This document shows positions 1-64,000 of a DNA stretch of 64,000 nt, piece by piece. Position numbers and translations under genes: made by a program. The DNA lies in the NCBI GenBank assembly GCA_050250895.1, contig JBFWNU010000001.1:2468891-2532890 (forward strand). The letters run 5' to 3'. Origin of the DNA: Vulcanimicrobiota bacterium (lineage in GTDB: Bacteria > Vulcanimicrobiota > Xenobia > Xenobiales > JADMJV01). How positions within the stretch are numbered: the stretch's first letter is position 1; each line of letters opens with the position of its first letter. The notes under the pieces were generated by a model. The model saw only the letters and a list, made by a program, of their open reading frames with translations. It did no database searches and was not told the DNA's origin.

Positions 1-1
1 T

Positions 2-262
2 GGACCCCTGCCCCGCATGCAGGGCATCATGATGGTGCGCACCGAGGCCCTGCGGCAATTGACCTTTCGCTCCCAGGGGCGGGATTGGACCATTCTCTTC
101 GAGTTGCTGGTGCTGGGCACGCGAGCCGGCTGGAGGATCGACTCGGTCCCCATCGACTATTATCCGCGCCGTTCGGGCCACTCCAAGGTGATGAACTTTC
201 GCACCGCCCTGCTGAATTTGCTGGGCATCCTGCGACTCTGGTGGATCCTCTTGCGACCATGA
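2..262 (+). CDS. Glycosyltransferase family 2, C-terminal fragment (truncated by window start)
   Basis: Frame open from base 2; FELLVLG..GWRIDSVPIDYYPRRSGHSK is the typical GT2/DPM1-like C-terminal motif. Confidence 0.75.
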   Translation, partial: GPLPRMQGIMMVRTEALRQLTFRSQGRDWTILFELLVLGTRAGWRIDSVPIDYYPRRSGHSKVMNFRTALLNLLGILRLWWILLRP

Positions 263-277
263 CGAGGATCCGCTGAC

Positions 278-787
278 ATGGTCTTCTGGATCACCGGCCT
301 GTCGGGCGCCGGCAAATCGACCCTGGCCCGAGCCTGGTGCGCCTTCCTGCGAGAGCATCACGACTGTCTGCCGGTCTTGCTCGACGGTGACGAGATCCGG
401 GCGGTGGTGGCCGACCCGGCCGCCGGCCACGACCGCCCTGGCCGGCTGCGCAACGCTTTTCGCCTGGCCCGCCTGGCCCATCTGTTAGAGAGCCAGGGCC
501 ACACGGTGGTGGTGGCCACCATGTCGCTTTTTCACGAGATCCACGACTGGAATCGCCGCGAACTCAAGGGCTATCTCGAAGTGCTCCTCCAGGTAAGCCC
601 CGAAGTGCTGGCCCGCCGCCACCAGCAAAACCTCTATGACGGCAGCCACTCGAACGTGGTCGGGGTGGACCTTCCCGCCGAAGAGCCCAAAGAGCCGCAC
701 CTGGTTCTCGACAATAACCCCGAGCGCGAAGACCTGGCCCCTTTGCTCGCTCAAATTCAAGCGGCCTGGCAGGTGATGACCCCATGA
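278..787 (+). CDS. cysC: Adenylyl-sulfate (APS) kinase
   Basis: VFWITGLSGAGKSTLA P-loop, LLDGDEIR motif, NVVGVDLPAEEP C-terminal motif. Confidence 0.85.
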   Translation: MVFWITGLSGAGKSTLARAWCAFLREHHDCLPVLLDGDEIRAVVADPAAGHDRPGRLRNAFRLARLAHLLESQGHTVVVATMSLFHEIHDWNRRELKGYLEVLLQVSPEVLARRHQQNLYDGSHSNVVGVDLPAEEPKEPHLVLDNNPEREDLAPLLAQIQAAWQVMTP

Positions 788-1884
788 AGCCCATCTTTCT
801 CAACGCCATGTCGCGCAACGGGCACTCGCTGCTCTACCAGTTGCTGGCCGACCACCCCCAGCTGTCCTTTCTGCCCGGGCGCATCCACTTTGCCTGCCGA
901 GAGCCCCGGGGCTTTCCACTGACTGGGCCGGTGACCGATCTGGTCGAGCAGCTGCTGGCCCGTCACACGGTCGACATCGGCGAGCAGTACCAAGACTACC
1001 AGTCGATTCCTATTACCGACTTCGCTCGCTTTCCCCAGGCTGAATTCCGCCGACGGGCTCGAGCCTCGGGCGACCTCAAAGAGCAGTTCCACGCCTATCT
1101 GCGGGCTCTCTTCGAGGTCTTTGAGCAGACCCCGCGAGAGTATACCCTGATCCAGGATGACCACATGTACGCCCTGGGCCTCGAGATGGTGTTGCCTGTT
1201 TTTCCTGAAGCGCGCTTTCTGCAGCCCATTCGCTCGGGCTTTGACGTGGTGGCCTCGAAAAAGAACCTGATGCTGTTTCATCTGGGCCACCGGGGCGACT
1301 CCCGGTCGATGGAACTCACCGAGGATGCCCTCGAATCGGAATGGACCCGCTGGCTGTGGAGCCTGGTGGTAGCCAGCCTCTGCCTGGCCCAGAGCCCGGC
1401 CGATCGCTATGTGGTCTGCGGTTTCGAGGCCTTGCGCGGTTCGGCCCGCGAAACGGCCATGCGCGAGCTTTGCCAGCTGTGGGAACTGGATTGGCACCCG
1501 GTGCTGCTGGAAGAGACCAGTTCGGCCTGCGCCCCCGAACACGGCTTTTCGACCCTGATGCTGGTGGTGCCCACCCTGAAGTTGTTAGGCTCGGCCAGGC
1601 CAACCTCGCCGGTGAAGTCCTACCAGCGCAGCCTGACCGAGACCGAACAAGATACCCTGGCCCGTCTGGCGGAGCCCTTTCAGCTGCCCGACCTGGGCGA
1701 CACTCCGCTGCAGGCGCGCCAGGCGCTGCTCGACTTCTGGTCGGCAAACCAGGTGGCCCTGCGGGCCCATCCCCGCCTGGGCCAGTGGTTGCTGTGGTAT
1801 GAGCAGGGCCAGCCGGTCCGGGCCTTTGATGACTACAGCGCCTGGAACTATGGGCGCGCCCAGGCGACCAGGGCCTTTCGATGA
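784..1884 (+). CDS. Sulfotransferase family protein
   Basis: PIFLNAMSRNGHSLLYQLLADHP (5'-PSB-like) and ARFLQPIRSGFDVVAS (3'-PB-like); ATGA overlap with cysC. Confidence 0.7.
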   Translation: MKPIFLNAMSRNGHSLLYQLLADHPQLSFLPGRIHFACREPRGFPLTGPVTDLVEQLLARHTVDIGEQYQDYQSIPITDFARFPQAEFRRRARASGDLKEQFHAYLRALFEVFEQTPREYTLIQDDHMYALGLEMVLPVFPEARFLQPIRSGFDVVASKKNLMLFHLGHRGDSRSMELTEDALESEWTRWLWSLVVASLCLAQSPADRYVVCGFEALRGSARETAMRELCQLWELDWHPVLLEETSSACAPEHGFSTLMLVVPTLKLLGSARPTSPVKSYQRSLTETEQDTLARLAEPFQLPDLGDTPLQARQALLDFWSANQVALRAHPRLGQWLLWYEQGQPVRAFDDYSAWNYGRAQATRAFR

Positions 1885-2573
1885 GCTGGGGCACTCTCGA
1901 CCAGATCGATCCGGCCCGGCCCGAGAGCTGGCAGGGAGTCGACTTCCTCACTCTCGATCTCGACTGGGCCAGCGACGAGGTCCTCGAGCTGACTTGCTCG
2001 CTGTTGCAACAAGCCGGTGTGCCGGCCACCCTGTTCGTCACCCACGCCACGCCGGTGCTCGAGCGCATGCGAGCCCAGGGCTGGCAGCTGGGCATCCACC
2101 CCAACTTCGACCGCTGGCTGTTTCATCAGGACTCCGGCAACGGGCGCGGCGCGGCCGAGATTCTCGATCGGTTGGTTGGCCTGGTGCCCGAAGCTCGCAG
2201 CTGGCGTAGCCACTGCCTGACCCAATCGACCACCCTCCAGCGCGAGCTGGCCGGACGCGGCTTTTCTCACTCCTCCAACACTTTTCTCGAGTGGGGCCTC
2301 GGAATGCAAAACCGACCCTTTCGCTTTCCCGACTGTCTGATCGAAGTGCCCATTGCCTGGGAGGACGACTTCTGGCTGGCCGCCCCCGAGCGTCTGGGCG
2401 ATGCCTCGCGATTGCGCGCCTGGGACGGCCTGCGGGTGTGGAACTTCCACCCCGTCCACATCTATCTCAACACCCGCGACTGGGACCACTATCTCGCCTT
2501 TAAAGAGGGTCGCACCCACCAGCCCCAAACGGGCCGGGGGGCGCGCTGGCAATTCGAGCACCTGCTCGGCTAG
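1881..2573 (+). CDS. WbmS-like polysaccharide deacetylase
   Basis: LTLDLDWASDEV, TLFVTH, LGIHPNF, RSHCL, WEDD, NFHPVHIYLN motifs. Confidence 0.75.
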   Translation: MSWGTLDQIDPARPESWQGVDFLTLDLDWASDEVLELTCSLLQQAGVPATLFVTHATPVLERMRAQGWQLGIHPNFDRWLFHQDSGNGRGAAEILDRLVGLVPEARSWRSHCLTQSTTLQRELAGRGFSHSSNTFLEWGLGMQNRPFRFPDCLIEVPIAWEDDFWLAAPERLGDASRLRAWDGLRVWNFHPVHIYLNTRDWDHYLAFKEGRTHQPQTGRGARWQFEHLLG

Positions 2574-2602
2574 AGCCGCTCCCTGTCGCCCGCAGGGCGA
2601 AG

Positions 2603-4519
2603 TCAGTCTTCGAGGGTCGAGGTGTCGCCGATGGGTTGGCCCAGTTCCTTGGCTTTGAGCAGGCGCCGCATGATTTTGCCGCTGCGGGTCTTGGGTAGCT
2701 TGTCGACGACTTCCACCGATTCGGGACGGGCAATCTTCGACAGATGCTGGCCTACGTGCTCGCGCAACTCGTCGTCAAAGTGATCGCCCGGGGTGAAGCC
2801 CTGGGTGCAGACCACGAAAGCCTTGATGGCGCTGCCCTTGAGTTCGTGAGGAATGCCGATGACGGCCGCTTCGACCACGTTGGGGTGGGTCACCAGCGAG
2901 CTTTCGATCTCCGCCGTGCCCAAGCGATAGCCGCTGACCTTGATGACGTCGTCCATCCGACCCACGATCCAGATATAGCCATCTTCGTCCTTGCGAGCCG
3001 AGTCGCCGGTGGTGTACATGCCGTCGATCTTGCTCCAGTAGACCTCTTTATAGAGATCGGGGTTCTTGTAGAGGGTGCGCAGCATCGACGGCCAGGGCTT
3101 TTTCACCACCAGATAGCCGTCTTCGCCGGCCGCCACCGGCTTGCCATCCTCGTTCACCACGTCGGCCTCGATGCCGGGCAGAGGGCGGGTGGCCGTGCCC
3201 GGTTTGAGCGGCACACAGGGCAGAGGAGCGATCATGAAGGCACCCGTCTCGGTCTGCCACCAGGTGTCCATGATGGGGCACTTCTCTTTGCCGATGACCC
3301 GGTGGAACCAGCGCCAGGCCTCGGGGTTGATCGGTTCGCCGACGCTGCCCAATAGGCGCAAGGAGGACAGGTCGTGGCGTTCGGCCCAGGCTTCCCCGTA
3401 GCGCATCAGGCCGCGCACGGCGGTGGGAGTGGTGTAGAGAATGTTGATGCCGTACTTGGCTACCATGCTCCACCAGCGGTCAGGATAGGGATAGCCCGGG
3501 GAGCCTTCGTAGATGAAGGAGGTCGCTCCCAGTAACAGCGGTCCGTAGACGATGTAACTGTGGCCGGTAACCCAGCCGGCGTCGGCGGTACACCAGTAGC
3601 GGTCATCGTCTTGCACGTCGAAGACGTTCTTGAGAGTGGTGGCCACGCCCACCATGTAGCCGCCATGAACGTGGAGGATGCCTTTGGGCTTGCCGGTCGT
3701 GCCCGAGGTGTAGAGGATGAAGAGGGGATGCTCCGAGTCGAGTTCTTCGGGAGGACAGGGCCGCTGGGCTACGGGCAGGCCGGAAAGCTCGTGATACCAA
3801 TAGTCACGGCCCGGCTCCATGGTGACGCTAAAGCCGGGCACGCTGTCGCCCACCCGCTTGCAAACCAACACCGACTGGACGGTGGGGCAGTCGCGCACGG
3901 CCTGGTCCACGATGTCTTTGAGTTCGATGACTTTGTTGTTCATGAAGCCGCCATCGGCGGTGATCACCACTCGACTCTCGGCGTCGTCGATGCGCGAAGC
4001 CAGGGCTTCGACCGAGAATCCACCGAAAATGACGCTGTGGGGGGCGCCGATGCGAGCGCAGGCCAGAATGGCCATCACCTGCTCGGGAATGCGCGGCATG
4101 TAGATGGTGACGCGATCACCCTTTTTGACCCCCAGGCTTTTGAGCACGTTGGCGAAGCGGCACACCTCGCGATGGAGGGCAAAGTACGAGAAACTGCGGG
4201 TCTCGCCCTGTTCGCTCTCCCACAGTAGAGCCAGCTTGTTGCGGCGATAGGTCTTGAGGTGACGGTCCAGGCAGTTGTGGGTGATGTTGCATTTGGCTCC
4301 CACGAACCACTTGGCGAAGGGGGCGTTCCACTCCAGCACCTGGTCCCACTTGGCGAACCATTCTAGCTCTTCGGCCTCGCCGGCCCAGTAGGCTTCGGGA
4401 TCGGCGATCGAGCGTTGATACAGCTCGTCGTAGTCTTTCACGCGGGCCCGGTCGATGACGTCCTGGGGAGGATTGTAGACGGTTTGATCTCCGGTGGGCA
4501 GACTGGTGGCGGTGGACAT
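2603..4519 (-). CDS. acs: Acetate--CoA ligase (acetyl-CoA synthetase)
   Basis: LYTSGTTGKPKG AMP-binding motif, DTWWQTETG, LPKTRSGKIMRRLL with acetylatable Lys. Confidence 0.97.
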   Translation of the reverse strand: MSTATSLPTGDQTVYNPPQDVIDRARVKDYDELYQRSIADPEAYWAGEAEELEWFAKWDQVLEWNAPFAKWFVGAKCNITHNCLDRHLKTYRRNKLALLWESEQGETRSFSYFALHREVCRFANVLKSLGVKKGDRVTIYMPRIPEQVMAILACARIGAPHSVIFGGFSVEALASRIDDAESRVVITADGGFMNNKVIELKDIVDQAVRDCPTVQSVLVCKRVGDSVPGFSVTMEPGRDYWYHELSGLPVAQRPCPPEELDSEHPLFILYTSGTTGKPKGILHVHGGYMVGVATTLKNVFDVQDDDRYWCTADAGWVTGHSYIVYGPLLLGATSFIYEGSPGYPYPDRWWSMVAKYGINILYTTPTAVRGLMRYGEAWAERHDLSSLRLLGSVGEPINPEAWRWFHRVIGKEKCPIMDTWWQTETGAFMIAPLPCVPLKPGTATRPLPGIEADVVNEDGKPVAAGEDGYLVVKKPWPSMLRTLYKNPDLYKEVYWSKIDGMYTTGDSARKDEDGYIWIVGRMDDVIKVSGYRLGTAEIESSLVTHPNVVEAAVIGIPHELKGSAIKAFVVCTQGFTPGDHFDDELREHVGQHLSKIARPESVEVVDKLPKTRSGKIMRRLLKAKELGQPIGDTSTLED

Positions 4520-4713
4520 GGGGATACCTCCTGGTTGGGTTGGCCCCTACTTCTCGGCCCCCCTCGACGGCCCTTCCCCTCGACTGGACACCCGTTGGAA
4601 ACCTCGTTCGGAAATTTGTAACAAAGGTGTGCTAACCTATGTGAAGCCTCCGCCTGCTACGCGGGGGTTCGCCCTTTCGACCATCTCGACCAACCCCCAA
4701 CCACCGATGCGGT

Positions 4714-7700
4714 TTGTCCGAGAAAAGGAGCCAGCTAGAGCTCCCCGGCAGTCCGCCGACGCTTATGCATTTCGAAGGGAGCTTTCGCTTGGCTACCGGT
4801 ATTCAGACCCGCATGCGGTCGGTCAACCGCCGCACGTCTACGGGTTTACGCCAGTCTATTCTCTCGGTTCTCGACACCAGGGCATCGTCCCACGACTTTG
4901 GAGATGCCTGCCTGCTGATGCTCGGAATCGGGCTTTTCGGAACCCTCTACAACCACCTTCCGCCCTTCGCCCACTTGCTGGGAGCCGGCCATTTCTTCCA
5001 GCTCTCGGGCGCCGACCGCTCGACCGTTCTGGTCGATCACCTGCACGATCCGGCCTCGATCAGCGGGCTCGAACGCGTCTTTAGCGAATTGACCGGACAT
5101 CCGGTTCAAGTAGCCAGCCAGGCCGGCCCCTTTTGGTGGCAGTTCCTGCTTTTGACTTTCAGTATCCTGATGGTCTATCGCGCTGGTGCCTGGCTGATGC
5201 GCCACCCCGCCAGTTGGGAGAATCCCCCGCCCCAGCTGGCGGCCCGGGTAGGCGCCGGCCTGCTGGCCCTGGGCGTGGGGACCCTGTTGACGCCCCAACT
5301 GGGTCTGCTCTGCTGGCTGCTGTTCGGCCTGGGCTGCCTGGCCCTCTTTGCCGATTTAGGATTAGGCTCCAAGACCCACAGCCGCCTCTTTGGTGGTCTG
5401 GCCTTATTACGGCTCAGCCTGTGGGGCGCCGTCTTCCAGGTGGGGTGGGACGGACCCCACTGGGTGACCCCAGCCGCCCTGACGGTGGGGGGGCTGATGT
5501 TGTGGCTGACGCGAGCCACGGGCCAGAGCCCCATTCACCGCTGGGTGCAGGTCGAACTGTACGGGCTGGTCTGGCTGTGGGTGGCTCAGGGACCTCACGA
5601 GGGACCTCTGCTGGTCTTCCTCAGTGGAGTTGCCTTTCTGGGCCTGTCAGCCCTGTTGCGTCGTCGTCGCCTGGGGGTGACCACGAAAGTGGGCTGCCTG
5701 TTGCGTTCCTTGAGCCGGATCGCCTCCCTGGTGGGTGTGGCCTGTCTGCCCGCGGCCGCCTGGGGATATCACCACGGACTCTTGCCGCATCCCCTGTGGG
5801 GGGCACTGCCGCTGCTCTTGTTGATGGTGTCCGGCAGCCCCTGGCGAGCCACCGGACTGCGCCAGCGAAAGGTTGCCCTGCCCGATTCCCTGACAGGCTC
5901 GCAGGCGGCGGCCGTTTGCCTGATGAGCTTGCCGCCCGAGGTTTCGGCGGACCTCTTTCGCAGGATGGGTCCCGAGTTGGTGTATCAGGTCACCATCGAG
6001 ATTTCGAAGCTACCGCAGATTTGCCCGCGGCTGCGCCATCAGGTCGTGGAGTGCGTCTTCGGTTGTGACGGCCTCGACGCTCTTGAGCGCCTGGCGACCA
6101 AACACCCTGATCTTGCCACCGATAGGCTGGTGGACCTGGTGACCGATTCGGGCAGGGTTGGCTCCCAGCCTGGTTTGGGTCCGGTCAAGCAGAAACACCT
6201 GCTGCTCGGCCTCGGCTTGGTGCTGGCCCTGATCGCTCAAGGTGGCTGGAACGAGCCGTCTTTCGGCGGGCCAGAAGCCCGGGCTATGGTAGGCTACCGG
6301 GCGCGCGTGCTGGCCAGCGACCACTACCTGGTGGTGACCGGTGTTGGGCTGACCAGTCAGCAGTGGGACGATCTCACCCGCACGCTGCCTCGCCAACCGG
6401 GTCAACTGTTGCTCAGCGTGCCGCTCGAGCAGGGAGCGGCCGAACAGGTGGGTTGGGCCGTGCTGATTCTGGGCTTGCTCTACACGCTCTGCCAGTGGTT
6501 TCATCCGCAGCCCGAGGTGGCTGGCAGCCGGGTGGCCGCCTGCTTGCTGGGTGGCTTTGGGCTCTGTGCCCTGACGGGGATCTTCTGGTTGCCGCCAGCG
6601 CCATTTTTGCTCGCAGGCCTGGCCGCGCTGGGGGTGGCCGCCACCACGCCCCAAGCCGTACCATCGGCACCCCCGGTTCGCTCTGTGCGGGTCACCTTGC
6701 TCAACGAACCCGCCCCTCCCGAGCCAGCTCCGCTTCCCGAGCCAAAGCCGGTCAAGGTCGCACGAGCAGCTGACCTCTTGCATGTCGACGAAGTGACGGT
6801 CGAGGTTGGCCGAGGCCTGCTGTCGCTGGTTGACCCCAAAGAAGGGGCCCGACTGCTCGAGCGCGTCCGGTCGATTCGGGCAACCCTGGCCCAGGAGTTG
6901 GGCATTGTCGTGCCCGGTGTGCGCTTCCGCGACGATCTGCTCTTGCCGGCCAAGAACATGCGCCTGTCATTGTTTGGTCAAGAAGTGGGCCAGATCCAGT
7001 TAGAGCTTGATCTCTTGTTGGCGATCTTACCGTTGCATGTGCCGGACCTCGAGGGACTGCCAACCACTGACCCTTTGTTCGGCCTCGACGCCCTGTGGAT
7101 CGAGCGAGATCGGCAGGGAATGGCCGAACGGTTGGGCGTTCCGACTCAGGACGCCGTTTCGGTGGCGGGCACCTATCTCATCGAGTCGATCCGGGCCAGA
7201 GCGGACCGACTGTTGACGCTGGATATGGTCGAGGCACTCCTTACCGAGCTGGCCAAGACCGACCCGGTGGTGGTCACCATGGCCAGGCTGCGCCTGGATG
7301 TGCTGGAGCTGCAGCAGATTTTGCGCGGGCTGCTAGCCGAGCGTGTCTCGATTCGACCGCTGGCCCTGATCCTCGACCAGCTATTGCAGATGCCCGAGGG
7401 GCTGCTGGTGGAAGCGGCCGTGGCTCGCCTGCGGGTGGCCCTGGCCAGCCAGATCACGGTCTCGCTGGCCGTGGCCGGCAAGCTGCGGCTGTTGGACCTG
7501 ACCGGTCTGGTGGTGGACGAGCAGCTGCTGGGACAGATCCGTGAACAGTTCCATCAGCTCGAGTTGCGGGGCTTGCTGGTCGATCCCGAGGATCGTCTGC
7601 GGGTCCGCCAGGCTCTGGGAGACATCCCGGTGCTGGCCAGCAATGAACTGGTGGCCTCGCTGGTGGAGATCGATCTGGTCAGCGCCGACCAGCTGGAGGG

Positions 7701-7719
7701 CTTCGAGCTAGAAGACTAG
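4714..7719 (+). CDS. Polytopic membrane protein with internal FliG N-terminal-like segment and C-terminal FlhA/SctV cytoplasmic (FHIPEP-C) domain; start uncertain
   Basis: LTGSQAAAVCLMSLPPEVSADLF...VTIEISKL resembles FliG-N; LLHVDEVTVEVGRGLLSLVDP..LLERVRSIR..LAQELGIVVPGVRFRDD and LQQILRGLLAERVSIRPL resemble FlhA-C. Confidence 0.7.
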   Translation: MSEKRSQLELPGSPPTLMHFEGSFRLATGIQTRMRSVNRRTSTGLRQSILSVLDTRASSHDFGDACLLMLGIGLFGTLYNHLPPFAHLLGAGHFFQLSGADRSTVLVDHLHDPASISGLERVFSELTGHPVQVASQAGPFWWQFLLLTFSILMVYRAGAWLMRHPASWENPPPQLAARVGAGLLALGVGTLLTPQLGLLCWLLFGLGCLALFADLGLGSKTHSRLFGGLALLRLSLWGAVFQVGWDGPHWVTPAALTVGGLMLWLTRATGQSPIHRWVQVELYGLVWLWVAQGPHEGPLLVFLSGVAFLGLSALLRRRRLGVTTKVGCLLRSLSRIASLVGVACLPAAAWGYHHGLLPHPLWGALPLLLLMVSGSPWRATGLRQRKVALPDSLTGSQAAAVCLMSLPPEVSADLFRRMGPELVYQVTIEISKLPQICPRLRHQVVECVFGCDGLDALERLATKHPDLATDRLVDLVTDSGRVGSQPGLGPVKQKHLLLGLGLVLALIAQGGWNEPSFGGPEARAMVGYRARVLASDHYLVVTGVGLTSQQWDDLTRTLPRQPGQLLLSVPLEQGAAEQVGWAVLILGLLYTLCQWFHPQPEVAGSRVAACLLGGFGLCALTGIFWLPPAPFLLAGLAALGVAATTPQAVPSAPPVRSVRVTLLNEPAPPEPAPLPEPKPVKVARAADLLHVDEVTVEVGRGLLSLVDPKEGARLLERVRSIRATLAQELGIVVPGVRFRDDLLLPAKNMRLSLFGQEVGQIQLELDLLLAILPLHVPDLEGLPTTDPLFGLDALWIERDRQGMAERLGVPTQDAVSVAGTYLIESIRARADRLLTLDMVEALLTELAKTDPVVVTMARLRLDVLELQQILRGLLAERVSIRPLALILDQLLQMPEGLLVEAAVARLRVALASQITVSLAVAGKLRLLDLTGLVVDEQLLGQIREQFHQLELRGLLVDPEDRLRVRQALGDIPVLASNELVASLVEIDLVSADQLEGFELED

Positions 7720-7728
7720 CGCCCGACG

Positions 7729-7762
7729 GGCTGACCCGCGTCGCAACGTTCGCGGGTCAGCC
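7729..7762. terminator. 12-bp inverted repeat, possible terminator or processing hairpin
   Basis: GGCTGACCCGCG-N10-CGCGGGTCAGCC directly after the stop codon; no U-tract. Confidence 0.4.
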
Positions 7763-7911
7763 TGCCGCTAGCGGCCGGCTCGTCAAGCTAGCCCTGGCCA
7801 CTGGCGAACCAAACTGACGGCGATCATACCCTCGTCGGGAGACAGTCGGTAGACTTCTGACATGGCCCAAATCCGGGCGACAAAAGCTGGAAGACCCCGG
7901 AGGGAAGCTTC

Positions 7912-8166
7912 GTGGTGACCGGGTTTGACACCGACCTGAGCCTGGCCGGAACGACCTTCGCGGGCGTGCTGGTGGTGCGCCAGAGGCACCCCGAGCTGGA
8001 CCTGGACCGGCTCATCCATATCGCGCCGGGCTATGGCGAGGTACTGATCAAAGACACCAAAGGCGGGTTCGAGTGGAAGCGCTTCACGGGCCTGAGCCCG
8101 GCCGACCCTCAACAGGTGGCCGAACTGGCCAGACTCCATGCGGTGAACCTGGAAAGAATCCGCTAA
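7912..8166 (+). CDS. Hypothetical protein
   Basis: Short ORF with plausible codon usage filling an intergenic gap; no motif recognised. Confidence 0.4.
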   Translation: MVTGFDTDLSLAGTTFAGVLVVRQRHPELDLDRLIHIAPGYGEVLIKDTKGGFEWKRFTGLSPADPQQVAELARLHAVNLERIR

Positions 8167-8594
8167 TCCTGGATACTGGCCCTCACCTCGACAGCCAACG
8201 AGGTGGCCCCTTCTTTGTCTTCGTCCTGCATTTTGGCCGCCTCGCCGGGGGCGGTCACGAACTTCATCTGGCGCCGGATGGTTTTGCCTTCGGCCTCGGC
8301 CACGACCTCGACCTTGAGCTCGATGCGGACCGGTTCGCCGGCCTTCTCGATGCGCGTGGGCAGCACCTTGACCGCCAGACTGCTACCGTCTTCGTCGTCG
8401 ACGATCTTCACCTCGGCCTCTTTGCCGTTGCCCACGGCCACCTTGGGGTGGGCCCTCATGGCGCGCTTGCCCAGCACGGCCTCGATCTTGAAATCGAGGA
8501 TGATGCTTCCCGGCGGAGCCTTGGCCACCACCGGTTCGGCACTGGCGCCGGCCACCAGAGCCAGAAAAGTACACAACAAAGCTAGAGTTCGCAT
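8163..8594 (-). CDS. Secreted protein of unknown function (ECF operon member)
   Basis: Signal peptide MRTLALLCTFLALVAGASA; downstream of the anti-sigma gene. Confidence 0.7.
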   Translation of the reverse strand: MRTLALLCTFLALVAGASAEPVVAKAPPGSIILDFKIEAVLGKRAMRAHPKVAVGNGKEAEVKIVDDEDGSSLAVKVLPTRIEKAGEPVRIELKVEVVAEAEGKTIRRQMKFVTAPGEAAKMQDEDKEGATSLAVEVRASIQD

Positions 8595-8609
8595 AACACG
8601 GATTCCTTT

Positions 8610-9008
8610 CTATTCCAACGAGAAGCTGGCTTCGACGTCTTCGAGGCCGATGCTCAGCAACTCGACTTCGCCGCGGGTCGAGATGGTATAGCTCGCTCCG
8701 TCGGCTTTGATGGCATAAGTCTTGGTGGCCGGAGCACGGGCTGGCCAGCCACCCAGCAGAGCGGCGCCAATCAGGGCGGCGGCTGCCACCGTCTTCCACG
8801 GTCGGGGCGAGGGTCCCGTCGCAAAGTGCCGGGTCGGCAACGGCTCGACCTCTGGCAACTGCAGGGCCTGTTCGAGCGCTCCCAGGCTGCCCAGATAGCG
8901 GCGGCAAGTCAGGCAAGAGCCCAGATGTCCGCGCACCTCTTCGGCCTGCTCGCTCGCCAGCTGGCCATCGTGATAAAGGCTGACCCTGTGGCTATGCTCG
9001 CAGCTCAT
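8610..9008 (-). CDS. Zinc-finger (zf-HC2) anti-sigma factor
   Basis: C..VSLYHDGQL..HLGSCLTC (HxxxCxxC) plus one TM segment; coupled to ECF sigma. Confidence 0.88.
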   Translation of the reverse strand: MSCEHSHRVSLYHDGQLASEQAEEVRGHLGSCLTCRRYLGSLGALEQALQLPEVEPLPTRHFATGPSPRPWKTVAAAALIGAALLGGWPARAPATKTYAIKADGASYTISTRGEVELLSIGLEDVEASFSLE

Positions 9009-9487
9009 GTTTGTTCCTCCAAGAGCCGGCAGGCCCGCTGGCGGGCCCGATGCAGCATGACCCCGATGCTGTTGGGAGTGGTCGAAAAGATGGCGGCCAG
9101 CTGTTGGTAGTCAAGGCCGGCGTACTCCTTGAGCAAAAGCAAGGCTCGCTCGCGCGGCGGCAAAGCCTTCAGCACCCGAAAGCCGGTCTCACGCTCGACC
9201 AGCTCGTCGTCGAAGGTGGTTACCAGCGGACGGCCGCATAACTTTTCCCACATCTTGCGCCAGCCGCCGGCCCGGCGCAGATGGTCGATACAGGCGTTGC
9301 GGGCCACTCCGAAGAGCCAGGCCACGTCCACCGGGCCAGTCCTCTGGATGGCCCGCACAAAGACCTCTTGAGCCAGGTCCTGAGCGGCTTCGCGCTGGCC
9401 GACCATGCGAAAACAGAAGTTCTCCAGCTTGGCACGGTGGCTGGCGAAAAGCTCCTCGACAGGCGTGATCGTCGGTTGGGGCATCAT
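9005..9487 (-). CDS. ECF RNA polymerase sigma factor
   Basis: AQDLAQEVFVRA, WLFGVARNACIDHLRR (region 2); LPPRERALLLLKEYAGLDYQQLA..LHRARQR (region 4). Confidence 0.93.
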   Translation of the reverse strand: MMPQPTITPVEELFASHRAKLENFCFRMVGQREAAQDLAQEVFVRAIQRTGPVDVAWLFGVARNACIDHLRRAGGWRKMWEKLCGRPLVTTFDDELVERETGFRVLKALPPRERALLLLKEYAGLDYQQLAAIFSTTPNSIGVMLHRARQRACRLLEEQT

Positions 9488-9539
9488 CGTCTGTATAAAC
9501 GAACGAGCCGGCCGCCATCTTAACAGCCGGTGAAATTTC

Positions 9540-10079
9540 TCAGAAAGGATCTTTAGCGCGATACTGTTCGAGGGTCTCGAGCTGCTCGGCCCGAGTTCTC
9601 ACCCCCAGAGCCTTCCTGAGCTGGTCGGGCACGAGTTCTTCCTGCAGGGGCTCTTGAGTCCACTTGCCCTCCAGCTTGCGGTACTGGGTGCCCAGCACCT
9701 GGGGCTGCCCCACCGCCTGGAGATAGCGGTCCAGGGTGGCGGCCGCAATCCAGCTGGCTTTTTGGTCTCCCAGGGCCATGGCATTCATGGCCAGGATATG
9801 GGCCAGCAGAAAGTCCTCGGGCTGGCTGCCGTGTTGAAAGATGAAGGCGGCCCGATGAAAGTCCGCAGCGTGCTTTAGCTCGCCGGCCAACAGCAACTCG
9901 CGGACCCGCTGGCGTCGAGCCTCGTCTTCTGGCGAGACCTTCTCCCAGTCAATGGGGCCGTTCAGGCGGGCCGCCTGGTCCTGACGATACATCTCAGCCA
10001 TCTCCGGGTTTTCTTGGGCGGCCGCTCCGGCCGAAAGAGTCAGTAGCAACACCAAAAAAAAGCTGGGCAACCTGGACAT
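9540..10079 (-). CDS. Secreted hypothetical protein (DUF6624-like)
   Basis: Signal peptide; QDQAAR, AAFIFQHG, AATLDRYL..GQPQVLGTQY. Confidence 0.65.
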   Translation of the reverse strand: MSRLPSFFLVLLLTLSAGAAAQENPEMAEMYRQDQAARLNGPIDWEKVSPEDEARRQRVRELLLAGELKHAADFHRAAFIFQHGSQPEDFLLAHILAMNAMALGDQKASWIAAATLDRYLQAVGQPQVLGTQYRKLEGKWTQEPLQEELVPDQLRKALGVRTRAEQLETLEQYRAKDPF

Positions 10080-10286
10080 CTCAACCTCCGATCGGCTGGC
10101 CGTTCAACTACCGGCGACACGGCTCCTGGCAGCCTCGGCTGGGCCGATTTGTGTTGCCCAGGTGTAAACCGCGTTACGATTCTGTAAACTCTTGTTGCTA
10201 TTGGTCAGATTCTTGATGCCGGTCAAATTTGGCCTCCCGGCGACCCCTTATGATCGAGTCAAATCCCACGCCAAGGAGTTCCCCAA

Positions 10287-11348
10287 ATGCACATCCACAG
10301 TTATAACGCTCAGATGCAACTCGGCTACCAGGGCGCTTTCAACGCCCAGATGAACCCGCTGATGGGACTCATCCAACTGTTTGAGGGGCTAGTGATGAGC
10401 AACTTGCTCGGTCAACTCAGCTCGGGGCAATGCGGTCCTGGAGGAGGCTACATGGGCCCTGAGGCTAACTTCGGCGGCCACGGCTGCCCGCACCAGCATC
10501 GCGGAATGGGCCACGCTGCGGGCGACTTTTTGGGTGGACACTGCCATCCGCCGACGGGCCACCCTCATTGCGGCCCCGGCCACGCTGGGCAGGGTCATCA
10601 CGGTGCCGAGGTCAAGCGCAGCGAGGGAAATCCCGACAAGTGGTACTTCGAGCACGGCAAATACAAGAAAGAAAAGACCGAGTTTGGCGAGGTCATGACC
10701 GGCAACGACGGCAAGACTCGCATCGAATACAACAAAGAGAAGAAGACCGGCTACGTCTATGGCCAGGTCGAGGGCCAATGGCAACTCCAAGAGATTCGCC
10801 AGAATTGGGAAGGCAAGGCGGCCAGCCCCATCATGCTGGATATGGACGGCAACAACCGCCCCGACGTCAAAGACGGAGAGTGGAAGCCCCACGCGGGCAA
10901 AGGCGACACCGGAGCCCCGAAGGTTCGCTTCGACCTCGATGGCGACGGTCGCAAGGAGTTGACCGAGTGGACGGGCGGCAAAGACGGCCTACTGCTCAAG
11001 CTCAGCGACGAGCAATACAAGAACTATCAGCAGAACGGCCAGCTCGAGGTTTCAGGCAAGGAACTCTATGGTGACCAGGGCGGCAAGTATAAGGACGGCT
11101 ACGAGAAGATGCAGAAACTCTCGGACGCCAACCATGACGGGGTGCTGGCGGGCCAGGAACTCGACAACCACTACGTCTGGCAAGACGGCGACCGCGACGG
11201 CGTGGTCGACAAAGGCGAGATGAAAACCACCCAGGAGGCTGGCATTACCAAGGTCAACGCCACCCACAACGGCGACTATCAATCGACCTTCGAGATGAAC
11301 GGCGAACAACGCCAGAGCTGGGATTGGTGGCCCACCACCTGGACCTGA
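10287..11348 (+). CDS. Putative secreted Ca-binding protein (EF-hand-like DxDGDG repeats, RTX-associated-type domain) with Gly/His-rich N-terminus
   Basis: SD AAGGAG; SPIMLDMDGN, FDLDGDGRKE, DANHDGVL, WQDGDRDGVVDKGE. Confidence 0.7.
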   Translation: MHIHSYNAQMQLGYQGAFNAQMNPLMGLIQLFEGLVMSNLLGQLSSGQCGPGGGYMGPEANFGGHGCPHQHRGMGHAAGDFLGGHCHPPTGHPHCGPGHAGQGHHGAEVKRSEGNPDKWYFEHGKYKKEKTEFGEVMTGNDGKTRIEYNKEKKTGYVYGQVEGQWQLQEIRQNWEGKAASPIMLDMDGNNRPDVKDGEWKPHAGKGDTGAPKVRFDLDGDGRKELTEWTGGKDGLLLKLSDEQYKNYQQNGQLEVSGKELYGDQGGKYKDGYEKMQKLSDANHDGVLAGQELDNHYVWQDGDRDGVVDKGEMKTTQEAGITKVNATHNGDYQSTFEMNGEQRQSWDWWPTTWT

Positions 11349-11350
11349 GC

Positions 11351-12052
11351 CTAGTGGTCTTGAAACCGCTTCAGGAGCGCCTGCAACCGTCGTTGTCGGC
11401 GCTCTTTGACCATGGTGTAATTGGGCGCCTCGACCAGCAGGGCATAGAACGAGCCGTGGCCGGTCCAGCCTACCCGCCAGCCCAGGAAGTGATCACCCTC
11501 GGGGCCTGAGCCGGTCTTGCCCTCCATCTCGGTAACCAGGCGGCGAACGGTCTTCTGGGCCTGGCCCTGGGCCGGCAAATGGCCGAAGTAGAGCCGCTTG
11601 AGAAACCTCACCTGCTGGCGCGGACTGATTCTCAGGCTGCCGTCGAGCCAGAAGGTGGTCTGGCCGCTGGAGATGTCCTGATTGCCATAGTCAAATCGGT
11701 TGAGATAGTCCTTCATTCGGGTGGGTCCCACCCGCAAGGCCACCGCCTGGTAAAAGGGCAGAGCCGAGATGCGCAGGGCGCTCTCGAGGGTGTGGGGCTC
11801 GAGCCAGTCGTCGGGCCAGTAGTCGGCCCGGGGGATGGCCACGGGGTCCCATTCGATCACTTCGCTGGTCGAAGCGACGGCCCCGCAGTCGAGGGCGATC
11901 ACGCTATGGGGAACCTTGAACGTCGAAAAGGGCGAGCGCGGCTTGTCGACGGCCCCCAGAGCCACGACGGCCCCGTCGGGCTTTTCCAGGAAGAAAGCCT
12001 CCTGCCCCCAGGCCAGCCCGGAGAGCAGCAGCAGCACGAGCCAGGTTCTCAA
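11351..12052 (-). CDS. Class D (OXA-like) beta-lactamase / transpeptidase-domain protein
   Basis: STFK, SAL (SxV-like), YGN, FWLDGSLRIS, KTG motifs; signal peptide from TTG at 12052 overlapping the upstream stop. Confidence 0.82.
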   Translation of the reverse strand: MRTWLVLLLLSGLAWGQEAFFLEKPDGAVVALGAVDKPRSPFSTFKVPHSVIALDCGAVASTSEVIEWDPVAIPRADYWPDDWLEPHTLESALRISALPFYQAVALRVGPTRMKDYLNRFDYGNQDISSGQTTFWLDGSLRISPRQQVRFLKRLYFGHLPAQGQAQKTVRRLVTEMEGKTGSGPEGDHFLGWRVGWTGHGSFYALLVEAPNYTMVKERRQRRLQALLKRFQDH

Positions 12053-12528
12053 TACCCCTCGCGCAGACCGTCCCGCGAGTTGTACTGAGGAAAGCCGCTG
12101 GGAAGCGAGGTGGAGCGATGGTTGAGTCCCGAGCAATAGACGGTGTAGTGGTCGGGGTCGGCCTGCACGACGTAGGAGTGGGAATAGGTGTCGACCCCGG
12201 CGCCCGGGCAGGTCGGAATCGTGCGCAGATAGTTCGGGGTGATCAGATTGAGGGTGCGGGGATAGCGTCCGTGATTATCGGTGGAATACATCTCGAGGCC
12301 GGTGCCGATGTTCTTGAGGTTGCCTTTGCAGGCCGTCAGCTGGCCTCGCGCCCGCGCCCTGATGAAGTTGGGCACCAGGATAGCAGCCAGCCCGAACCCG
12401 ATGACGGCCACGATGATGAGCGAGGCGGGGTTGCGCTTGCGCAGTTTGGCCACCGATTGGCTGCCGCATTGGGGGCAGCTCTCGAAGTCGTCAAAGACGT
12501 GATTGCAGATCTGGCACTGTAGGGGCAT
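12049..12528 (-). CDS. Pilin/T2SS-G-like protein with N-terminal zinc ribbon
   Basis: CQIC..CPQC, TM helix, AILVPNFIRARARGQLTACKGNLKNIGTGLEMY..YP. Confidence 0.75.
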   Translation of the reverse strand: MPLQCQICNHVFDDFESCPQCGSQSVAKLRKRNPASLIIVAVIGFGLAAILVPNFIRARARGQLTACKGNLKNIGTGLEMYSTDNHGRYPRTLNLITPNYLRTIPTCPGAGVDTYSHSYVVQADPDHYTVYCSGLNHRSTSLPSGFPQYNSRDGLREGY

Positions 12529-12536
12529 CGGTGGTT

Positions 12537-12794
12537 CTAGTCCTCTCCTCGCGGGATCTCCTGCTGATGGTCTGGGCAGCGAACCAGCTTCGGGGTGACC
12601 AGCAGGCGGCCGCCGGTGACCGGACATCGGTGGGTTCGCGGGTCGGCCATCGCCTCACGGCAGGCGCGAAACTCGGCCTCCATCTCGCCGTGGGCCAGAA
12701 CGACTCCGTAGTAGCTAAATAGCAGCAAGAAGCAGGTGAAGAGGATCAATTCGAGCCAATTGGTGATGCCGACCAGACGGAGCAGCCGGGTCAA
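12537..12794 (-). CDS. Small membrane protein, pilin-globular-like (C..CP..C..H)
   Basis: Hydrophobic N-terminus; ACRE..RCPVTGG..RCPDH; TTG start inferred. Confidence 0.45.
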   Translation of the reverse strand: MTRLLRLVGITNWLELILFTCFLLLFSYYGVVLAHGEMEAEFRACREAMADPRTHRCPVTGGRLLVTPKLVRCPDHQQEIPRGED

Positions 12795-12853
12795 GACAAA
12801 CTGAGGCGGAATCGCCTCGGAACGGGGTCCGCGGTAGGAGCCGAGCGGACCGC

Positions 12854-13489
12854 TCACGACCTGCGCCTCACCAGCAGCCACTCGGCCAGAGCCAGGGTGA
12901 TGAGCCAGGCGCCCCAGGCGGTCCAGGGATAGATCACCTCGAAGGGCAACTCGAGGTATTCTAGCCAGTAAAGGGCGATGCGGATGTTGACGGCCGAAAA
13001 CGTCAGGGCGTAGGAGCGGATGGCCCAGGCCCGATGCTCGCGAAAGCGGCGCTTGACGATGGTGTAGCAGGCCAGAGTCGAGGTCACCAGCCAGCCCAGG
13101 GCCAGAGCCACGAAGCCAGCCTGGGCCACCGGGCCGCCATAGGCCCACATTCCCATCGCCAGGCCGCTGAGACCTCCCACAAAGAGACAGACGAAGTAGG
13201 CCCAGCCCAGCATCCGGTGGGCCCTCTGAGGCAGCCACGAGACGAACTGGAACGGTCCCAGCACCAGAGCCAGCACCGAGGCTACTCCGTGGGTCCAGAC
13301 CGTGCCCAGATGGGCCAGATACTTGGCCCGGAAGGTGAAGTCATAGAACTCGACCGGGCCGGTCACGTACTCGAAGGCTCCCCAACCGCTGTAAATGGCG
13401 GCATAGGTGAGAAAGACCCAGGCCCAGACGCGGGCAACCGTGCGCAGCGACATGTGGCTATCTACGCCCCGTGGGCCCGAGCGGTTCAT
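12854..13489 (-). CDS. DUF2306 family membrane protein
   Basis: H..LALVLGPFQF, HRMLGWAY, HRAWAIRSYALTFSAVNIR. Confidence 0.85.
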   Translation of the reverse strand: MNRSGPRGVDSHMSLRTVARVWAWVFLTYAAIYSGWGAFEYVTGPVEFYDFTFRAKYLAHLGTVWTHGVASVLALVLGPFQFVSWLPQRAHRMLGWAYFVCLFVGGLSGLAMGMWAYGGPVAQAGFVALALGWLVTSTLACYTIVKRRFREHRAWAIRSYALTFSAVNIRIALYWLEYLELPFEVIYPWTAWGAWLITLALAEWLLVRRRS

Positions 13490-14343
13490 TGCAGCAACTG
13501 CTCGACCAGCTCATAGTAGGCATCGCCAGCCACCATCGGGGCCTGAAGGTGGTCCGCTTGCTCGACCATCACCAGGCGGGTGCCAGTTGGACAACGAGTC
13601 TTTAGTAGCGCCAGGTCGTCGGGGGTGGTCCGGTAGTCGAGCGAGCCGCCCACCAGAATGACGCGGCCGCGCAAATGGTCGACCGCGTCGATGGGTGCGA
13701 TGCGGGCCGGCAGCCACATGCGGCTGGCAAGCTCGAGGCCGGCAAAGGCTACCAGGTCCAGAATCGGCGGAAGACGGTGGGAAAGGCGGTTCCAGCAGGC
13801 TTTGTCGAGGGTGGTAAAAGGGGACTCGAGCAGGTAGCCGGCTACCGAATCCCCCAGGTCTGGCGAGGCGAAGATGGCCGTGGCCGCTCCCAGCGATCGC
13901 CCCAGCACGACCACGGGGCGCCCGGGTGCCAGCTGCTCGACGGCCTGGCGGGCGGCCACCGCATCCCGGCTGGCCGAGACTCCGAAGTCGTTGAGGTTGG
14001 CCTGGCTGTCGCCGTGGGCGCGCAGGCTGGGCATCATCACTCCGTATCCGCGTCGCAGCAGAGGTTCGACGAACCCCTGGCTGGTGGAGCGAGAGCCTCC
14101 ATTGGGATGCAGCACCAGGACAACCGGCTGGCCAGACTGACCGGGCCACCATCCGCACCCGGTGCGCACCCCGTCGTTGGCCTGCAGCCGCAGTTCTTGC
14201 CAGCCCGGCGGCAGCCGCTCGGACACGGGCCCTGAGCGGTGACTGAGGCGATAACTGGCCAGAACGGAGACTCCCAGCCAGAGGATGAAAATCGCGAGGA
14301 AAATGCGCCCTGGCGGAAACAACTTGGCAACACGATTTAACAC
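13486..14343 (-). CDS. Alpha/beta hydrolase
   Basis: LRAHGDS, GRSLGAA nucleophile elbow, LESPF, GSLD, ADH. Confidence 0.85.
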   Translation of the reverse strand: MLNRVAKLFPPGRIFLAIFILWLGVSVLASYRLSHRSGPVSERLPPGWQELRLQANDGVRTGCGWWPGQSGQPVVLVLHPNGGSRSTSQGFVEPLLRRGYGVMMPSLRAHGDSQANLNDFGVSASRDAVAARQAVEQLAPGRPVVVLGRSLGAATAIFASPDLGDSVAGYLLESPFTTLDKACWNRLSHRLPPILDLVAFAGLELASRMWLPARIAPIDAVDHLRGRVILVGGSLDYRTTPDDLALLKTRCPTGTRLVMVEQADHLQAPMVAGDAYYELVEQLLQ

Positions 14344-14442
14344 GGTTGAAACAATGTTAACAGAGACTGGTCCGTTCCCCTGCTCCTCGCCGGGCCCGGG
14401 ACCGCCTAAGATGTGGCTACAAATCGGTGAGGAGTAGTGCAG

Positions 14443-14811
14443 ATGCCGAAAATTGGTGGTGGTGGCGGCGCTCGCGCAGCCAAAGCTAGAAAACCCAAGA
14501 AGCCCAAAGGGTGTCCCGGTGGCAAGTGCGGCGGTGGTGGCCAGGCCGGCCAGGCCGGACAGGCGGGTGGCCAGGGACCGCCGAAGTTGGAAGCTCTCAA
14601 GAAAGCGACCGAGGCCGGCCTTGGTGCCGCGGCAAGCGCCGCTGGCGGCGGCGGTGGTGGTGCCGAACAGGCCCAGGAAGAGCCGAGCGAAGGCGGCGAA
14701 CAGCTGGCCTCGGCGATTGCGGCGATGATGGGTGGCGGGGCGGGGGACCCGGCTGCGGCCCAGGGCGGGGGCGGGGGCGGTGTGCCCGGCCTCGAACAGC
14801 TAGTCGCTTAA
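14443..14811 (+). CDS. Low-complexity Gly/Ala/Lys-rich hypothetical protein
   Basis: SD GAGGAG before ATG 14443; followed by an intrinsic terminator. Confidence 0.65.
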   Translation: MPKIGGGGGARAAKARKPKKPKGCPGGKCGGGGQAGQAGQAGGQGPPKLEALKKATEAGLGAAASAAGGGGGGAEQAQEEPSEGGEQLASAIAAMMGGGAGDPAAAQGGGGGGVPGLEQLVA

Positions 14812-14827
14812 CTGGCAAGATTCTCGT

Positions 14828-14862
14828 AGGCGCCAGGCCCCCGGGCCTGGCGCCTTTGCTTT
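14828..14862 (+). terminator. Intrinsic terminator
   Basis: AGGCGCCAGGCC/GGCCTGGCGCCT stem followed by TTGCTTT. Confidence 0.75.
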
Positions 14863-15012
14863 CGAGCGGTCGGGGCCGGCCGGCTGCTCCCGGCCTCGAA
14901 AGCGGGAGTTCACAAACATGCAACTGCATCGGGGCGTGTCTAACCCCGGTCTCACCAGCCTCGGGTAGACTACAGATACTAACGCATTGGAAGCCACGCT
15001 AAATCCCCAGTG

Positions 15013-15038
15013 GTCGCTGAGACTCTCGGCGACTTTTT
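15013..15038 (+). terminator. Intrinsic terminator with no long ORF upstream
   Basis: GTCGCTGAG-ACT-CTCGGCGAC-TTTTT. Confidence 0.65.
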
Positions 15039-15110
15039 CTTGTACCGGGCTGGTTTGCGCGCTCGCTCCCAAAAAGCGGAAGTTCTTGATCGGGGCGACG
15101 CGGGCCGGGC

Positions 15111-15139
15111 TTGACAGAAATCCAGAATCGTGGTATGAT
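15111..15139 (+). promoter_or_regulatory. sigma70-type promoter
   Basis: TTGACA-N17-TATGAT with extended -10 TG. Confidence 0.75.
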
Positions 15140-15145
15140 CCAGTC

Positions 15146-15196
15146 ATCGAAAAAATCCCGCGACGGTTCCCAGATGGCGAAACGGCGGGCTTTTTT
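15146..15196 (+). ncRNA. Candidate ~50-nt small RNA (may also be a bidirectional terminator)
   Basis: Consensus promoter immediately followed by a CCCGC...GCGGG hairpin and T6. Confidence 0.4.
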
Positions 15197-15221
15197 AATT
15201 TCTGCGTCTAGCGGAGGCGCA

Positions 15222-15686
15222 TCAGCGCTTGAGTTGCAGCACCACCCGGGCGTAATTCCCCTGGAAATCGCGGGCTGCGACCGTGTAGGGGTGCGGCTGG
15301 AAGTCTTCGCCACACAAATGCCTGACCACCACGTCGTGGCGGGCCCGTAGATAGTCGGCCACCATGCCCCGAGGGCATGCGAACCAGGGACAGTCTTCTC
15401 CTAACAGACCCACCTTGCGTTGGCGCGAGAGCCTCAGCAGTTGGGCAATCCCGGCTGCAAATTCGTCGGTTTGCATGTGGTCGGCATAGCCGCGGAGCGG
15501 CCCTTCGGCCCAGACGGTGTTCGCGCTGTCGGCGCCAGCGGTTCGGCCTCCCCGCAAAGCCGCGATTTTCAGCGTGACCAGTCCGGCCGGCGGCGGGGCC
15601 GCCGGGGGACGCAGGTCGACCACCACCTCGAGGTGACGTTGCGCCAGCGAGAGTTGCTCGGAACCCGCCCCCAGGGTGAGGATCAC
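15222..15686 (-). CDS. DUF488 family protein
   Basis: VVDLR, ALRGGR, LRGYADHMQTDEFAAGI..CPRGMVADYL..VRHL. Confidence 0.75.
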   Translation of the reverse strand: MILTLGAGSEQLSLAQRHLEVVVDLRPPAAPPPAGLVTLKIAALRGGRTAGADSANTVWAEGPLRGYADHMQTDEFAAGIAQLLRLSRQRKVGLLGEDCPWFACPRGMVADYLRARHDVVVRHLCGEDFQPHPYTVAARDFQGNYARVVLQLKR

Positions 15687-16861
15687 GGAGTCAGATAGTC
15701 TTCAACACAACGCAAGAGAATCTCGACGCCCAGAGGCAAGGCCTCTTCGTCGATGTCGAAGCGGGGGTGGTGGTGGCCGTAACAGGCGTTCTTGGCTGGA
15801 TTGGCCGCTCCCAGAAAGAAGAAGCAACCCGGAACCTCGCGCAGATAGTAGGCCATGTCCTCGCCACCGAGGGTGCGCGGCTCGGGCAGCAACTCGGGCA
15901 TGTCGAGCACGTCGCGACAGATTTTCTCGACCCTGGCCGTGACCTCGGGGTCGTTGAGCAAAGACGGGTAACCCTCGCGATAGCGGAGTTTGCCAGAGGC
16001 GCCGTGGGCCGCGCACAGGCCCTCGACCAGAGCTTGCAAGCGTTGCTTGACGAGCTGCCGCACTTCGTCGCGAAAGGTGCGTACGGTGCCGCCCAGCCGG
16101 ACCTCGGGGGGAATGACGTTGAGGGCCTCGCCGGCGTGGAACTTGGTGATGCTGACGGCGGCGCTGTCTAGCGGATCAAGATTGCGACTCACGATCGATT
16201 GCACGGCCGTGACCAGCTGGGCGCCCACCAGGATGGGGTCGACGCCCTGGTGGGGCAGGGCGGCGTGACAGCCAGTGCCCTCGATCACGATCTCGATCTC
16301 GTCGGTCGAGGCCATCATCGGTCCAGCGCACATCGTGGCCTGTCCGGTGGGCAGGTTCGACCACAGATGCAGGCCGATGGCGACTTCGACCCCGTCGAGC
16401 ACTCCCTCGCGAATCATCGGCTCGGCCCCGCCCGGGCCTTCTTCGGCCGGTTGAAAGACCAGCCGCACCTGGCCGTGCAAGCGTTCGCTCATGCCAGCCA
16501 GTTGTCGGGCCGTGGCCAGCAAAATGGCGGTGTGGCCGTCGTGTCCGCAAGCGTGCATCTTGCCGGGGTTGGTCGAGGCGTAGGGGGCGCCGGTCTGCTC
16601 GCTAACGGGCAACGCGTCCATGTCAGCCCGTAGCATCAGCGTGGGACCGGGCTGGGCGCCTTTGACCAGGGCTGTCACCCCGGTCCTGGCGATGCCGGTA
16701 TTGACCTCGAGTCCGAGGCCACGCAGGTAGTCGGCCACGACGCCAGAGGTTCGGACCTCTTCAAATCCAAGTTCGGGATGCTGATGGAAGTCGCGGCGCA
16801 GGCGGACCATCTCTTCATAGTCGGCCATCACCTCGGGCCGAATGTTCGTAGAACAGACCAT
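15683..16861 (-). CDS. M20D family amidohydrolase
   Basis: RRDFHQHPELGFEE, RADMDALP, MHACGHDGH, FQPAEEG, GEDM, HHHPRFDIDE. Confidence 0.95.
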   Translation of the reverse strand: MVCSTNIRPEVMADYEEMVRLRRDFHQHPELGFEEVRTSGVVADYLRGLGLEVNTGIARTGVTALVKGAQPGPTLMLRADMDALPVSEQTGAPYASTNPGKMHACGHDGHTAILLATARQLAGMSERLHGQVRLVFQPAEEGPGGAEPMIREGVLDGVEVAIGLHLWSNLPTGQATMCAGPMMASTDEIEIVIEGTGCHAALPHQGVDPILVGAQLVTAVQSIVSRNLDPLDSAAVSITKFHAGEALNVIPPEVRLGGTVRTFRDEVRQLVKQRLQALVEGLCAAHGASGKLRYREGYPSLLNDPEVTARVEKICRDVLDMPELLPEPRTLGGEDMAYYLREVPGCFFFLGAANPAKNACYGHHHPRFDIDEEALPLGVEILLRCVEDYLTP

Positions 16862-16902
16862 GCCAGGGCCTTCTGTTCTCGCCGCCCGACTCCTCGCCGA
16901 AT

Positions 16903-17745
16903 TCAGGGCTTCTTGAAAATCAGACAGTAGTGGTGATGCACGTTCGAGACGAACTCGCTGGGATAGCCCCAGATTCCAAGTTTCTTGTTGTCCTGGCACC
17001 AGATCTTCTCGCCTTTGAAGATGAGAAAGTCTTGCAGGTGGCGGGTCAGGTCCCAGGCCAGCGGCACCATCCGACCCTCGGGGCTGCGCAGGTTCTGAAT
17101 GACGATGACCAGGTAACCCTTGTCTTTGAGGCAGTTGGCGACCTGGCGGAAGACGTCGGCGAGTTGGGTGAGAAAGGCCTCATAGTCGGTCAGGTTGCCC
17201 AGGTCGTCGTCGTTCTTGGAATAGACCACATCCAGGCCGTCGGCTTTGCGTTTCTTGTGGGTCGAGAAGACGTTGCCCCGGCTGTTGGCCAGCATGTCCC
17301 AGTAGGGGGGCGACGTGAGCACGAAGTCGGCCTGCGGCAAATCGGCTTCGCGCCAGAGCCTCTCGGTCTGTTGGGCGTCGTCGTTGAAGAGAGTGCACTG
17401 CGAGGCGTACTCGCCCAGGTGCTGACCCGCCAGTTCGAAATACTTAGGATTGAGTTCGATGCCGACGGCCTGACGGCCGGCCTCGGTGGCAGCCAGCAGG
17501 GTCGAACCCACCCCCATGAAGGGGTCGAAGACCAGTTGTTCGCTCTGGGTGAAGAACTCGATAAACGAGCGGGCCAGATCTTCGGGATACTTGGCCGGGT
17601 GTTGGACCTGCGAGGCCGAGCGCCGGGGCGGATTGACCACGAACCAGGAGCGAGTGAAGCGAATCCACTGGCTTCCGGTGAGGTGGTTCATGCGGTTGCG
17701 GGGATGGATTTTTCCTTGGGTTTCTTGCTTTTTGCTGCTAGCCAT
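16903..17745 (-). CDS. DNA amino-methyltransferase (SPPY, probably m4C), orphan
   Basis: HPAKYP, FDPFMGVGST (motif I) preceding LTSPPY (motif IV). Confidence 0.85.
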   Translation of the reverse strand: MASSKKQETQGKIHPRNRMNHLTGSQWIRFTRSWFVVNPPRRSASQVQHPAKYPEDLARSFIEFFTQSEQLVFDPFMGVGSTLLAATEAGRQAVGIELNPKYFELAGQHLGEYASQCTLFNDDAQQTERLWREADLPQADFVLTSPPYWDMLANSRGNVFSTHKKRKADGLDVVYSKNDDDLGNLTDYEAFLTQLADVFRQVANCLKDKGYLVIVIQNLRSPEGRMVPLAWDLTRHLQDFLIFKGEKIWCQDNKKLGIWGYPSEFVSNVHHHYCLIFKKP

Positions 17746-17826
17746 CGGAAAGGGATGAGAAGTCTCCTAGCGAAGCGCTTAGCTCCCATCGCCGGCCGTT
17801 CCTGGTCGACGAAGAAAGGAAGCCTC

Positions 17827-18585
17827 TTGGAGACCACTTTGCAATCGACTTTCGAATCCGACCCCGAAATGATGACCGGACGCGTGCTGGTGGTCGACGA
17901 TGAAGAGAACATCGTCACTCTGCTTCTGGGTTGGCTAGAAACCACGGGTTGTGAGGTCGACTCGGCCGGCAATGGTGCTGAAGCTCTGGCCAAAGCTCGG
18001 GCAAATCCTCCCGACGTCATTTTGATGGATTGCATGATGCCCGAGATGAGTGGCTACGATGTCTGCCGAGAGATGAAAAAGGATGAGCGTCTGCGCCATA
18101 TTCCCATCCTGTTCTTGACCGCTCGCAACGAGGTGCAGGACGTGGTCAAAGGGCTGGACCTGGGCGCTCACGGCTATCTCACCAAGCCTTTCAAACCGCA
18201 GGAGTTGCTAGCTCGGTTGCGCTCGGTGTTGCGCATCAAGAAGCTCCAGGATCGGCTGCTGTCGCGAACAGACCAGTTGCGGACCGAGTGGGACTGGGTG
18301 CGGGCCGTGATGCATCACCTGCCGGTCGGGGTGGTGGTGGTCGACGAGTTCGGCAAAGCCGTCTACTACAATCGCCAGACGGCCGAGCGATTCGGCCTCG
18401 AAGAGCCGCAAGGAGTGCCCATCGAGGAGTTGTTTCGCCTCGATGGTGCCGAGGCTTCGGTTTGGCAGGCGGGCGCCTTCGACGGCCCGGTCCGACTGCA
18501 GGCTGGCGCCGCCACGGTAGAATGCCGGCTGATGACGGCGTTGCTCGAAGGCGGCCGGGGTACGGTGGCCACCCTGATCTTCTGA
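17827..18585 (+). CDS. Response regulator receiver plus PAS domain protein
   Basis: SD AAAGGA and TTG; RVLVVDD, ILMDCMMP, YLTKPF; HLPVGVVVVDEFGKAVYYN PAS. Confidence 0.88.
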   Translation: METTLQSTFESDPEMMTGRVLVVDDEENIVTLLLGWLETTGCEVDSAGNGAEALAKARANPPDVILMDCMMPEMSGYDVCREMKKDERLRHIPILFLTARNEVQDVVKGLDLGAHGYLTKPFKPQELLARLRSVLRIKKLQDRLLSRTDQLRTEWDWVRAVMHHLPVGVVVVDEFGKAVYYNRQTAERFGLEEPQGVPIEELFRLDGAEASVWQAGAFDGPVRLQAGAATVECRLMTALLEGGRGTVATLIF

Positions 18586-18640
18586 AAAGGTTAACAATTT
18601 CGCTCAGGTCCCAGGCCGGGGCGACTGCTATGGTCGCACC

Positions 18641-19783
18641 ATGCGAATCCACAGCACGCCACCTCGCTTTGCCCCGCCCAAGGTCCAACTTCCCCATGAT
18701 GAAGGCTCTCACCCCGAGGCCAAGACGGAATGGTGGTATCTCAACGGCCATCTCGAGGACGACCAGGGTCGCCATTACGGCATCATGCACGCTTTGTTCG
18801 ACATGCCCGACGCCATCCACGGTCGCTACAACATTAATCTTCCCTTCATGCCGGGCGCTACGGCCCTCGACACCGGCTTGACTCGCGAAAGCGAAGGGTT
18901 GCACAGCCAGAGCACCCGCTTGCACCCTATCGCTCCCGGCTACTCTCACCCGGGCCTGACCGAAGGCGAACTCGATCAGAGCTTTACCGATAACAACGGA
19001 GTGTGGCGGATGAAGCGATTCGATTCGCGCACCATCCAGGTGTCGGGGCCCACCGGCGACGGCAGCGTCGACCTGACTCTGACCGAGAAGAAGCCGCCTT
19101 TGATGATGGGTGGTGAGGGCGAGATCAAGATGGGTCCCAAAGGTCTCTCCAAGTACGTGACCTATCCTTCCCTCGAGGTCGACGGAACCTTGACCGTCGA
19201 CGGTGAGGAGCGCCATGTGCGCGGTCAGGCCTGGATTGACCACCAGTGGGGCGACATGCAGCTTTACAACGGCTACGAAGGCTGGGATTGGTTCGGCATT
19301 CAGCTTAATAACGATACCCAGATCAACGCCTTTCGCTTCCGCGACACTCAGGGCGGCAACGCCCACGCGACGGTGGGCATCAGCCGCCCCGACGCAAGCC
19401 AGGCGGTCTCTGAGGATCTCAAGCTCGAGGCCGGCAAGACCTGGACCAGCCCCCACACCGGCGCCACCTATCCCTTGCAGTGGCATCTGGTGGTGCCGGA
19501 CCAGGGCATCGACCTGGCCGTCGAGCCCACCCTGGAAGACCAGGAGATGGTGGGGATGCCTCCTTACTCCCACCCCGAGCTGGCTCTCATTCCTACCTAT
19601 TGGGAGGGGGGCGTGCATGTTCACGGGACGGTCCGTGGAGAAGCTGTGGACGGGCGTGGTTATATGGAACTGGTAGGCTATCCCGGGGACCGAATCATGG
19701 CCAAAGAACCCACCGCCGAGACGCTCGAATTGGCCCGAAGATTGGCTCGCGAAGCGGCCGCGGAGACTACTACCCCGGTATAG
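18641..19783 (+). CDS. CrtC/AttH lipocalin-like hydrolase
   Basis: HPEAKTEWWYLNG, AWIDHQWG, GWDWFG, YWEG, GRGYMELVGY. Confidence 0.85.
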   Translation: MRIHSTPPRFAPPKVQLPHDEGSHPEAKTEWWYLNGHLEDDQGRHYGIMHALFDMPDAIHGRYNINLPFMPGATALDTGLTRESEGLHSQSTRLHPIAPGYSHPGLTEGELDQSFTDNNGVWRMKRFDSRTIQVSGPTGDGSVDLTLTEKKPPLMMGGEGEIKMGPKGLSKYVTYPSLEVDGTLTVDGEERHVRGQAWIDHQWGDMQLYNGYEGWDWFGIQLNNDTQINAFRFRDTQGGNAHATVGISRPDASQAVSEDLKLEAGKTWTSPHTGATYPLQWHLVVPDQGIDLAVEPTLEDQEMVGMPPYSHPELALIPTYWEGGVHVHGTVRGEAVDGRGYMELVGYPGDRIMAKEPTAETLELARRLAREAAAETTTPV

Positions 19784-19884
19784 TATCCCTTGAGATAGGG
19801 CGAGAATACAAAGGGGGATGGATGCGCGTCCCCGTGAGGTCGTTACCATAGTGTCAGGGGCGCTGCCCTGAAAGTGAGGACATT

Positions 19885-20319
19885 ATGGAAAGCTTAGGTA
19901 CGACCCGAGAAAAGGATGTCGTTAGAACGGAGAACGGCACCCACAGCGTGGAGAAGATCCATAGTCAAGCCTATGAACCGTCACACAGCGAACAGAAGCT
20001 AGCTCGCCTCGAACGTATCAAGCGTGTCGGCGGGTTGCTCATCACCGTCATCTCGGTGATTCTCTCGTTTCGCTTCGTGCTCTTGCTGCTGGGCGCTAAC
20101 CCCAACAACGGTTTTGCCAACTTTATCTATCAGGTGAGCCAGCCACTGGCGGCGCCGTTCGTGACCCTGTTTGGCTCCAACCCGACCCTGGGGCAATCGG
20201 TTTTTGAACTGCCGACCCTGATTGCCATTGCGGTGTACGCTCTGCTCGGTTACGGAGCGATCGCCTTCGTGAAGGCCATCGCTGCCCCTGAGGACCCGAG
20301 CGGTCGAGCCTACGAGTAG
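19885..20319 (+). CDS. YggT family membrane protein
   Basis: RFVLLLLGANPNNGFANFIYQVSQPLAAPF..FELPTLIAIAVY. Confidence 0.8.
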   Translation: MESLGTTREKDVVRTENGTHSVEKIHSQAYEPSHSEQKLARLERIKRVGGLLITVISVILSFRFVLLLLGANPNNGFANFIYQVSQPLAAPFVTLFGSNPTLGQSVFELPTLIAIAVYALLGYGAIAFVKAIAAPEDPSGRAYE

Positions 20320-20398
20320 AGTTGACTCTACATTTTGATGGTTGGCCCCCGGCTGGGGGCCAACTTCACTTTGCCCCATCCAGGAGAAAGGTTTCACC

Positions 20399-21085
20399 AT
20401 GGTAAAGCAAGAGATAATGAGTGACCAAGTCAGGCTCGTAATCGTGGACGACCACCCGGTGGTTCTTCAAGGTTTGAAGTTTATGCTCAGCGAAGCCGAG
20501 GGCATCGAGGTTGTCGGCCAGGCCACCAGCGGCGACGAAGCTCTGGAAGTCATCCCCAAGCTCGCTCCCCACGTCGTCTTGATGGACGTGCGTCTGCCCG
20601 GTATGAACGGGCTCGAGGTGATGCGCCGGCTGAAAGAGCAGATGGAAGTAGCGGTCATCTTGATTACCGTCTCCGATAGCGATCTCTATCTGGTCGAGGC
20701 TCTACGTTGGGGGGCTAGCGGCTATCTCACCAAGGATTCCTCGAGAGATTTGATTTCCCACGCCATTCGGGCCGCTATGCAAGGCGGCACGACCCTGGCC
20801 CAGCAACTTGTCGATAAAGGCTTCGGCGCCATCGCCCGGGCAGCCACGAACCTGGGCAAGCCCCCCGATGACGACTCTTTGCCGTCGCTGGTCGAGTTGA
20901 CCCCCCGCGAGCTCGATGTTCTTCGGCTGGTGTCCGAGGGCAAGACCAACCGTTCCATTGCCAAGGAATTAAGCCTGGCCGAGGTCACCGTCAAGAAGCA
21001 CGTGCAATCGATCCTGGGCAAAATGGGCGTACGCGATAGAACCCAGGCGGCCCTGCGAGGGGTCCGACTGGGTCTGATCGACTAA
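20399..21085 (+). CDS. NarL/LuxR family response regulator
   Basis: VDDHPVV receiver; LTPRELDVLRLVSEGKTNRSIA..TVKKHV HTH. Confidence 0.95.
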   Translation: MVKQEIMSDQVRLVIVDDHPVVLQGLKFMLSEAEGIEVVGQATSGDEALEVIPKLAPHVVLMDVRLPGMNGLEVMRRLKEQMEVAVILITVSDSDLYLVEALRWGASGYLTKDSSRDLISHAIRAAMQGGTTLAQQLVDKGFGAIARAATNLGKPPDDDSLPSLVELTPRELDVLRLVSEGKTNRSIAKELSLAEVTVKKHVQSILGKMGVRDRTQAALRGVRLGLID

Positions 21086-21096
21086 ACTCGACGTCT

Positions 21097-21591
21097 CTAG
21101 ATTCGCTCTCCCGGGGCGGATTGGTAGCCCGGCGGCGCTGCGTCGCGCTGGCTCGGGTCTGGCTGCTTGACGTAGTTCGAGCCGTCTGGCTTGGGAACTT
21201 TCGGAACTTCTAGCGATACCGTCACGACCGGCGCTTCGGACTCTTCAGCTCGCTCGACCGGTGCGGCCTTTTTGCCAGTCTTCGGTCGGGGCCGAGCCTT
21301 GGGATAGGCCGACTGGGGTATGGTGGGCCGGCTTTGGGCCTGAGGCGGGACGGATCGATCCGGTCGAACCGCCTCCACATCCACTTTTTCTTCGGGCCGT
21401 GGCGGCCGGTTCGCGGCGCGTTGCTCTCGCTCGGCCGCCTCTTCGGCTTGGAGCAGTCGCTCATGGAGGTCGCGGGCCGGAGTATCGCTGCTGACCTCGA
21501 CTTCTTGAGTCGGGGGCGAGTCGCTGGGCGAGCGGGAGCAGCCGCCCAGCAAGAGTGCTGCCAGGGCAGAGGCAATCAGCTGGTTTCTCAA
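21097..21591 (-). CDS. Proline-rich lipoprotein
   Basis: Lipobox LLGGC; SD AGGAGG. Confidence 0.7.
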   Translation of the reverse strand: MRNQLIASALAALLLGGCSRSPSDSPPTQEVEVSSDTPARDLHERLLQAEEAAEREQRAANRPPRPEEKVDVEAVRPDRSVPPQAQSRPTIPQSAYPKARPRPKTGKKAAPVERAEESEAPVVTVSLEVPKVPKPDGSNYVKQPDPSQRDAAPPGYQSAPGERI

Positions 21592-21684
21592 CGAGGGTCC
21601 TCCTGTCTGCGGATATTATGGCAGCTTTGTCCGGCGCTGGCACCATACCAATAGAGGGGAGGGGAGTATCCTATTGGATCCTGC

Positions 21685-22404
21685 TTAAGACGAGCGGGTG
21701 AAGAAGAAGTCGAGGTATTTTTCCAGTTGGCGAGGACCCCCGGTGCTGAACCGTTCAAAGGCCAACCCGTAGTGGGGGACACGGCCCCGGCGCACCAGCG
21801 CCACGTGACCCGCCACGCGAATCTCGGGCATCTTGTCGAGGGGGCCGAAGCTAAGAATGACCGGGGTCCCTCGTTCAAGGGGAGTTCCGGTTGCTTCTAC
21901 CCGGGCCCCGTTGAGGCCCAGATCCTTGACCGTCACCTTGCGAGATTCGTCACCGATCTGGAGTCGGGCCGGCAGCAGGCAGATCACTCGCAGGAACTGT
22001 CGCTTTTGATAGATCGTGCCAGCTTCCAGCCCCAGTCGTTTGAACTCGTAGAAGGCCCAGCTGCGCGACATCACCTGTTCGCTTTCGGCGAAAGACAGAC
22101 CGGCCAAAAAATGGACACCTTCTTTCTGGCGCCATTCGACCTTGCAGTCGACGGCGTCAAACTCCGCCTGGAGCGGGCAGTTACGCACCCTCACCTTCAG
22201 GCTTTCGCCTTTCTTGATGGGGCCATAACACAGGACCTGAAGACCCGAGATACTCATGTCGCGAACCTCGCCCCCCATCAAGGTCGGAGGTTTCTGGAGC
22301 TGAACCTCGATCTTGCAGGGAATGCGCAACATGGCGCGCCTATCAGAGTAATCCCAACGACCAAATCCTACCAGGTTTTTCAGGGCCGCCAGGAGGTTAT
22401 CCAC
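21685..22404 (-). CDS. Tandem PilZ domain protein
   Basis: RRAMLR..DMSISG and KRQFLR..DLGLNG c-di-GMP-type motifs. Confidence 0.85.
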   Translation of the reverse strand: MDNLLAALKNLVGFGRWDYSDRRAMLRIPCKIEVQLQKPPTLMGGEVRDMSISGLQVLCYGPIKKGESLKVRVRNCPLQAEFDAVDCKVEWRQKEGVHFLAGLSFAESEQVMSRSWAFYEFKRLGLEAGTIYQKRQFLRVICLLPARLQIGDESRKVTVKDLGLNGARVEATGTPLERGTPVILSFGPLDKMPEIRVAGHVALVRRGRVPHYGLAFERFSTGGPRQLEKYLDFFFTRSS

Positions 22405-22411
22405 GCGGGCC

Positions 22412-22888
22412 TCAGAGAGTCAGAGCCACCCAGGGGTCCACCACCTGGCCCCGGAGCTCGGCGTAGCTGCCTTCGAATTGGCGACTTACCCTCACCGCAC
22501 GGGCGTGGGGAAGGTCTTCTTCGCCAGCATTGAGGGTGATCAGATCCACCAGCTCGGGTGCGAAACGGGTCAGGGCTACCGTCGCCGTCTTGCCTTTGCC
22601 GACCGTAAAAAGCACCCATCCGTTCTGAGTGTTGCCTTCAAAGTAAGCCTCGACCCGCATGCCACCAAATTCGACCGCCAGAGCGCCCTCGCCCGGCATC
22701 AGGTCTCGGTCGCTCTCGTCGAGAGCCTGGAGTTGCTCGAACTGTTCGCAAACTTGCTCGAGCGTCTCGCGGGCCTGCTCGCCGGTGAGCGCCTGGCTCT
22801 CGTCTTTCTCGGTCAGGTGCCCGTTGTCGAAGAAATCCTCGACCGTCGAGCGACACCAGGCAGGCAGAAACTCAAGGGGTTGCTTCAC
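22412..22888 (-). CDS. Hypothetical protein
   Basis: Coupled (GTGA overlap) to the large TPR gene. Confidence 0.7.
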   Translation of the reverse strand: MKQPLEFLPAWCRSTVEDFFDNGHLTEKDESQALTGEQARETLEQVCEQFEQLQALDESDRDLMPGEGALAVEFGGMRVEAYFEGNTQNGWVLFTVGKGKTATVALTRFAPELVDLITLNAGEEDLPHARAVRVSRQFEGSYAELRGQVVDPWVALTL

Positions 22889-25800
22889 GAGATCTCCTGG
22901 TTGAGAAAGGCCTCGTCGGGTGTCTCTCCGGCCTCGGCTTTGGTTTTGGCTTCTTGCAGCCAGGTCTTGGCAGCGTCGCTCAGGTTGGCAGCCGCCAGCC
23001 CCTTCTTGGCGGCTGCGGCGGCCTCGTCGTTTTCACCGGCTTCAGCCAGAACCTTGACTTTGGCCACGTGGGCCGGCGCGTAGTCGGCATCGAGCCCCAG
23101 GGCGTTGTCGAAGGCCTTGGTCGCTTCTTGAGTCTTCTTCAGGCGGCCGTAAGCCGTTCCCAGGTCGACATAGACCTCGGCCTGAGGGTCGCCCTGCAGC
23201 AACTTTCTGAACTGGACCACCGCCAGGGTGTCCTTGCCGACGTGACAGTAGGCTCGAGCCAGATGCAAAAGATAGCCCGGCTCCTCGCCATTCTTCTTCT
23301 GCAAGTCGCGATAGAAGTCGATCAGTTTGCGAGCGTTGCCGGCGTCGCCGATCAAGGCGTAGATACCCCGATGAGCCGCTTTGTCGTGGGGATTCTCGTT
23401 GAGCTTGTCCCGGTAGAAATCGAGGGCCTCGTCGGGATCGCTGGGGGCATCGGCGTAAGACTCGGCCGAGGCGGCCGGAGCAGCTTTAGCCGGAGGCTCG
23501 GCGGCAGGGGCCTCTTCGGTCACAGGTTCTTCCACGGCAGGCTCTTCAGCCGCCGGCTCGGGCTCGGGCTCGGGCTCAGGCTCAGGCTCGGGAGCGGTCT
23601 CGGCTGTAGCCTCTTCGTGGCCCGGCTCGAGTTCGAGGACCTTTTCGAAGTGGGCCCTGGCCTGGTCGGCTTCGCCAGCCTCTTTGGCCTGGCGTGCGGC
23701 CACCAGATGAACGCGCACCTGATCGTCTTTAAGAGAAAGCTCGCCAAACAGGGCGATGGCCTCGTCCAGTTTGCCTTCCTTTTCGAGTTCTTCCGCTTCG
23801 GCTTTGCGTAGCGCGGGAATCTCGGCTTGGGCTTTCTCGTTCTCGGGATCGCGGACCAGTAATTTCTCCCATACTTCGCGGGCCGCCACGGCTCCGCCGG
23901 CCGCAAGCGCCGACTGAGCCCAACTGCTAAAGGTCTCGCCCGCCTGGGTCTTGGCCTCGGGGTGATCGGCCTGCTCGCCCAACAGCCGATCGTAGGTGGC
24001 GACAGCTTCTTCGAACTGCTCGTCAGACCTCTGTTTCTCGGCCCAGGCCAGCAATACGGCCGCCCGTGTGGGAGCCAGTTCGGCATGCTCGGGCTCGGCT
24101 TCGGCGACCTGATCGAGGGTGGCCAGAGCTTGTTCGAACTCCCCCGCCTCTTTCTGTTCGCCGGCCGTCTTGAGCAGCGGCCCCACCTTGTCGGACAAGC
24201 CTTCGGCTGCCGCCGGGTCAAGCTCGGCCAACTTGGCCACAAGGGCCTGGGCGGCCTCCCCGCGGCCGTCAGCCTCGAGGGACTGAATCCAGGCCTGATA
24301 GAGCCGGATCCGGTCACCTTTGCTCTCGTCCGTCTCACCCAGCACTCCGATGGCCTTTTCATACTCGCCTTCGGCCTCGAGGGACTGAGCCCAGTTGGAG
24401 CGCAAGGCGGCCAATCGCTCGTCGACCACGGCCGCGTCGGGAGCCTCTTCGCGCAGCTTCTCATAAAGCTCGATGGCAGCTTCGAACTCGCCTTCGGCCT
24501 CTTTAGCCTTGGCCTCACCCGCCGATAGATCGAAGAGGCGGGATTTTGCCTCGGCGTGGTCGGATTGCTCGGACAGTAATTGGGCCACCACGCCCTTGGC
24601 GGCGTCGACATGGCCATCGTCTTCCAGCAGCTTGGCCCACTCGAGGTGCAGTCGAGCCAACTCCTCAGCAGGAGCGCCACCCGGCGTCTTGCGCAGATTC
24701 TCGATGGCTCCCTCGAATTCGCCCTCGGCCTCGAGCTGCTTGGCCCAGGCCAGATAGATTCGCCCCAGTTCTTGCTGGGCGTCCTCGGAGTCAGCGTTTT
24801 TCTCGAGAAAACCGTTCCAGACCTCGGCGGCCGCGCCGAATTCGCCTTCGGCCACGCGGGACTTCGCCCATTCGCGATGCAACCGCAATAGTTGTTCGGC
24901 CGCCACCTCGTTGTCGGGCAGTTCGCTCTGCAGGCTCTGATAGGCAGCCACGGCTTGTTCCCATTCGCCGGTTGCTTCGCTTTGCTCCGACCAGGCTGCG
25001 TAGAGGCGAGCCAGTTCCTCTTTGGCCTTGTCGGCCTGCTCGCCCTCGAGCTGAGGGCGCCACAGGGCCAGGGCCTGTTCGAACTCGCCTTCGGCCTCGA
25101 GCTGCTCGGCTTGTTCGGCCAGACTCGGTCCTTCCTCGACGGGGGCTTCCTCGGCCTGCTCCTCGGCGGGGGCTTCCTCGGCCTGCTCCTCGGCGGGGGC
25201 TTCCTCGGCTTGCTCGTCGGCGGGGGCTTCCTCGGCTTGCTCGTCGGCGGGGGCTTCCTCGGCTTGCTCGTCGGCGGGGGCTTCCTCGGCTTGCTCCTCG
25301 GCGGGGGCTTCTTCGGCCTGCTCCTCGGCGGGGGCTTCCTCGGCTTGCTCCTCGGCGGGAGCTTCCTCGGCGGGAGCTTCCTCGGCCTGCTCCTCGGCGG
25401 GGGCTTCCTCGGCCTGCTCCTCGGCGGGGGCTTCCTCGGCTTGCTCCTCGGCGGGGGCTTCCTCGGCTTGCTCCTCGGCGGGGGCTTCCTCGGCCTGCTC
25501 CTCGGCGGGGGCTTCCTCGGCCTGCTCTTCGGCGGCGGGTGCTACTTCGGCCTCGGCGGCAGGGCCGGCCAGGGCTTCTTGGAGCGCGGCCGACCGCTGG
25601 GCAGCCTCGGCGTTGCCGGGGTCAAGCGCGAGCACGGCCTGATAGGTGGCCAGCGCCTCTTCGGGCTGGTTGTTCTGCTCGTGAGCCCTGGCCAGGGCGG
25701 CAAACCCGGCTGCCGACGGCTCGAGTTCGGTGGCCTTGCTCAACCAGTTGACCGCCTCGGCCCAGTTCTCTTCGCGAACGTAAGTCTCGCCGATCTTGAG

Positions 25801-28566
25801 GGTCGCGCCGGGGTGGTCGGCCTGCATCTCGAGCACCCGCTCGAAACGCTGGCGAGCCTTGTCGGCTTTGCCCAGCTCGAGGAAGTCGCAAGCCATTTCA
25901 AAGGCGTCTTGAACCTCGTGCGAGCTGGGCTCGTCGCCGGGTAAGAGCGCCTCGACCGAACCGCTCGCCTCGACCGGCTCTTCTTTCTGCAGGCCTGCCA
26001 GCTCTTGCTCGAACTGGCCCGAGAGCTCGCTGTCGCCGGCACTCTGGGCCAGCGTCTTGCCAGCGGTGAAGAGGCTGGTGGCTTGCGCTTCGTCGCCCTG
26101 AGAGAGGACGAACTTGCCGAAGTGGAGGTAGGCCTTATAGTGGGTGGGATCTTTCTCGATGATGCTGGCGAACAGTTCGCCAGCTTCGGCCTCACGGCCG
26201 GTAACCTGAGCCAGGATGGCCTTTTCGAGGATCTCGTCGAGGTCCGCTTTGGCCGGCTCCGACTTGGCGGGCGGGGCGGGCGTGACGGCGGGTTGTTCTT
26301 CAAGCTGGTCGAAGACCATGCGGGCCGTGTCGGGCACGACCGGGTCGGCGGCCGATACGGGGGCGGGGGGAGCGACCGGCGGGGGTGGCGCCACCGGTTC
26401 GGGGGGCCTGGCTGCCACCGGAGGGGCCACCGGCGTGGGTGGAGCCACCGGGGTGGGAGGGGCCACAGGGGTCGGTGTCGCCACGGGGGCCGGGCGGACC
26501 GGCTCGGGACGAGGCAACTTCTCGCCAAAGAGCGCCTCGAGCCGCTCGTAACCAGGCTCGTTGTGAGGATCGAGTTCGACCACTTTGTTGTAGGCCAGTT
26601 TGGCGTCGTGCTCGCGGCCCACGGCCTCGTAAGCCTGACCGAGGCCAAAGTGGAAGTCGACGCGTTCGGGGGCCAGGCGAGTGAGACGTAGGTATTGGTC
26701 GAGGGCGTCTTCCCATTTGCCCTGCTGGGAGCACAGCTTGGCGCTGGTCTCGCGGAGGGGAATGTTCTCGGGATCGAGCTGCAGGGCCCGGCGAATCTCT
26801 TGATTGGCCTTTTCGGGGTGGCCGGCTTCGGCCAGGGCCAGGGCGTATTTCGTGAGGAAATCGGGATTCTCGCGGTTTTCGTCTAGTTTGCGCTCGAAGA
26901 ACTGCAGGGCGCGTTCGGGCTGGCCCATGCCCACGTAGGCTTCGCCCAGACTCACCATGGAGGGCGTGTGGGACGGATCGACATCGAGAGCTTGCTGGAA
27001 GAAGTCGACACCGATGCTCGGCTTGCCGCGATGCTTTAGATAGACGATGCCCAGGCCGTGCAGAGCGTTGACGTAGCGAGGGTCGAGACGGACCGCGTCT
27101 TGATAGGACTCGAAGGCGTACTCGGGCATGTCGAGCGCCAGAAAGGCGTCGGCCAGGCGGCACCGAGCAATGACCGACTCGGGGTTGAGTTCGACCACCT
27201 TGCGGTACATCGAGATCGCGTCGTCGACGGCGCCAGCCTTCATCTGGACATCGGCCAGCAAGAAGTTGGTGTCTAGATCGTTGGGGTTTAGCTTGATGGC
27301 CTGACGCAGCTCGGCGATGGCCTCTTCGGAGCTGCCTTTGGTCAGCAGCGCCTTGGCCAGGTTGAGGTGATACTGAGCGTCTTGCGGCTTGAGTTCGACC
27401 GCTCGGCGATAGGCCTCGATAGCCTTTTCGAGCTGGTTGAGTTCTTCGCGCATCAGGCCGAGGTTGTAGCAGGCGTAGGCGTCTTTCGGGTTGAGGCGGG
27501 CAGCCTCGCCGTAGTGGACGGCGGCCGAGTCGAAGTCGCGCTGGCGGTGGTAGGCCTGGGCTAGATTGTAGTGGGCGTACGAATCCGACGGATTGATTTC
27601 GAGGGCTTTCTTGAACCCTTCGATGGCCTTGTCGAGGTTGCCCAGCTGCATGCAGGTCGTGCCCAGCTCGTAAATGGCCTCGGCCGAGGTAGGATTAAGC
27701 TCGACCGCTTTTTCGTAGCAGTGGATGGCCAGGTCGGGCCGGTGCATCTGTTTGCAGCACTCCGCCAGATGCATGTGGACCTCGGGTGATTTCGGGTCGA
27801 AATCGAGAGCCCTTTGATACTGCTGCATAGCCCGCTTGTATTTAGTCTGCTTCATATAGACGCGACCGAGGGCGAAGTGGAAGCGAGCCGACTCGGGATC
27901 GAGTTCGATGGCTCGCTCGAGGTGGCGTACGGCCAGAGCGCTCATATTTTCGCGCTCGTAGATGAGGCCGAGTTGATGGTGCGAGTCGGCAAAACGCGGG
28001 TTGGCGTCGACGGCCCGCTTGAAATTGTTGATGGCCAGTTTGTTCTGACCCAGCGCGCTGTAGATCTCTCCGCACTGGACATAGGCTTCCCACAGGCTAG
28101 GATTGATGTCGAGAGCGCGTTTGAGGCTCTGCAAGGCTAGCTCTGGCTTCTGGAAATACTTGTAGGCTGCACCCAGTTGGTAGTGGGCGAAGGCGTCCTT
28201 GGGATTGATGACGATGGGACGCTCGAACTGCTGGATGGCCGAGTCTAGCTTGCCTTTGTAGAGAGCCAGGTTCTCGGGAATGGTAAACGTGTTGTGCAGA
28301 TTCGGCTCGTATTCGAAGGCCCGAGCCCACTCTTGCAGGGCTAACGGTAGCTCGCCGCCTTTGGCGAAAAGAAAACCGCGATGCAAAAAGGAGAGCGCAT
28401 GCCTCGAGTTGAGCTTGATAGCCTTTTCATACTGCTTGACCGCCTCGGCCGTGTTACCCGCCTCTTCGTAGGCCAACCCCAACTTGAAGTGGGCATCAGG
28501 GTTGTCGGGCTGTAACTTGACCAGGGTCGAGTATTTCTGGATATCTGGTGAGGTGACTTCGGCCAT
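22885..28566 (-). CDS. Large TPR-repeat protein (1893 aa) with Pro-rich and acidic tandem-repeat linkers
   Basis: Many A..Y.KA..LNP....YNLG TPR motifs; central EEQAEEAPA repeats. Confidence 0.92.
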   Translation of the reverse strand: MAEVTSPDIQKYSTLVKLQPDNPDAHFKLGLAYEEAGNTAEAVKQYEKAIKLNSRHALSFLHRGFLFAKGGELPLALQEWARAFEYEPNLHNTFTIPENLALYKGKLDSAIQQFERPIVINPKDAFAHYQLGAAYKYFQKPELALQSLKRALDINPSLWEAYVQCGEIYSALGQNKLAINNFKRAVDANPRFADSHHQLGLIYERENMSALAVRHLERAIELDPESARFHFALGRVYMKQTKYKRAMQQYQRALDFDPKSPEVHMHLAECCKQMHRPDLAIHCYEKAVELNPTSAEAIYELGTTCMQLGNLDKAIEGFKKALEINPSDSYAHYNLAQAYHRQRDFDSAAVHYGEAARLNPKDAYACYNLGLMREELNQLEKAIEAYRRAVELKPQDAQYHLNLAKALLTKGSSEEAIAELRQAIKLNPNDLDTNFLLADVQMKAGAVDDAISMYRKVVELNPESVIARCRLADAFLALDMPEYAFESYQDAVRLDPRYVNALHGLGIVYLKHRGKPSIGVDFFQQALDVDPSHTPSMVSLGEAYVGMGQPERALQFFERKLDENRENPDFLTKYALALAEAGHPEKANQEIRRALQLDPENIPLRETSAKLCSQQGKWEDALDQYLRLTRLAPERVDFHFGLGQAYEAVGREHDAKLAYNKVVELDPHNEPGYERLEALFGEKLPRPEPVRPAPVATPTPVAPPTPVAPPTPVAPPVAARPPEPVAPPPPVAPPAPVSAADPVVPDTARMVFDQLEEQPAVTPAPPAKSEPAKADLDEILEKAILAQVTGREAEAGELFASIIEKDPTHYKAYLHFGKFVLSQGDEAQATSLFTAGKTLAQSAGDSELSGQFEQELAGLQKEEPVEASGSVEALLPGDEPSSHEVQDAFEMACDFLELGKADKARQRFERVLEMQADHPGATLKIGETYVREENWAEAVNWLSKATELEPSAAGFAALARAHEQNNQPEEALATYQAVLALDPGNAEAAQRSAALQEALAGPAAEAEVAPAAEEQAEEAPAEEQAEEAPAEEQAEEAPAEEQAEEAPAEEQAEEAPAEEQAEEAPAEEAPAEEQAEEAPAEEQAEEAPAEEQAEEAPADEQAEEAPADEQAEEAPADEQAEEAPAEEQAEEAPAEEQAEEAPVEEGPSLAEQAEQLEAEGEFEQALALWRPQLEGEQADKAKEELARLYAAWSEQSEATGEWEQAVAAYQSLQSELPDNEVAAEQLLRLHREWAKSRVAEGEFGAAAEVWNGFLEKNADSEDAQQELGRIYLAWAKQLEAEGEFEGAIENLRKTPGGAPAEELARLHLEWAKLLEDDGHVDAAKGVVAQLLSEQSDHAEAKSRLFDLSAGEAKAKEAEGEFEAAIELYEKLREEAPDAAVVDERLAALRSNWAQSLEAEGEYEKAIGVLGETDESKGDRIRLYQAWIQSLEADGRGEAAQALVAKLAELDPAAAEGLSDKVGPLLKTAGEQKEAGEFEQALATLDQVAEAEPEHAELAPTRAAVLLAWAEKQRSDEQFEEAVATYDRLLGEQADHPEAKTQAGETFSSWAQSALAAGGAVAAREVWEKLLVRDPENEKAQAEIPALRKAEAEELEKEGKLDEAIALFGELSLKDDQVRVHLVAARQAKEAGEADQARAHFEKVLELEPGHEEATAETAPEPEPEPEPEPEPAAEEPAVEEPVTEEAPAAEPPAKAAPAASAESYADAPSDPDEALDFYRDKLNENPHDKAAHRGIYALIGDAGNARKLIDFYRDLQKKNGEEPGYLLHLARAYCHVGKDTLAVVQFRKLLQGDPQAEVYVDLGTAYGRLKKTQEATKAFDNALGLDADYAPAHVAKVKVLAEAGENDEAAAAAKKGLAAANLSDAAKTWLQEAKTKAEAGETPDEAFLNQEIS
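25141..25533. repeat. 27-bp coding VNTR (about 14 copies plus one 15-bp partial) encoding (E/D)EQAEEAPA
   Basis: Unit GGGGGCTTCCTCGGCYTGCTCSTCGGC repeated in tandem. Confidence 0.95.
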
Positions 28567-28797
28567 TCGGCTTCTCCTAGAGACTAGTCCACCAAAGCGA
28601 AAATACCCGCGCAGGCCACTGGCCAGCTACCCGGGCGCGATAGGTGAAGTATACTAACGAATCTAGTCCGATCTCTGGTTACGATACGCAATGATTTTTC
28701 GACAGCGTCATATTCCAGACAAACTCGGGCAGGTCCTTCACTTCAAAGACTTCGCCGTTTTAACAGGGCCCGTCCATCCTGCCTTGAAGTATCTGCG

Positions 28798-29331
28798 ATG
28801 CTTAGCTACGGTGAAGTTCGGTTGTGGCCTCTAGAGCGGCCAGACCTGGTTCAGAACTACCAGTGGGCCAACGATCGCGAACTGATCGAACTGGCTGGAA
28901 TGACGCCAAAACCCAAGACCGGACCCGAACTCGAGCGCTGGTATGAATCGATTCTGGGGGCGGCTGACCTTCAGATCTTCTCGATCAAGCTGGCTGACCA
29001 CACTTACGTAGGAAATATCGAGCTGCGCTCCATCGACCAGCGCTCAGGCAAGGCCGAAGTGGGAGTGATCGTTGGCTCGCGTGACCATTGGGGGCGGGGC
29101 CTGGGACGCCAGGCCATCGAGGCCGTAGCCGCCTATGCTTTTCGAGAACTGCGTCTGCACCGGCTTTACGCTCGGGTGTTGTCGCTCAATCCGCGCGCTT
29201 TGAAGGTGTTCGAGCGGTGCGGCTTTCGGGCCGAAGGAATTGAACGAGAAGCCCACTTTTCGGGCGGTCGTTATGCGGATATCCATATACTAGGACTATT
29301 AGCCTCGGAATGGGGCGCGGAGGGACTATGA
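28798..29331 (+). CDS. GNAT N-acetyltransferase (RimJ/RimL type)
   Basis: AEVGVIVG..HWGRGLG, AFRELRLHRL, N.RA..FERCGFRAEG. Confidence 0.9.
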   Translation: MLSYGEVRLWPLERPDLVQNYQWANDRELIELAGMTPKPKTGPELERWYESILGAADLQIFSIKLADHTYVGNIELRSIDQRSGKAEVGVIVGSRDHWGRGLGRQAIEAVAAYAFRELRLHRLYARVLSLNPRALKVFERCGFRAEGIEREAHFSGGRYADIHILGLLASEWGAEGL

Positions 29332-30350
29332 GACCAATCGAGTGGCGCGAAGACCACGTAACCCTGATTGACCAGCGGCTCTTGCCGCTCGAAGAGGTGT
29401 GGGTGCGATGCCAGGACTACCGGGAAGTAGCGCGGGCCATCCGCGAGATGTGGATTCGAGGTGCGCCGGCCATCGGCATTGCGGCCGCCTACGGCCTGGC
29501 TTTGACGGCCGTCCATCATGACGGTGACGCGGCTAGCCTCAAGGCGGCCCTGGCCGACGCTTCGCGGGTCCTGGCCGCGACCCGACCGACGGCCGTCAAT
29601 CTGTTCTGGGCCCTGGAAAGGGTCGAGAAGGCGGCTCAGCGCGGCGCCAGTCTCGAGGAGATGCGCCGGCTGGCCGTGGATGAGGCCCGCCAACTCGCCA
29701 GCGAAGACGAGGAGATGTGCCGCAGCATTGGTCGTCACGGAGCCGAGTTGATTCCGCAGGGCGCCCGGGTTTTGACGCATTGCAACGCCGGCGCCCTGGC
29801 CACCGGCGACTATGGGACCGCTCTGGGGGTAATCCGGGCCGCTCGCGACCGGCTCTCGATGGTTTGGGTCGACGAGACCAGACCCTTTCTGCAGGGAGCC
29901 CGCCTCACCGCCTGGGAGCTGGTCAACGAGAAGATCCCATGCAAGTTGATTTGCGACAACATGGCCGGCCATTTCATGAGCCGGGGTCAGGTCGATGCGG
30001 TGGTGGTCGGAGCCGACCGGGTCACCGCCAGCGGCGATGTCGCCAACAAAATCGGTACCTACACGCTGGCCGTCCTCTGCCGCTATCACGACATCCCGTT
30101 CTACGTGGCCGCTCCCTATTCGACCATCGACATGTCGCTGCAGGCTGGGGCTGACATCCCCATCGAAGAGCGGCCGAGCGATGAGGTGACCGACTTTGGC
30201 GCCCGCCGGGTGGCTCCCCTCGAGGTCGAGGTGGCCAATCCCGCCTTCGATGTCACCCCCAGCGAGCTAGTGACGGCCCTCATCACCGAGCGCGGCGTGC
30301 TGAAGGCTCCCTATCGCGAGAGCATCGCTCGCGTGATGGCCAGGGTGTGA
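29328..30350 (+). CDS. mtnA: S-methyl-5-thioribose-1-phosphate isomerase
   Basis: IRGAPAIG, RPTAVNL, THCNAGALAT, DETRPFLQGARLT, NKIGTY. Confidence 0.96.
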   Translation: MRPIEWREDHVTLIDQRLLPLEEVWVRCQDYREVARAIREMWIRGAPAIGIAAAYGLALTAVHHDGDAASLKAALADASRVLAATRPTAVNLFWALERVEKAAQRGASLEEMRRLAVDEARQLASEDEEMCRSIGRHGAELIPQGARVLTHCNAGALATGDYGTALGVIRAARDRLSMVWVDETRPFLQGARLTAWELVNEKIPCKLICDNMAGHFMSRGQVDAVVVGADRVTASGDVANKIGTYTLAVLCRYHDIPFYVAAPYSTIDMSLQAGADIPIEERPSDEVTDFGARRVAPLEVEVANPAFDVTPSELVTALITERGVLKAPYRESIARVMARV

Positions 30351-31372
30351 AGAAGAAGCTCACCGCGGGACAGTTTCTCGAGGCGGCGGGCCCCCCGGCC
30401 TCTGAGGTATTGCTGCTCGAGGCCAGCGACGACTTCCTCGAGGAACAGGTGCTCAACCGCCTGCGGGCCGACCTGCTCGAGCCCGGTTTCGAGGATTTCA
30501 ACTACCAGATGATTCGCTGTTCGCGCACCACCGGGGCGGGCGTTCTGCTGGACGCCCTGGCCGAGTTGCCGGTGATGACCGAACGACGCCTGCTGGTCTT
30601 GCGCGAAGTGGATTTGCTGGCCGAGTCGACCTCGCAAGCGCTGGCCCTGGGGCTGGGCGAGGGGCGGGCCCAGGGCCTCGTGGCGGTGCTGACCTTCGCG
30701 CCCTCGCGTAAAAAGAGCAAGCCTGCGGCCTTGGACGCGGCCGCCAAATTGGGTCCGGTCATCAGTTGCTCGATGCCCGCCGAGGAGGCCCTCCACTGGG
30801 CCCGCGACCAGCTGAACGCGCTCGGCGTCAGCTCGGCCGGCGGCGCCCTCGAAGAGCTGATGGCCCGAGTGGGCGAGAACCTGCGGTCGGTTCGCTCTCA
30901 CCTGGAGCGCCTCGCCATGTTGGTGGGCAAGGGCGGAAAGATCACCAAGAAGCAGGTGCAAGAACTGGTTCCGTTTTCGTCCACGGTGCAGATGTGGAAG
31001 CTCACGGCTGCTATCGGAGGACGCAAACTGGGTGAGGCGGTGACCATTCTCGACGCCCAACTCGACCGCGGCGAGAATGCCGGCAGCATCCTGGGCTATC
31101 TCAACAGCTATCTGGTTTCGTTGGTCCAGACGGGTGGTCTCTTCAAGCGCCTGGGCTCGGCGGCGGCGGTGTCCAAGGCCATGCCCAACAAGAAAGAGTT
31201 TCAGATCAAAAAGACCTTGCAGGAACTCAAGACCTGGGGAGGGCGCGATCTCGAGCAAGCCTTCGAGATGATGGCCCGGGCCGACCAGCGCCTAAAGACC
31301 GGTAGCGAAGCCAGGCTGGTCTTACAGCTGCTGCTATTTCAGCTGTGCAATCGTCGCCCGGCTAAGGGATGA
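30347..31372 (+). CDS. holA: DNA polymerase III subunit delta
   Basis: DFNY..ELPVMTERRLLVL, GENLRSVRSHLERL, ADQRLKTG. Confidence 0.85.
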   Translation: MKKKLTAGQFLEAAGPPASEVLLLEASDDFLEEQVLNRLRADLLEPGFEDFNYQMIRCSRTTGAGVLLDALAELPVMTERRLLVLREVDLLAESTSQALALGLGEGRAQGLVAVLTFAPSRKKSKPAALDAAAKLGPVISCSMPAEEALHWARDQLNALGVSSAGGALEELMARVGENLRSVRSHLERLAMLVGKGGKITKKQVQELVPFSSTVQMWKLTAAIGGRKLGEAVTILDAQLDRGENAGSILGYLNSYLVSLVQTGGLFKRLGSAAAVSKAMPNKKEFQIKKTLQELKTWGGRDLEQAFEMMARADQRLKTGSEARLVLQLLLFQLCNRRPAKG

Positions 31373-32261
31373 GCACCAGATTGCCGCAAGCCCCTGGCTC
31401 GAGCACTTGACGGTGGGCCTGGGCGGCTTCAACGAGCGGCAAGGCCTCACGCACGATCGGTTTGAGCACCCCGCTGGCCAGGCCCGCCTGTAACCCGGCG
31501 TGGATCCGGCGGTGTTCCTCGGGGGTGGCGTTGAACAGGGCCATCCCCCGGATGGTGAGTTCCTTGCCCATGGTCTTGCGCGGGTCGATCTCGACGCGGC
31601 CACGATTGCCCACCACCACCACCGTGCCCCCCGACGCCAGTTCGTCGAGATCGCGGTCGAGGTTGCGATTGGCCAGCATTTCGAGGATCAGCTCGTAGGG
31701 GCCGTCGGTCTGAGCGTGCTCCACGGCCGTCTCGGCGCCCTGGGCCAGCAAGAGAGCTCGACCTGCCTCGCTGCTGGCGGTGGCGGTAACGCGCAGACCG
31801 CGGGCCACGGCCAGCTGAATCGCGGCCAGGCCCACCGCCCCGCTGCCCCCACGCACCAGCAGGCGCTGGCCCGGCTGGGCCTGACCGCGATGAAACAAGG
31901 CTTGATAGGCGGTGGCGTAGGGCACTCCCAAGGTGGCTCCCTGTTCGAAGCTGACCCCCGCGGGCAAGGGATGAACCTGGTCAGGGCTGCACAGGCAGTA
32001 GTCGGCATAGGTCCCGGTCAAACTGCCCGAGAGGTAGACACGCCTTCCGTCCGGCAAAGTCCCGGCTCCGTCCTTGCCAGGCACATAGGGCAGCTCGGGC
32101 AGCCCCGCATAGGCACCGGCCCGAATGTAGGTGTCGACAGGGTTGACGCCGGCCGCGGCCACTTTCACCAGCACTTGCTCGCCCTGGGCCTGAGGGGTCG
32201 GTGTCTCTTCATAAGCGAGAACATCCGGGTCTCCGAAAATGTGAACTCGAATTGCGTGCAT
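31362..32261 (-). CDS. qor: NADPH:quinone reductase (zeta-crystallin/MDR)
   Basis: AAGVNPVDTYIRAG, PYATAYQAL, GGSGAVGLAA. Confidence 0.9.
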   Translation of the reverse strand: MHAIRVHIFGDPDVLAYEETPTPQAQGEQVLVKVAAAGVNPVDTYIRAGAYAGLPELPYVPGKDGAGTLPDGRRVYLSGSLTGTYADYCLCSPDQVHPLPAGVSFEQGATLGVPYATAYQALFHRGQAQPGQRLLVRGGSGAVGLAAIQLAVARGLRVTATASSEAGRALLLAQGAETAVEHAQTDGPYELILEMLANRNLDRDLDELASGGTVVVVGNRGRVEIDPRKTMGKELTIRGMALFNATPEEHRRIHAGLQAGLASGVLKPIVREALPLVEAAQAHRQVLEPGACGNLVLIP

Positions 32262-32323
32262 CCAGGTCCCTTCGCGAGTCGCCGACCCTCTCCCCGCCCC
32301 CGAGAGCCTTCTGGTATATGCCC

Positions 32324-32412
32324 TGTCAGCTTTTTTTGAGGCTCCTTTCAGGCTTTTTTCAGAAAACGAATCCGTCAATAACTTGGAAACATAGTTTCAG
32401 GTGTTTTTCAGG
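32324..32412. promoter_or_regulatory. Six TTTCAGG-like direct repeats in 11-bp phase between divergent qor and carD-like genes
   Basis: Copies at 32324, 32335, 32346, 32357 and 32395, 32406. Confidence 0.6.
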
Positions 32413-32464
32413 TATTCTGTCGATGGAAGCAAACACAAGCAGCAAACAGAAGGAGTAACGTCAA

Positions 32465-32956
32465 ATGTTTCAAGTCGGTATGAAAGTCGTCCATTCTCTC
32501 CACGGTCTCGGCCTCGTCGAGGCTCTCGAGGAGAAAACCATTCTCGGGTCGGTTACCCGGATGGCCTCTCTCTCGTTCCAGGATGGTCGCCTCCAGATGA
32601 TGGTGAACGTCAGCTCCTCGAACTCGCTCATTCGTCCCGTCATCGACTGCCGCGAAGTAGAAGCCGTGATGGACACTCTGCGCCGCAACCGCACCGACAT
32701 TCCTCGTCGGGCCAACGAGCGCTACCCCATCAACCTGGCCAAGATCAAGTCCGGCAACATCCACCAACTGGGCGAAGTGGTCAAAGAACTGACCATCGTC
32801 AAGAAAATCACCCCCAAAGAGCACACCATGCTCAAGCAGGCCCGCCGCATTCTCTCTGACGAGCTCGCCTGCGTCACTGGTTGCGATGGCGACGAGATGG
32901 AAAAGATCGTCGACCACACCTGCCGCGTCAACGCCGGGGAACTGGTTCTGGTCTAA
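32465..32956 (+). CDS. CarD family transcriptional regulator
   Basis: MFQVGMKVVHSLHGLGLVEALEEK; RY..NLAKIKSGNI..V; ARRILSDELA. Confidence 0.88.
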   Translation: MFQVGMKVVHSLHGLGLVEALEEKTILGSVTRMASLSFQDGRLQMMVNVSSSNSLIRPVIDCREVEAVMDTLRRNRTDIPRRANERYPINLAKIKSGNIHQLGEVVKELTIVKKITPKEHTMLKQARRILSDELACVTGCDGDEMEKIVDHTCRVNAGELVLV

Positions 32957-32985
32957 GATTTCAAGCCATAAACCGACTGAAGAGG

Positions 32986-33009
32986 GCCGCCCACCGGGCG
33001 GCTTTTTTT
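32986..33009 (+). terminator. Intrinsic terminator
   Basis: GCCGCCC-ACC-GGGCGGC-T7. Confidence 0.85.
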
Positions 33010-33331
33010 GGTTTCCTGGCCGGTCAGGCGATCTTCGCCAGCGTCGTTGTCCGGCCGGGGTGGACCCTGGCGAGGCGAGTTTGGCCGGGTCGGGGAAGCA
33101 GACAACTACCCCGGGTCGTTGTCTGGGCGGTATTGGCCTGGCGAGGTCGACGTTCCCACCACGATTTCTCGCCGTGAATTCCCGGGGCCACCCTCGACTA
33201 CCGTCTACCGTCTGAAACTCCGTCTGAAAACTACCGTCTGGTCGCCCGACAACAGGTCGCCAGGCGGGTCCAAGCGGGCCAGGGTATCCTGATCGCACGA
33301 CAAAGAATACCTTATCTTTGGGAGGTGTAGG

Positions 33332-34045
33332 GTGAAACGTTTTCTCGCGATATTATCGATGTGTTGTGTGTTGCTCTGTCCGTCAGTTCGAGCGGACGAG
33401 GCGATGGCCGGGGCCGACCAGCCGACCGAGCAGGCCAGTGAGCAAGACCGGGCCCGGGCTCGTGAGGTGCAGGAGGCATCGCTGGCAGCCGAACTGGCTC
33501 ACTATGGAATAGAGGCCGAGTCGGCCGAAGCTTTGATCATGGCCGCCAAAATGATGGCCACCCACCGGGCCAAGGCGCCCGAGGGGAAGTCGGTTCAGGC
33601 CGAGGGGCTCAAAGGCGGAGATGAAAAGGCGGCCAACTCCAATGAAATGACGCCGCTCACGCTCTTGGCCAAAGCCCGCGAACTGGCCTCCGACAACGCC
33701 ACTTTGATGCAGTGGGCCGACGAGGTCGAGAATATGGCTCGCAAATCGTCGCGCAGCCCGGCCCGGGGGCTACTTCAGGGCTATTACGAACTGTTGCCCA
33801 AGTATCGCCACACCATGACCGAGCAGTTTCTCGGTGGCCAGCGCGCCTATGTGCAGGTTCAGGGTGAACCCGGGGCGGCGCTCGACATCTACGTCTTCGA
33901 CGCCAACGGCAACCCGGTGATCTCGTCGGTAGGCCATACCACTTCGGCCTGGGTTTATTGGACTCCGAACTACAACGCCTATTACCAGGTGGTCGTCTAT
34001 AACCGCGGCGGCTGGCCGGTCAACTTCTCGGTCACCATGCAGTAA
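33332..34045 (+). CDS. Secreted protein with C-terminal PPC-like beta domain
   Basis: SD GGAGGT, signal peptide, ALDIYVFDANGNPV..YQVVVYN. Confidence 0.7.
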   Translation: MKRFLAILSMCCVLLCPSVRADEAMAGADQPTEQASEQDRARAREVQEASLAAELAHYGIEAESAEALIMAAKMMATHRAKAPEGKSVQAEGLKGGDEKAANSNEMTPLTLLAKARELASDNATLMQWADEVENMARKSSRSPARGLLQGYYELLPKYRHTMTEQFLGGQRAYVQVQGEPGAALDIYVFDANGNPVISSVGHTTSAWVYWTPNYNAYYQVVVYNRGGWPVNFSVTMQ

Positions 34046-34046
34046 T

Positions 34047-34958
34047 CTAGTCGATCGAGAAATTGATTTTCTGGGCCGCCTGCCGGTCGACGAACAGTTC
34101 GACCGAATAGCGTCCCGGATGGTAGCCGCCGGTGGGCGGGGCGAAGGTGAACAAGCAGTCCTCCTTCGCTCCGCTCGAGTCGACGGTAACGGTACTGACC
34201 ACCTCTTCGGGTTCGAAGTCGGTCACTTTGTCGGCGCGCCACACGGCCCGCACGGGAGTCCCCTCCCGCACGCCCGAGGTGCCTACCACCAGATGGATCG
34301 TTTTGGTGTCGGCGGAGAAGCTGCTTTGCTGCTTTTGGCCCTGCAGGTCCGTGGTCAACCGGGCATAGTCGAGGGGATTTTCGCTGCTGGAGTGACCCAC
34401 GATGGTGAAGGTGGTGGCGCCCAGAACCTCGCCAGCCACCTCGACATGGACGGTGTACTCTCCGTCGAACCAGCCGTTCTTCGGCCGTCGCACCGAAAAG
34501 GTCGGGTTCTCTTCAGAGGTCGAGGCTGAATCCAGCATCTTGGCCTTGGGGTTGGCGGTAGGGAACCAGGTCGTGCGCAACACCTGGCCGGGCTCGACGT
34601 GGTGGGTCTGGACGGTCAGAAAGATCTCTTCGGTGTCGGCACCGAAATAGTCTTTGGTCTCCTGTCTGTCTTCGCTGTCGGAGAGGGCCACCAGATCTAC
34701 CGAGGCATCTTTGGCTAGCTTTGACTTGGGCTTGGGCTGGTCTTTGCCGCGGGCGAAAGGGTTGACCGCCACGGGCCGGCCCACCGGTGGCTTGAAGGGA
34801 GTGGGCTCGACCGCCACGGTTTCTTCGGGGGTGGGGGTGGCCGGCTCGGGGGGCGGGGTCGTCTCGACCACCGTGGGGGTGGAGGATAGCTCGACTCTGG
34901 GCTGTTCCTGGCAGCCCACCGCAAGAAGAACGCAAAGACAAACCGCAATCCAACGCAT
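34047..34958 (-). CDS. Lipoprotein with two repeated Ig-like domains
   Basis: Lipobox AVGC; duplicated F.ADT..I.L...W...P..G...G.Y.V. Confidence 0.75.
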   Translation of the reverse strand: MRWIAVCLCVLLAVGCQEQPRVELSSTPTVVETTPPPEPATPTPEETVAVEPTPFKPPVGRPVAVNPFARGKDQPKPKSKLAKDASVDLVALSDSEDRQETKDYFGADTEEIFLTVQTHHVEPGQVLRTTWFPTANPKAKMLDSASTSEENPTFSVRRPKNGWFDGEYTVHVEVAGEVLGATTFTIVGHSSSENPLDYARLTTDLQGQKQQSSFSADTKTIHLVVGTSGVREGTPVRAVWRADKVTDFEPEEVVSTVTVDSSGAKEDCLFTFAPPTGGYHPGRYSVELFVDRQAAQKINFSID

Positions 34959-35053
34959 CCTGCTTGGTTCGGTCCGGGCCGTGAGCAACCCTGGCGCCTG
35001 GAAATGAACTCTCGCCCTGGGCGGCGAAAGCCAGTCAAAACTTTCTCAAGGAG

Positions 35054-35782
35054 ATGCCTTTGTCTCGAAGCTCCCGCGCCTCCCTCGACCGTCAGACCAT
35101 CGCCGGCTTGCTAGAGAAGGTGCCGCTCTTCGGCGCCCTCGAACCGGGCGATCGCGAACGACTGGCCGAACTGCTCCACTCCCGGCGCTTCGCCACGGGC
35201 CAGCCTATTTTTCTTCAAGACGACCCCGGCGAAGAGATGTACCTGGTGGTCGAGGGCAAGATTCGCATCAGCTTCGAGTCGATGGGCGGGCGTGAAGTGA
35301 CTCTGGCCATTCTGGGTGAAGGCAGCTTCTTTGGTGACATGGCTTTGCTGGACGGGCATCCTCGTTCGGCCTCGGCCTATGCCGAGACTTCTTGCCTGGC
35401 CCTGGTGCTGCGCAGGGTCGACTTTCACAACTTCCTCGAAGGCTCGCCGGCCGCGGCTCGCAGCCTGTTGGCTTTTTTGTCGATGCGGCTGCGCAAGTCC
35501 AATGACAAGATTCAGGACCTGGCTCTGCTGACGGTGCGCCAGCGCCTGGCTGCGGTGTTGCTCGATCTGGCCGTCAAAGACAGCGAGGTCTTGCCCGAGG
35601 GCGGGGTGTTGTTGGCCAAGACGGTCAATCACCGCGTGCTGGCCGGGCTGCTCGGGACCAGCCGCGAGACGGTCAGTCGCATGGCCGCCGAATTGCGCGA
35701 GCAGGGGCTGGTCGAGCAACGGGGCCGGCGGATCCGGGTCATCGACCTCGACCAGTTGCGGCAGGTAGTGGAAGAGGCCTAA
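35054..35782 (+). CDS. Crp/Fnr family transcriptional regulator
   Basis: FFGDMALLDGHPRSASA cNMP site; LAGLLGTSRETVSR HTH. Confidence 0.95.
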   Translation: MPLSRSSRASLDRQTIAGLLEKVPLFGALEPGDRERLAELLHSRRFATGQPIFLQDDPGEEMYLVVEGKIRISFESMGGREVTLAILGEGSFFGDMALLDGHPRSASAYAETSCLALVLRRVDFHNFLEGSPAAARSLLAFLSMRLRKSNDKIQDLALLTVRQRLAAVLLDLAVKDSEVLPEGGVLLAKTVNHRVLAGLLGTSRETVSRMAAELREQGLVEQRGRRIRVIDLDQLRQVVEEA

Positions 35783-36966
35783 TTTAGCCAGGCGAGGGCG
35801 GCTTTGAGCGGGTCTGAACCGGCCTGGTCAGGGTCCAGGCCGCGCCCGTGGATGTCGCGTCCCTGCAGGTCGAGATAGCGGCCGGTCGACAGGTTGAGAG
35901 CTCCCCCGCCGGCTAGCGAGTACATCGTCTGAATGCGGGCTTTGCCGAAAGAGCGCTCGCCGAACAGGCGCCGGCCGGGGCGTCCCTGCAAGGCCAGGGC
36001 TACGATCTCGGCGGCGCTGGCCGTGCCCCGGTTGATCAGCACGGCCACCGGGTCGGGATAGAAGGCCTGGCCGGGAGCGCTCAACTGGCTCGCCCCCCCC
36101 ACCCGCTCCACCCGCAAGAAGGGGCCGCTCACGAAGAGGGCGGCGGTTTTGGTGCCTTGCTCGAAGTCGCCGCCCGGGTTGTCGCGCAGGTCCAGGATAA
36201 TGGCCCGGGCCTGACGAGCCTGCAGTTGCTTGAGGGCCCCGTGCACGCGAGCCGCCGTCTGGGGACCGAAATAGCCGATACGCACCAGTCCCACGCCGGG
36301 GGCGGCCAGGCGATAGGTGACTTCGGGCAGTTGCAGTTGGCGGCGGGTGATGGTGATCTCTTTGGCCTGACCGTTGCGCTCGATGGAGAGACGGACTTTC
36401 GACCCGGCCTGACCCAGCAGCAGGTTGCCGGCATCGTAAAAACTCAGAGGGGCGACCGACTTGCCATCGACGGCGAGAATGCGGTCCGAAGGCTCGAGGC
36501 CGCTTTCGGCCGCCGGCGAACCTTCCAGGCAACTAACCACCAACACCCCGTCCCGAAAAGCCAGCTCGACGCCGATGCCGGTAAAAGATCCGGTCTTGCG
36601 CACCTGATCTTCGAACTGTCGCTGGGCTGGAGTCAGCAGGGTCGAGTAGGGGTCTCGCAGGCTGTCGACCATTCCTCGCATGGCCGCTTCGGCCAGGGCG
36701 GCGCTCCGTTGCAGGTCGCCGGTGACGAGGCGCGCTTCCAGCTGTTCCCAACTTTGAGGCTTCCCGGCTCCGGGTAGAAGGGGTTGCATCCTGCGCCAGG
36801 CGGCCTCCAGCAGAGCGGCCCGAGAAGGACGAGCCAGGGCTGATTGGCTCAGGAGTTCGGCAACCTGGCGCGCGCCGGCCACCACCATGGCCTCGCGGGG
36901 GTCGACCTCGGCTCGGGTCAGGACGGGGGCGAACACCAACAGCCAGATGAGAAGCAGCCTTTTCAC
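35779..36966 (-). CDS. S41A C-terminal processing protease with PDZ domain
   Basis: DPYS, GIGV, DLRDNPGG, TASAAEI, SFGKA; GTG start 6 nt after TATAAT. Confidence 0.92.
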   Translation of the reverse strand: MKRLLLIWLLVFAPVLTRAEVDPREAMVVAGARQVAELLSQSALARPSRAALLEAAWRRMQPLLPGAGKPQSWEQLEARLVTGDLQRSAALAEAAMRGMVDSLRDPYSTLLTPAQRQFEDQVRKTGSFTGIGVELAFRDGVLVVSCLEGSPAAESGLEPSDRILAVDGKSVAPLSFYDAGNLLLGQAGSKVRLSIERNGQAKEITITRRQLQLPEVTYRLAAPGVGLVRIGYFGPQTAARVHGALKQLQARQARAIILDLRDNPGGDFEQGTKTAALFVSGPFLRVERVGGASQLSAPGQAFYPDPVAVLINRGTASAAEIVALALQGRPGRRLFGERSFGKARIQTMYSLAGGGALNLSTGRYLDLQGRDIHGRGLDPDQAGSDPLKAALAWLN

Positions 36967-37048
36967 CGGGCCATTATAAAGGCTCACGTGCTTCCCGTCG
37001 AGCGACGGTGGGCAGGAAGCCAGCCGGCCCTTCCAAAACCCTTGAGCG

Positions 37049-38071
37049 GTGAAATCAAAGATTTCCACCCTCTTGCGCGGAGTGGTGGGTGTGCTGATCG
37101 CCGCCTATCTGATTCACCTGGTGGTGGCCCGCGGCCAGGTCGATCTGCTGGCAGAGGTCAAGCAGGCCAACCTCGGGCTACTGGTGTTGGCCTTCTCGCT
37201 GTTTGGTCTGGGGACCCTGATCGGCACCTACCGCTGGCAACTGCTGCTGCGGGTCATCGGCAAAGAGTTGAACCTGGCCACGCTGTTTCGACTGAACATG
37301 ATCGCCTCGTTTTTTGCCCTGGCCATTCCGGGCGGCGTGGGTGGCGACATTACCAAGATCTATTATCTGAGCCGGGAAGAGGACAAGGCCACCGAAGCCA
37401 TCATGACCATCGTCCTGGACCGTTTGATGGGGTTGCTTGGTCTGCTCACCGTCGCCACCATCTCGGTCTGGTCGGCCGGTGACCTGCTGGCTTCGGGCCC
37501 GTCCCAGTTACGGCTGGCCGCCGGAGTGGTGGCCACGGCCGGAGTCGGGGGCCTGCTTTTCGTGGCGACCTTCTATCTCGGCCCTTTGCTGGTCCGCATC
37601 GACCTGTTCAAACGGGCCGGCCAGGATGTCTTGCAACGCCTGCCCGAGTCCATCTCCAAACGGAGCGAGGCGGTGCTGTCGGCTCTCGAGCTGTGTCGCA
37701 CTCGGCCGGCGGTCATGCTGGCCGGGTTGTTGCTGTCGACGGTGCTCCACTCCACCATCGCCACGGGCGTCTACACCATCGGGGTGGCCAGCCACACCGA
37801 GGGCCCTCGCGTTCAGGATTACTTCCTGGCCACCATGGTGGCCAACACGGTGGCTTGTATTCCCCTGACACCCGGCGGCCTGGGCGGCCGCGACCTGGTT
37901 TTGAGCCTGTTTCTCGAGGCGGCCGGCGCCGGGAAGGCCAAAGCCGGCTTCGTGCCGGTGGTGGTCAGCCTGATCTTCATTGGCTGGGGTCTGGTCGGGT
38001 GCGGCTGCTTTATCTTCGAACGCCGCGTCAATCCCGCCGCCATGGGGCTCGTGACCGAGCCGGAGTCTTAA
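37049..38071 (+). CDS. Lysylphosphatidylglycerol synthase TM / flippase-like protein
   Basis: RWQLLL, PGGVGGD, LDRLMG, IPLTPGGLGGRD. Confidence 0.88.
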   Translation: MKSKISTLLRGVVGVLIAAYLIHLVVARGQVDLLAEVKQANLGLLVLAFSLFGLGTLIGTYRWQLLLRVIGKELNLATLFRLNMIASFFALAIPGGVGGDITKIYYLSREEDKATEAIMTIVLDRLMGLLGLLTVATISVWSAGDLLASGPSQLRLAAGVVATAGVGGLLFVATFYLGPLLVRIDLFKRAGQDVLQRLPESISKRSEAVLSALELCRTRPAVMLAGLLLSTVLHSTIATGVYTIGVASHTEGPRVQDYFLATMVANTVACIPLTPGGLGGRDLVLSLFLEAAGAGKAKAGFVPVVVSLIFIGWGLVGCGCFIFERRVNPAAMGLVTEPES

Positions 38072-38688
38072 GGGCCGGAATACTTGCCCAGCGCCAGCTT
38101 GCCCAGGCCACCCACTTCGAGGCGGTAGGCATGGTCGCCGATGCGCCCCAGCGTGACCACCCCGGGCAGACTGCTGTCGGGCAGCAGAATCTCGCCATTA
38201 GCGTCGAAGGCAAAGCTCGCCACCGGCGTGAAATCGTTGGGGGACGAGCCCAGCCCTAATTCGGCTACCAGTCCGGTGAGGTTGGGGACGGCGTCCATGT
38301 CGAACAGGGCGATGTTCTCGAGGCGAACCTCGTCGAGGGTGGCCATGGGGCCCAGCTCCGAAAAGCTGACCAGAGTCGGAACGGCCCCGATGGTCTGGCG
38401 GGTGCGCACGCGCAGGGCCAGATTTTGTTCGCTGGCGCCCGAGGCCACCGAGGTGGCGGCCGGAAATCCGCCGGCGGCCCGAAACGCATCGTCGATGGGA
38501 ACGCCGAAGCCCTTGGCCTTGCCCTGGGCTTGCTGCAGCTCTCCATGAAGGCGGTCGGCGGCGGTGTTGATGGCATTGTTGGACCGCATATAGGCCAGGT
38601 AAGGAATGCCAATGGCAAACAGGATGGCCAGCAGGGCGATGACGCCCAAAAGTTCCAACAGGCTAAAGCCCCGTTTTTCACGCTGCAT
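38068..38688 (-). CDS. Type IV prepilin-like protein (FimT/GspH-like)
   Basis: KRG|FSLLE class III signal. Confidence 0.85.
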   Translation of the reverse strand: MQREKRGFSLLELLGVIALLAILFAIGIPYLAYMRSNNAINTAADRLHGELQQAQGKAKGFGVPIDDAFRAAGGFPAATSVASGASEQNLALRVRTRQTIGAVPTLVSFSELGPMATLDEVRLENIALFDMDAVPNLTGLVAELGLGSSPNDFTPVASFAFDANGEILLPDSSLPGVVTLGRIGDHAYRLEVGGLGKLALGKYSGP

Positions 38689-38762
38689 GGTGAGTCTCTT
38701 CTCTTTGGCCGGTCCGGTTGCCTGTTGAAGGGTCAGAGGTGGACGGCCCCTAAGCTAGCCCC

Positions 38763-39677
38763 ATGCGTGAAGTCATTCGTCTTCTCGCTCGCCCGGTCGA
38801 GCGAGTCTGGGGGGGCCGCCGCCTGGAAGAGCTGCTGGATCGCCGTCTGCCGCCCGGCCCGGTGGGAGAGAGCTGGGAAGTTTATGGCGAACTCGAGGTC
38901 AGTCACGGTCGCTTCGAAGGAGCCACCCTGGATCAGCTGGTGGCGGCCCACGGTGAGGCGCTGGTAGGCAGCCACTGTCGGGGCACCACCACCTTTCCGA
39001 TTTTGACCAAGTGGCTGGATTGTCGCGATTGGCTGTCGGTCCAGGTCCATCCCGATGACCGCCTGGCGCCGGTGTTGAGCGGACAGCAAGATGCCCGCGG
39101 CAAAAGCGAGGCCTGGTATTTTCGGCATGTCGACCCCGGGGCCGAAGTGATCCACGGGGTCTCGCCCCTGGCCCGCCCCAACCGGCTGCAAGTGGCCGAG
39201 GGTGAAGACTGGCTCGACCTGGTCGAGCGGCGGCCCGTGCGCGAGGGGTCTTTCCTGTACACCCCGGCGGGCACCGTCCATGCCCTGGGGCCGGGATTGA
39301 TGCTCTACGAGATTCAGCAGAGCAGCGAGTTGACTTACCGGCTCTATGACTGGGGCCGGGATCGGCCCATTCACCCCGACCTGGCCCGGCGTTGTTTGTT
39401 GGAAGCCGCCGCCAGCGATGACTATCGTGACCGGGGCCAGGTGGTGGGGAGCGTGCGCGGCGGCTGCTCCTATTTCGTGGTCGAGTCCCTTCAGGGGTCG
39501 AGCCAATGGCGGGTCGACCCCGGCAGCTTCGAGATTCTGGCCCTGACCGACGGCCGGGCCAGCCTCGACGGCGCCGAATTGGCTCTGGGTGAGTCGGTGG
39601 TGCTGCCCGCCAGTTACGGCGAGGTCACTCTGGAATGTGACGGTCCGACCCACATCCTGAGGATACGAGTGCCCTGA
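38763..39677 (+). CDS. manA: Mannose-6-phosphate isomerase, class I
   Basis: VWGG, GESWE, LSVQVHPDD, KSEAWY, PAGTVHA, EIQQSS.TYRLYDW. Confidence 0.9.
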   Translation: MREVIRLLARPVERVWGGRRLEELLDRRLPPGPVGESWEVYGELEVSHGRFEGATLDQLVAAHGEALVGSHCRGTTTFPILTKWLDCRDWLSVQVHPDDRLAPVLSGQQDARGKSEAWYFRHVDPGAEVIHGVSPLARPNRLQVAEGEDWLDLVERRPVREGSFLYTPAGTVHALGPGLMLYEIQQSSELTYRLYDWGRDRPIHPDLARRCLLEAAASDDYRDRGQVVGSVRGGCSYFVVESLQGSSQWRVDPGSFEILALTDGRASLDGAELALGESVVLPASYGEVTLECDGPTHILRIRVP

Positions 39678-39737
39678 ATCGGCCCCACTCTGGGAGGAAA
39701 ACCATCAGATGGCTGGAAACGTTCGAAAAATCCGAGG

Positions 39738-40640
39738 GTGGTGTCGCCTTTGTTCGGCAACAAGCTAAAATCAGGGCCAGAAGCGCTGAGTTTCGGAAAC
39801 ACGTTGTTTCGAATCTCTGAAATTTCCTGGATCAAGGCTCAGGGCCTGACCCTGCCTGAGAAGATCGTCAAAGGGGTGCTACTGGTGCTGGGTGTGGCCT
39901 TTATCTGGGCCATGCAGGTGGCCAAAGGCACCTATTTCAACGTCGAATGGCTGTTGGCCGCGTTGCCGTTGCATCTAGCCTATCTGATCAGCTCGGACCT
40001 TCGCCTGGCCAGCACCGGTGACATCGAAGAGACCTATGAAGAGCGAGTGGGGCGCAGTCGCGGCCTGTTCAACGAGTGGGTCGAGAACCTGTCCAAGCGA
40101 AATCCCGACTGGATTCACCTCAAGGGTCAAGACTACGCCTACCTGATCAACCCCGACCGGATCGCCTGGGTGCGGTCCAAGGTGCAGGTCAGCTTTTATC
40201 CGCTGGCGGTCGGGGCCATCTTCTATGCCTATCATTTCGTGACTGGCCTGGACCTCGATTTCGAGACCACTCCCATCGTGTCCGACCTGCGCATGCTCAC
40301 CTTCGAACCCGGTCAGACGGGCTTGCTGGTGACGATGTGCTACCTGGTGGTGGTCGCCTCGCTGGCCGCCTTTGCGGTTTCGATCAAGCGCTCGCTCGAG
40401 CTTTGCGCCCCCGGTGGCGTGTTCGACAGCCTGCGCGTGTCGGCCGAGGACGAGGCCAAGGTGTTGCTGGCCATCAGCGGCACCAAGACGGCCGCCGAGA
40501 AGATGCTCAAAACCCCGGCCCTCCCGGTCAAGAAGCCCGTTCCGGCCGAGAAGCCGGCCCCGGTCGAGACCAAGGTCGAAGCCAAACCCGCCCCGACGCC
40601 CACTCCCAAGACGCCTCAACCCGCCGCGACCGAGGGCTAG
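39738..40640 (+). CDS. Membrane protein of unknown function
   Basis: About four TM segments and a Pro/Lys-rich tail. Confidence 0.7.
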   Translation: MVSPLFGNKLKSGPEALSFGNTLFRISEISWIKAQGLTLPEKIVKGVLLVLGVAFIWAMQVAKGTYFNVEWLLAALPLHLAYLISSDLRLASTGDIEETYEERVGRSRGLFNEWVENLSKRNPDWIHLKGQDYAYLINPDRIAWVRSKVQVSFYPLAVGAIFYAYHFVTGLDLDFETTPIVSDLRMLTFEPGQTGLLVTMCYLVVVASLAAFAVSIKRSLELCAPGGVFDSLRVSAEDEAKVLLAISGTKTAAEKMLKTPALPVKKPVPAEKPAPVETKVEAKPAPTPTPKTPQPAATEG

Positions 40641-41179
40641 GGCGGGGCTTCGAGAGGAGCCAGGGTCGAGGCGAAGCTGGTTTCCAGTCGACAACGGTGA
40701 TCGTCTTTTTGGGCCTCGAGCGTCACCTGGACCACGGAGCCGGCGGTGGCGCACTCGAACTCGCTCAGATTGCGGGCCACCACTCGAGCGGCCGGGTTGT
40801 GGGGCGCGGGTGAGGCTGTCTCGGGATCGGCGGCCCCCAGCGGATCGCTCTGGCGGTGGAGCTTTCCTTCGGCGTCTTTCCAATAGCTGAGGATGGTGGT
40901 CCACCTGGGTTCGCCATCCGGCTCGAAGGCGGGGGGATCGCCCTGGCTCACCAGCACCAACTGGTCGGTGTCCCAGCGCACCGAGCCGGGGGCGGCGCTC
41001 TGAATGTCGACCTTGAGCCAGCGGGCGGCCACGGCCACTGTCTGTTGCGACTCGGCCCGATCCTGGCCGCGGCGGAAGCTGCGCACGGCTGGGCCGAAGA
41101 CCATGACGGCAACGCTGAGAATCAAAGCCAAAAGGCCGGCCACCACCAGGACTTCGGCCAGAGTCATGCCTCTCTTCAT
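40637..41179 (-). CDS. Type IV prepilin-like (PilW/GspJ-like)
   Basis: KRG|MTLAE. Confidence 0.85.
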   Translation of the reverse strand: MKRGMTLAEVLVVAGLLALILSVAVMVFGPAVRSFRRGQDRAESQQTVAVAARWLKVDIQSAAPGSVRWDTDQLVLVSQGDPPAFEPDGEPRWTTILSYWKDAEGKLHRQSDPLGAADPETASPAPHNPAARVVARNLSEFECATAGSVVQVTLEAQKDDHRCRLETSFASTLAPLEAPP

Positions 41180-41538
41180 GGCAGAGCGTCCGAGCTGAAC
41201 CGGCGCAAGCTCATCTCCAGAGGTCTGGCCGCCTCGGGCCAGTTGACGCTAACTCGCCATTCGTAAGTGTGCGTTCCGGTAACCACGGCCTGGCGCGTGG
41301 CCGTGAATTGGGTGCCGTTGAGCTGGGTGGCGAACTGTTCGACCGGGCTGGGAAAACTGGCCGGACGAGGGGCCTCTTCCAGCAGCCTAACCGCATACGC
41401 GTTGGCGGTTTGAACGTTCTCGGCCTGTTTGAGCGAGAGGATTCCGGCTGGAATCAGTCCCAGGATGAACATCACGGCCGCCGCCAACAAAACCACGGCG
41501 ACCACAACTTCTACCAGCGATAACCCCCGCTTGCCCAT
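41176..41538 (-). CDS. Type IV prepilin-like (PilV/GspI-like)
   Basis: KRG|LSLVE. Confidence 0.85.
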   Translation of the reverse strand: MGKRGLSLVEVVVAVVLLAAAVMFILGLIPAGILSLKQAENVQTANAYAVRLLEEAPRPASFPSPVEQFATQLNGTQFTATRQAVVTGTHTYEWRVSVNWPEAARPLEMSLRRFSSDALP

Positions 41539-41626
41539 TTGCTTAAGTTGGGCGTTGCCGAGCAAACTCCTTCGAGCGGGGATTCGCCCCAGGGCCGCGA
41601 AGTGGCCGCCCGAAAGGAATTACTCC

Positions 41627-41911
41627 ATGGCCTTTAACGACGCGGGCACGCCCGACCAAAAGCTCGACCCTTCGCTGCGCAAACTGTTGCAAGAGCCCGG
41701 GTTGGAAGACACCGTGCCAGTGATCATTCAGACCGTCGACGGTCTGAAAGACGAAGACAAAGAAGTGCTCAAGACCCTCAGGGGCACCTTTAAAGACGAC
41801 CTCTACATCATTAAGGCCTTCAGCGCCGATATTCCCTTGACCAGTCTGGGCACGTTGATTCTGAGTCCGCGGGTGGTCAAGGTCTACCACGACGCCGACG
41901 TCAAGGCTTAG
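41627..41911 (+). CDS. Stand-alone subtilase propeptide (I9-like) domain protein
   Basis: SD AAAGGA; KLDPSL..VPVIIQ..IIKAFSADIP..L...PRVVKVYHDADVKA. Confidence 0.6.
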   Translation: MAFNDAGTPDQKLDPSLRKLLQEPGLEDTVPVIIQTVDGLKDEDKEVLKTLRGTFKDDLYIIKAFSADIPLTSLGTLILSPRVVKVYHDADVKA

Positions 41912-41914
41912 CCC

Positions 41915-42355
41915 ATGGCAGGCTTGATTGTCCTGTGCGGCGTGCTGGGAGGCATGGCGGCCGCCCTGCAGGGGCCACTCACCAGCATGATCAGCCAGCG
42001 CCTGGGGGTGCTCGAAGCCGTTTTCATCATCCATTTCGGAGGCGCTCTGGCCGTGCTGCCTCTGATGCTGGGCTTCGGCGGCGGAGCCATTCGCCAATGG
42101 AAGACCGTGCCCTGGTATGCCCTGTGCGCCGGGGCGCTGGGTCTGGTGGTGCTGTGGTCGATCACGTTTTGCATTCCGAAAGTGGGCGTCACCACGACCA
42201 TTACGGCCTTCGTGGCCGGGCAATTGGTGCTGGGAATGGTGCTTGACCACTTCGGTCTGTTCATCCCCGAGCCCCGACCGGCGGACCTGGCCCGAATGGG
42301 AGGCCTGCTGCTGGTCTTTCTAGGCACCTGGTTATTCCTTAAGCCGACGAGTTGA
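41915..42355 (+). CDS. DMT family transporter (YdcZ type)
   Basis: ALQGPL, PWYALCAGALG, AGQLVLGMVLDHFG. Confidence 0.88.
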   Translation: MAGLIVLCGVLGGMAAALQGPLTSMISQRLGVLEAVFIIHFGGALAVLPLMLGFGGGAIRQWKTVPWYALCAGALGLVVLWSITFCIPKVGVTTTITAFVAGQLVLGMVLDHFGLFIPEPRPADLARMGGLLLVFLGTWLFLKPTS

Positions 42356-42357
42356 AC

Positions 42358-42999
42358 ATGCGCGACTTTTACAGCCTGACCAAACGCCACAAATGCTGGG
42401 ATGCTTTCACCGAATGGTCCTACATCCAATGGGCTGTGCCCGACAATTGCATCCTGCAGAGTCGAGACGAGCTGGTGGCCCTGTGCGAGTGGATCGAAGA
42501 GCACGAGATTCGGACCTATCTCGAGATTGGCTGCTGGACCGGCAAACTGGCTTCGCTGTTGCATGAGCTGTTCGCTTTTGACAAGCTGGCGGTGTGCGAT
42601 ATCGGATTGTGCAAGAAGTATCAGTTCGACCTCGAGTTGCCGCAAGACGCGGATCTTTTCCTGGGTAGCTCGTTTTCGCCCGAGTTTCTCGAGTGGCGAG
42701 CGGGCCTCGGTCCCGTCGATCTGGTGTTTCTCGATGCCGATCATACCGCTCAAGGGTTGCGCGCCGACCTGGCCAACAACTTGCGCGCTGGCTGCCGTTT
42801 TTTAGCCATCCACGACATCACCAGCGGCCTGACCGGCACCCAGGAGGTGTCGGCCCTGTGGCAGACGCTACCCGGCCCCAAGATCGAGATCGTCAAGCCC
42901 CATAGCGAGTTGGGCCTGGACGATTCCAAGACCGGTATCGGCATCCTGGTGATCGAGAATCGGCCCGAGCGAGTGGAGGAAATCCTGGCTGCCCTATGA
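42358..42999 (+). CDS. Class I SAM-dependent methyltransferase
   Basis: YLEIGCWTG, DLVFLDADH, LAIHDI. Confidence 0.8.
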   Translation: MRDFYSLTKRHKCWDAFTEWSYIQWAVPDNCILQSRDELVALCEWIEEHEIRTYLEIGCWTGKLASLLHELFAFDKLAVCDIGLCKKYQFDLELPQDADLFLGSSFSPEFLEWRAGLGPVDLVFLDADHTAQGLRADLANNLRAGCRFLAIHDITSGLTGTQEVSALWQTLPGPKIEIVKPHSELGLDDSKTGIGILVIENRPERVEEILAAL

Positions 43000-43988
43000 T
43001 CGACCGCCGGGTTAGCATCGCCCCGATGATGGGCTGCACCGACCGTCATGAACGCTTTTTCCTCAGGCGTCTGACCCACCATGCCCTGCTCTATACCGAG
43101 ATGATCGCTCCCGGAGCCATTCTTTTCGGCAACCGGCGGCGCTTTCTGGGCTTTGACCCGTGCGAGCACCCGGTGGCCCTGCAGCTGGGCGATCACGACC
43201 CCGGCCGCCTGGCCACCTGCGCCGCCCTGGCCGAAGAATGGGGCTTTGACGAGGTGAACCTCAACGTGGGCTGCCCCAGCGAACGAGGCACCGATCGTCG
43301 CTTTGGCGCCTGTCTCATGGGCGAGCCCGAGACAGTGGCCGCCTGCGTGACGGCTATGCAGGCCGCTACCAGCCTGCCGGTCACGGTCAAGACCCGGGTG
43401 GGCATCGATCGTCAGGATAGCTACGAACTTTTTCGTGCCTTCATCGACGTGGTGGCCGAGGCCGGCTGCCGCACCTTTATTGTCCACGCTCGCAAGGCCT
43501 GGCTCGAGGGGCTGAGTCCCAAAGACAATCGCGAAGTGCCGCCGTTGCGCTATGAATACGTCTATCGGCTCAAGCAAGAGCTGCCCGAGTTGACGGTGGT
43601 GATCAACGGAGGCATTCGAGACTGGAAGTCGGCCCGCGGCCATCTCGACTATGTCGACGGCGTGATGATCGGGCGCGAGGCCTACGAGAACCCTTATTTT
43701 CTGGCCACTCTCGACCGCGACTTCTACGGCGATGACCATCCCATCCTGACCCGGGAAGAGGCCTTAGAGAGCTTCTTGCCTTACATCGAGAGAAATCTGG
43801 CCGAGGGAGTGCCGCTGTTCAAGATGGCTCGCCATCTCATCGGCCTCTATCGCAACGAGCCCCGGGCCCGGGCCTGGCGCCGGCACCTTACCGAAGGCAG
43901 CGTCCCTCGCGACGCCGGACTCGAGGTGCTCCACCAGGGACTCAAGATTGCATCGGGAAGATTCCTGTCAAAATCAACCAGGGAGTAA
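42996..43988 (+). CDS. dusA: tRNA-dihydrouridine(20/20a) synthase
   Basis: APMMG.TDRH.R, NLNVGCPS, HARKAWLEGLSPKDNREVPPL, GVMIGREAY.NP. Confidence 0.95.
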   Translation: MIDRRVSIAPMMGCTDRHERFFLRRLTHHALLYTEMIAPGAILFGNRRRFLGFDPCEHPVALQLGDHDPGRLATCAALAEEWGFDEVNLNVGCPSERGTDRRFGACLMGEPETVAACVTAMQAATSLPVTVKTRVGIDRQDSYELFRAFIDVVAEAGCRTFIVHARKAWLEGLSPKDNREVPPLRYEYVYRLKQELPELTVVINGGIRDWKSARGHLDYVDGVMIGREAYENPYFLATLDRDFYGDDHPILTREEALESFLPYIERNLAEGVPLFKMARHLIGLYRNEPRARAWRRHLTEGSVPRDAGLEVLHQGLKIASGRFLSKSTRE

Positions 43989-43991
43989 GGT

Positions 43992-44438
43992 ATGTATTCC
44001 AAGATCCTCGTTCCTCTTGATGGTTCAGAACTGGCCGAGCAGGCCCTCGTGCCCGCGGCCGAACTGGCGCGCCGCTTCGGAGCCGAGCTTTACCTGGTAC
44101 GGGTGTTTCTGCCCCCGGTGGTCTCGCCGGCGGCCTGGACCTCCATCGATATGACCAGGATTCGGGCGGAAGAAGAGAAGTTCCTGAGAACCTATCTCGA
44201 CGAGCGCAAAGTCGAGGGGATCGTGTGCCATCGTCTATTGGTCGAGGGCGAGGCGGCCGACGCTCTGATGCACACCGCCAAGGAACAGGGGATCGACCTG
44301 ATCGTCATGACTTCTCACGGGCGCACTGGTTTGAACCGCTGGCTCTTCGGGAGTGTGGCCGAGCGGGTGGTCAGGCACTCACCCTGTCCTGTCCTGACCA
44401 TCGGCCCGGATAGCCTCAAGCGCGAACCGTCGGCCTGA
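43992..44438 (+). CDS. Universal stress protein
   Basis: KILVPLDGS, DLIVMTSHGRTG..GSVAERVVRHSPCPVL. Confidence 0.95.
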   Translation: MYSKILVPLDGSELAEQALVPAAELARRFGAELYLVRVFLPPVVSPAAWTSIDMTRIRAEEEKFLRTYLDERKVEGIVCHRLLVEGEAADALMHTAKEQGIDLIVMTSHGRTGLNRWLFGSVAERVVRHSPCPVLTIGPDSLKREPSA

Positions 44439-45918
44439 AGCGGGGGGCACCCACCGCGAACTCCGGCTCAAGCCCGAGACTCCGCAAGCAGATCGGCGCC
44501 ACATCGACCGCCCGAGTTACCTCGGGCAACTCCAGGCTACCGCCAAAGCCGGCCACGAAGAGCGGTGAAGTCGAATCCAGCCGGTGGAGCGAGCCGTGCG
44601 AACCCCCGCTCTGGTGGATGGAAGTGTCGCCGGTCATGAACTCATAGCCCGGTTGGCTGGTCACCCACATCTGGCCGCCGTCGCGATTGTCGAGCCCACC
44701 CACGATCCGTTCCAGGGCGTTGGGATAGTCGCCATACTGGATCTGACCGTCTCGCACCGAGGCGTCCACGACTTCCAGGTCACCTTCGAAATCCCAGCCA
44801 CCCCCGTAGGCATCGTTGGCTTTGTCTCCCGGCCGAAAGGTCAGGCGTTGGTCGCCCCGAGCAACCTGGAAGCCCTGCTGGTCGCGCCACAGCACCTGGT
44901 CGACTCTGGGGTCGTCGAGCAGGCAGTTGAGCACCTCGCTGAAGACCTGCTGTTCGCGGAAATAGAGCTGAGCCGTTCGCATGTCGGGGCAAACCTTGAG
45001 CCGGCACTCTTGAGGCCAACTGCCGGGCGGGGCCACCTTGAAGTCGGCCAGCATCTGGTCGAGGGCGATGCCAGCCTCGCTGTCTCTCATCTTGCTCTGG
45101 GAATGGTCGCCGGTGACTACCACGGTGAGGTCCTCGAGCGCCTGCTCCAGTCCGCCCAGGCGTTCGAAGAAGGCCGCCAGGGCCTGATCCACTTCATCGA
45201 TCTGTTCCAGACCCGCCTCGGGGCCGTGCTTGTGGCAGTGATAGTCGTGATCGGGAAAGTAGGCCAGGGTGAAGTCGGGTAGTTCGTCCTGGTCGGCCAG
45301 ATGCAGTAGCAGCCGGGCCGTGTTGTCGTCGTTGAATCCGAAGCGCCCCAACAGACCCCCTTTTCGATCGGGCGATTCCTGGTCGCGCTCGCGGTCGCTA
45401 TCGACCATGTCTCCAAAATACAGAATCTTTGGGCCAGAGACCGACTGCTCGGCCTCGACGCTGGGGTGCCAAGAAAACCACAGAGGGACCTCGACCTGGT
45501 GAGGCTGATCGCCGTGAAACATGAGATAGTTGAGCGAGGCGGCTCGCATTCCCCGACCCTCGGCCATCTGGAAGAGAGTGGGAAGGCGCAGGCGCGAGCC
45601 GTTGAGTTTCTTGAGGCACTCCTCGAAGAACTCGCCAAAGCCGAGCTTGGCCACCACCCAGAAGTCGTCGCCATAGTAGACATCCTGCTTGTTGTCCTGA
45701 TCGTACCAGTGGAAGCCGAGGATATTGTGTCGACTCGGGTAGCCACCGGTCACCAGGGTCGAGGTGGCGGCCGGCGTTAGCGACGGAAAGATCGAGATGC
45801 TCTGGCGGCGCAGCTGCCCGAGTTCGGCCAGCCCGGCCAGGGTCGGAAAGCGCTGGAGTTCCGGCAGCAGGGTCTGGGAGTTCAGGGCGTCGATGACAAC
45901 CAGGAGTGTTTTCTTCAT
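44416..45918 (-). CDS. Alkaline phosphatase superfamily / nucleotide pyrophosphatase-phosphodiesterase
   Basis: VVIDAL, IFPSLTP, YFPDHDYHCH, TGDHS, GSHGSL. Confidence 0.88.
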   Translation of the reverse strand: MKKTLLVVIDALNSQTLLPELQRFPTLAGLAELGQLRRQSISIFPSLTPAATSTLVTGGYPSRHNILGFHWYDQDNKQDVYYGDDFWVVAKLGFGEFFEECLKKLNGSRLRLPTLFQMAEGRGMRAASLNYLMFHGDQPHQVEVPLWFSWHPSVEAEQSVSGPKILYFGDMVDSDRERDQESPDRKGGLLGRFGFNDDNTARLLLHLADQDELPDFTLAYFPDHDYHCHKHGPEAGLEQIDEVDQALAAFFERLGGLEQALEDLTVVVTGDHSQSKMRDSEAGIALDQMLADFKVAPPGSWPQECRLKVCPDMRTAQLYFREQQVFSEVLNCLLDDPRVDQVLWRDQQGFQVARGDQRLTFRPGDKANDAYGGGWDFEGDLEVVDASVRDGQIQYGDYPNALERIVGGLDNRDGGQMWVTSQPGYEFMTGDTSIHQSGGSHGSLHRLDSTSPLFVAGFGGSLELPEVTRAVDVAPICLRSLGLEPEFAVGAPRFRPTVRA

Positions 45919-45989
45919 GTCTTCAGGATAGGGCAGGCTGAACTCTGGCAGGAGGTCTTCAAGGCTAATGGGGGGGCACCCGAACAGAC

Positions 45990-46448
45990 CTATTTCGCGC
46001 CCTCTTGCTCGCGACCACAGAGCGAGCAAAAGCGGGCGGTGGGCTTGAGGCGATGGTTGCAGAACACGCAGTTTCGCTCGCTGGATTCGGCCGGGGAAGG
46101 CTCTTCCTTAAGTTGAGCCAGGCCTTGAATATCGAGTTCGATGCCCATCAGGACCTCGCCCAGGCGGGCGAAGGGGGTGGCCAGGAATGGATGGCTGCGC
46201 ATCTCGGCAAAGAGAGCGTTATAGCCTTCGAGGTCGCGAAACTCACAAATGACGAAATCGCTGAACTCACCCGTCCAGGCATCTCCGTCAAAGATCTGGC
46301 AGTGGACCCCGGGGTGGCGTCGCAGGATTTCGAAGAGTTGGCTGCCATAGTCCTGGCGGGTGAGTACATCGAGTTCATACCAGCGCGGCAACAGCTGCAG
46401 CTCGATGAGAGCGACAAAGGCTGGTTGCTCGCTAATGCTCCTGATCAT
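45990..46448 (-). CDS. Darcynin-like protein with C-terminal zinc ribbon
   Basis: W..L....FDG.AWTG..SDFVICEF..L..Y..L..EMR.HP; CVFC..FCSLCG. Confidence 0.6.
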   Translation of the reverse strand: MIRSISEQPAFVALIELQLLPRWYELDVLTRQDYGSQLFEILRRHPGVHCQIFDGDAWTGEFSDFVICEFRDLEGYNALFAEMRSHPFLATPFARLGEVLMGIELDIQGLAQLKEEPSPAESSERNCVFCNHRLKPTARFCSLCGREQEGAK

Positions 46449-46776
46449 CGGCCTCCTCCTCGCTCTTTTGATAGTCAGGATTGGGCATGCCCAGCGTCAC
46501 GCGGTCCAGGCGCGCGTGGGCGTCGAGAAAAATGGGGTGCTCGCGCACATCGTTCCAGAGCTTCCAGTAGTCGTGAAGGTTGGAAAACTCGCACACGAAG
46601 AACTCGGCCACTCGCCCCATCCAGGGGGCCGAGTCAAACCACCGGCAGCGAACGTTGTCGCGCGATAGGAGAAGCTCAGCCAGATGGGCCCGCAATCGGG
46701 TTCGCTCGTCGGCGGCCAGCCGATACCACGAAGGCTCGAGGGTGATCCTCACAACGGCCGTGATCTTCACCCTCAA
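46432..46776 (-). CDS. Darcynin-like protein
   Basis: PSWYRL..ER..RWFDS..W.GR..EFFVCEF..L.DY..L...VR.HP; paralogue of its neighbour. Confidence 0.6.
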   Translation of the reverse strand: MRVKITAVVRITLEPSWYRLAADERTRLRAHLAELLLSRDNVRCRWFDSAPWMGRVAEFFVCEFSNLHDYWKLWNDVREHPIFLDAHARLDRVTLGMPNPDYQKSEEEADDQEH

Positions 46777-46792
46777 ATCTTCGAAAGCAAGC

Positions 46793-49783
<2,991 letters not shown>

Positions 49784-49882
49784 GTCAAAACTCCTAAAGG
49801 CTCGTGATTGGAGGCTTGCCTTTCTCCAAGGGGCAAAGTCCACCCTTTTGACGGGCGTGTGATGCTCAGGTGGTTTGCTGAG

Positions 49883-50716
49883 ATGGCTATGAATGTCGAT
49901 ACGAATCGAGCCTTTCGATACAGTGCCCCCCCGCGTGGGGCCCACTCGGGTCAGCCCGAAGCCGTGGATTTGCCGGACCGCTTCGACGCTCGACCTCCAA
50001 AAAGCCACGACTGGAGGCCCCTGGCTCTCGGGGCCCTGGGAATGGTCGCCCTCACCCCGATGGTCGCGCAGGCCGCCCAGGCCGAGCCTTGCACCCTCGA
50101 TGTCGGCCCGTCGCTCCAGCAACTGCAAGAGCTCTCCACCGCTCGCAGCAGCGATGACCCCATCAGCGCCAAGTTGCGCGGCTACCTGGCCGAGAAGCTC
50201 GAGGAAGTGGGCAAGACCACCAAGGGTTTCGAGCGCGACTTCCGCCAACTCCACCAACTCGGCCAACGACTCGAGCAGCACCGGGAATTGGGCGAAGGCA
50301 CTCACTTCGTAGCCGGGCAACTCATTACGGTCACGCCTGACCAGGTCACCGTTCTCCAAGAAGATCTGCGCTGGGTGTCCCAGAACGGGGGCCAGGAGGT
50401 GCGGGTCGAAGACCCCGATCAAACCGTCCTGCAGCGTCTCTCCATGGGCGACACGACGGTGGTCGAAGGCGAGCGCGGCAAGCTGACCCGCTTTGCCAAC
50501 GGCGCCCTCGAAGTCCAGGCCAACGGCGAGGCCATCAAAATCGACGGCAACACCTTCAGCCGCACCACCATCGACGCTTCCGACGAGGGCTCGCGCATCG
50601 TCGAAGAAAAGCTCACCGCCAGTCCCGAGGACGTTCGCGCCACCTCGGTCATCGAGACTCGCGACGCCGACGAAAAGCCTCTGCTGCGCATCGAGATCGA
50701 GATGCGGGCCGGATAG
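49883..50716 (+). CDS. Hypothetical protein
   Basis: Long ORF with coding-like composition and one hydrophobic segment; start uncertain. Confidence 0.65.
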
Positions 50717-50819
50717 TTTTTCATCTCTTGCGATAGTTTGTTACATTCGTCGCGCGCGGGTCAGGGGCAGATCAGCCACCCGGGCTATCCTTATGGAAAC
50801 ACCACCAAGGAGCCCACCG

Positions 50820-51734
50820 ATGAGTCTGTCCGTTCTCTCTCCCGCCCTGGCCACCACCAATCTGCAGCGCGCCTACCAATCCTATGCCGCCCCAGCCGCA
50901 GGCCCGAGCGGTCCGGTCGATAGCGGCATCTCTCCCGCTCGGGGCGCCAACCTGTCGCTAGAAGACGGTTGGTCGGCGGTGGGCCAGGGTCACACCGCCC
51001 CGGCCGTGCGCGATGGCGGCGCCGTCGAGGCCAAGGCCCAGGGGGGACCGACCTCGCCACAGACGGCCTTCCTCGACGGGATGCGCGAAGCCGGCATCCA
51101 GGCCAGCAATCCTCCCACCGAGGCCCAGCTCAAGAAATACTTCGGCACCTTCAACAATGCCAAGCACCGCGGCGAAGCTCCGGCCAAGTTCCAGGAATAC
51201 AGCCAGGCCTTCCACGTGCACGAAGCCGAGACCGGCCACGGCGATGTCCAATATAGCAAAGAGACCAACTATATGTTGGGCAATAAGTTCTACAAGAACG
51301 AGGCCGAGGTCCAGAAAGCGGCCGATAAAGCCCAGAAAGAGTGGGATTACGTCGAGACCGCCGACGCCAGCAGCTGGAAGGACATCAAGGGCGCCGACCA
51401 GCATACCGATGGCCGCCTCATCCAGGACTGCGAAGGCTTTGCCTTCATGGGGCAAGAGCTATTGGGCGCGGCCGGCTACAAGACTTCGCAAGTGGCCACC
51501 TGGGGCGACAACGGAACCGCCCACGCCATGGCCGTACTCGAGGACCCCAACGGCGGCCCGTCGGCCGTGGTCAGCAACGATCGCGTCTTCCAGGGTAACG
51601 ACAAGACCGAACTGCTCGACCAGGGTTGGGGCTATGCCACCGGCAACGACGGCAGCGGTCACGGGGCCTACTTCGAGGACACCACCCAGGCGCGGGCCCA
51701 GACCCGCATGACCCTGGGGCGCTCTAGAAACTAA
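50820..51734 (+). CDS. Hypothetical protein with a possible transglutaminase/papain-like Cys-His-Asn/Asp core
   Basis: SD AAGGAG; QDCEGFA...AHAMAV...VVSND. Confidence 0.6.
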   Translation: MSLSVLSPALATTNLQRAYQSYAAPAAGPSGPVDSGISPARGANLSLEDGWSAVGQGHTAPAVRDGGAVEAKAQGGPTSPQTAFLDGMREAGIQASNPPTEAQLKKYFGTFNNAKHRGEAPAKFQEYSQAFHVHEAETGHGDVQYSKETNYMLGNKFYKNEAEVQKAADKAQKEWDYVETADASSWKDIKGADQHTDGRLIQDCEGFAFMGQELLGAAGYKTSQVATWGDNGTAHAMAVLEDPNGGPSAVVSNDRVFQGNDKTELLDQGWGYATGNDGSGHGAYFEDTTQARAQTRMTLGRSRN

Positions 51735-53691
51735 TGGCCCAACTGGGGTGGCCGCGGCCGATGCCCTGCAGCAAGGTGCGTCGACCGCTGCCATCGACGG
51801 CGCTGACCTCCAGATCGCCCCAGCCGTGGGCCAGCACGAATTCGCCATCTGGGCTGGGACGGGCTCCGCAGGCGGGGGTGTAGCTGTCGTTGAGCAGTTG
51901 GGGCGGCGACGAGGTCAGGTCGAGCCGACCGCGGTGGATCGACTCACCGCCCCCGGCATCGGTGGCGAAGATGATCTCGTCGGTTCCGGGCAAAAAGTTG
52001 GGGCTGTGGACCAGAGCCCCGGTATAGTTGGTGATGTTGGTCCAGGTGCCGGTGGCTACCTCGACTACGTAGAGGTTGCTGCGGTAGTCGACCGTTTCGC
52101 CCTGGCCGTTGAGTCGATACTCGGTGGGACCGCCCTCGGCCAGAATGAATTGGCCGCTCGGATCCCAGACATGGTAGTTGACCATGCTCACTGGATCGGT
52201 CATGCCGCTGACACCCAGTTGGCGAAGGCCGGTGACGCCTCCGACGGGAGCCTGACCCAGGGGAGTGGGATCGCTACCGTCGACCTTGACCACGAAGAGC
52301 TCGAAGGTGCTACCCACCTGGGCGCTAAAGCAGATGTAGTTGCCGGTGGGGTCGAACTCGGGATTGAAGGCCTGGTTGAGACCGTGGGCCCCCGAGTTCA
52401 CCACCTCTTGCAGTTGGCTGCCGTCGGGATTCATCGTGTAGATGTTCCAACGCCCTCCGCGCAGCGACGAGAAGGTGATCAGGCTGCCATCGGGAGACCA
52501 GCTCGGATCGGTGTCGGGGCCCGGAAAGTTGGTGAGGTTAGTGAGGTCGGTGCCATCGGCGTTGAGGGCGCAGATCTCGGCGTTGCCCTCGCCGTTGGGA
52601 TCGGCCGCAATCACGATACGGCCTCGGGGCAAGACCGAGATTTTACCGGTCAATCCCACCACTCCAGAGGCTTGCCCTCCGCGCTGATCGACCACTTCAT
52701 ACTCCAGGGTGAATTCCTGGTTGGGCACGGCGTCGTTGGGAGGTCGCCATTCATGGAGAGAGGTCCAGTGCTGGTTGACCGGATCCCACTGCATCTCGGT
52801 AAGTTCCGCCTGCGAGAACGTGCCCCCGTCAGGGCTGGTCCAACGGCTGTAGAGGGTGTCGCCGTCCTCGTCTTCGGCCTCGAGGCGCAGGCTCACGAAG
52901 CCCTTGAGTTTGACCGTGCCCGAGGCGCCGGCCGGCAGCGTGGCGGCATTGGGATTGGGAAAGAGCTCGGCCGTGGCCGTCGGAATCTCGTTGGCGGGCG
53001 TGGCGGCGGCCAGGGCGGGGGCGCAAGCCGAAGCGGGCGGATAGGGGTCGCGCATCGGCACACTGCCGTCGACCAGCCCGCGAATGATTTCTACCTGCCC
53101 GGTAGTGGCGACGCGCACGGTGAAAGGCCGAGCCACCTCGGTCAAGCGGGCGAAACTTTGCCCTCCCACGCTGCCGGATCCGAGGGTCAAGCCGTCGCAA
53201 CAGACGATGTGCCGGGCGTGGTCGAAGACGACTCCGTTGGTGACCATGGCCCCCGAGGGTAGAAAGACCAGCATGTCGAGGTCGGGTGGGGGTTGCCAGG
53301 CGAGCAAGTCGAACTCGCTACCGCCATTGAACAGAGTGGAATCGTCCCCCACTTGCTGGGGCTTGGGGACATCCCAGAAGCCATAAAAAAGATAGCTTCC
53401 GCGCATGTCGCGGCCAAGGTTGACCACCCGCTCGACGCGGGGCTTGAAATTGCCCTGCACCACCGCCAGGCTCTGGGAAAAGCCGGTGGCCTGGGCGGGA
53501 AAGACCACGGCCGTGGGGATGCCGGTGGCTAGAGCCCGTTCTCGGGCAGCCTTGATTTCGCCCGCTACCACCTGGGCCATCCGCTCGGCCGAGCCCTGCC
53601 TGGGACGCAGGTTGAGGGTGAACAGGCCGAAGGTCAACAGGACCAGCCCCAGGGCGAACATCAACTCGACCAGCGAAAAACCGCGCTTCAA
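51724..53691 (-). CDS. Prepilin-signal protein with Ig-like domain and TolB/PD40 beta-propeller
   Basis: KRG|FSLVE; DEDGDTLYSRW; LTNLTNFPGPDTDPSWSPDG repeats. Confidence 0.85.
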   Translation of the reverse strand: MKRGFSLVELMFALGLVLLTFGLFTLNLRPRQGSAERMAQVVAGEIKAARERALATGIPTAVVFPAQATGFSQSLAVVQGNFKPRVERVVNLGRDMRGSYLFYGFWDVPKPQQVGDDSTLFNGGSEFDLLAWQPPPDLDMLVFLPSGAMVTNGVVFDHARHIVCCDGLTLGSGSVGGQSFARLTEVARPFTVRVATTGQVEIIRGLVDGSVPMRDPYPPASACAPALAAATPANEIPTATAELFPNPNAATLPAGASGTVKLKGFVSLRLEAEDEDGDTLYSRWTSPDGGTFSQAELTEMQWDPVNQHWTSLHEWRPPNDAVPNQEFTLEYEVVDQRGGQASGVVGLTGKISVLPRGRIVIAADPNGEGNAEICALNADGTDLTNLTNFPGPDTDPSWSPDGSLITFSSLRGGRWNIYTMNPDGSQLQEVVNSGAHGLNQAFNPEFDPTGNYICFSAQVGSTFELFVVKVDGSDPTPLGQAPVGGVTGLRQLGVSGMTDPVSMVNYHVWDPSGQFILAEGGPTEYRLNGQGETVDYRSNLYVVEVATGTWTNITNYTGALVHSPNFLPGTDEIIFATDAGGGESIHRGRLDLTSSPPQLLNDSYTPACGARPSPDGEFVLAHGWGDLEVSAVDGSGRRTLLQGIGRGHPSWAISF

Positions 53692-53692
53692 C

Positions 53693-54178
53693 TTACAGAC
53701 TCCCTTCATCGACGATGCGCAACCAGCGAAAATAGGTGGGATTGCTGGCTGCATCCCCCCGCAGGTCGAGAGTCGCCCGCAACAGCCTTCGGGCTCGGGG
53801 CTCGGTCAGACTGCCCACCAGACCCAGCGACTCGACTTCGATGAAACGGTAAGGGTCGTATTTGTGACTCACTTCTAGACGGACCATGTAATACCCCGCC
53901 ACCTCGATACCATCCGGGGCCAGGACCTCTTCGACCACCTGATACTCAGGCTGGTCTTCGGCCGCCTGAGGCGGAAAGTTGTAATCATGCACCAGTCGCA
54001 CTCGCGTCTCTTCCAACCCGGCCATGGCCAGTTCGCGAGCCGTGGCCGAGAGGGCGCTAGCCTTGACCCCGCGATAGGTGCCGGCCCGGGCCGCCAGCAG
54101 GGTGCCGCCGGCCACCAGCAACAGGGCGCACATCAGCAGCGTCACGATCAGAGCCGAGCCTCGCTTCATGGGCGCCAC
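53693..54178 (-). CDS. PilX-like minor pilin
   Basis: KRG|SALIVTL lacking E5; A..LA.AGLE. Confidence 0.8.
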   Translation of the reverse strand: MAPMKRGSALIVTLLMCALLLVAGGTLLAARAGTYRGVKASALSATARELAMAGLEETRVRLVHDYNFPPQAAEDQPEYQVVEEVLAPDGIEVAGYYMVRLEVSHKYDPYRFIEVESLGLVGSLTEPRARRLLRATLDLRGDAASNPTYFRWLRIVDEGSL

Positions 54179-54672
54179 ACCTCGGCTCGATAGGGACTGC
54201 TGCCGATGAGGTTGAGGGCCAGGTGAAGATTGCCGTTGGGCCGGATCTCGGCAGCGAAGCCGTTCACCTGGTTGGTGATGGCCAATTTCTCTCCGCCATC
54301 GACCTGGCGGAACAGGACCTCACCCTCCACCGCAAAGGTCACCTCTTCCGTGGTCACGGCGCTGAAGGTCCAGCCGGACGGGGCGGGATAGGCCGGACTG
54401 GGGAACTCGTAGTCGGCTCGGATGCGCTCGAACACCAGGCGCGAACTGGTTCCGGTCCCGCTGGGGTCGGGCTCGATGAGTCGAATCGAGCTGTCGACCT
54501 CGTGACGCACCCGGTTGAGGGCGGCCATGGCCTCGAGCGCCCGGTCGCTCTCGTCGGAATGCTTGATGGTGCGCTGGGCCTGGCTGAGCAGGTCGGTGAC
54601 CGTGCCCAGCACCAGAAAGATCAAAGCCAGCGAGACCAGGGCTTCCAGCAGGGTCAAGCCACGACGGTTCAT
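54166..54672 (-). CDS. PilW-like minor pilin
   Basis: RRG|LTLLE. Confidence 0.85.
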   Translation of the reverse strand: MNRRGLTLLEALVSLALIFLVLGTVTDLLSQAQRTIKHSDESDRALEAMAALNRVRHEVDSSIRLIEPDPSGTGTSSRLVFERIRADYEFPSPAYPAPSGWTFSAVTTEEVTFAVEGEVLFRQVDGGEKLAITNQVNGFAAEIRPNGNLHLALNLIGSSPYRAEVWRP

Positions 54673-55475
54673 GTGCCCCCCAGAATGATGACGGGAGAGT
54701 CACCGCTCATCTCGATGCCGTTGTAGACAGCCGTGGCTCGCAGCTGGATATTGCCTGGCTGCACTCCCCAGGTCCCCAGGATGTGGTTGTAATGATACTT
54801 GTTCTGCAACTTAATCCACTTGCCCGAACGGTGACTGTCGTCGTGCAGGATGACGGCGTTGCCACCGTCGGGAACCACCGACCAGGAGAAGGTGACACCC
54901 TCGATCTCGCCTCCGCTGGTGTCGAACACCCTGGCCTGGTAATCGCACAGACCATCGCGAGGCACCGGTTCGCCCGGGCCGCTCACCTTGGTGACGGTCA
55001 AGGCAGTGGCCGGGTCCACCTGGCGCACGGCCGCGCCCACGTAGCTGGTCAAGACGAACTCGTCGCCCGGAAAGCTGACCCGGCAACGCACCGGGACCAA
55101 ACCGGCTGGAATCGAGCGGCGGTCGGCCTCGGCAAAGGGTTGCTCGAGGTTGGTCGAGGGAGTGTAAACGGTGCGTCCCCCCGAGTCGACTTCGAAAGCG
55201 ACCTGAAAGCCGGGGTGGTCGGGGTCGGTCACGCTACCGCTAAACGGCCCCCAGCCCGACGCATAGTTGCCAGGGTTTTCGGCCCAGGCTCGACAGCGGG
55301 CCATAGCGTTTTCGGCCACCAGGGCGGCCTCGTTGAGCTGGCGCGTCTTCTTCTGGTAGATGAGGCTCTGGTTGAACAGCAAGAGGACGATGAAGCCGGC
55401 GCTCACCAAAATGAATATCGCCACTACCGTCTCGACGAGACTGGTCGCTCTGACTCCCGCCCCTCGCGTCCTCAC
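54669..55475 (-). CDS. PilV-like minor pilin with C-terminal Ig-like domain
   Basis: RA|TSLVETVVAIFIL; GTG 6 nt after TATCAT. Confidence 0.75.
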   Translation of the reverse strand: MRTRGAGVRATSLVETVVAIFILVSAGFIVLLLFNQSLIYQKKTRQLNEAALVAENAMARCRAWAENPGNYASGWGPFSGSVTDPDHPGFQVAFEVDSGGRTVYTPSTNLEQPFAEADRRSIPAGLVPVRCRVSFPGDEFVLTSYVGAAVRQVDPATALTVTKVSGPGEPVPRDGLCDYQARVFDTSGGEIEGVTFSWSVVPDGGNAVILHDDSHRSGKWIKLQNKYHYNHILGTWGVQPGNIQLRATAVYNGIEMSGDSPVIILGGT

Positions 55476-55479
55476 GCCT

Positions 55480-56280
55480 TTATGATAGCAGATGGTCCGG
55501 GTCTTTTCCTACTTGAAAGGCGAACCAGGCCTCGCCCCACCGGCGCCGGCCTTCCATCAACAGCGCCGCTCGGCCTGCGCTGGTGAGCTTCGCCCGCTGC
55601 TGGTCCAGCCACTGTGGCAGGCGGTCAGGGTGGCAGGGAACGGCCAGCAGTTCGGTTTGCTCCCAGCTGCCTTCGCGGGGCCGGGCCAACATGGTGGCCA
55701 GTCGTACGCGCGTCTGACAGCTGGCCACCAGCATCTTGACGGCGAACCGCTCGGCGTGGACCAGACCCAGGCAGACCAGGTTCTCGAGCTCGTCTGCCTC
55801 GAGCCCTAGCTCCTCGTGGGCCTCGGCCAGCAAGGTCTGGGCCAGGCTCTGGGGAGGCGGCACCGTGCCCGCCGGAGCGATGTGATAGGCTCCGGGCTGG
55901 GCGGCCACCCGCTGACTGCGGCGCTCGACCACGAAGCCGTCGGGGCAACCCACGACACAGGCCGCGGCCAGCACATCGACCCGGTTGGGCCACTCGGGAT
56001 GCTCGCGAAAGGCCACGTGCTGGCCATAGTCGGTGAGGCCCAGCTCTAGCTCGAGGCAGCCCTCTTGTACGGTTGACGCGAGCACACTGTAGAGCGGATT
56101 GGCCTCGACCACCACCCCCCGCTGGCGCAGGGCCAGGCAGGCCGCCTGCATCGTCTCGGTCTGCCCTTCATCGAGCTGAGGCCGCCGGTCAGTCTGGCGG
56201 ATGACCACGCTCTCTAAGGCAAGCTCTCCCACGGCCACGATGCGACCCTCGTCATCCCCCAGAAAGCAGGCTTCCATCAC
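55480..56280 (-). CDS. NUDIX hydrolase-like protein
   Basis: RRSQRVA..PG, PAGTV....LLAEAHEELGL NUDIX box. Confidence 0.75.
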   Translation of the reverse strand: MMEACFLGDDEGRIVAVGELALESVVIRQTDRRPQLDEGQTETMQAACLALRQRGVVVEANPLYSVLASTVQEGCLELELGLTDYGQHVAFREHPEWPNRVDVLAAACVVGCPDGFVVERRSQRVAAQPGAYHIAPAGTVPPPQSLAQTLLAEAHEELGLEADELENLVCLGLVHAERFAVKMLVASCQTRVRLATMLARPREGSWEQTELLAVPCHPDRLPQWLDQQRAKLTSAGRAALLMEGRRRWGEAWFAFQVGKDPDHLLS

Positions 56281-56337
56281 GCCGTTGGCTTCCTCGGCCG
56301 CCTGGCTCCGCCTGCGAGGCGATGATATAATCTGGAC

Positions 56338-56922
56338 ATGCTCGATCCGCCAGCCCGCCAGCGCCGCTTCTGGCGTCGCCTGGTCATGCGCGCCTTTCTC
56401 TACAGCTTCGGGCTGGCGGTGGTCGGTCTCGAGTTGCTGGCCATCGGCTGTCTGCTCGGCTCGCCCCTACCAGACCGACTCGAGCCGGCCGATGGTCGCT
56501 GGGTCTCGTTTGAGACTCTCGACCCGGAGGTGCAGGCGCTACTGCGGTCCGAGGTCAACCACCCGTGGTTAGTAGCCCGTCAACTGGAGCCCTGGCCGCC
56601 GAGCTGTGAGCGCATCCTGGCGCGGGGAGCCGTGCTCCATTTGACTGTCAATGAATCGAATCTGTGGGACCTCTACGCCAGCCACAGCTTGTTGCGCTAT
56701 GCCGAGCGGCCCTGGGACGTTCGTCTGGAAGACGCTCTACTGATGCGTTACGCCGCGGTCCGGAAGGCTGACTTGATACGGGTGTTCCATCAGGGAGGAG
56801 TCAGCCCTCTGCGCTACCGCGAGGTCCTGGCCACTTTGCGAGCCGAACGACGCACGCCAGCGGAGCAATTCGACGCTCTGCGCCGCCAGGTCGGGTATCA
56901 CTGGCCGGCCGAATATTACTAA
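56338..56922 (+). CDS. Hypothetical membrane-anchored protein
   Basis: TGaTATAAT-N6-ATG leaderless start; N-terminal TM. Confidence 0.7.
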   Translation: MLDPPARQRRFWRRLVMRAFLYSFGLAVVGLELLAIGCLLGSPLPDRLEPADGRWVSFETLDPEVQALLRSEVNHPWLVARQLEPWPPSCERILARGAVLHLTVNESNLWDLYASHSLLRYAERPWDVRLEDALLMRYAAVRKADLIRVFHQGGVSPLRYREVLATLRAERRTPAEQFDALRRQVGYHWPAEYY

Positions 56923-57131
56923 AAAGAAAATACCCCGGTGGCAGTACCGGGGTCGCTTTGAGGAGTTTTCCAACCTTCGCTGAGTATAGCCGGGCTCTGG
57001 TCGGGCGAATGTGACGGTTGATCCGAACGTCGCGACTGGCGGCGGGGCAGGACTTTGCGGGTGCAAAAAAGTAGTTGGGGGAGCCCCGCCCGCGTGGTGG
57101 CGGGATTGCTGGAAAGAAAAGAGGTTCTCCT

Positions 57132-60014
57132 GTGTCCAACACTCTCACCCAAGAATGGCGTGCCAAGCTGACCGACGGCAAAGCGACCTACAGCTTTGAA
57201 GAAGGCAAAGCCGATATGAAAGGCATCCTCGGCGGCAAAGGCGCCAACCTGGCCGAGATGACTCGCCTGGGCTTCCCCGTGCCCCCCGGTTTCACCATCA
57301 CCACCGAAGTTTGCAATGTTTATCAGGCCACCAGGAAGATGCCCGAGGGGCTGGCCGAAGAGATTCGCGATCGCATGAAATCGCTCGAAGAGCAGATGGG
57401 CAAGGGCTTCGGCGACAACAAGAACCCCCTGCTGGTCTCGGTTCGTTCGGGCGCCAAGTTCTCGATGCCGGGAATGATGGACACCGTTTTAAACCTGGGT
57501 CTCAACGACCAGGCCGTCGAGGGCCTGGCCAAACTCTCGGGAGATCCCCGTTTTGCTTACGACGCCTATCGTCGCTTTATTCAGATGTTCTCGGATGTGG
57601 TGATGGGCCTGCCCAAGCACGAGTTCGAGCATATCTTGCGCCACAAGAAAGAGGCCGAGGGCGTCACCGAGGACGCGAAGCTCACGCCCAAAGCACTCCA
57701 AGAGTTGGTGGCCGATTTCAAGAAGAAGTTCAAAGAAGAAGCCGGCCGCGACTTCCCCACCGATGTGCACGAGCAGCTGCTGCTGGCTGTCGAAGCGGTT
57801 TTCAAATCCTGGAACAACCCGCGCGCCATCGTCTATCGCGACAAAGAGAGAATTGCCCACGACCTGGGCACGGCCGTCAACGTCCAGTCGATGGTCTTCG
57901 GCAACATGGGTGGCGACAGCGGGACCGGCGTGGCCTTTACCCGCAACTACAACACCGGCGAGAAGAAGCCGGTGGGCGACTACCTCATCAACGCCCAGGG
58001 CGAAGATGTGGTGGCCGGTATCCGCACTCCGCTGCCGCTCGAGGCGCTCGAGAAAGAGCATCCCGAGCTGTGGAAACAGTTGCTCGACATCAGCCATAAG
58101 CTCGAGCAGCACTACGGCGATATGCAAGACATGGAGTTCACCATCGAAAAGGGACGCCTGTTCATGCTGCAGACCCGCACCGGCAAGCGCACCGCCCAGT
58201 CGGCTGTCAAGATCGCCGTAGACATGGTCGAAGAAGGTCTGATCACCGAAGAGCGGGCCGTGCTGCGGCTGGCCCCTTCGCAGCTCGACCGGTTGCTGCA
58301 CCCCTTCATTCCCGATGATGCCAAGAAGGAGGCCATCGACGCCAAGCGGATGCTGGCCAAAGGCACTGGCGCCTCCCCCGGAGCCGCCTGCGGGCAAGTG
58401 GTTTTCGAAGCTGACGACGCGGTCACGAGGGCCGGCGAAGGCAAAGCCGTCATTCTGGTGCGTCCCGAGACTACTCCCGATGACGCCCACGGCATGGCCG
58501 TGGCCAAAGGCATCCTGACCAGCACCGGCGGACCGTCCTCGCATGCCGCGCTGGTGGCCCGCGGTTGGGGCATTCCATGTATCGTCGGCTGTGAAGCTCT
58601 GCGTATCGATCTCGACGCCAAAAAGGTCACGGTCGGCTCGACCACCTTCGGCGAAGGCGATGTCATTACCATCGACGGCGGCACCGGCGAGGTGATGATG
58701 GGCGAACTGCCGCTCCACGAACCCACCGACCTCTCGCCCGAAACCAAGACGATCCTGGGTTGGGCCGACAAGTTCCGCAAACTGGGCGTGTATGCCAATG
58801 CCGATACGCCCCACGACGCCGCCCGCGCCCGCACCTTCGGGGCCGAGGGCATCGGGCTGTGCCGCACCGAGCACATGTTCATGGAGAAAGACCGCATTCC
58901 CATCGTGCAAGAGATGATCATGGTGGCCACCCAGGCCGAGCAGCGCAAGCGCCGGGTGGAAGTGCTCGAGCAAGAGATGGTCGGATTGCCTCAGGAAGGC
59001 CGCCAATATCGCGAGGCCAAAGCCCGCTATGACGAGGCCTTCGCGGGCATGGAAGGCCCCTGGAACAAGTATCGCGAGTTGCTCGACAAGCTGCTGCCCA
59101 TCCAGCGCGAGGACTTCCGCGGCATCTTGCAGTCGATGGAGGGCCTGTGGGTGATCATCCGGCTGCTCGACCCGCCGCTGCACGAGTTCTTGCCCGGGCA
59201 CTCCGAGTTGCTGGTCGACGTGACCCGCCTGCGCACCCTCAAAGAGGTTTCGCAGACCGCCTTTGACAAGGCCCTCGGCGACATCCGGCATCGCCGCGGC
59301 AAAGAGGCCACTCTCGAGAGTCTCGAAGAGCTTTTGGGCCGGGTCGAGAGCATGAAGGAGTTCAACCCCATGCTCGGCCTGCGTGTGTGCCGTCTGGGCA
59401 TCGTCTATCCCGAGATCTACAAGATGCAGGTCCGGGCCATCTTCGAGGCCGCTTGCCAGCTGAAGAAGGCCGGTATCGACGTCAAGCCCGAGATCATGAT
59501 CCCGGGCGTGGGAACACTGGCCGAGATGCAGCACACTCGCCGTCTGGTCGAGGCCGTCGGGGCCGAGGTCCAGAAAGAGAACGGAGTCGAAGTGACCCAC
59601 AAGATCGGCACCATGATCGAGTTGCCCCGCGCCACCACCGTGGCCGGCGACCTGGCCACCGCCGCCGACTTCTTCAGCTTCGGCACCAACGACCTGACCC
59701 AGACCACCTACGGCTACTCGCGCGACGATGCGGCCGGCACGTTCATGCCGGTCTATCTCGAGTCGGGTATCCTCAAGGTCGACCCTTTCACCGTGGTCGA
59801 CCGCCAGGGCGTCGGCCGCCTGATGAAGATGGCCGTCGAAGAGGGTCGTCAGACCAACGCCGACCTCGAGGTGGGCATCTGCGGTGAGCACGGCGGTGAC
59901 CCCGAGTCGGTGGAGTTCTGCCACCTGCTCGGCCTCAACTACGTCTCTTGCTCGCCCTTCCGCGTGCCCATCGCCCGCCTGGCCGCCGCGCAGGCTGCCT
60001 TGAACAACAAGTAA
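57132..60014 (+). CDS. ppdK: Pyruvate, phosphate dikinase
   Basis: LGGKGANLAEM, SMPGMMDT, SHAALVARG phospho-His, GIGLCRTEHMF, FSFGTNDLTQ, GICGEHGG. Confidence 0.98.
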   Translation: MSNTLTQEWRAKLTDGKATYSFEEGKADMKGILGGKGANLAEMTRLGFPVPPGFTITTEVCNVYQATRKMPEGLAEEIRDRMKSLEEQMGKGFGDNKNPLLVSVRSGAKFSMPGMMDTVLNLGLNDQAVEGLAKLSGDPRFAYDAYRRFIQMFSDVVMGLPKHEFEHILRHKKEAEGVTEDAKLTPKALQELVADFKKKFKEEAGRDFPTDVHEQLLLAVEAVFKSWNNPRAIVYRDKERIAHDLGTAVNVQSMVFGNMGGDSGTGVAFTRNYNTGEKKPVGDYLINAQGEDVVAGIRTPLPLEALEKEHPELWKQLLDISHKLEQHYGDMQDMEFTIEKGRLFMLQTRTGKRTAQSAVKIAVDMVEEGLITEERAVLRLAPSQLDRLLHPFIPDDAKKEAIDAKRMLAKGTGASPGAACGQVVFEADDAVTRAGEGKAVILVRPETTPDDAHGMAVAKGILTSTGGPSSHAALVARGWGIPCIVGCEALRIDLDAKKVTVGSTTFGEGDVITIDGGTGEVMMGELPLHEPTDLSPETKTILGWADKFRKLGVYANADTPHDAARARTFGAEGIGLCRTEHMFMEKDRIPIVQEMIMVATQAEQRKRRVEVLEQEMVGLPQEGRQYREAKARYDEAFAGMEGPWNKYRELLDKLLPIQREDFRGILQSMEGLWVIIRLLDPPLHEFLPGHSELLVDVTRLRTLKEVSQTAFDKALGDIRHRRGKEATLESLEELLGRVESMKEFNPMLGLRVCRLGIVYPEIYKMQVRAIFEAACQLKKAGIDVKPEIMIPGVGTLAEMQHTRRLVEAVGAEVQKENGVEVTHKIGTMIELPRATTVAGDLATAADFFSFGTNDLTQTTYGYSRDDAAGTFMPVYLESGILKVDPFTVVDRQGVGRLMKMAVEEGRQTNADLEVGICGEHGGDPESVEFCHLLGLNYVSCSPFRVPIARLAAAQAALNNK

Positions 60015-60035
60015 AGCTGGCTAGCCAGACCGATT

Positions 60036-60066
60036 GCGGCCCTCCTCACGGAGGGCCGCTTTCTTT
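60036..60066 (+). terminator. Intrinsic terminator of ppdK
   Basis: GCGGCCCTCC-TCAC-GGAGGGCCGC-TTTCTTT. Confidence 0.85.
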
Positions 60067-60598
60067 AGACGGAGACGTCGACGATCGGCAGACGGGCCAG
60101 GCTCTCGTCGTCGATGTCGAAAACTCGGCGTGGTTCATCGTAGATGAAGTTGTAGGGTGAGACGAACTGCACGTGCTCGCATTTGGGATCGTATCCCACC
60201 AGCCAGTAGAAGAAGCCTTGAGCGACATCCCCACCCTCATTGACGAGGGCTTCGCACAGGATGTAGGGGTCGGTCTTTTGTTTCTTGAGATTGGCGCGCA
60301 AACGCGATTCAAGCCGCTCAAGATAGCTTTCTTGACCGGATTTCTCGTCCGCGACCTCCTCCAGCGAGATGACCAGGGCTGGAGGATAGCGCTCGCTTGA
60401 AACGAGCAACCGGGTGAGTTCATGAGAGAGCACCCGGAGGCCGGCCAGATTCTCGCTGGAGACATTGCCCCAGAGTTGAAACAGCCCCCAGTCGAAGTCG
60501 CCGGGGTGGGCCACAAACTCGCCTTCGACTCCCTCCGGAAACTGAGGGAACTGGTAGTCGCCTTCGGTGCGGTAGGGGACGAGGGCGTAGACTCTCAT
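60065..60598 (-). CDS. Hypothetical protein
   Basis: Coding-like ORF downstream of the LprI-family gene. Confidence 0.7.
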   Translation of the reverse strand: MRVYALVPYRTEGDYQFPQFPEGVEGEFVAHPGDFDWGLFQLWGNVSSENLAGLRVLSHELTRLLVSSERYPPALVISLEEVADEKSGQESYLERLESRLRANLKKQKTDPYILCEALVNEGGDVAQGFFYWLVGYDPKCEHVQFVSPYNFIYDEPRRVFDIDDESLARLPIVDVSV

Positions 60599-60606
60599 GG
60601 CAGGCG

Positions 60607-60948
60607 CTAGTGCGAGACCTCTTCAAGCCACTCGCGCAGCACAGCCGTGCGGGCGCGGGTGGTGGTGGCCATGCTGGCGTAGTAGATCATCGGCGCCATG
60701 CTCCCGCCCTCATAGAGTGCCTGCCGGGCCTTGGCCTCGGCATCGCGGTACTTGATCCAGATGAGCTGAGCGTCCACCAGCTTCTCCCGCACCGAGGCTC
60801 CGAGTTGGGGCTTAAGCTCTTGCCAGACCTGGTTGAGTTCGCGGTCGGCGGCTTCGTAGTCTTGCAGAGCCCGGGCGTTGAGTTCGTGTTGGTTCTGGGC
60901 GAAGGTCGGGACGGTGAGGAGAATCAACAGGGCTAGAAGGTATCTCAT
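60607..60948 (-). CDS. Lysozyme inhibitor LprI (DUF1311) family protein
   Basis: Signal peptide; ADRELNQVW..L..AQLIWIKYRD..GGSMAPM. Confidence 0.85.
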   Translation of the reverse strand: MRYLLALLILLTVPTFAQNQHELNARALQDYEAADRELNQVWQELKPQLGASVREKLVDAQLIWIKYRDAEAKARQALYEGGSMAPMIYYASMATTTRARTAVLREWLEEVSH

Positions 60949-61010
60949 CGGTATTGCTTCCTCCGCCCGGCGCTACGCCCTGCCAAGCCGCCCGCTGAGC
61001 CCGGGCCTTG

Positions 61011-62150
61011 GCTCCCACGGAATCCCGGGAGCGTGCTCCCACAAAACCCGGGAGCTGGCCGCCGCCCGCCATGGCGCGCACCCCAGCCCGCCGCGGCAAC
61101 CCGCCGCTGCCGGGCCGGGCCGAGGCTGTGCTCCCACGAAATCCCGGAGCATGCTCCCACAAAACCTGGGAGCCGGTCGCCGCCCGCCGTGGCGCGCACC
61201 CCAGCCCGCCGCGGCAACCCGCTGCCGGGCCGGGGCTGTGCTCCCACGAAATCCCGGAGCATGCTCCCACAATACCCGGGAGCTGGCCGCCGCCCGCCCG
61301 CGCTCCAGCCCGCCAGGGCGCGCTCCCGCCCGCCGAGGCAACCCGCCGCTGAGGGGCCGAGGCTGTGCTCCCACGAAATCCCGGAGCATGCTCCCACAAA
61401 ACCTGGGAGCCGGTCGCCGCCCGCCACGGCGCGCACCCCAGCCCGCCGCGGCAACCCGCCGCTGCCGGGCCGGGGCTGTGCTCCCACGAAATCCCGGAGC
61501 ATGCTCCCGCAAAACCTGGGAGCCGGCCGCAACCCGTCGAGCCTGGGCCCTGGCTCCCACGGAATCCCGGAGCATGCTCCCCCAAAACCTGGGAGCCGGT
61601 CGCCGCCCGCCGGGCCTGGGCCCTGGCTCCCACGAAATCCCGGAGCATGCTCCCGCAAAACCCGGGAGCCGGCCGCCGCCCGCCCGCGCTCCAGCCCGCC
61701 ACGGCGCGCACCCCAGCCCGCCGCGGCAACCCGCCGCTGCCGGGCCGAGGCTGTGCTCCCACGAAATCCCGGAGCATGCTCCCCCAAAACCTGGGAGCCG
61801 GTCGCCGCCCGCCATGGCGCGCACCCCAGCCCGCCGCGGCAACCCGCCCGCCGGGCCGGGGCTGTGCTCCCACGAAATCCCGGAGCATGCTCCCACAAAC
61901 CTGGGAGCCGGCCGCCGCCCGCCAGGGCGCGCACTCCAGCCCGCCGCGGCAACCCGCCGTTCGCCGGCCGCCGCCCGCCACGGCGCGCTCCCGCCCGCCG
62001 CTCCGGCCGCAACCCGTCGTTCGCCGGACCGGCCGCCGCCCGCCCCGTCGCGCACTCCAGCCCGCGCGGCAACCCGCCGCTCGCCGACCGCTGCCCGCCA
62101 CGCCGCGCTCCAGCAACTGCGCCAGCCCGCCGCCGCCGCCGCACGCCTGG
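61011..62150. repeat. REP/BIME-like mosaic repeat array: nine copies of a ~44-bp double-hairpin core with repeated GC-rich linkers
   Basis: Core GCTCCCACGAAATCCCGGAGCATGCTCCCACAAAACCTGGGAGC at 61011, 61130, 61240, 61367, 61480, 61553, 61626, 61755, 61866. Confidence 0.85.
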
Positions 62151-62166
62151 CCACGGCCAGCCAGCG

Positions 62167-62235
62167 AAACAAAATTTGAAATAGGGGTTGACACCGGCAA
62201 ATATCAGTCGTATACTCTCAACAGCAAATATTGCT
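62167..62235 (+). promoter_or_regulatory. Strong sigma70 promoter with UP-like tract and operator-like GCAAATAT repeats
   Basis: TTGACA (62188)-N17-TATACT (62211); GCAAATAT at 62197 and 62224; AGCAA-ATA-TTGCT dyad at 62223-62235. Confidence 0.85.
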
Positions 62236-62251
62236 AAAGCAGCGAAGAACT

Positions 62252-62392
62252 ATGTATCTCGATAACACCAACATAATGATCGAAAGCCCGTTTACGGGCT
62301 GCTCGTCCCACGTCCCCGGCAAACCCGGCGTTATGCGGCGCGGTTGGGAACTAGGACAAACTCGATCGATGGCAGGGGTGCAAGCCTTGTAA
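62252..62392 (+). CDS. Candidate leader peptide (46 aa, MYLDNTNIMIESP...MAGVQAL)
   Basis: ORF inside the 5' leader, ending 27 nt before the terminator hairpin; weak SD. Confidence 0.35.
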   Translation: MYLDNTNIMIESPFTGCSSHVPGKPGVMRRGWELGQTRSMAGVQAL

Positions 62393-62419
62393 AAATGGGC
62401 TTGAATATCGGTTCCGCCG

Positions 62420-62460
62420 AAACCCGCCACTGCCGCGACTATCGCCCTGGCGGGTTTTTT
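62420..62460 (+). terminator. Intrinsic terminator in the 5' leader (attenuator)
   Basis: AAACCCGCCA...TGGCGGGTTTTTT between the promoter and the first gene's SD. Confidence 0.75.
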
Positions 62461-62482
62461 AATTCAACAAAGGAGAACAAAG

Positions 62483-62689
62483 ATGATGACCATTCACGTG
62501 CGTTTTGAGGGCAAGAGCTTTGATCTCGACGGCCGGAACCTGAGCCTGAACACTCAGGCCAGCGACCGCGAGATTCGCAACAGCTTGGCTCGTTACCTGG
62601 AGGTCGAGGTCGGTCGCTTCCAGGACTACGTAATCGACCGGCGTCCTAGCGGCGCTGTGGTCGTGCGACCCGAAGCCGTCTACGGCTAA
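62483..62689 (+). CDS. Small ubiquitin-like (beta-grasp-like) protein ending in Gly
   Basis: SD AAGGAG; beta-beta-alpha-beta-beta pattern; C-terminal VRPEAVYG. Confidence 0.65.
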   Translation: MMTIHVRFEGKSFDLDGRNLSLNTQASDREIRNSLARYLEVEVGRFQDYVIDRRPSGAVVVRPEAVYG

Positions 62690-62819
62690 CTCCGAGCAAC
62701 CCCAACGGGTCGCTGGTTCGGTTCGCCTCCCCCTCCTGTAGCCGAACCACAGACTGACCATGCCAACCCTCGATGTGGGGTGCCCGGGTTCGCCCGGGCA
62801 CCCCGGCCCAAAAGTCTTA

Positions 62820-62979
62820 TCGCTTCGCGACCCTATCTCTGAAGCTTACATACCTCTTGAAGAGCAGTTTGATCGAAAGATCCTGTAGGTTCGAATCCTA
62901 CCAACTCGACTATCGAGTTGTGGCGAAATTGGTAAACGCGACTGTTGGTTACTGCGCTTTAGTAACTTGCGCGAAGCGA
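62820..62979 (+). ncRNA. Y-RNA (YrlA)-like RNA 1 with circularly permuted tRNA-Leu-like domain
   Basis: Terminal stem TCGCTTCGCG/CGCGAAGCGA; variable arm, T-arm GTAGG-TTCGAAT-CCTAC, loop-closed acceptor, then D-arm GCG-AAATTGGTAAA-CGC. Confidence 0.8.
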
Positions 62980-62987
62980 CATTCTTT

Positions 62988-63150
62988 GTCCCGGTCGGGC
63001 CGCGCGCCCTTACCGATGAAGCATACATACTGGTAAAAACGACTTCCAATCGTTAGTAGGTTCGAATCCTGCCACCTCCACCACATGGGGGTGTGCAACG
63101 GGCCGCAAGGCCCACTGCTTTGTGAACTCGCGCGATGGCCTGGTCGGGAC
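62988..63150 (+). ncRNA. Y-RNA-like RNA 2 with permuted Ala/tmRNA-type acceptor domain
   Basis: 14-bp terminal stem; T-arm GTAGG-TTCGAAT-CCTGC; CACCTCC-A-CCA joined to GGGGGTG; same scaffold motifs as RNA 1. Confidence 0.75.
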
Positions 63151-63160
63151 TATTTTTGCA

Positions 63161-63383
63161 GAACGGAGGTGCACGAGATGAGACATAACCTGGGGAACAT
63201 GTGGGGCGATCGCTCCGGCGTGCGCCCGCCCATCTTCTATCCGACCGCAGGTCGCGGTTGAGTTGACCCGCCTGGTCCCGTAGGGAAGGGCGAGCAGAAT
63301 AGGGGTTCGACTCCCCCCATCCCGAGCCACCGGGGTGGTCCCGTGGGTGGCGGGTAGCACTCGTCCAGGCAGGCATCCAGTTC
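63161..63383 (+). ncRNA. Third structured RNA with permuted T-arm/acceptor module (boundaries uncertain)
   Basis: GGGG-TTCGACT-CCCC, CATCCCG-AGCCAC-CGGGGTG, enclosed by ACCCGCC/GGCGGGT. Confidence 0.5.
63178..63261 (+). CDS. Candidate 27-aa peptide MRHNLGNMWGDRSGVRPPIFYPTAGRG
   Basis: SD GGAGGT 7 nt before ATG. Confidence 0.3.
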   Translation: MRHNLGNMWGDRSGVRPPIFYPTAGRG

Positions 63384-63400
63384 GATTTTAGGAGGCCCTC

Positions 63401-63553
63401 GTGGCGATACGACGACGCGTCGTTGCCGGGCGGCCCCTGGCTCACCGATACAATCACCAGCGTTGGACCAGCACCTGGCAGTTAACCAGGCAGCGCGAGC
63501 TCGTCTATCGTTTGGTCAGGGCCAGGCGCCGTCCGCGCCGACGCACACCATGA
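63401..63553 (+). CDS. Candidate 50-aa Arg-rich peptide
   Basis: SD AGGAGG 5 nt before GTG; 16 of 50 residues are Arg. Confidence 0.45.
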   Translation: MAIRRRVVAGRPLAHRYNHQRWTSTWQLTRQRELVYRLVRARRRPRRRTP

Positions 63554-63629
63554 GAGACGGTCGCCGCTAGACGGCAGACCGTAGAGAGTTTCCGGGAACG
63601 GCCACGGCCCGCGCCGGGCAGAGTTATGA

Positions 63630-64000
<371 letters not shown>

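Follow-up and report, generated by a model that had tools for sequence, protein, structure and literature searches.

The 163-nt RNA encoded at positions 62988-63150 on the forward strand of the window (the whole stretch of 64,000 nucleotides that was analysed), called RNA 2 below, can most probably be counted among the bacterial "Y RNAs", since it belongs to an array of tRNA-mimic RNAs which stands before the gene of a distant Ro60 relative. We hold it to be probably a small non-coding Y RNA-like RNA, nearest to bacterial YrlA, and it is explained by its context, namely the family of RNAs and the gene of the Ro60 relative.

Fold and elements of RNA 2

RNA 2 begins and ends in a closing stem of 20 bp, in which a single A is bulged. 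It folds with an MFE of -76.3 kcal/mol, as compared with -55.7 +/- 3.7 kcal/mol for shuffled sequences (n=200, z = -5.52), and none of the 200 shuffles is equally stable. In this fold the long closing stem surrounds GGUAAA, a 5-bp hairpin, a T-arm, a 7-bp acceptor hairpin and a GCAA hairpin. The outer part of the closing stem is formed by positions 62988-63002, paired in the MFE structure with 63136-63150, and the variants which a related strain carries at 63140 and 63141 preserve this pairing. Inside it lies a scaffold common to the family: its 5' half (63003-63030) is made of P1 CGCGC, the internal loop CCUUACCGAU, P2 GAAGC and the conserved AUACAUAC, and its 3' half (63117-63134) of P2 GCUUU, GUGAACU and P1 GCGCG.

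Between the two halves, and on the same strand, one finds successively an unpaired, D-loop-like UGGUAAA (63031-63037; UGG(U/A)AA occurs in 10 of the 14 aligned subtype RNAs, by eye), an anticodon-arm-like hairpin AACGA/CTTCCAA/TCGTT (63038-63054; 5 bp closing the 7-nt loop CUUCCAA), a T-arm GUAGG-UUCGAAU-CCUGC (63056-63072) which aligns with the T-arm columns in two Rfam models, tRNA and tmRNA_permuted, a closed acceptor hairpin (63073-63093) and, in the place of the D-arm, a GCAA-tetraloop hairpin GGGCC-GCAA-GGCCC (63100-63113). Hairpins are found in the same place at loci L018 and L027 (with a GCGA loop) and L075. The acceptor hairpin consists of CACCUCC (63073-63079, nucleotides 66-72 in tRNA numbering), ACCA (63080-63083, that is A73-C-C-A), the linker CAU (63084-63086) and GGGGGUG (63087-63093, nucleotides 1-7), with a G3.U70 pair. 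When the sequence was re-read, every element of RNA 2 listed in the original prediction was at its position, and G1-C72, G2-C71, G3.U70 and the discriminator A73 were as described. The same prediction had placed the permutation point in the D-arm; it is better to say that the D-arm has been lost, with a GNRA hairpin instead and the D-loop-like GGUAAA on the 5' side. Both the D-stem and G20 are absent.

The 3' strand of the closing stem is followed by UAUUUUUG, a T-run at 63151-63158, which may be the 3' end of RNA 2 or a putative terminator; the terminator scan called none at 63136-63158. ARAGORN found 0 tRNA or tmRNA genes in the whole window, where no Rfam family reached its gathering score. 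The best sub-threshold Rfam match was to tmRNA_permuted (26.8 bits for a gathering score of 47, E 0.0034), over 38 nt at 63056-63093, and the Rfam tRNA model gave only a 23-bit artefact, bridging RNA 2 and the sister RNA 1 which precedes it.

The RNA family and the Ro60-like gene

We built a covariance model, R1, from 14 RNAs sharing the architecture of RNA 2. RNA 2 matches it with 99.9 bits, full-length over model positions 1-124, but this match exists by construction, as RNA 2 is itself a seed. At E <= 1e-3, R1 gave 266 matches in 80 loci, all 266 on the strand of the gene (about nine of them lie 3' of it, by eye), and the independent support for the family comes from the 252 non-seed matches. 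In an alignment of 108 members, fitted to the R1 model, 97.0% of the pair cells are paired and 24 of the 28 pairs have changed on both sides, a result equalled by none of 500 shuffles. All 5 pairs of the T-arm and all 7 pairs of the acceptor hairpin covary (99.6% and 99.0% of cells paired), as do scaffold P1 and P2 (99.8% and 99.3%), and the motif RARGC-N-UAC is present in 101 of the 108 members. We also searched 79 related loci, drawn from several phyla, with a regular expression for the scaffold 3' motif. It occurs 208 times upstream and 3 times downstream on the strand of the gene, as compared with 6 + 8 times on the opposite strand, and of the 71 loci whose upstream sequence extends over 1 kb or more, 64 contain it.

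The arrays, which reach up to nine tRNA-like RNAs (regex count), sit between a conserved 68-aa ORF and the gene of a 476-aa protein. Unpermuted tRNA look-alikes are mixed in the family with permuted members, and a D-arm is kept in RNA 1 and in most of the other permuted ones. The anticodon loops look true and are of many kinds (by eye); of the 7 core sites which vary among four orthologues from the same order, 3 are inside the 7-nt loop, where UCC becomes GCU. Four family members of this genome are distant from any Ro60-like gene, hence the linkage to that gene is not obligatory; promoter-like hexamers are seen (by eye) at no fewer than three of these four, and a terminator hairpin at one. Some loci adjoin large arrays of ordinary tRNA genes: Rfam run on ten loci gave 1 TPP match and 48 tRNA matches, of which 21 in L034 and 16 in L074, mostly ordinary genes with a few overlapping family units. 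Our searches of the literature and of Rfam 15 found no description of the scaffold family; the YrlA loci listed by Chen et al. 2014, some of which are cyanobacterial, could overlap with it.

At shorter range, we compared RNA 2 with a DNA contig from a related strain (X1, ~94% identical over 62735-63374). The 163 nt of RNA 2 differ by 3 substitutions and 0 indels, all three substitutions preserving or improving pairing, while the remaining 477 nt differ by 22 listed substitutions and 7 indels. RNA 2 is, as judged from this comparison of sequences, under purifying selection at short range. As to RNA data, no sequencing run contained half of the sequence words of the locus, and two metatranscriptome runs contained small shares of them. 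Their contigs cover 62700-62774, 63382-63481 and 63661-63700 (X19) and 63095-63248 (X20). No RNA contig of these two runs covers the core of RNA 2 (62988-63094), and the contigs show neither ends nor strand.

The other parts of the locus lie on the same strand. The module begins with the 68-aa ORF (62483-62689), which has a strong ribosome-binding site and which tblastn places before the array of RNAs, at 40-75% identity, in 49 of the 79 related loci. It has no match in Pfam; its look-alikes in the Atlas include DWNN, PB1 and Prok_Ub at a TM of about 0.6, a lead only, and its product may have a predicted beta-grasp fold. RNA 1 (62818-62982) is a sister of RNA 2 in the same family (R1 score 56.7 bits, fold z = -3.72), and is built, in succession, of scaffold, GAAA hairpin, T-arm, a closed acceptor hairpin of 7 bp, D-arm and scaffold. 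RNA 3 (63262-63395) likewise has a T-arm, and its closed acceptor hairpin is of 7 bp (C1-G72), but it stands outside the scaffold family: it has no R1 match, its fold energy is not significant (z = -0.20), and a look-alike of it is found in L002.

The gene of the 476-aa protein (TROVE-like and vWA) starts at 63657, 507 nt after the end of RNA 2 at 63150 and on the same strand, and leaves the window at 64000; it is complete at 1657-3087 of locus L001. Aligned by hhalign with a profile of 7 TROVE proteins, the protein gave a probability of 97.9% and an E of 3.3e-13 over 324 columns, and its Atlas model has a TM of 0.72-0.77 to TROVE/vWA_Ro60 clusters over 423-449 residues. From the hhalign result and the Atlas's own model, it is clearly a remote homologue of Ro60, with TROVE-like and vWA parts. 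Pfam did not match TROVE to it, the single query against PDB sequences returned nothing, and its profile against PDB gave two TROVE chains at E 0.73 only, beside chance matches to G proteins. PADLOC defence models and NCBIfam gave no match. A paralogue matches phrog_850, annotated "RNA-binding protein", at E 1.2e-5. No canonical TROVE gene was found in this 99.6%-complete genome. The search for homologues kept 2431 of 8000 scored protein candidates at E <= 0.001, and 556 of 599 matched genome stretches were confirmed. Between two paralogues lies a tRNA-Asn-like gene with an insert of ~170 nt, for which Rfam, group I introns included, gave no match.

We propose the following working of RNA 2 as a Y RNA. 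Its paired ends form a long stem bearing the conserved scaffold (P1, internal loop, P2, UACAUAC), which would be the docking site of the Ro60-like ring protein encoded downstream. The remainder is a tRNA-like module, with the T-arm stacked on the 7-bp acceptor helix, which a 7-nt loop closes, and with the anticodon-arm-like hairpin added to it; the GG-containing stretch UGGUAAA could make the elbow contact with the T-loop. RNA 2 and RNA 1 are probably made as one transcript, to which the 68-aa ORF and the gene of the Ro60-like protein perhaps also belong, and from which RNA 2 would then be cut out; the Y RNAs of M. smegmatis and D. radiodurans are published precedents for a shared transcript followed by excision. 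While the scaffold holds the protein, a surface shaped like tRNA or tmRNA would be offered to a tRNA-binding partner, or else the RNA would be stabilised.

The acceptor hairpin and the alternative readings

In its 7 bp as well as its ACCA, the acceptor of RNA 2 shows no difference from the acceptor of the tmRNA of this genome, a one-piece molecule of 382 nt with a tag peptide, encoded on another contig. It is identical to that of none of the 64 resident tRNAs, which include Gly(UCC) and three tRNA-Ala genes of canonical length; the best of them reaches 6/7 on the 5' strand. As the T-arm sequence of RNA 2 differs from that of the resident tmRNA, RNA 2 is no recent copy of it. The bacterial determinants of Ala identity on the acceptor branch, which Table 1 of PMC9976931 gives as A73, G2-C71, G3.U70 and G4-C69, are all four present. 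The proposal of an acceptor of the Ala/tmRNA type and of tRNA mimicry was thus borne out, and that of a loop of the Gly(UCC) type likewise, CUUCCAA being the loop of the resident tRNA-Gly(UCC). RNA 2 nevertheless falls short of a full tRNA-Ala: it has no complete cloverleaf, its loop reads UCC and not NGC, and its acceptor is closed. Conservation of G3.U70 in homologues, which the original prediction had set as a test, did not hold, this pair being found in 1 of 10 RNAs of the subtype and in 9 of 55 acceptor hairpins of the family. The tmRNA-type acceptor is likewise found in only one of these ten. Orthologues from the same order have GGAGGCG/CGCCUCC followed by GCCA, while their tmRNAs bear the acceptor of the RNA 2 type. 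A pattern search for a tRNA with GGAGGCG/CGCCUCC in four genomes of the order gave only chance matches in coding sequence, and none of 5 cyanobacterial units with G3.U70 matches the tmRNA of its own host. From the comparisons within the order and with cyanobacteria, we rejected the general idea that these RNAs carry an exact copy of an acceptor of the host's tRNAs or tmRNA; the match of RNA 2 is isolated.

Could the hairpin be opened and charged? In the mechanism put forward by the original prediction, here taken as an extension of the Y RNA reading, RNase P would cut between U63086 and G63087, CAU would be trimmed so that A73-CCA is freed, and AlaRS would charge it, giving a two-piece alanylated RNA which perhaps meets EF-Tu or SmpB; we consider this unlikely. 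It is favoured by the 7-bp length of the acceptor, which the available text of Chen et al. (PMC4201824) ties to the cleavage of M. smegmatis YrlA by RNase P, by the U at -1, present in RNA 2 and in 43 of 55 hairpins of the family (against 36% U within the loops), by a purine at N73 in 41 of the 55, by the encoded ACCA (NCCA is encoded in 5 of the 10 subtype RNAs), and by the Ala determinants and the identity to the resident tmRNA but to no resident tRNA. However, A73 pairs with U-1 in the 8-bp stem of the MFE structure, and N73 is able to pair with N-1 in 34 of the 55 hairpins, so that the U at -1 is perhaps a mere extension of the helix; according to the available text of PMC9433436, RNase P is impeded when the leader pairs with RCCA. 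The rarity of G3.U70, the lack of a D-arm and of G20, and the fact that neither the orthologues of the order nor the cyanobacterial units copy their own tmRNA also argue against charging, as does the reduction of the acceptor to a short stub in four lineages (L057, L067, L069, L073). Another reading, which we regard as close to refuted, is a genuine circularly permuted tRNA gene or two-piece tmRNA gene yielding a translation-competent molecule. The order of the parts, which in permuted genes too runs T-arm, 3' acceptor strand, CCA, short linker, 5' acceptor strand, and the E value of the tmRNA_permuted match are in its favour. However, that match is short and well under the gathering score, ARAGORN calls no gene in the window, a normal tmRNA and 64 tRNAs are present, the D-stem is missing, and the identities of acceptor and anticodon conflict. 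In addition, only 56 nt, mostly paired, extend from GGGGGUG to the end of the closing stem, so that neither a tag frame nor pseudoknots would fit. The likeness to precursors of two-piece tmRNAs, drawn in the original prediction, was abandoned on account of the missing tag frame and pseudoknots, the sub-threshold Rfam score, the want of an ARAGORN tmRNA call in the window and the normal tmRNA encoded elsewhere in the genome.

RNA 2 could also be a decoy or sponge for enzymes acting on tRNA (anticodon nucleases, modification enzymes, phage or defence factors), working largely on its own, with the Ro60-like protein only as its chaperone or its neighbour; to us this seems quite improbable. The variety of true-looking anticodon loops and the change from UCC to GCU would suit such a role, but this hotspot in the loop may equally reflect an absence of constraint. 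The proximity of some loci (L034, L074) to ordinary tRNA arrays would suit it as well, and so would the homologues of the protein which appear in Atlas clusters rich in phages and, at 45.7% identity, in an uncultured phage of 595 kb; no PADLOC defence model is matched, however, and the tight, strand-specific linkage between the RNAs and the Ro60-like gene suggests that they function together. Finally, the structure might serve only in cis, for the processing, stability, termination or autoregulation of the operon transcript, with no free-standing RNA, as one might think from its place between two ORFs of the same strand, from the U-run after its closing stem, and from the short scaffold-only copies found just 5' of the gene in many loci (for instance R1 matches ending 60-130 nt before the start). 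We give this very little credit: a terminator has no need of a T-arm, an acceptor of 7 bp or an anticodon-like arm, all under covariation, and the distant family members described above have promoter-like hexamers, and one of them a terminator hairpin, with no Ro60-like gene next to them.

Relation to known RNAs and meaning

The Y RNA reading can be compared with known systems, the nearest being YrlA, described in Salmonella Typhimurium and M. smegmatis. Its module "resembles a circularly permuted tRNA", in which a T-arm precedes an acceptor-like stem capped by a loop, the ends of the RNA being paired (available texts of Chen et al. 2014, PMC4201824, and Wang et al. 2018, bioRxiv 10.1101/312249). 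In M. smegmatis, as the available text of the former reports, YrlA has a 7-bp acceptor stem, RNase P cleaves it both in vivo and in vitro, and CCA is added to it, which makes it a precedent for the opening of a closed acceptor hairpin of this kind. Binding by Ro60/Rsr in cells and a pseudouridine 55 made by TruB are counted among the traits of the type. RNA 2 resembles YrlA in being encoded beside a Ro60-like gene, on the same strand and within the ~4 kb usual for YrlA, in its paired ends, in its T-arm followed by a closed acceptor-like stem, both helices covarying, and in the presence of several RNAs per locus; it shares the 7 bp of the acceptor stem with the RNA of M. smegmatis. It differs in several respects. 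The YrlA motif GNCGAAN0-1G, expected near the 5' end, is found in none of RNA 1, 2 and 3 and in only 7 of 108 family members (regex); its absence speaks against our reading, as do the missing D-arm, the want of an Rfam match, the remoteness of the protein from Ro60, the RNA contigs which do not reach the core of RNA 2, and the family members far from any Ro60-like gene. The family has instead its own scaffold CGCGC...RAAGC-N-UACAUAC / GCUUU...ACUUGCGCG. RNA 2 has a GCAA hairpin and no D stem-loop 3' of the acceptor, an anticodon-arm-like hairpin of its own, whose loop is of 7 nt, and an encoded ACCA, while its locus contains the 68-aa ORF and a protein missed by Pfam TROVE.

With Deinococcus radiodurans Yrn1 and metazoan Y RNAs, RNA 2 shares a long terminal stem as the presumed site of the protein, and Yrn1 has, like it, a T-arm and an anticodon-arm-like hairpin with no full D-arm. 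The outer stem of RNA 2 has GGUCGGG on both strands, to be compared with GGUCCGA, a motif which Ro60 contacts, a lead only. No evidence of PNPase tethering emerged for RNA 2. With the tRNA-like domain of tmRNA, that of two-piece tmRNA included (RF00023, RF04321), RNA 2 shares a T-arm and the want of a D-stem, and with the resident tmRNA an identical acceptor and ACCA; its parts are ordered as in a permuted tmRNA, in the acceptor piece and where the coding piece begins; on the other hand, RNA 2 has neither an mRNA-like part nor pseudoknots, its linker is of 3 nt, and its Rfam match is sub-threshold. In Cyanidioschyzon merolae and in some archaea, circularly permuted tRNA genes, as presented in the available text of PMC3978253, also have a closed acceptor hairpin and termini paired elsewhere in the cloverleaf, but their maturation requires a splicing endonuclease of the bulge-helix-bulge kind and passes through a circular intermediate, and RNA 2 cannot yield a complete cloverleaf. 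The available text of bioRxiv 10.1101/312249 states that no such endonuclease has been reported in bacteria.

The module described here is widespread, and consists of a Ro60 relative missed by domain databases, arrays of tRNA-like RNAs and a small conserved ORF. It also indicates that Ro60-type systems are under-counted by searches keyed on Pfam TROVE. Y RNAs bearing tRNA-like modules were already known in bacteria, and the purpose of their tRNA mimicry is an outstanding question. For this question the family provides natural variation, as it contains unpermuted members, permuted members and RNA 2 itself, with a perfect tmRNA/Ala acceptor and an encoded CCA. RNA 2 also makes the long-standing idea of an aminoacylated Y RNA directly testable on a concrete molecule. 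It is distinctly unlikely, in our estimate, that RNA 2 is a two-piece aminoacylated Y RNA, opened by RNase P, trimmed to its CCA and alanylated, which links the Ro60-like ring to translation and trans-translation by impersonating tmRNA, and that the arrays are tRNA impersonators specific for identity, with fast-switching anticodon-like loops. If true, a Ro60-like quality-control ring would be coupled to EF-Tu, SmpB and stalled ribosomes.

Structure and surroundings of RNA 2

The layout that the original prediction gave for RNA 2 is exact, element by element, on the + strand. Read from the sequence, the 5' strand of a closing stem is the first element (from 62988) and is followed by UGGUAAA (63031-63037), a hairpin of 5 bp and a 7-nt loop, CUUCCAA (63038-63054), a T-arm of canonical form (63056-63072), the acceptor 3' strand CACCUCC (63073-63079), ACCA (63080-63083) and CAU, the acceptor 5' strand GGGGGUG (63087-63093), a GCAA-tetraloop hairpin (63100-63113) and the closing stem's 3' strand, which ends at 63150 with a U-run right after it. 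The minimum free energy (MFE, computed with RNAfold) is -76.3 kcal/mol, to be compared with -55.7 +/- 3.7 for 200 dinucleotide shuffles, none of which is as good (z = -5.52). ARAGORN called no gene anywhere in the window and no Rfam family reached its threshold there; the best match at a loose threshold, tmRNA_permuted, scores 26.8 bits, the gathering score being 47, and spans the T-arm and the acceptor hairpin only. The blank ARAGORN result, this sub-threshold score and the ordinary tmRNA found elsewhere in the genome nearly exclude that RNA 2 is a real tmRNA or tRNA gene in permuted form. A 23-bit Rfam 'tRNA' match is an artefact, stitched from RNA 1 and RNA 2 over a 106-nt gap.

Three RNAs with a T-arm lie between a 68-aa ORF and a Ro60-like gene, RNA 2 being the middle one. 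RNA 1 (62818-62982) is a permuted member of the scaffold family described below, with the order GAAA hairpin, T-arm, closed 7-bp acceptor hairpin (C1-G72, A73, without CCA) and D-arm; the gap between it and RNA 2 is only 5 nt, which suggests one precursor. RNA 3 (about 63262-63395) combines a T-arm with a closed acceptor hairpin of 7 bp, the 5' strand of which is that of the resident tRNA-Pro(AGG); GGUCCCG is present twice in this RNA. The scaffold model does not match RNA 3, whose folding energy is not significant; in a related locus (L002), a look-alike occupies the corresponding place.

The 68-aa ORF (62483-62689) heads the module, is found upstream in 49 of 79 loci and belongs to no Pfam family; the resemblance of its Atlas structure to ubiquitin-like beta-grasp domains is a lead only. 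Shortly before its ribosome-binding site, a GC-rich hairpin followed by a T-run (62384-62460) looks like an intrinsic terminator, which would set the module's upstream limit. Between 60800 and 62240, long overlapping ORFs in several frames of both strands have repetitive translations rich in Pro, Arg, Gly and Ala; this looks like a GC-rich tandem-repeat region, not genes. Just outside the window, between two Ro60-like paralogues (3213-3455 of L001, the gene's own locus), stands a tRNA-Asn(GUU)-like gene with its two halves intact (acceptor, D-arm, T-arm, GCCA end) and an insert of about 170 nt after the anticodon, which has no Rfam match and is therefore not a recognisable group I intron. In two distant genomes, the module is directly preceded by big arrays of ordinary tRNA genes (L034, 1-1660; L074, 1-1060), which hold the majority of the 21 and 16 Rfam tRNA matches of these loci, respectively. 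Large tRNA-gene arrays occur in phages and mobile elements.

The Ro60-like protein and the scaffold RNA family

The Ro60-like gene starts at 63657 and continues past the window end, its product in the genome being 476 aa long. Pfam gives nothing above threshold on this protein, only a sub-threshold VWA_2. For exactly this protein the ESM Atlas has a model (pLDDT 0.82), which aligns with three clusters at TM 0.72-0.77 over 423-449 residues; Pfam TROVE is carried by 96-100% of the members in these clusters, and vWA_Ro60 by 33-85% in two of them. When the profile of its 21-member family is compared with a profile of seven TROVE proteins from the same phylum, the probability is 97.9% (E 3.3e-13, 324 columns), and the aligned columns span the later part of TROVE and the vWA/MIDAS domain. 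From these profiles and models, we conclude that the neighbour is a divergent, remotely related Ro60-like protein, with a predicted ring and a vWA domain. In line with this, there is no canonical TROVE gene in this 99.6%-complete genome, which holds four paralogues of the 476-aa protein; a second paralogue, 0.85 kb downstream and 61% identical, weakly matches phrog_850, 'RNA-binding protein'. The protein family, large and conserved well, comprises 2431 of 8000 scored candidates at E <= 0.001, with 58-72% identity among the 120 matches listed, the query's own cluster aside. Its hosts include cyanobacteria, Acidobacteriota and Armatimonadota, and its named members are called 'hypothetical' or 'vWA domain-containing'.

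We fetched 79 loci of relatives, nearly all of which have, upstream of the gene and on its strand, arrays of RNAs with one common scaffold. Its 5' half reads CGCGC, CCYNAC, a few bases, RAAGC, N, UACAYAC and its 3' half GCUUU, a few bases, ACUUGCGCG. On the gene's strand the 3' motif occurs 208 times upstream versus 3 times downstream (6 and 8 on the opposite strand), and it is present in 64 of the 71 loci whose upstream sequence is 1 kb or longer. A covariance model, made from 14 RNAs of RNA 2 architecture, has 266 matches at E <= 1e-3 in 80 sources, without exception on the gene's strand. In its 108 best matches (E <= 1e-10, 58 sources), whose alignment is fitted to the model and so favours the result, 97.0% of pair cells are paired and 24 of 28 pairs change on both sides, including all five of the T-arm and all seven of the acceptor hairpin; pairing falls to 30-54% when partners are slid by 1-3 columns, and 0 of 500 shuffles reach the observed values.

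Three layouts occur within the scaffold: unpermuted tRNA look-alikes, many above the Rfam tRNA threshold, in which the scaffold's ACAUAC/GUAUG is the acceptor stem; permuted forms like RNA 1 (anticodon-like hairpin, T-arm, closed 7-bp acceptor hairpin, D-arm); and the RNA 2 type, without D-arm. The model also finds four members distant from any Ro60-like gene in this genome, at least three with promoter-like hexamers (by eye). A free-standing member of this genome at C1:2597503-2597641, with a promoter-like TTGACA/TATAGT and a terminator, lies beside an integrase fragment; it mimics tRNA-Asn in permuted form, its loop being CUGUUAA, and has G73 and an encoded CCA with a linker of 4 nt behind it. 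Scaffold-only forms of 62-83 nt, without tRNA-like insert, are seen at C4:33180-33242 (-) and C1:3292878-3292939 (-), and just upstream of the Ro60-like gene in many related loci. Copies placed directly before the gene could be autoregulatory binding sites.

Origin and conservation of the acceptor stem

The genome (17 contigs) has a one-piece ordinary tmRNA on a different contig, with ends GGGGGUG... and ...CACCUCC-ACCA. The acceptor of RNA 2, predicted to be of Ala/tmRNA type, is that of this tmRNA in both strands, G3.U70, A73 and CCA; it is found in none of the 64 resident tRNAs, the best having 6 of 7 bases on the 5' strand. As the T-arms differ, it was not copied recently from the tmRNA end. 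RNA 2 has all four alanine determinants that Table 1 of PMC9976931 gives for the bacterial acceptor branch, while of the glycine determinants C35, C36 and G1-C72 are right and A73, 2-71 and 3-70 wrong. The label 'chimeric' was a fair one.

A genus apart in the same order, orthologous RNAs have the acceptor GGAGGCG/CGCCUCC with GCCA; the tmRNAs of these genomes and of one same-genus genome have exactly GGGGGUG/CACCUCC with ACCA, as here. Since these orthologues, like five other G3.U70 units from cyanobacteria, differ from the host tmRNAs, the tmRNA-copying acceptor is, in the sequences compared, limited to this lineage. We estimate the chance of such a match at roughly 1%, a rough product of family pair frequencies and not a formal test. 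In contigs of related strains (about 94% identical DNA) the whole tRNA-like part is unchanged and just three bases of RNA 2 differ, with pairing kept at all three; the acceptor copy is stable at short range.

Conservation of G3.U70 in homologues, which the original prediction had proposed as a check, did not hold: among ten RNAs of RNA 2 type with an intact 7-bp acceptor hairpin, G1-C72 and G2-C71 are invariant, and the 3-70 pair is A-U in eight, G-C in one and G.U in RNA 2 alone. N73 is G in nine and A in RNA 2 only; NCCA is encoded in five, the remainder having GCUA, GCUC or GCAU. In four further lineages the hairpin has shrunk to a stub. Over all 55 acceptor hairpins of the family, G3.U70 occurs in 9 (6 of them with A73), NCCA in 6, a purine N73 in 41 and a U before G1 in 43. 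The anticodon-like loop sequence is not conserved: of the 7 core positions that vary among four near-identical same-order orthologues (L094-L097, about 1501-1623), 3 lie in this 7-nt loop (UCC versus GCU), and one pair of these RNAs differs in the loop alone. The loop alternates between CUUCCAA and CUGCU(C/A)A, and all variable sites lie in loops or junctions.

Proposed cleavage and charging, and the probable Y RNA reading

The mechanism first proposed was that RNase P opens the acceptor hairpin and that the exposed CCA end is charged with alanine. Chen et al. (PMC4201824) showed for the one YrlA RNA with a 7-bp acceptor stem, that of M. smegmatis, that RNase P cuts it both in vivo and in vitro and that CCA is added afterwards; they raised aminoacylation as a possibility. 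RNA 2 has such a 7-bp stem, U at -1, an encoded ACCA and the full Ala acceptor set, and, judged by its own sequence, it is as good a candidate for being cut and charged as could be asked for. However, A73 is able to pair with U-1, as in the MFE structure (such pairing is possible in 34 of the 55 hairpins), and the features on which the mechanism would depend, G3.U70, CCA and even the acceptor hairpin, are dispensable in relatives. We hold cleavage by RNase P to be rather unlikely, and alanylation to be quite improbable.

We favour reading RNA 2 as a Y RNA, because published YrlA RNAs follow the same logic of layout. As described in PMC4201824 and bioRxiv 10.1101/312249, these are encoded beside Ro60 on the same strand, their paired ends carry the Ro60 site, and their interior is a tRNA-like module in which a closed hairpin after the T-arm forms the acceptor stem. 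RNA 2 is probably a new sub-type, in which the scaffold would hold the Ro60-like protein (putative binding) and the tRNA-like part would be an effector or stabilising module; the scaffold is the sole part common to all family members, short scaffold-only copies included.

Finally we must note that we found no description, in the literature searched or in Rfam 15, of the scaffold family or of a Ro60-like family with tRNA-like arrays; an overlap is possible with the YrlA loci of Chen et al., whose search was limited to genomes annotated with TROVE proteins (PMC4201824). The kind of system, Ro60 with a tRNA-mimic Y RNA, is already known; what is new are the variants seen in the scaffold, the partner protein family, the 68-aa ORF and the acceptor, which encodes CCA and is identical to that of the tmRNA.
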